Source of the DNA: an uncultured virus (IMG/VR IMGVR_UViG_3300025150_000005)
Taxonomy: Duplodnaviria > Heunggongvirae > Uroviricota > Caudoviricetes
Virus record (IMG/VR): IMGVR_UViG_3300025150_000005
Reading direction: 5' to 3' (one strand)
Length of the DNA: 20,000 bases
Shown one piece after another: positions 1-20,000 of the stretch (positions within the stretch are counted from its first letter, which is position 1; each line of letters begins with the position of its first letter). A program made the position numbers and the translations under genes. Below the pieces are notes generated by a model, which worked only from the letters and a program-made list of their open reading frames with translations, had not been told where the DNA came from and did no database searches.

Positions 1-1166
1 GTGCTGTCCACAGGGCGACACGGATCATCGTACGGCAGTGTGGTCCGTCGCCAGAGACGCCCGTCCGGCGTCTCCAGGAGATCGGCTGCTAAACTCCCGC
101 GTAGCTCTTGGACGTAGGCTTCCAGGGAACGCGCCGCGGTGCGTCGGAAGTGGTCTCGGTCGCGCGCAACGGTGCTCAGCTCGAACGGGCTGTATGCAAC
201 CGTCGGTTCGTAGACGCGCAACGCGAGTCGGAGCAGCCGCTCCTGCAAGTCCTCGCCGTGCTCATGTACGTGCTCCGGCTCGTAGTCGACCTCCGACCCC
301 GCAGTGGTGTCCCGCGCCTCCAGAGCTTCCGCAAGAAAACCTTCCAACCAATCCCCGATCTCAGCTGCACGTTCCCAGTGTGTCGTTGCGCGTTCGTGTA
401 GTCCGTGCGTCTCGGCCGTCTCAGCTTCACGCTCGTGATGATCAAGCTGCGCCCAGGCCGCGCGAAGCCGCTCGCGATCGCGCACTGAGAGCGCCGCCCA
501 CAGCACCTGGACGTCAACATCATCCAGGTCGACACCTGACGCGTTCGCGCGGGACCTTCGAGCATGACCGAGCCGCACGCCAGCATTCTCCCGCGGCGAC
601 TCGCCTCTGGACTTGACCTCCAGGAGCATTCGATGAACAAGGCTGCCGCCGTTCGCAGTCCGCGTCCGCCCGTGAACCTCGACAACCCAGAAGTCCGGCC
701 CCTGGCGCTTGCGCACGATGGTGATCGCAGTCAGCGCTGGGTTGTGCTGTCGAGCGGCTGAAAGTGCGGCGCGATCCACGTCGTCGGCACTCGGATCGCC
801 TCCGTTTCGACGCGCGGCTCGGATCGGCGTGATGGTGACCACACCGTGGTCTGCCATCGCCGCGTTGACGTCGGGGAGGTCGTCGTAGTGGAGCGTCGAT
901 TGGAGCCCAACAGCCCGAATCACCTTGGCCCTGTCAGAGCCAGTAAGGTACACTCCAGTGACTGGTAGGTCATACTGGCGGACGGCATCGGCGACCGAGA
1001 GCGGTGCGAGCTTGTCCGTACGACGCGACCGCGCGCTCACGATGTAGCACTTGGCGTGTCGAGCGTCTGCGCGTAAGCGTTCGTGCATGTACGCGATCGG
1101 CTTGCCGCTCGGCGTGAACAGCGTGTCGTCGAAGTCGTAGGTGACGACAAGCGGACTGCGGTTCAT
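1..1166 (-). CDS. Multidomain protein with N-terminal HAD-superfamily phosphatase domain (partial, runs off the left edge)
   Basis: Hand-translated open frame from ATG at 1166 to the window edge (>=388 codons, no stop; absent from the ORF track). It starts MNRSPLVVTYDFDDTLF (HAD motif I DxD), then CYIVSAR (motif II), K (motif III) and LHYDD (motif IV). It begins 3 nt after the stop of 1170..1781. Confidence 0.8.
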   Translation of the reverse strand, partial: MNRSPLVVTYDFDDTLFTPSGKPIAYMHERLRADARHAKCYIVSARSRRTDKLAPLSVADAVRQYDLPVTGVYLTGSDRAKVIRAVGLQSTLHYDDLPDVNAAMADHGVVTITPIRAARRNGGDPSADDVDRAALSAARQHNPALTAITIVRKRQGPDFWVVEVHGRTRTANGGSLVHRMLLEVKSRGESPRENAGVRLGHARRSRANASGVDLDDVDVQVLWAALSVRDRERLRAAWAQLDHHEREAETAETHGLHERATTHWERAAEIGDWLEGFLAEALEARDTTAGSEVDYEPEHVHEHGEDLQERLLRLALRVYEPTVAYSPFELSTVARDRDHFRRTAARSLEAYVQELRGSLAADLLETPDGRLWRRTTLPYDDPCRPVDS

Positions 1167-1169
1167 CAA

Positions 1170-1781
1170 TCACGCCGCCGAGCGCGTCCCGCGCTGAGAC
1201 GTCGCTGCCCGAACCAGTGCGATGACAACTGCGGGCAGCGGGAACGCGTAGGCACCACCTGCCCACATCCCCAGCGACAGCGGGGACGCGCCACGGCTGG
1301 CCTCTAGGCCAACCGTCAGACCCACCGCGACCGTGCTGGCGAGCCCACCAATGAGCATGGTCGTGATCTGATTGCCGAAGGTCGCAGCGCCGAGCGAGCA
1401 CGCCGGGGGCGCCTTTCGGAGCGGCTGACCACCAGACGCCATCAACTGGTGCGCGCGCGAGACGTGCTGGAGCGCACGCTCCGCGTACTCGGCCCCCCAC
1501 ATCCCCAAGTCACGCTGTGCGCGCTGGGTGAGCTGCGCAACGTCACGCAGGTAGGCTGGGTTCCAGTTGACGGGTGCACCCGCAGGCGTCGGCCCGACGC
1601 GATTCAGGAGCGACTGCAGGATGTTGGCGAGGTCACCTTGAATGCGCTCGCGCAGGATCGGATCGCCGGCCCGCATTGAACGCCCCCCACGCGTCAGCAC
1701 GATCAGGGCGCTACCCGCCCCCGCGAGGGCTGTGGTGATCGGGTCACGGTGCGCGACGGGCATCATCGGCGAAGTGTTCAT
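1170..1781 (-). CDS. Hypothetical membrane protein
   Basis: 203-aa ORF with hydrophobic segments (ITTALAGAGSALIVL; MLIGGLASTVAVGLTVGL; AYAFPLPAVVIALV); co-oriented with its neighbours. Confidence 0.65.
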   Translation of the reverse strand: MNTSPMMPVAHRDPITTALAGAGSALIVLTRGGRSMRAGDPILRERIQGDLANILQSLLNRVGPTPAGAPVNWNPAYLRDVAQLTQRAQRDLGMWGAEYAERALQHVSRAHQLMASGGQPLRKAPPACSLGAATFGNQITTMLIGGLASTVAVGLTVGLEASRGASPLSLGMWAGGAYAFPLPAVVIALVRAATSQRGTRSAA

Positions 1782-1825
1782 GGAAAGGGAGACTAACCGG
1801 ATCTGTGCGGCTCTGCAACAGCCTC

Positions 1826-2434
1826 TCAGATTCGACGGTACGCCGAGATCCGACTGCGCGAAGGTAGCCCCCCCAGCGACAAGATCCCCACCGCCCGCTG
1901 CTTCACCAGCGACCGCGCACGAGCCCGCGCGATCATCTGCACCACCAACGCCCGCACCGCGATCACGAGCCCCAGTGCGGTCTGCGCCTGAGGCCCCGCT
2001 GACCGGAGCTGCAGGTCGTAGCTCGACGACGCGCCTGGCATCCGCAAGGTGACCCCCTGCGGCATCATCGACGTCACTGCCCCCGGACTACTGGCCCCAA
2101 ACGGCGACAGTGGCGGCGGTGCAAACCCCAGTCCTCCCTGCACTCGAAGTCGGCGCCTGGGCGGCCGAAGGCCACCGAGGCCCGACGCCCCGGACAACCG
2201 GATGGCGCCGAGTGTGAGGCGCGCCCGCCAGATCAGGCCCACTGCCTTGCGCACGTCCGGATCATCCACCGACGACAGCGCGGACTCGATGTCGTCGAGG
2301 CCAGTCAAGATCCCGTCAACTCGGCCCGAGCCGTAGCCCTGGCCGACACGCAGATCCATTGCGAGGCGTTGGATCTGTGGGATCACAGCGTTGAGGCGCA
2401 TGAAGATGTAGTCGAGATTGGCGGTCTGGCGCAT
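1826..2434 (-). CDS. Hypothetical protein (GLG motifs, basic C-terminus)
   Basis: 202-aa ORF in the same operon; contains SGLGGL and GGLGF. Confidence 0.65.
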   Translation of the reverse strand: MRQTANLDYIFMRLNAVIPQIQRLAMDLRVGQGYGSGRVDGILTGLDDIESALSSVDDPDVRKAVGLIWRARLTLGAIRLSGASGLGGLRPPRRRLRVQGGLGFAPPPLSPFGASSPGAVTSMMPQGVTLRMPGASSSYDLQLRSAGPQAQTALGLVIAVRALVVQMIARARARSLVKQRAVGILSLGGLPSRSRISAYRRI

Positions 2435-2467
2435 GTGGGCCAGGATAGCTGGCCGACTGACGTGGCG

Positions 2468-2959
2468 CTAGATCGGACGAACAGCGCGACCGATCGCGAA
2501 GCCGAGTCCGATCCCGAGGAGACCGACGATCACGGACGTCGCGTCGACCGGGCTTCCGCCGCCGTCGAGCCCGTCGTCCGCACCGAAGCCCGAGAAGGGC
2601 GATGCTGGCGATCCGTACATCGCGGCGCGCTTCCGCGCGACGGCCTTGCGACTCGTGTCCAACCGCTGGCCGTACCGGACTCCAGTGTCCTCGTCGATCC
2701 GGTACCCCGGGACGTACTGACGTGCGCCACTCGCGATGGCCGCCCCAAGCCCGTCGAGCCCGTCAGCGACACCCTGGAAGTAGGCCGGGGAGGTGACCGC
2801 GCGCTTCCGTGCAACGGCCTTGGCGCTGTTGTCCCAGCGTCGCCCGTAGATCTGCCCCGTGTCCTTGTTGATGATGTAGTTGTGGTTCGCCGTGGTGCTC
2901 CCGTCACGGAAGACAACGGCCGCCCCGAGTCCATCATTGCGATCTTCGACGTAGAACAC
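2468..2959 (-). CDS. Hypothetical protein with ~58-aa internal duplication and C-terminal transmembrane helix
   Basis: GTG start downstream of a strong promoter. Duplicated unit Y-x-I-xx-DTG-xx-YG-x-R-x-D-x-S-x-KAVARKRA; C-terminal VIVGLLGIGLGFAIGR. Confidence 0.75.
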   Translation of the reverse strand: MFYVEDRNDGLGAAVVFRDGSTTANHNYIINKDTGQIYGRRWDNSAKAVARKRAVTSPAYFQGVADGLDGLGAAIASGARQYVPGYRIDEDTGVRYGQRLDTSRKAVARKRAAMYGSPASPFSGFGADDGLDGGGSPVDATSVIVGLLGIGLGFAIGRAVRPI

Positions 2960-2998
2960 TGTGACCGTCCCTGAGAGAAAGTGCCGACTGTTGTGGAC

Positions 2999-3027
2999 AG
3001 TATCAGGGGAGGGGGTCCCTCTGTCAA
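2999..3027 (-). promoter_or_regulatory. Sigma70-type promoter for the left-hand operon
   Basis: Minus strand TTGACA (3027-3022), 17-bp spacer, GATACT (3004-2999), about 40 nt upstream of the GTG at 2959. Confidence 0.7.
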
Positions 3028-3045
3028 GGGGCCTAGATCAGATCG

Positions 3046-3159
3046 CTAGAACAACGAATTGAGCAGCCAATAGCCGAGCCCCCAGCACAGCGCCGCGATC
3101 GGGACCCCCCAGAAGCACCCGTAAGCCGCGCCCACGTCCTGATCGTCACCATCGCTCAT
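3046..3159 (-). CDS. Small membrane peptide (37 aa)
   Basis: Hand-translated MSDGDDQDVGAAYGCFWGVPIAALCWGLGYWLLNSLF*. The ATG is 2 nt after the stop of the upstream gene; acidic N-terminus plus one hydrophobic helix. Confidence 0.55.
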   Translation of the reverse strand: MSDGDDQDVGAAYGCFWGVPIAALCWGLGYWLLNSLF

Positions 3160-3161
3160 GT

Positions 3162-3647
3162 TCAACGCCCCCGCCCGTCTTCCTGCCGCAGCGTCCGCAG
3201 GTGCTCGCGCACGAGCCCCGAGATCTGAAAGAACTCCGTCACGCCCTCGCTGTCACAAACCTCCATCTCGAAGTGGTCCCCGCCTGCCGTCGTGTAGCGG
3301 TAGAGGATTCCACCACGGATCAAGCTCCGCGTGAGCAGCAGCGTGGAGAAGTCTCCCCGTGCCATCGACGCGACGAGTCCGTCCAGCGCTGGATCCAACA
3401 ACACGTTCGCGTGATCAGTTGGGGTCACGTGCACAAGCTCGTCGCCGCGCCAAGCCGCGAAGCAGATCGGGACGATGATGTCGGCCCGGTGGAAGTACAC
3501 GCACAACTGCACGTCAGATGGGCTGAGGTCATCGTCGAACTGGTCGAGGATTTCGTAGATCGCCTCTCGACAGAGGCCAACGAGGGCGTCCGTGTGAGAC
3601 TCGTTCGAGGCGGAGATTACGCGGCTCACGTTCGTCGACACCGCCAT
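3162..3647 (-). CDS. Hypothetical protein
   Basis: About 161-aa ORF with globular composition; start at 3647 or 3653. Confidence 0.65.
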   Translation of the reverse strand: MAVSTNVSRVISASNESHTDALVGLCREAIYEILDQFDDDLSPSDVQLCVYFHRADIIVPICFAAWRGDELVHVTPTDHANVLLDPALDGLVASMARGDFSTLLLTRSLIRGGILYRYTTAGGDHFEMEVCDSEGVTEFFQISGLVREHLRTLRQEDGRGR

Positions 3648-3747
3648 GTGCATTTCGAGTTGCGGCCCTCGGGGTGAGGACTATCGTACTACGAACCTAC
3701 TTCCACCGTCCCCAAGATTCCGCCCGGGGATACCACTCGGAGATCGC

Positions 3748-4686
3748 ATGCACAGTAGCTACTTCAACCAGAACCCGGTGAGCGATGTCACTGGGCGCCC
3801 GAGGTCCCTCCGCACCTACATCCTGGACGGCCTCCGCGCTGCCCTCAACAACCACGTCGGCCTGCACGATCCCACGCACGTCCTGCACGACTTCGAGAGC
3901 CGCCTGTCCGCGGTCCAGGGCTGGTCGTCCGAGGACGCGGAGCGCGTCCTGGACAAGCAGCGCGCCAAGCGGCACAACGAACGGATGTGGCGGGAGGAAG
4001 CCCATGAGTGGCTGACTCAGATGCGGCGCGACGTGCACGCCCTCCGGGACGCGTGTGTGGGCGAGCCCGATGCGCCGCGCGGCCTCTCGACGGTGCTGGA
4101 CGCTGCGTTCAATGGGCTCGAATACGGCGCCCATTTCGCCTACCGCGCGGACCCTGTGACCGAGCCTCCTGGCCTCGACTACGACTACATCACGGCCGCC
4201 GGCTACCAGCAGCGCTGCATCACCTACCTGGAGGGCGAGGTCAAGCACAACCGCGTGCAGGTGCACGTGTTCAACGCACGCCACGCCGAGATGGTCCAGA
4301 CCATCGAATTCCTCAAGGCCAACCTGCCAACCCCCACCGAGGACGAGGCGCGGATGGAGCAGGATCCGCAGAAGGCGCTGCGTGACCTCTTCCATGTGCC
4401 AGGGTGCGATGCGTCGCCGGGCGATTCGGCGGCCCTCGCCATGTTCACCCAGAGCATCGAAGGCATGAACTCGGAGATCCTCTTCGCCTTCGGGCCCCTC
4501 ATGGCCTTCGTCGCGAGGGACACTGCGACCCACGACATCCTGCACGCGGCAGCGACTGGTGTCTGGCCCACCCTCGGGGACCGTATCCGCGCGACGGAGA
4601 ACCCCGAGCTGCTGACGGCCTTCGAGCAGGTGGACCAGCTGATGCGCGAGGCCCAGGCGCGACGGGATCGCGGCGAGGTCGGCTGA
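3748..4686 (+). CDS. Hypothetical alpha-helical protein
   Basis: Long ORF with strong GC3 bias; GGAG upstream of ATG 3748 favours this start over 3646. Confidence 0.75.
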   Translation: MHSSYFNQNPVSDVTGRPRSLRTYILDGLRAALNNHVGLHDPTHVLHDFESRLSAVQGWSSEDAERVLDKQRAKRHNERMWREEAHEWLTQMRRDVHALRDACVGEPDAPRGLSTVLDAAFNGLEYGAHFAYRADPVTEPPGLDYDYITAAGYQQRCITYLEGEVKHNRVQVHVFNARHAEMVQTIEFLKANLPTPTEDEARMEQDPQKALRDLFHVPGCDASPGDSAALAMFTQSIEGMNSEILFAFGPLMAFVARDTATHDILHAAATGVWPTLGDRIRATENPELLTAFEQVDQLMREAQARRDRGEVG

Positions 4687-4695
4687 CGAGGCGGG

Positions 4696-5046
4696 CTAGG
4701 TGGCATCGGCCTTCGGTTCGGCGCCACCTAGCAGCCTGTACTCCACCGAACGCCCCTCGCGCTCCGCACGCAGGATCCCCACTGTCATCCCCGGCGACAC
4801 CCCGCGATCCGCGTAGACCACAGTGGCCTCGGCCTTCGCCCCCCAGGCCAACCCTGCTTCGATGCCCAGCATGCGCTCTGTACGCACCTTGTCGTCCAGG
4901 ACGAGCGGGTACAGCGCGTGGGACGCGAACGGTGCCTCACCACGAGCGAGGCAATCTCGCATCGCTTGCTTGAGGTACTCGAAGTTCGCTTCCCAGGCCT
5001 CTGGCGTGACGCCTGCGAACGGTGATTCGATCAGTACCAGTCTCAT
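4696..5046 (-). CDS. Nucleoside 2-deoxyribosyltransferase-like fold phage protein (DUF4406/DUF7768-like)
   Basis: MRLVLIESPFAG...RGEAPFASHALY...LDD...ER..GI.AGLAW...VY.DRGVS.GM matches a common phage family pattern; GGAG upstream of ATG 5046. Confidence 0.7.
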   Translation of the reverse strand: MRLVLIESPFAGVTPEAWEANFEYLKQAMRDCLARGEAPFASHALYPLVLDDKVRTERMLGIEAGLAWGAKAEATVVYADRGVSPGMTVGILRAEREGRSVEYRLLGGAEPKADAT

Positions 5047-5614
5047 GTCGTACTGCTCCGTCAGACCTGGAGTCCCAGGGCTTGCGCGCGGGGTTGGAGG
5101 ATGTCGTAGGAGACCCGCCGGGTCCACGCTGCGTCCATGAGCGCGTTGTGGGCGACGTGCTCGTCCAGCTTCGGGAACTGTCGAACCCCCAGCAGGTCGC
5201 TGAGCTGCTTGATGTCCTTTGTGTGCATCGGCATCCCCTCAGGCAGCTTGGCCATCGTCCCGAACAGCCAGCAGAGCATGACGTGGTCGTAGGCCGCGTA
5301 GTAGCCCCACAACTCGGTATGCACGCGCTCGGATGGTCCGATGAAGCGAAGCACCGCGTCGCGGATCTCCCGGCACGTCATCCACGTGGGGTCGTCAGGG
5401 TCGGGCAGCTTCTGGAGCACGTTCTGCCGCACCCAGCCGTTTGCCAGAGAGAAGTCGGCTTCGCGGTTGCAGCAGTGTAGGTCCGCTCGACCATTCGCGT
5501 TGACCATGTCGATCGAGATCAGTTCCAACCTTGGCTATCCGGTTGCCTCAGAATCGGCCCGGCCGGCCAGGATCCTGGGATCCAGACCGGCCCCAGCTTC
5601 TCCCACGCGACCCC

Positions 5615-5875
5615 CTACCCGATGGTCACCCGGAAGCTGGCGACACCGCCCTTCTCGGGGACTTCCACGTCGACTCGACGGGCTCGGAAGTTCCAGACCG
5701 TCTGTCGCCCATGCAGATACGCGATCTCGAACCGATCCGATACGGTGCCACTCTTGTCGTACAGCGCGACTTCCAGAGTTCCACGCTTCATCTCCACGCG
5801 GACCTTAGAGGGGTCAGGGCCGCGTACCACTTCAATGATCCCACCATCCTCGCGTAGTCGGTAACTCGTATTCAT
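5615..5875 (-). CDS. IS passenger protein (86 aa, beta-rich hypothetical)
   Basis: GAGG 6 nt upstream of ATG 5875; MNTSYRLREDGGIIEVVRG...VASFRVTIG. Confidence 0.55.
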   Translation of the reverse strand: MNTSYRLREDGGIIEVVRGPDPSKVRVEMKRGTLEVALYDKSGTVSDRFEIAYLHGRQTVWNFRARRVDVEVPEKGGVASFRVTIG

Positions 5876-5907
5876 GTTGTCCTCGATGATGGTTTCCTGA
5901 GAGACGT

Positions 5908-6165
5908 TTAGCGTCTCGTCAGAATCAGTCTGCCGGGCAACCACAACCGCCACCTCGACGGGCCGCGAACGGCCAAGCTGAGGCGCACTGGACCCTTGTC
6001 AGAGCGGCCACGATCCACTATGGTCGTGACTGGCTTGGGCGCTCTGATTCGACCAGTGCGCACACCCGAAGCCGCTTGGGCTGCAATCCCGAGCGGCTTC
6101 AACTTTTCTACGGTAGTCGTTCGACGGATCGTAATCCAACCGTTTTCGACGCATTCGATAGGCAC
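5908..6165 (-). CDS. Possible IS passenger ORF (85 aa, basic)
   Basis: GTG start 17 nt after the transposase stop; no recognisable motif. Confidence 0.3.
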   Translation of the reverse strand: MPIECVENGWITIRRTTTVEKLKPLGIAAQAASGVRTGRIRAPKPVTTIVDRGRSDKGPVRLSLAVRGPSRWRLWLPGRLILTRR

Positions 6166-6182
6166 CTACAAACGTAGGTCCC

Positions 6183-6550
6183 TCAGTCCTCGACGAACCC
6201 GAACCTCATCAGGTCTTCGGGCAACACGCTGGTCCAGCCACCACCCGGGTTCTCCCTCACAGGCGCTGTGCCGTCGTAGTGACCTCGATACGTCACGGCG
6301 TCCGCCCCCGTCCCGATCTGTAGCAGCGTGCAGAACGACCGCATCCGGGCGAAGCGCCGATTGAAGCGGAAGACGTACTCGTTGAGGTACTCCTGAAGGT
6401 GCTTCTTCCGCACGGCCCCGTGGTACGTGCCCAGGATCCATGCCTTCAGGTTTGAGATCACGAGGTGAACCAGTGGCACCCAACTCTCGATGGTCACCTT
6501 GTCCTTCCTCGTGACGAGCCACTCGTGAACGAATCCAAACTCTGGCGAGC
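6183..6550 (-). pseudogene. IS1595-family transposase, C-terminal remnant
   Basis: VPLVHLVISNLKAWILGTYHGAVRKKHLQEYLNEYVFRFNRR is the typical IS1595 C-terminal motif. The frame is closed by a TGA near 6553; the Zn-finger, HTH and first catalytic aspartates are missing. Confidence 0.85.
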
Positions 6551-6904
6551 TTCAAGCGAGGCCCGGCGGAAGTTGCCGCTTCATCACTGGATGCAGGATT
6601 ACCCTACAGGGGGTTTCGGGAGGTGCTGCGAGTCCACATGCAGTCGTCGAGGTCGCACGAGTCGACCAGCCCGAGTGAGGTCGAGGCGTAGGCGCGATTA
6701 CAGTCGGGTAAGACATTCTGCGCGCAGTTGGCCTAGTTTACCGAGGCTATCGAGGGTACACTGGTCGAAGTGAATCCCGGGACCCGGATCTGCGTGTGCG
6801 CCAGTGTGGGCTGGGGGTCATTCTGAGGCAACCGGATAGCCAAGGTTCCAACTGCCCTGGGGCTTCCATGAACTCGGTGTCGTAGAAGAATCGGCGCGTT
6901 GGCT

Positions 6905-7021
6905 TCATGTGAACAACTCCTTCAGGAACGCTGGCACCTGTCGCCAGACAGTCGGGCTGACCAGACAGCTCAACAGGAAGCGCCACTGGTCGAGGTAGTC
7001 GAGGATCGCGTCAGTGCGCAT
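6905..7021 (-). CDS. Small hypothetical protein (38 aa)
   Basis: MRTDAILDYLDQWRFLLSCLVSPTVWRQVPAFLKELFT*; its stop overlaps the exonuclease start (ATGA). Confidence 0.45.
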   Translation of the reverse strand: MRTDAILDYLDQWRFLLSCLVSPTVWRQVPAFLKELFT

Positions 7022-7301
7022 TGGTGCCGCCATGCGGCTCGCAGGCACGCTCGACGACGTGTGCGAGCGCGTAGATACCCGCGATGATGCCGAGCGTGTG
7101 TCCCATAGTAGGCAGTGCCTGCGTGGTCTTACCACAAGGGCAGACAATCTCACCGCAGGGCAGGCTGTTCGGGATCGTCTCGATCGTGAGTGTCGCCGCG
7201 AACTGCGCACAGTGTGGACAGCGCACGGGATTGAGGGTCAACTTGACGGTCTCGGCCATCGTACGGCCAGCGAGGTTGTCGGGGCGGTCTGCCACTTTCA
7301 C
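7011..7301 (-). CDS. Small zinc-ribbon-like protein
   Basis: CPHC...CPC motifs; GTG start overlaps the polymerase stop (GTGA) with GGGGAG upstream. Confidence 0.6.
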   Translation of the reverse strand: MKVADRPDNLAGRTMAETVKLTLNPVRCPHCAQFAATLTIETIPNSLPCGEIVCPCGKTTQALPTMGHTLGIIAGIYALAHVVERACEPHGGTNAH

Positions 7302-10300
7302 ACCTCCCCCCAATGTCTACCGATCTTGGAATCAATCGGGAAGCTCCACTCTCCCTCGATCCCTGCGAACTTGTACCGTCCAGGCATCTCCTGATGCAGC
7401 AGGGCCTGCATCGCCTGCGCGTTCGCCTCTGGGACCTCGTACACGAGGCTGTCGTGAACCTGGGCCACCAGCCGTGCGCCGAGCGCACGACTCGGCGCGT
7501 CCAGGCGAATCAGCGCTGCGTTCGTGATGTCTGCACCGCCACTCTGGATGGGATAGTTTGCGGCATCCGTGATGGCGAAGTCGACGCCGCTCCAGTAGCG
7601 ACGACGTCCCATAATCGGGCTCTCCAGCCACCCGTACCCGTGCTGCAGCTTGCGCTTGAAGTAGAGGTCGTAGTTCTTGTGCGCCACCTGCGTGATCTCG
7701 GGGTTGACCTCGCGCCACCCGCGCAACAGCGCCGAGACCTCGCCGAGCTGAAGCCCTGGGAAGTCCCGCAGAAGCACCGCCCAGATGGTCGCGTCTGAGC
7801 CCTCGTAGTTCGCGTTGTAGACGAAGCGCTTGGCCTGCACTCGCAGCTGCACGAGCTTGGTCCAAAGCGTCTCGGTCGCAGCCTGCGCGATCGTTGCGCA
7901 GTGTGGGCAGTAGTCCAGGTGAAACTCAGCCCAGATCGCGCCGTCGCCCTTCCCCTTGTCGAACAGGCGCACACGCTCCGAGCCCCAGGGCACCGTCGCC
8001 GGCCTGGTCAGCTGCTCCGGCGTCATCTGATCCTTCGTGATGATCCGGAACCATGCGTGACCCTCGTCGAGGGTCCCGGTGTGCGCAGCGCAGCGGGCCC
8101 TCGCCGCTTCGGCCATCTTCGCCTGGAAGTCGAGCTTGAAGAGCAGCTCGGCGTTCTTCCGGTGCACGTCCGATGACTTGAGCGCCCGGAGCAGGTTCAC
8201 GGCCCCTGTGTAGATCGCGACGATCCACAGCTCCAGCGCCGAGTAGTCCGCGCCGACGAGCACGTACCCGTCCTCCGCGATGTACATGGCGCGGAGCCAC
8301 TTCGGGATGGTCTGCAGGCCGGGGTCTTCGCAGGAGTACCGCCCCGACACTGTCCCGTACTGCTTCCAGATCGCACGCACGCGGCCATCTGCGCCGACGC
8401 GCAGGTTCTCGACGAAGGTCGATCGCGCCTTCTCGGCGCCACGCAGCCCCAACAGCCCTGCGCCATCGCTGGTTGCGTCGAACGCACTCCCGATGAAGGC
8501 ACGTCCCGCGTCGTCGAGAAAGGGAAGTTGCTGGATGAGGTCGTCCTCGGCCGTCGAATGCTGCGTCCCCTTCTCGGTCATCGGCGTCCGAATCTGGAAC
8601 AGATCCAGAGTCGCCATCATGTGACCAGGCCGCCCGGGGCGATAGAACTGGCGCAGGAACGACTCGTCGTCGGGGTAGGTCAACAACACGAGGTTGCGGA
8701 TCTTGGTCAGGAGACCCGGGCTGTCGACCACACCAGCCGCCGCCTCGGCCTTGCTCGACCCGAGCACCTCCCCGGACACCCGGACGACGTAGCCACCCTT
8801 CACACGAATCAGCACGTCAAAACGAAGCCCGAGGTCGATTACCTCCTTCGGAGGGAGCAATGCCTGCTTGAAAATCAGGGCCCGGTCGGGGTAATCTGCC
8901 ATCTCAGTGAGCAATGCTTCGATCAGCTCATCCGTACACCGACGCTCGACGTCGGCGAACTTCTCCAGGAAGGTTTCACGCTTGTCCGCGTCGAGGCGGA
9001 AGCCGATGCACGTCATCGCGACGATGATGCGCTGACCTGCCATCGACTGCTCGTAGAGCGGCATCAGCCCATCCGCTGCCAAGACCTTGCGCATGATCGC
9101 CATGAGCGGTGTGGTCTGGTGGACGTCGTAGGCGTTGTAGAGCCACAGCTGACGATCGTCCTGCACGGTCAGGCCGTGTGTGCCATCGCCAAGCCCCTTC
9201 CACGACGGACAGTCCAACGCGACCGACGCGCAGAACGCCAGGGAGTGTGGCAGCTCGCTCTCGATGAGGTGGTGCGCGAGGAGCGTATCGTCACACGGGT
9301 CGAGCACCTGGATGTCGTTGGACTCCAGGCTGCCCCGGTCGTAGGCGCCCTGGTGGGCACCCTTCCTGATCTTCGGGTGCGCGAACACACGCCTGACGAT
9401 CTGCCACGTCGCGCCGTCGAGGATCGACTCGCCCGCGATGGTGCAGACCGGGACCACGACGACGGTGTTGGGCGCCCACCCCATCGATAGCACGCGAAGC
9501 TGCGCATACACAGGGTGTAGGCCGTCGGTCTCGACGTCGTACCCCATGTCGATCTCGGGGCCGTCCGTTTCCAAGCGACGGTCAGCCTCGGCGAGCAGGC
9601 GGAGCAACGCCTCGCACACGGTGCGTGGCTGGTAGATCGGTTCGGGGTCAGTCCAGAAAAAGCCCTCCCGGTGAATCCGCACAGCCTTCGCGACCCACAG
9701 CGCGAATGCCTCCCGGTACTTCTCCATGCCACGCATGATGGCGGCCGGGTGCACGGTCGCGAGGGCCATCCGCTTCCCGTCCGCGAACGGGATGGGGAAG
9801 CCCTGCTCGGCCATGATCCCCTCGCGCCCTGTGATCGCCTTCAGGGCCACCTTGCCCAAGAGCAAGTAGAACTTGGCACGGGCCACGTCGCGAATCAGCC
9901 GCGGGCGGCAGCACTCGATTGGCGTGAGGATCGGATCGGTGTCGGGCGGCTGGGCGGGGAGCGCAAGCAGCGCGGGCTCCGGTGGGATCGCGACCTCAGC
10001 CGGCATCTTGGGCGGCGGGACCGCCTGATAGACGGTCGTCTCCCACGTGGGAATCTCGATCTCAGGTGACAGCGGCGGGTCGATGAGCGGTCGATCCTCT
10101 TTCTCAGCCCGCTCCTGGAGGCGCTTGCGCTCCCGCTCCCACACCGCGATGTCGCGAGCGTGCTCCTTCGTCGCCTTCGCGTACACCTTCTCGCGGTTGA
10201 GCCGCTCCTTCGCGACGCTCTTCTCCCAGCGCTCCCACGCCTTGGCGAACTTGTCCCTCCAGGTCGTGTCGCGCCGCGTGATGGCCTTCTCGCGCTTCGC

Positions 10301-10678
10301 CACTGCGCTCTCGAACGCACGCTGGATCTTCGCGACCGCGACCTCCCACTGGCGCAATGTGCGGGCACGGATCCGATTCTGCGCCTTGATCTCTTTGAGG
10401 AAGGCACCCAGGTCACCATCGCCGGGGGGGCGACAGAGCATCACGTTCGTCGCACGGCAGGCGTGGCGTGGGAGCCCGCTGTTTGCCAGGGCGCGGTTGA
10501 GCATCTGCCCAGAGGCGCCCACGAGAGGACGCCCCTGTTCGACCTCGTTGTAACCCGGCGCCTCGGCGACGATCACGAAGTCCGCATCGCGTGGCCCGTC
10601 CATCGGGACAGGCTGACAGCCCTTGAGAGGGCACTCGTCGCATCGCGCGCCGTGGTCGCGTGGATCGTACGTGCTCAT
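7298..10678 (-). CDS. polA: Family A DNA polymerase with N-terminal family 4-like uracil-DNA glycosylase domain and 3'-5' exonuclease
   Basis: UDG motifs: CDECPL, AEAPG, GRPLVGASG, TNVMLCRPP, HPAAIMR. Exonuclease motifs: YDVET, HQGAYD, YNAYD. Polymerase motifs: TVSGRYS, ADYSALE (A), RVQAKRFVYNANY (B), NYPIQSG, QVHDS (C). Confidence 0.95.
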   Translation of the reverse strand: MSTYDPRDHGARCDECPLKGCQPVPMDGPRDADFVIVAEAPGYNEVEQGRPLVGASGQMLNRALANSGLPRHACRATNVMLCRPPGDGDLGAFLKEIKAQNRIRARTLRQWEVAVAKIQRAFESAVAKREKAITRRDTTWRDKFAKAWERWEKSVAKERLNREKVYAKATKEHARDIAVWERERKRLQERAEKEDRPLIDPPLSPEIEIPTWETTVYQAVPPPKMPAEVAIPPEPALLALPAQPPDTDPILTPIECCRPRLIRDVARAKFYLLLGKVALKAITGREGIMAEQGFPIPFADGKRMALATVHPAAIMRGMEKYREAFALWVAKAVRIHREGFFWTDPEPIYQPRTVCEALLRLLAEADRRLETDGPEIDMGYDVETDGLHPVYAQLRVLSMGWAPNTVVVVPVCTIAGESILDGATWQIVRRVFAHPKIRKGAHQGAYDRGSLESNDIQVLDPCDDTLLAHHLIESELPHSLAFCASVALDCPSWKGLGDGTHGLTVQDDRQLWLYNAYDVHQTTPLMAIMRKVLAADGLMPLYEQSMAGQRIIVAMTCIGFRLDADKRETFLEKFADVERRCTDELIEALLTEMADYPDRALIFKQALLPPKEVIDLGLRFDVLIRVKGGYVVRVSGEVLGSSKAEAAAGVVDSPGLLTKIRNLVLLTYPDDESFLRQFYRPGRPGHMMATLDLFQIRTPMTEKGTQHSTAEDDLIQQLPFLDDAGRAFIGSAFDATSDGAGLLGLRGAEKARSTFVENLRVGADGRVRAIWKQYGTVSGRYSCEDPGLQTIPKWLRAMYIAEDGYVLVGADYSALELWIVAIYTGAVNLLRALKSSDVHRKNAELLFKLDFQAKMAEAARARCAAHTGTLDEGHAWFRIITKDQMTPEQLTRPATVPWGSERVRLFDKGKGDGAIWAEFHLDYCPHCATIAQAATETLWTKLVQLRVQAKRFVYNANYEGSDATIWAVLLRDFPGLQLGEVSALLRGWREVNPEITQVAHKNYDLYFKRKLQHGYGWLESPIMGRRRYWSGVDFAITDAANYPIQSGGADITNAALIRLDAPSRALGARLVAQVHDSLVYEVPEANAQAMQALLHQEMPGRYKFAGIEGEWSFPIDSKIGRHWGEV

Positions 10679-10926
10679 CGTAGGTGCTTCGGCTTCCAGT
10701 CCTCGACGTGCTTGATCGCAGCGCTGCGTAGCTCGTGGTAGGTGGTGAGCGCAGCACCCGCTTCGGGTCCAGACTCCCTGGCTTCACGGAAGTCCCTGTG
10801 GGCTGCGTGGATGGCGGCCTGCATGTCCCACGGGACCTTGGCCCAGCAATACCTGCACATCATGTAGTCAACGGAACACCGCCGAACACACGTGCTACAG
10901 GAGCAGGCTCGCATCTCCTTGGCCAT
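10675..10926 (-). CDS. Small Cys-rich phage protein
   Basis: CSCSTC...MMCRYCWAKVP; its stop overlaps the polymerase ATG (ATGA). Confidence 0.7.
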   Translation of the reverse strand: MAKEMRACSCSTCVRRCSVDYMMCRYCWAKVPWDMQAAIHAAHRDFREARESGPEAGAALTTYHELRSAAIKHVEDWKPKHLR

Positions 10927-10931
10927 CAGGA

Positions 10932-11189
10932 TCAGATCTCCTCGCGCTGGGCCTTGGTCTGCTCGGCGAGAGCCTTGAGTCGTTCATCCCGAACCGCGTC
11001 CTCTGCGTCGAGGGCTGCGTGCGCCCGCCGAATGCCCTCGGACCGCGTGAACCCGCACAGGGTGCAGGTCGCCTCGTTGCCGTCCCACACGACAGTGGTC
11101 ATCAGGATGCCCGGGGGTGAGTGAAGCGGACAGAACCACGCCTTCACCGGAGCCTGATCGAGCGCTGCCATCACATCGTCCTGCTTCAT
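10932..11189 (-). CDS. Small zinc-binding hypothetical protein
   Basis: ATG 11189 overlaps the HNH stop (ATGA) with GGAAGGAAG upstream; CPLH...CTLC. Confidence 0.7.
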   Translation of the reverse strand: MKQDDVMAALDQAPVKAWFCPLHSPPGILMTTVVWDGNEATCTLCGFTRSEGIRRAHAALDAEDAVRDERLKALAEQTKAQREEI

Positions 11190-11776
11190 GTGTCTTCCTT
11201 CCACGTGCGGTTTGCCAGGATGTCCCGAACCGTTGCGACGCTCACCCCATACTGGCCTGCGAGGTACTTGGGGTCGCGGTTGTAACGTGCGTGGTCGCGG
11301 AGCTGCGCGACCCGCGTCACGTCCAACTTGGTGCCCCCGTAGCGCACACGACCATTGCGATGAGCGTCGGCACGATTCTGGCTGTGTGTGCCGTAAGCCA
11401 AGTTCTGGTGCGAGCAGTTTTCTTTTTGATCGTCGAGGTGGCGTACGACCTGCCCTACGGGCTGAGGTCCGATGAAGGTCACGGCGACGATGGTGTGGAG
11501 CCGCCAGCGAACCCACTTGAACCCGTCGTAGACGTTGAGTTGCGGGTAGCCCCACTTGTCGAGCGTCGGGTAAAGCGGCCGGGGCTCTCGCAGGACACGC
11601 CCCCGAGAGCGGTACGTCCGCACCTTGCCATCAGGGTGCGCCTCGTAGTGCGGGAGCCCAGGGACGCCACGCCAAGCAAGGTGCATTAGCAGCGCGTCGA
11701 ACAAATCCACTGGCACTTCGACCCGAGGGCCAAAACTGTCAGCGCGCAGTGCCTGGAGCTTGTCGACGAGCGTCAT
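11186..11776 (-). CDS. NUMOD4-HNH endonuclease with C-terminal HTH
   Basis: WRGVPGLPHYEAHPDGKVR (NUMOD4); LHTIVAVTFIG...VRHLDDQKENCSHQNLAYGTHSQN (HNH); LAGQYGVSVATVRDILANRTW (HTH). Confidence 0.9.
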   Translation of the reverse strand: MTLVDKLQALRADSFGPRVEVPVDLFDALLMHLAWRGVPGLPHYEAHPDGKVRTYRSRGRVLREPRPLYPTLDKWGYPQLNVYDGFKWVRWRLHTIVAVTFIGPQPVGQVVRHLDDQKENCSHQNLAYGTHSQNRADAHRNGRVRYGGTKLDVTRVAQLRDHARYNRDPKYLAGQYGVSVATVRDILANRTWKEDT

Positions 11777-11889
11777 CACGTACAGGTGCCCTGAGCGTTG
11801 AGAAAAGCGGCGGAGGTGGGGAAACCCCACAAGGTGACCAGGAGGTGTGCGAGACCGAGAAATCGCCTCCCCCGAGGGGCTCCGCCATA

Positions 11890-11922
11890 GCGAGGGGGAC
11901 TGTCGTAGACAGCCCCCCTCGC
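11890..11922 (-). terminator. 15-bp GC-rich stem-loop downstream of the SSB-like gene (terminator, stability or processing element)
   Basis: Minus-strand RNA GCGAGGGGGGCUGUC-UAC-GACAGUCCCCCUCGC with one G-U pair that works only on the minus strand; no U-tract follows. Confidence 0.5.
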
Positions 11923-11944
11923 GGTGCCGAGGTCCCGTGCGGGA

Positions 11945-12565
11945 TCAGGCGTCCGCGGGGATCTCGCCGTCGCCGCTGGGCGGCGGCGTGGCGTCCTTGA
12001 GCGACTGGCCGATGCCGTTGCGCACCTTGATCTGCTCGTAGGTGTAGCAGTTCTCGATGTCACCCTTGCGGATGGTCTTCGTCTCGGGCTTGCCGTCGGC
12101 GCCCAGCTTGGGCTGCTTGGTGACCTTGTCCTTGACGACGAAGGTGTCGTCGTAGACCTTGATGTAGCCCCAGGTCTTGCGGCCCTTCCACGTGTCGGGC
12201 TCGACCGTCATCGTGCGCTTGCCGGCGCTGTCGCGGGCGCCCAGGTCGATGCCGATGCCGATGAGGAAGTCGCGCATGCGCATCTTCTGCATGTTCGGCA
12301 TGATCTTCTCGTACTCGACCTCCTTCTCGGGGGGGATCGACATGAAGAACAGCCGCGCCGTGCCAGGGCACGGGGCCCCAGCCGCGTCCGTGAGCACCTT
12401 GCAGCTGATCTGCCAGTTGGTGCAGCCGGGGTAGTTGGCGTTGTCGGTGACCTGGATGTTGGTCACTTCCATGAGGTAGTCACCGGACTTCTCCGGCGGT
12501 GCGAAAGACCCCTCGCGCCCCTTCTGGGCGTCCTCCGGGGTCCCGTAGTTCATCACGTAGGGCAT
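11945..12565 (-). CDS. Probable single-stranded DNA-binding protein (DUF669-like OB fold)
   Basis: Strong RBS GGAGAAGGA before ATG 12565; F-x-P-x(4)-GDY-x-x-x-V opening; acidic/Pro tail; near-complete GC3 bias; lies in the nuclease-AAA-polymerase module. Confidence 0.65.
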   Translation of the reverse strand: MPYVMNYGTPEDAQKGREGSFAPPEKSGDYLMEVTNIQVTDNANYPGCTNWQISCKVLTDAAGAPCPGTARLFFMSIPPEKEVEYEKIMPNMQKMRMRDFLIGIGIDLGARDSAGKRTMTVEPDTWKGRKTWGYIKVYDDTFVVKDKVTKQPKLGADGKPETKTIRKGDIENCYTYEQIKVRNGIGQSLKDATPPPSGDGEIPADA

Positions 12566-12653
12566 CGTCTTCCTTCTCCACGAAGAGCGCACGGAGGTCG
12601 TCTCCGAGCGCAGGTTGGGCGAGGGGGGCTTCGCCGCCCCTCGCGACTTGATT

Positions 12654-13688
12654 TCAGCGACGGATCGGAGTCCAGGGTGGATCGACTGGCACCCCGATCA
12701 CGCACAGGTAGGGCGGCTGGACGGCCTTCGACACGACCCCACCGGGCAAGCAAGGCGCGTCTTCCGGCGCGAGGTGCACCTGCAGCACACGATACCCCCA
12801 GCGCCCCTCAAGCGCGTCCACGAAGTACGCGGAGGCACCCTTTAGGAGCCGCCCCGCGATGTAGGAGTACGGGTGGTCGCGCCGAAGCGGTTCCCAGTCA
12901 CCCCCGTTCCGACGCGTCTGCACGATGAACCGATCCCCAATCATCCAGATCAGGTGGACCTCCGGTTCAGGGGGGCCCATGTGCATGTAGCGCGAACGCG
13001 TGTCGCCCCGATCCACATACGGGACCTCGCTGAGCTGCGCGTACCAGCACCCGACGCAGCTGGGCAGATCCACGGCGGGCCGGATATCATCGGGTACACG
13101 CGTGATCTCGTCGATGTGCTCCTCGACGTCGATGCCAACCGCATCCGGTGCGTATACGAGCGACTCGTCGATGAACTCCCGCGCGCCGCAGTGCGCTGAA
13201 GCTGCATCGAAAATGCGTTCTTCAGCAGGTAGCGCGTCGATCACATCATTGGCGCTTTTTCGGAGGAAGCGCTCCAACGATGGGCTCGCGGAGTCGAGGC
13301 GACCAGAGCCCCAGATACGGGGCAGGCAGCTCTCGACCGAGTGAGGCCTGAACTTCGAGACGCCGAGTAGCGAACGACCCTTGTCGGGTGTCAGATCGTC
13401 GACTGCGGCCTGACGATCAGCTGCACACCACTCCGCTAGGCTCGGCGCAGGTACATCAGACTGCGTACGCGCGTCTCGGCGCTGAGCCGCAGCCTTCACA
13501 TCTGCAACCAGTGCGGCGCGTTCCGCCCGGATTGCCCGCAGATCCTCTAACCGCGATGCTGGATCAACGCCGGCGCAATCCTCATAGTCCTGGGCGCTGC
13601 TGGTGCTGGACGGCGCCTGACGCAGCCCCAGTCGCACGAGGAGGCGGCCCCACCAACGCTGCAAACGACTCCACATACGTAGCCCCAT
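12654..13688 (-). CDS. Hypothetical protein
   Basis: 344-aa ORF filling the gap between the AAA ATPase and SSB-like genes; no family recognised. Confidence 0.65.
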   Translation of the reverse strand: MGLRMWSRLQRWWGRLLVRLGLRQAPSSTSSAQDYEDCAGVDPASRLEDLRAIRAERAALVADVKAAAQRRDARTQSDVPAPSLAEWCAADRQAAVDDLTPDKGRSLLGVSKFRPHSVESCLPRIWGSGRLDSASPSLERFLRKSANDVIDALPAEERIFDAASAHCGAREFIDESLVYAPDAVGIDVEEHIDEITRVPDDIRPAVDLPSCVGCWYAQLSEVPYVDRGDTRSRYMHMGPPEPEVHLIWMIGDRFIVQTRRNGGDWEPLRRDHPYSYIAGRLLKGASAYFVDALEGRWGYRVLQVHLAPEDAPCLPGGVVSKAVQPPYLCVIGVPVDPPWTPIRR

Positions 13689-13700
13689 CCGCCCCCACTC

Positions 13701-14570
13701 TCAGTCCAGGATCCCCAGCGCCTCGTTCTTCTTCTCGGCCTCGGTCTTCGCTGGGAGCGCCTTGAAGACGTCCTCGACCTCGCTCTCTGCGAGGAATCCC
13801 ATCTTCGCGAGGATCAACATGGCCTCGGGGGGCTCCGTCGGCGACAGCACCCCCACGTTGTCCTTCGCCGCCCAGTTGTCCTTGAGGGTCGTGTGTACGC
13901 GGAAGATCGCATCACGCCCTGCGACCTCGACCTTCTCGACCCGAAGCACCGCCGAGCACGCCGTCGGGATGAGCTTCGCGGCCTGATTGGGCAGGTCGGG
14001 CCCACCCTCGGTCTCCAGACCCTCGAACTCGCCTACCCGCTTGTACCGCGGCGGCGTGTGACCCGCCAGCCAGCAGACGTGCGCAGGGATCCGGTGAATC
14101 GCGTAGCGCAGCTCTGTCAGGCGCTGCTTCAAGACGTTGTAGCCGAGCTGGTCCATCGCCTCCGGGATCGTCTTCTTGCTCGCCTCGTAGCTCGCCACCC
14201 GCGCGGCGAAGACCTCGCGCATGACCTGCTCGCAAGCGGCGGTGATGGAGTCGAACACCACCGACCGGACCTTGCCGGCCTCGGCGAGCTTGGCGACCTC
14301 GGCGATGGCTTCCTGCATATCGGCCCAGGTCTCGACGCTCAGGAAGATCGCGGGCATCCGGTTCGTCTCGCCTGGAGGCTGGAACAGCCGCGGGAGGGCC
14401 TTGTAGTCGCGCCGCAAGGGCAGACCGGCGTTGTTCTCCGTCGCGATCACCGCGCGGGGACCGGGCATCGTCGCGCCGAAAGTCGACTTGCCTGCACCTG
14501 TTGGCCCGTAGACCAGGATGCGCCCGAAGGTGTCCTGCGGGAGTCCGCCCACGAATTTCTTGACTGCCAC
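13701..14570 (-). CDS. AAA ATPase, Sak4/AAA_24-like recombination protein
   Basis: ILVYGPTGAGKST (Walker A) and VVFDSIT (Walker B); sits between the nuclease and SSB-like genes. Confidence 0.85.
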   Translation of the reverse strand: MAVKKFVGGLPQDTFGRILVYGPTGAGKSTFGATMPGPRAVIATENNAGLPLRRDYKALPRLFQPPGETNRMPAIFLSVETWADMQEAIAEVAKLAEAGKVRSVVFDSITAACEQVMREVFAARVASYEASKKTIPEAMDQLGYNVLKQRLTELRYAIHRIPAHVCWLAGHTPPRYKRVGEFEGLETEGGPDLPNQAAKLIPTACSAVLRVEKVEVAGRDAIFRVHTTLKDNWAAKDNVGVLSPTEPPEAMLILAKMGFLAESEVEDVFKALPAKTEAEKKNEALGILD

Positions 14571-14571
14571 G

Positions 14572-15660
14572 TCAGTCCTCCAACGGCTGGTTCAGAAACG
14601 CATCCATTGCGGGATCAGTCCAAGAGCCACGATCGACGACCTCGACGGCCTTCTCGACAGGCAGAGGCATCGGTTCGTCCAGGTGCCACGTCGGCGTCAG
14701 CGGATCCACCTTCACCACACCATCAGCCTCAGCTTGCTTTTGCCCAGCTTCGGTGATCTGGTACAGTGGCTTCACGACATCAGCCCCGTCGTGGCAGAGG
14801 TGCCGGTACTCGCAGCGTCCGCCAACCCCGTCGCACAGCCCGTAGAGGCTCCCGAGCTTTGGCCAGTTGGCCGCACGAGCAGCGCCTGGGCGTGCCTTCG
14901 CGTGCGCCTCCAACAACGTGTCGACCTTGCGTCCAGCTGCAACCACGATCTGTGCGTACTGGCGCTGCCTGGGGACCGTGACGGCGACCCACTCGCGGTG
15001 AGCGCGAGGCTTGCCCGACTTGAAGCCGAGGTTCAGCAAGACTGCGTTCATCCGTCCGTGCTTCGCCACCCGCGCGGGATCTGAGTTCCAGGCCAGCGCA
15101 TGGCCCGACATCTGCCCCGACATCGCGTAGCGCTCCAACACGAACTTGCTCGCGCTCGACAGGAACTTGTGCTCGACCGCCGCTACCCCGTCGTCGGTCA
15201 CGATCACGAGATCGGCCTGACTCTGATACCGTGCGGTCTGCCCGCCGTAGGACACTGTGGACGACACGTCGACCTCGGGGCTCCCGAGCACACGAAAGGC
15301 GCCGCCGTGCAGCGCACGCAAGTGGTGCTCCAAGTACGCCTCGAAGCCCCGAACCGCCTCGTCGATGGCCTTCGCCTCGGCGCGCTCCAGGTACCACGCG
15401 ACCACGTCCGCGGTCGTCCGTAGCACTGGGTTCCCGTCTGTCCCGCGAAGAGGCTGATCCTTCAGCACGTCGGGCGTGTAGTGGACCTCGCACAGCGTGT
15501 GGAAGACTGATCCCGCGGCGAGCGCGCCTGCCGACTTCTTCCCGACCCGCGGTGCGCGACGCACCTCGACCATCTGATCCAAGTAGGCTCGACGCGGGCA
15601 AGCCAGCTTGGAGAGGACGCTGTAGCTCCGACGACGGAAGCGGAAGCCTGGGTGCGGCAT
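14572..15660 (-). CDS. PD-(D/E)XK exonuclease, Cas4/AddB-like with probable Fe-S cluster
   Basis: SYS...CPRR, GSVFH, ADLVI...VEHK, and C-terminal C-x6-C-x5-C. ATG 15660 follows directly after the helicase stop. Confidence 0.85.
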   Translation of the reverse strand: MPHPGFRFRRRSYSVLSKLACPRRAYLDQMVEVRRAPRVGKKSAGALAAGSVFHTLCEVHYTPDVLKDQPLRGTDGNPVLRTTADVVAWYLERAEAKAIDEAVRGFEAYLEHHLRALHGGAFRVLGSPEVDVSSTVSYGGQTARYQSQADLVIVTDDGVAAVEHKFLSSASKFVLERYAMSGQMSGHALAWNSDPARVAKHGRMNAVLLNLGFKSGKPRAHREWVAVTVPRQRQYAQIVVAAGRKVDTLLEAHAKARPGAARAANWPKLGSLYGLCDGVGGRCEYRHLCHDGADVVKPLYQITEAGQKQAEADGVVKVDPLTPTWHLDEPMPLPVEKAVEVVDRGSWTDPAMDAFLNQPLED

Positions 15661-15661
15661 G

Positions 15662-17158
15662 TCAAAGCCCCAACCGCGCCAGGATGGTGTCGACCGTGCC
15701 GACACCGCGTAGGGTGTCGCCCAGCTCATCGTCACCAGGCAGCAGCTTCGCGCGATCCTCGACCTTGTCGATCAAGGTCTCGACGAGGAGCTGGTCGTAG
15801 CTACCCTCCACCACGACGTAGCCGAAGGGGACGGGATCCTTTCGCCCTGTTCGGGCAAGGCGCCCCTCCAACTGCAACGCTTCCTCGATGGTCCACGGCA
15901 ACTCGACGCAGTAGCCTGCGGCGAGCCCCGAGCAGTCGACGCTCTCGCGCATCGCACCGCTCGTCGTGACGATTACGCCACGCCCAACCGCCATGACTTC
16001 CTCGACGAGACGCAGTCGCCGCGCCAAAGGCATCCGCGATCCGACGATCCCGTGTGCAGGGATGGTCGACGCGAGTGCCTTGACGATGGCGTTGACGGCC
16101 TCCTCCCGCTGCACGGAGACGAGGAACGTGTGCTGACCGCGAACCTCAGCCTCTACGATCAGCTTCTTGAGAACGGGGATCTTCTTGGGCGTCGCTGCGT
16201 AGAGGGCCTTCGCCAGCGCACGTCGCGTGTCGTCCTGCGTCGCGTTGTCTTTGAGGCGGCGCATCGACTCGGCGATCGCGTGTCGCGCCCCCGGATGATC
16301 GACGCCAATCAGAGTGCGGTGCACGGGCGGCAGATCTGCGGCGAGCGCGTCGCGGTTGACCTCGCGCCGGATGGTCCGCTCCAGGCGCAGGCGCAGCTCG
16401 TCGGTGTGCGTTGCCCCCCGGATGGTGTAGCCCCCGAAGAGGTTGACGTCGGCCCCCGCGTAGCGCCGCGTGAACGCACCGAAGCTACCGAACGCCCCCG
16501 GGTGCACCATGTCGAGCTGGTTGTAGAGGCCGTCGCCACGCGACCAGATGGGCGTCGCCGAGAGTCCCACGACGATGGGCGCGCACGCAGCGATCGCGCC
16601 ACGCATCCCAATGGACCACCGAGACTTGCGGCCGCGCAGCGCATGGATCTCGTCGAGCACGAGCATGTCCCAATCGAGCGCCGAGAGCGCAGTCGCCCAG
16701 TCCTCCGCGATCTCGTAGTTGACGAAGTGCCAACCCTCGGTCGTGATCCGTGTTGGACGCACACCCCTAAGGACGTTGAGGGTTCGATCGGGGAACCACT
16801 TCCGTACCTCACGTTGCCACGTGAACCGGGCGAGCGCCGGGCCTGCGAAGAGCACATTCTTGGCGTCGTAGGAGGCTGCCGCCGCGAGTCCCACGAGGCT
16901 CTTCCCACCTGATGTCCGATGCGCGATGATACCCCCACCCCACATGCGCAGAAACGCCAGATCGGCCTGCTGTGCAACGCGGAGGGGCACGCTCGTGGGC
17001 GCATCCATCCACCCGGTGCGGGGGGCCGGTGGACCGTAACCCAGGATGTCCGCGACGTCGTCGGGAACACGCCATTGGGCGGTTCCGTAGACGCGACGGC
17101 ACCCAGGCACGTCTGCCGCAACTGCGGCGCGCTGGCTGGTGAGTAGAATGTCTCGCAC
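15662..17158 (-). CDS. SNF2-like SF2 helicase/translocase
   Basis: TSGGKS (degenerate Walker A), VNYE, LVLDEIH, LSATP, PW...QLEGRLARTG. Confidence 0.88.
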   Translation of the reverse strand: MRDILLTSQRAAVAADVPGCRRVYGTAQWRVPDDVADILGYGPPAPRTGWMDAPTSVPLRVAQQADLAFLRMWGGGIIAHRTSGGKSLVGLAAAASYDAKNVLFAGPALARFTWQREVRKWFPDRTLNVLRGVRPTRITTEGWHFVNYEIAEDWATALSALDWDMLVLDEIHALRGRKSRWSIGMRGAIAACAPIVVGLSATPIWSRGDGLYNQLDMVHPGAFGSFGAFTRRYAGADVNLFGGYTIRGATHTDELRLRLERTIRREVNRDALAADLPPVHRTLIGVDHPGARHAIAESMRRLKDNATQDDTRRALAKALYAATPKKIPVLKKLIVEAEVRGQHTFLVSVQREEAVNAIVKALASTIPAHGIVGSRMPLARRLRLVEEVMAVGRGVIVTTSGAMRESVDCSGLAAGYCVELPWTIEEALQLEGRLARTGRKDPVPFGYVVVEGSYDQLLVETLIDKVEDRAKLLPGDDELGDTLRGVGTVDTILARLGL

Positions 17159-17166
17159 GACGACGG

Positions 17167-17195
17167 ACCCTAGTACGTTTCGATCTACGTTGCAA
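17167..17195 (-). promoter_or_regulatory. Sigma70-type promoter of the replication operon
   Basis: Minus strand TTGCAA (17195-17190), 17 bp, TAGGGT (17172-17167), with an A-rich tract upstream; the -10 ends 8 nt before the GTG at 17158. Confidence 0.6.
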
Positions 17196-17692
17196 GGAAT
17201 TTTTCAGGCCCTCACCTGCACGATCGACAGGGCGTTACCTGAGTCGCTGGCGTAGGGGCGTGTGCCCAATTACAATGTGCCCGTGTACATCATCTCCCCA
17301 CAAGCCGGTCTCGGCCTCACCCTCCCCATCCTGTCGTCAGGGGTCGTGCTCGACACGGCGCTAGCCCAACTTCGCCCCGTCTACCTGCAGCAGGTGCAGC
17401 GTGCGCGTCCCTGGTTGGAGGCGCAGGGCCGCAACGCAGGCCGCGCGCTGCTGCTCTCGGCGGGCAACGCGCTCCCCGGCCGCACGCCGCCCCCCAGAGA
17501 CACCCCACAGTGGATCGTCGAGTGGGTCGACCCCATCGTCGATCCTGTCCTACACGGCCTGCGCCAGGAGCTGGCGCCCACACTCCAGTCGGTGGGTATC
17601 GGCGTAGGGGCAGGCGCCCTCTTTGCCCTCGTCCTCGCCTTCATGGTCGGTAGGGCCACGAACCGCTAGGCCCTGTACTTTTCGATCTACGT
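17173..17692 (+). repeat. 18-bp direct repeat GTAC(G/T)TTTCGATCTACGT at 17173-17190 and 17675-17692
   Basis: 17/18 identity; both copies are intergenic and sit in or next to promoters. Confidence 0.85.
17262..17669 (+). CDS. Hypothetical protein with C-terminal transmembrane helix
   Basis: 135 aa; AGLG near the N-terminus; ends VGIGVGAGALFALVLAFMVGRATNR. Confidence 0.7.
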   Translation: MPNYNVPVYIISPQAGLGLTLPILSSGVVLDTALAQLRPVYLQQVQRARPWLEAQGRNAGRALLLSAGNALPGRTPPPRDTPQWIVEWVDPIVDPVLHGLRQELAPTLQSVGIGVGAGALFALVLAFMVGRATNR

Positions 17693-17693
17693 A

Positions 17694-17722
17694 TTGACAT
17701 ACAAACGGAGGCGTCGTAGGTT
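17694..17722 (+). promoter_or_regulatory. Sigma70-type promoter of the DinG-like helicase gene
   Basis: TTGACA (17694-17699), 17 bp, TAGGTT (17717-17722); GAGG RBS precedes ATG 17753. Confidence 0.7.
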
Positions 17723-17752
17723 CCTGCCCAAACAGCCCTGAGGTTTTCCCCC

Positions 17753-19771
17753 ATGCGCTATGGGCCCCCCGATGCGGACGGCATCGTCGAGGAAGTCGAC
17801 ACGCCTGAAGGATCAGACGATCTCTTTTGCGTCTTCCACGAGATCCTGCCTCGCTTGCTCCCGGGCTTCGCGCCCAGGCCCGCACAGTGGGCGATGGCGC
17901 TCGCTGTCGAGGAGACGATCACCAGCAAGACGCACTCGGGGCGGCTATGCGTCGAGGCGCCGTGTGGGACGGGCAAGTCCCTAGCCTACGGCGTCCCCGC
18001 GGCGCTCTACGCTGCGCGACGCGACCGCAGCAACGACCCTCCCATCGTCATCGCCACCGCCGGCATCGCGCTGCAGGAGCAGCTCATCGCGAAGGATCTG
18101 CCTCTCATCCAACGCGCCCTCGCCGCGATGGGGTTGGACTTCACCTTCGCGCTGCTCAAGGGACTCGACAACTACGCGTGCCGCGCGCTCATCTCGACCA
18201 ACCACCTGACCGGCTTCGACCGGACACGGGACGCGCATCTGCTCGACGAGGCGCTCGCGTGGGTACAGGACACCGACACGGGTGACCGCTCTGATCTGGC
18301 CTTCGATCCCCCGCCCCACATCTGGCGGCAGATCGCGATCCCGTCGACGGAGTGTCTCAAGCGTGCGTGCCCCGAGCGCAACGTGTGCTTCGGCGCACAC
18401 GCGCAGGATCGTAGCCGAGATGCCGACATCATCGTCACCAACCAGCACATGCTCTGCGCACACGTGAAGATCGGTGGGCTGCTCGACGAGCACATCCTGA
18501 TCGTGGACGAGGGCCACGAGCTACCCGACGTCGCGCGAAAGGTGCTCGGGTCGAGCCTGTTCAAGGGATCAGCGCTGAAGGCTGCACGGCTCATCACGGA
18601 GCAGCTCCACGGCAGCTACGGGCACGTCCTCGACCAGATTCGCGTCGAGGTCGACGAGGTCTGGGCGCGCCTGACTGTGCATGTCCAGTCCAAGGACTAC
18701 AAGGCCTACCTTCGCCACCCGAACATCGCCCAGGCCGGGACGCTCATCGAGATCCTCACCGCGCTCTTTCGAGAAGCGGTCAAAGAGATCAACGAAATCG
18801 GTCGAGTCGAGTGGGCTGCGCTTTCATCGTCACAGCGCCAGCGCCTCACGCGCCTCAACATGGGCGCGCAGCGCACCCAGGACACTGTCACCGACCTGAA
18901 GTACATCGACACGCCGGATCCAGCCTATGCGATCTCGCTCGAAAACCGACTGCACATGGCGGTCTTCGTCGAGCGCTACCTCATCGATCCCTCGCAGGCC
19001 CTGACCCTCGGCGCGTACGATCCCTGTCCCGCAGTGATCGCGACCTCGGCCACGCTGACCACGAACAAGGGCAGCTTCGCCTACGCAGAGCGCACGATGG
19101 GGATCGGCGGCTCCACGACGCAGACCATGCAGGTCCCGAGCCCCTTCGACTTCCCGAGTCAGGGGCTCCTCGTGCTCCCCGAGCTGCCTGTGCCAGACCC
19201 CAACGACCCGGCCTTCATGGGGCTCATGGTCCGCTTGTGCATCGAGAGCGTCCAGGCATCGGGCGGCGGCGCGCTCTGCCTCTTCACGAGTCATCGGGCA
19301 ATCGAGGCGGCGTTCGCCGAGATGAGCAAGCTGCCCTGGGCAGTCCTCCAGCAGAAGGACATGCCCAAGATGAAGCTATTGGAGCGCTTCCGCGACGACC
19401 CGCACTCCATCCTCCTTGGCACGTCGTCGTTCTGGACTGGGGTCGACGTCCAGGGCGACAGCCTGCGCTTGCTGTTCATCGACAAGATCCCGTTTCCGCA
19501 GATGAGCAACCCTGTCGGCTCGGCGATCGCGGACCTGGACCCCAAGGGCTGGTTTGGCAAGCACTCCCTGCCCATCGCGAGCCTGAAGCTGCAACAGGGC
19601 GTCGGCCGTCTGATCCGTTCAGTGTCGGACACAGGGGTCTGCGTGATCGCTGATCCCCGCATGACCACCAGGGGCTACGGGAAGCAGCTCGTGAGCGACC
19701 TGCCCGCGATGCGTCGGACGTCGGACGTGACGGAGATCGGGCGGTTCTTCGCGGCGCGGGCTGCGTCGTGA
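17753..19771 (+). CDS. dinG: DinG/YoaA-like Fe-S cluster helicase
   Basis: RPAQ Q-motif, EAPCGTGKS, LQEQL, KG..NYAC and CLKRACP...C (Fe-S ligands), DEGH, SATL, SPFD, FWTGVDVQG, QGVGRLIR. Confidence 0.92.
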   Translation: MRYGPPDADGIVEEVDTPEGSDDLFCVFHEILPRLLPGFAPRPAQWAMALAVEETITSKTHSGRLCVEAPCGTGKSLAYGVPAALYAARRDRSNDPPIVIATAGIALQEQLIAKDLPLIQRALAAMGLDFTFALLKGLDNYACRALISTNHLTGFDRTRDAHLLDEALAWVQDTDTGDRSDLAFDPPPHIWRQIAIPSTECLKRACPERNVCFGAHAQDRSRDADIIVTNQHMLCAHVKIGGLLDEHILIVDEGHELPDVARKVLGSSLFKGSALKAARLITEQLHGSYGHVLDQIRVEVDEVWARLTVHVQSKDYKAYLRHPNIAQAGTLIEILTALFREAVKEINEIGRVEWAALSSSQRQRLTRLNMGAQRTQDTVTDLKYIDTPDPAYAISLENRLHMAVFVERYLIDPSQALTLGAYDPCPAVIATSATLTTNKGSFAYAERTMGIGGSTTQTMQVPSPFDFPSQGLLVLPELPVPDPNDPAFMGLMVRLCIESVQASGGGALCLFTSHRAIEAAFAEMSKLPWAVLQQKDMPKMKLLERFRDDPHSILLGTSSFWTGVDVQGDSLRLLFIDKIPFPQMSNPVGSAIADLDPKGWFGKHSLPIASLKLQQGVGRLIRSVSDTGVCVIADPRMTTRGYGKQLVSDLPAMRRTSDVTEIGRFFAARAAS

Positions 19772-20000
19772 AGCTGCACCCGTTGGATCGACACGGCCAC
19801 ATTCTCGCATCGACGATCTACAGCTGGTGGGATCCCCTGAGAAGGGCGCACGAACAGTATGAATCAACGGTCACCCAACCTAGCCTGGAGTCCTGGCTCG
19901 CGCTGTCTGCAGAGTGGCAGCTCCGCGCCTTCGCCGACGCGCTCGCAACGCTACCGCGCCACTACACGACAGAAGCATACCGTATCCCGGAGTGGCTCCG
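19768..20000 (+). CDS. Hypothetical protein (partial, runs off the right edge)
   Basis: GTG overlaps the helicase stop (GTGA); frame MKLHPLDRHGHILASTIYSWWDPL... is open to the window end. Confidence 0.55.
   Translation, partial: MKLHPLDRHGHILASTIYSWWDPLRRAHEQYESTVTQPSLESWLALSAEWQLRAFADALATLPRHYTTEAYRIPEWL

Follow-up and report, generated by a model that had tools for sequence, protein, structure and literature searches.

A Predicted 16-nm Rod of One Basic Helix and a Proline-Rich Return Strand within the Fe-S UDG Domain of a Viral Family A DNA Polymerase

The Locus and Its Question

With an N-terminal UDG domain followed by a 3'-5' exonuclease and PolA in a single chain, the protein considered here has the layout of a UDG-PolA fusion. 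Its gene lies in the window, the whole stretch of 20,000 nucleotides from an uncultured virus (IMG/VR IMGVR_UViG_3300025150_000005) that was analysed. The first-pass annotation had drawn attention to some 170 residues between the third and fourth cluster cysteines of the UDG domain, where about 15 are usual, had described them as a Pro-free helical arm followed by a Pro-rich one, and had proposed a DNA clamp, ruler or tether. Does this insert belong to the replicase, which shape does it take, and what might it do there? The relevant features are as follows.

7298..10678, minus strand: whole gene, UDG (family 4), 3'-5' exonuclease and family A DNA polymerase, 1126 aa
10433..10678, minus strand: N-terminal half of the UDG, aa 1-82, with Cys13-x2-Cys16, AEAPG (38-42), PLVG (51-54), Asn78 and Cys82
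10412..10432, minus strand: cap RPPGDGD, aa 83-89, linking Cys82 to the helix
10100..10411, minus strand: predicted helix arm, aa 90-193, 104 aa, about 156 Å (AF2 and stripe analysis)
10091..10099, minus strand: tip or turn, aa 194-196 (EDR)
9914..10090, minus strand: Pro-rich return arm, aa 197-255, 59 aa with 17 Pro (AF2 and composition)
9644..9913, minus strand: C-terminal half of the UDG, aa 256-345, with the fourth ligand Cys256/Cys257 in CCRPRL and motif B His310-Pro311
9080..9562, minus strand: 3'-5' exonuclease domain, aa 373-533, with D381, E383, D447, Y514 and D518 invariant in the clade
7301..8641, minus strand: polymerase domain, about aa 680-1126, with D811, K950, Y958 and H1075-D1076 invariant

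Pfam searches with the 1126-aa protein recovered the UDG family in two stretches (PF03167, 62.9 bits for a cut-off of 24.3), DNA_pol_A_exo1 at aa 373-533, and DNA_pol_A with 124.8 bits. The gene stands in a replication module in which a SNF2-type helicase, a PD-(D/E)XK nuclease, a Sak4-like AAA_24 ATPase, a 215-aa protein and the polymerase follow one another, an order found identically in three loci (L008, L010 and L011). The 215-aa protein next to the polymerase has an acidic C-terminal end; since it matches no Pfam or PHROG family, its identity as an SSB is a guess. A frameshift or assembly artefact was ruled out as the source of the insert: the ORF is unbroken and both UDG halves share one frame. 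The 100% identical copy of the 3' part of the gene and its downstream DNA in an independent contig (L007) likewise counts against an assembly artefact.

The Loop between the Third and Fourth Cysteines

Cysteines occupy positions 13, 16, 21, 74, 82, 256 and 257 of the first 340 residues. Across 41 aligned homologues, C82 (in CRPP) and C257 (in CCRPRL) are invariant, while C13, C16 and C256 are conserved in at least 90%. Judged from sequence, C13, C16, C82 and C256/257 compose the C-x2-C ... C ... C pattern of a four-cysteine [4Fe-4S] cluster. Between C82 and C256 we counted 173 residues (a Cys3-Cys4 spacing of 174-175), in agreement with the 170 or so first proposed and far outside the ordinary family 4 spacing of about 14-18. 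The usual gap of about 15 was also a sound estimate: ordinary enzymes have 16-18 residues, and among 223 located homologues the commonest distance, taken to the invariant second Cys, is 18 (38 proteins), and distances do not fall below 14-16. By translation, positions 9914-10425 correspond to aa 85-255, which is exactly the loop. The T. thermophilus family 4 UDG 1ui0 aligns to aa 12-86, and the UdgX alignment is split into two pieces (aa 20-80 and 249-326), so that the insert is skipped.

Within the loop, the Pro-free run of 111 aa (aa 86-196) is modestly unusual by itself, an equally long run being found in 258 of 5000 shuffles; the following 60 aa contain 17 Pro (odds ratio 8.0, p = 1e-8). 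The proposed succession of Pro-free and Pro-rich arms was confirmed, with a small correction to the Pro arm, which starts at P197 and measures 59 aa instead of about 58. As GC3 is equal in the insert (0.87) and in the gene (0.85), the insert is coded like the rest of the gene, and the DNA has no tandem repeats. An intein or another mobile insertion was ruled out as its origin, given that Pfam revealed no intein or endonuclease family and that GC3 matches the gene; a mobile insertion is further disfavoured by the nearest homologue, whose loop has the same length.

Predicted Fold of the Insert

The AlphaFold prediction that had been recommended was carried out with and without the UDG core. With the core and 41 aligned homologues, AF2 reached a mean pLDDT of 93.4 and returned an unbroken helix at aa 90-193 and a non-helical return arm, confidently placed (block pLDDT 85-91), whose sole helical turn lies at 216-219. 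For the stalk alone (aa 78-262, 13 sequences), the same elements were obtained at a pLDDT of 89.5. At its end, the return arm carries the family motif L-T-P-I-E directly before CC. Charged low-complexity sequence is known to yield long helices with high AF2 confidence, and only 13-17 sequences informed the stalk part of these predictions. Disorder and a self-paired coiled coil, the two outcomes that had been named as speaking against a stalk, were not seen: the AF2 models are confident, and the periodicity expected of a coiled coil is lacking (see below).

The length of the two arms constrains the geometry. With 104 residues at 1.5 Å each, the helix spans 156 Å, a distance that 59 residues retrace at no less than 2.6 Å per residue; to reach back along some 16 nm of helix, the return arm must thus be stretched out almost completely (PPII-like). 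Its Pro periodicity is weak and not significant (best period 2.95, power 1.35 for an expectation of 1). Structural alignment of the stalk model with 48,161 chains using VIA-align gave a best Z of 6.8, obtained with 4ke2_A (model residues 15-176, 160 aligned, rmsd 5.0). The 50 matches listed were all of a generic kind (helical hairpins, coiled coils and fusion cores), with no AgI/II chain among them. Because the best alignments cover both arms, the stalk model can be described as a hairpin. Foldseek returned no match to the stalk-only model in the PDB, and the best E value among BFVD viral models was 2.3. The predicted structure is one long basic helix braced by a Pro-rich return strand, forming a rod of about 16 nm inside the Fe-S UDG domain. 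From pLDDT, DSSP and the alignment ranges, we infer that the Pro arm packs on the aromatic stripe of the helix and that the rod is rigid.

Stripes and Charge of the Helix Arm

The aromatic residues of the helix (F93, W111, F122, W140, F144, W148, W151, Y166 and W180) share a single helical face, with a period of 3.64 (R=0.92) that none of 1000 permutations reached; the regular W/F/Y spacing noticed at first sight is thus real. The wider aromatic/aliphatic stripe has a period of 3.61-3.64, and R(3.6) amounts to 0.58 against 0.05 for R(3.5), so that this protein does not display the heptad (3.5) periodicity of a left-handed coiled coil. These values bear on the idea that the helix pairs with its counterpart in a second polymerase, giving a dimeric replicase in which the Pro arm would be a loose tether. 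Such pairing would suit a long, amphipathic helix, all the more as R at 3.5 equals or slightly exceeds R at 3.6 in five of the 17 clade members, and straight or right-handed helical bundles can have periods of 3.6-3.67 as well. Besides the missing heptad signal, however, the monomer models place the Pro arm at pLDDT 85-91, and the return arm has no slack, a constraint that a free tether would not need. We therefore regard the dimer as highly improbable.

Opposite the aromatic/aliphatic face runs a continuous Lys/Arg stripe, the outer third of the helix counting 21 K/R and 3 D/E. Each of the 13 long-clade helices examined shows this opposition, nine of them with a permutation p<0.02. The helix arm (aa 90-196) carries a net charge of +14 and the Pro arm one of -8. 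With 11 i,i+4 E-K pairs per 107 residues, this charge and a strong hydrophobic stripe, the helix differs from the neutral ER/K single alpha-helices.

Origin and Length Variation of the Stalk

Over 223 homologues, the length of the loop ranges from 14 to 212 residues. The 17 known members of the long-stalk clade have loops of 129-212 aa, and 13 long-stalk proteins formed one clade (SH-aLRT 100) in a tree built without the insert, which indicates that the long stalk arose once. In mid-length loops, a helix of 20-32 aa is joined to a Pro strand of 5-17 aa, and the combination of a hydrophobic face with an opposite basic one recurs in 92 of 111 distinct loops of this class. The stalk grew out of this shorter basic-helix-plus-Pro loop, which is common in the UDG-PolA family. 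That the stalk is an overgrown family-wide loop of single origin, with an outward Lys/Arg stripe, goes beyond the first-pass annotation. Among proteins shorter than 619 aa, none matched aa 60-300 at E<=0.001; the stalk was thus not encountered in any small protein, stand-alone UDGs included. GTDB representative species genomes contained no relative, six loci were retrieved from IMG/VR, none with a long stalk, and the ESM Atlas gave no usable match to aa 83-255. One homologue carries an intein at Cys3.

A two-armed rod predicts arms of matching length, and co-variation among homologues had been put forward as a check. Arm boundaries were set by a Pro change-point rule, since a first-Pro rule failed for two proteins (P0064 and P0157). 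The ratio of Pro arm to helix arm falls between 0.40 and 0.60 in 13 of the 17 long-stalk proteins (median 0.49), close to the 0.48 (1.5/3.1) expected; the remaining four have 0.21, 0.33, 0.36 and 0.97. Co-variation holds between length classes, with an arm-length slope of 0.520 +/- 0.020 (r=0.90) for all 156 loops of at least 25 residues. For the 17 rows of the long clade, a slope of 0.49 +/- 0.40 falls short of significance, which is reached (0.59 +/- 0.19, p=0.009, n=14) only without P0061, P0064 and P0065. The 29 sister pairs that differ in the helix arm do not follow this trend, with the Pro arm changing in the same direction in 5, unchanged in 4 and changing in the opposite direction in 20. 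Much of this pattern is noise from setting the arm boundary at equal total length, yet the pairs lend co-variation no support.

The same data could be read as tolerated growth of a permissive surface loop, in which a charged single helix and a floppy Pro linker drift in length and the insert serves no particular function. In favour of this, the loop is a hot spot, as its range of lengths and the intein illustrate, the sister pairs display no coordinated arm change, the stalk of this protein shares 18-59% sequence identity with the other stalks, and its helix holds a weak internal repeat (score 47, for 31 +/- 4.8 in shuffles). Yet, despite this drift, all long-clade helices examined and most mid-length loops retain three stripes (hydrophobic, flanks, basic), the arm ratio stays near 0.5 in the majority of long stalks, the charge is unlike that of ER/K helices, and the Pro arm is modelled with high pLDDT. 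Growth without a role thus appears improbable.

The UDG Domain of the Long-Stalk Clade

In this protein, motif A reads AEAPG (the first G of GE(A/G)PG being replaced by A) and motif B reads H310-P311-A-A; both count as present. E39, N78 and H310 are kept. Loss of the catalytic residues characterises the UDG domain of N4-like (cluster 17) UDG-PolAs. The retention of the UDG Asn and His and the change of PFVG to PLVG, both reported in the first-pass annotation, are thus correct for this protein, but Asn78 is not kept clade-wide. Across the long-stalk clade, all four Cys ligands are retained (11/11 and 13/13), whereas motif A is intact in 4 of 11 proteins and Asn78 in 5 of 13. The conservation of the Fe-S ligands while glycosylase motifs decay suggests that the UDG domain of this clade is re-used as a structural socket of the rod.

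Possible Functions

In the reading that we favour, to which we assign a probability of roughly one half, the insert is a rigid monomeric alpha/extended rod on the Fe-S loop of the UDG, and its basic ridge binds DNA. The loop, clamped at Cys82 and Cys256/257, would have grown from 16-18 to 173 residues into a monomeric two-armed rod, in which a straight helix of 104 residues runs out and an arm of 59 residues with 29% Pro runs back along the aromatic/aliphatic stripe. With both ends tied by the cluster, the rod would stand out stiffly from the UDG domain at its Fe-S corner. Its helix face away from the Pro arm would expose an unbroken line of about 21 Lys/Arg, suited to binding a polyanion, most likely DNA; candidate ligands are the single-stranded template led past the UDG domain and a neighbouring duplex. 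The rod would thereby hold DNA as an outrigger or guide rail built into the enzyme and increase affinity or processivity. Against such a DNA arm, a straight rod is unable to track the groove of DNA. According to the parts of PMC10201439 and PMC13697223 considered, the UDG domain of solved or predicted UDG-PolAs is placed between exo and pol and contacts the 5' template strand; in solved structures, this strand leads to a patch of positive charge on the UDG, while DNA is gripped by other inserts (PMC13697223, in part).

A more ambitious proposal, which we find doubtful, would make the Fe-S-clamped alpha/PPII hairpin a new kind of processivity or guide device. Lys/Arg residues about 7 Å apart would hold about 25 nt of single-stranded template, or the rail would run along about 45 bp of duplex, and the DNA would be passed by the UDG site on its way to the polymerase, replacing a clamp or SSB contact and setting a fixed distance in the replisome.

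The basic ridge of the same rigid rod might otherwise serve as a docking rail or spacer for proteins, receiving the acidic tails of a phage SSB or helicase or keeping a partner 16 nm away. Basic patches of T7 polymerase bind the acidic tails of its helicase and SSB, and both the conserved module around the gene and the acidic end of the neighbouring 215-aa protein are in line with such a role. Still, about 21 K/R over 16 nm far exceed the charge that a short acidic tail needs, and the neighbour lacks any family match that would make it an SSB, so that docking seems unlikely as the purpose of the ridge. The insert probably gives the polymerase an additional arm with which to hold DNA or a partner protein, and would function as a rigid basic outrigger for DNA or for acidic partner tails.

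Relation to Known Systems

Family 4 UDGs and UdgX (1UI0, 1VK2, 4ZBX and 6AIL) share the core fold (Foldseek E 3e-10 to 9e-8, target TM 0.65-0.77), the four cluster Cys, motif A (AEAPG) and motif B (HPAA) with this protein, but their Cys3-Cys4 loop has about 16 residues in place of 173, and here the domain is fused to a replicase. The UDG - exo - PolA order is common to the fusions of SPO1-like, N4-like (cluster 17) and SP15-like phages (phiLo 9QHS, YerA41). The mention of such fusions in SPO1-like phages as background was accurate, as far as the portions of PMC10201439 and PMC13697223 considered go. Members of the SP15-like subfamily are marked by Insert 1, Insert 2 and an extended C-terminal domain. 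Likeness to phiLo is weak (9qhs, E 1e-6 over aa 32-88, Foldseek E 1e-3), and 9qhs was not among the best 60 full-length matches. Cultured phages included no close relative, the best among the matches listed having 29.9% identity over aa 13-533, and no N4-like phage was present among the 30 tblastn matches listed. The parts of PMC10201439 and PMC13697223 searched mention no stalk in the UDG domain, and neither Fe-S clusters nor cysteine or proline; the literature searched contained no description of an alpha/Pro stalk on a polymerase.

The streptococcal AgI/II stalk, to which the insert had been likened, is indeed a fibrillar structure in which the A-region alpha-helix is intertwined with the P-region PPII helix, as described in the part of PMC4048849 considered. 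The present insert would likewise combine a long alpha-helix with a Pro-rich extended strand, here at an arm ratio of about 2:1. There is no sequence relation, however, and the tandem A/P repeats are absent here, where Pfam found only UDG, exo and PolA. The AgI/II stalk exceeds 50 nm and ends in a globular V domain, whereas the rod would measure 16 nm with both ends closed by the Fe-S cluster; the former belongs to a surface adhesin, the latter would be intracellular and part of an enzyme. If the prediction is true, alpha/PPII stalks, so far a feature of bacterial surface adhesins, would have their first example elsewhere. A PPII strand that packs against an alpha-helix makes up the minimal hairpin of the pancreatic-polypeptide (PP) fold, which the mid-length loops of the UDG-PolA family resemble. 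Here, the element order is reversed (helix first), a metal cluster ties the ends and the hairpin is extended five-fold. The natural series of loops (18, about 36, about 58 and 130-212 residues) offers ready-made length variants for the function of the arm, and a rigid, monomeric, length-tunable spacer of 5-16 nm could serve protein engineering.

Insertions in family A polymerases, namely the T7 thioredoxin-binding domain, the Pol gamma AID, the phiKMV thumb tip and the SP15-like inserts, have each explained processivity or partner binding. The T7, phiKMV and SP15-like inserts, located in the thumb, exo or fingers, are globular or beta-rich, whereas here an alpha/Pro hairpin would extend from the UDG domain. 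At about 160 Å, the rod would have over twice the length of every insertion named here and carry a continuous basic ridge; if true, this would be a new architectural solution, with a rod that emerges from a fused repair domain at a loop clamped by a metal cluster. Lineage-specific inserts such as the T7 thioredoxin-binding domain, the phiKMV thumb tip (60-70 Å) and SP15-like Insert 1/2 are considered to contribute further DNA contacts or processivity (PMC10201439 and PMC13697223, each in part). Apart from the stalk, the polymerase domain of the present protein has an insertion of its own, some 80 aa in length, in which the pattern C-x2-H ... C-x2-C occurs (aa ~864-927).

A long insert between the cluster cysteines

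The polymerase gene is a single ORF in which Pfam recognized a UDG superfamily domain split in two stretches (PF03167, scoring 62.9 bits where the cut-off is 24.3), a 3'-5' exonuclease domain (aa 373-533) and a family A polymerase domain (124.8 bits), and PHROGs assigned the product to phage DNA polymerase (phrog_17, E 4.6e-73). By the tests made, the protein is a real family-4 UDG-PolA.

7298-10678, minus strand: polymerase gene, one ORF of 1126 residues
9914-10425, minus strand: insert in the UDG domain, aa 85-255

Alignments identify Cys13, Cys16, Cys82 (CRPP) and Cys256/257 (CCRPRL) as the cluster ligands of a family-4 enzyme; across 41 aligned homologues, C82 and C257 never change, and conservation is at least 90% at C13, C16 and C256. 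The alignment with the T. thermophilus enzyme (1ui0) covers aa 12-86, and that with UdgX comes in two pieces (aa 20-80 and 249-326), skipping the insert. As the first-pass annotation had claimed, a long insert separates the third and fourth cysteines, with 173 residues between C82 and C256, and a Pro-free segment precedes a Pro-rich one: the cap RPPGDGD is followed by a Pro-free run (aa 86-196) and then by 59 residues with 17 prolines. Taken alone, the length of the Pro-free run is only mildly unusual (equalled in 258 of 5000 shuffles); the segment after it is strongly enriched in proline (odds ratio 8.0, p=1e-8). The insert has the same third-position GC (0.87) as the gene (0.85).

Predicted structure of the stalk

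Using an alignment of 41 homologues, AlphaFold2 modelled aa 1-345 with a mean pLDDT of 93.4 (pTM 0.72), predicting that aa 90-193 form a single unbroken helix and that the return arm, except for one turn at 216-219, is non-helical (block pLDDT 85-91), the outcome anticipated when a helix and polyproline stalk was first proposed. The same elements were predicted for the stalk alone (aa 78-262, 13 sequences, pLDDT 89.5), and the prediction is therefore independent of the UDG core. That the model is a hairpin of two arms is deduced from the cluster ligands shared by both ends, from the extended chain predicted at high confidence, which needs a packing partner, and from structural alignments that cover both arms (e.g. 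to 4ke2_A over model residues 15-176, with 160 aligned, Z 6.8 and rmsd 5.0). The 104-residue helix would be ~156 Å long, a distance that 59 residues retrace only at 2.6 Å or more per residue, so that the predicted return arm is nearly fully extended. We put the probability of this rod structure at about 0.7.

In Foldseek searches, the aa 1-345 model matched UdgX and family-4 UDGs at E 3e-10 to 9e-8 (target TM 0.65-0.77); a weaker match was the phiLo UDG-PolA structure 9qhs (E 1e-3). The stalk-only model had no PDB match by Foldseek and none in BFVD, and the best 50 VIA-align matches were generic (Z ≤6.8); the ESM Atlas gave no hit for the stalk, and no shorter protein carrying it was found.

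UDG-PolA fusions (PMC10201439, PMC13697223) and the stalk of streptococcal antigen I/II (AgI/II), built of an alpha-helix and PPII (PMC4048849), are already known. Their combination is not described in the full texts searched, within which the original remark that no description of such a stalk in a polymerase was known holds. Where searched, PMC13697223 has no instance of Fe-S, 4Fe-4S, iron-sulfur, cysteine, family 4 or proline, and PMC10201439 lacks iron-sulfur, Fe-S and cysteine and makes no mention of a stalk on the UDG domain; the supplementary alignments of both could show the shorter loops. Membership of the AgI/II family was rejected, as the polymerase stalk, unlike that of AgI/II, has no repeats and the two share no homology.

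Surface of the helix arm

The regular spacing of W/F/Y noticed at first reading is borne out by nine aromatics (F93, W111, F122, W140, F144, W148, W151, Y166 and W180) on a single helix face, with a period of 3.64 (R 0.92, as high in 0 of 1000 permutations). For all large hydrophobics of the helix the best period is 3.61, and R(3.6)=0.58 against R(3.5)=0.05, so the window's protein lacks the heptad signal expected of a left-handed coiled coil.

Lys/Arg residues occupy the side that faces away from the hydrophobic stripe (phase -165 degrees, permutation p=0.003), with 21 K/R and 3 D/E on the outermost third of the surface of the helix; net charge is +14 for the helix arm and -8 for the Pro arm. 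Unlike ER/K single helices, the stalk helix has sparse i,i+4 E-K pairs (11 in 107 residues). A weak internal repeat (aa 104-139 against 144-180, offset ~40 residues; score 47, where shuffles average 31.2 with sd 4.8 and max 46) hints that the helix arm may have grown by duplication.

Relatives and origin of the long stalk

Two anchor HMMs located the third and fourth cysteines in 222 of 231 collected proteins, and one more was placed by hand; the nine without located cysteines include four fragments lacking the domain. The distances between the two cysteines have modes at 18 (38 proteins), 36-38 and 42-58 and, after a gap, range from 129 to 212 (excluding P0133, a homologue with a distance of 360 and an intein at Cys3). 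Loops of at least 25 residues share a common plan: a basic Pro-free helix that opens with D-L-x-x-F-L, followed by a Pro strand whose end reads [LI]-P-[TSD]-P-[ILMV]-[ED]-C-C. Of 111 distinct mid-length helices, 92 have their K/R and hydrophobic faces separated by more than 120 degrees.

Long stalks occur in 13 proteins and 4 metagenome loci. Trees were built on the sequence after the insert from 79 rows, namely 14 length-filtered proteins with loops >100 residues (P0133 and all 13 long-stalk proteins), plus 65 others drawn as a length-stratified sample. All 13 long-stalk proteins fall in one clade (FastTree support 100; IQ-TREE LG+C20 SH-aLRT 100), with nearest neighbours carrying loops of 28-47 in the FastTree tree; the long rod therefore arose once, from a mid-length loop. 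In this clade Cys13/16 are kept in 11 of 11 members (two further sequences are N-truncated) and Cys82, Cys257 and His310-Pro311 in 13 of 13, motif A survives intact in no more than 4 of 11, and Asn78 is present in only 5 of 13. The window's protein retains all of these, including the UDG Asn and His (Asn78, His310) previously read as conserved.

P0133 (1154 aa) has 360 residues between the two cysteines; an intein-like C-V-D-G motif opens the extra sequence, directly at the cluster cysteine, and the protein branches among enzymes with 15-residue loops; an intein thus sits at an Fe-S ligand. Lying between motifs A and B of the polymerase, a clade-specific stretch of ~80 residues bears a C-x2-H ... 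C-x2-C pattern, with C924 and C927 at least 90% conserved (11 sequences); it is a candidate zinc-binding insertion of the fingers.

about 7900-8090, minus strand: C-x2-H ... C-x2-C stretch, polymerase aa about 864-927

Lengths of the two arms

Co-variation of the two arms, proposed as a check at the outset, is seen between length classes and is not seen in sister pairs. With arms delimited at the proline change-point of each loop, the 156 loops of at least 25 residues gave Pro arm = 0.520 (+/-0.020) x helix arm - 3.0 (r=0.90), a line set largely by two length classes; the geometric expectation for the slope is 1.5/3.1 = 0.48. Loops of 25-70 gave a slope of 0.32 (r=0.50, n=139). Among the 17 long-stalk members, the Pro-arm/helix-arm ratio is 0.40-0.60 in 13 (median 0.49), the outliers being P0065 (0.21), P0201 (0.33), P0064 (0.36) and P0061 (0.97); three of the four have prolines or Gly-rich breaks within the Pro-poor arm, and the return arm of P0061 has ~50 extra Pro-poor residues. 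The slope over all 17 is not significant (0.49 +/- 0.40); without P0061, P0064 and P0065 it is 0.59 +/- 0.19 (p=0.009, n=14 related rows). Helix-arm length differs in 29 of 46 sister pairs; the Pro arm followed it in 5 of these, stayed unchanged in 4 and went in the other direction in 20; this gives co-variation no support, in a test made noisy by the negative sign that a shifted boundary forces at equal total length. Our reading is that the return arm is kept near the minimum length able to span the helix, without slack, which fits a taut hairpin.

Possible function

In solved UDG-PolAs, the UDG domain sits between fingers and exonuclease and takes up the 5' template strand at a positively charged patch, and further large inserts strengthen the hold on DNA (PMC13697223); predicted models of other UDG-PolAs place the domain likewise (PMC10201439). 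In the long-stalk enzymes, the rod would grow out of the UDG loop between Cys3 and Cys4, bearing an unbroken outward Lys/Arg stripe that would bind nucleic acid.

Most simply, we infer a nucleic-acid-binding outrigger, because the stripe is kept across the clade while glycosylase motifs decay; a role as a DNA arm is nonetheless a tentative proposal, to which we give clearly less than even odds. The 21 charges over 156 Å would be about 7 Å apart, close to the spacing of phosphates in extended single-stranded DNA. Rival readings of the stalk are a rail on which replisome partners dock by their acidic tails, dimerisation of two polymerases, and a tolerated expansion without function.

Genomic setting

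By its gene content, the polymerase neighbourhood is a phage-type replication and recombination module, with a SNF2-type helicase, a PD-(D/E)XK nuclease, a Sak4-like AAA_24 ATPase and, on the opposite strand, a DinG-like helicase. Its gene order was found again in three related metagenome loci (L008, L010, L011).

4696-5127, minus strand: DUF7768 protein (93.9 bits), downstream of the polymerase
5061-5528, minus strand: Rv2179c-like 3'-5' exoribonuclease domain protein, downstream of the polymerase
10675-10926, minus strand: 83-aa Cys-rich ORF, ending 4 bases inside the polymerase start codon region
11186-11830, minus strand: HNH endonuclease (phrog_59; HNH_3 and NUMOD4)
11945-12592, minus strand: 215-aa protein with an acidic C-terminal stretch
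12654-13688, minus strand: 344-aa ORF without name

The HNH endonuclease and the 344-aa ORF, recorded as placed between the 215-aa protein and the polymerase, are missing from the otherwise syntenic loci and resemble mobile insertions into the module; all three loci also lack the 83-aa ORF (no Pfam or PHROG match). The 215-aa protein has no family match and adjoins the Sak4-like ATPase in 3 of 3 syntenic loci (29-30% identity); it is a candidate single-strand-binding partner. Pfam found no thymidine-modification or dUTP-handling gene among 20 ORFs scanned. Among cultured phages there was no close relative of the polymerase (best, 29.9% identity over aa 13-533; 80% coverage reached by 0 of 211 matching records), and none was found among GTDB species genomes. 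A metagenome contig of 3442 bases (L007) is 100% identical to window about 4940-8816, spanning the polymerase C-terminus and downstream genes, so that at least one independent assembly of the element exists.
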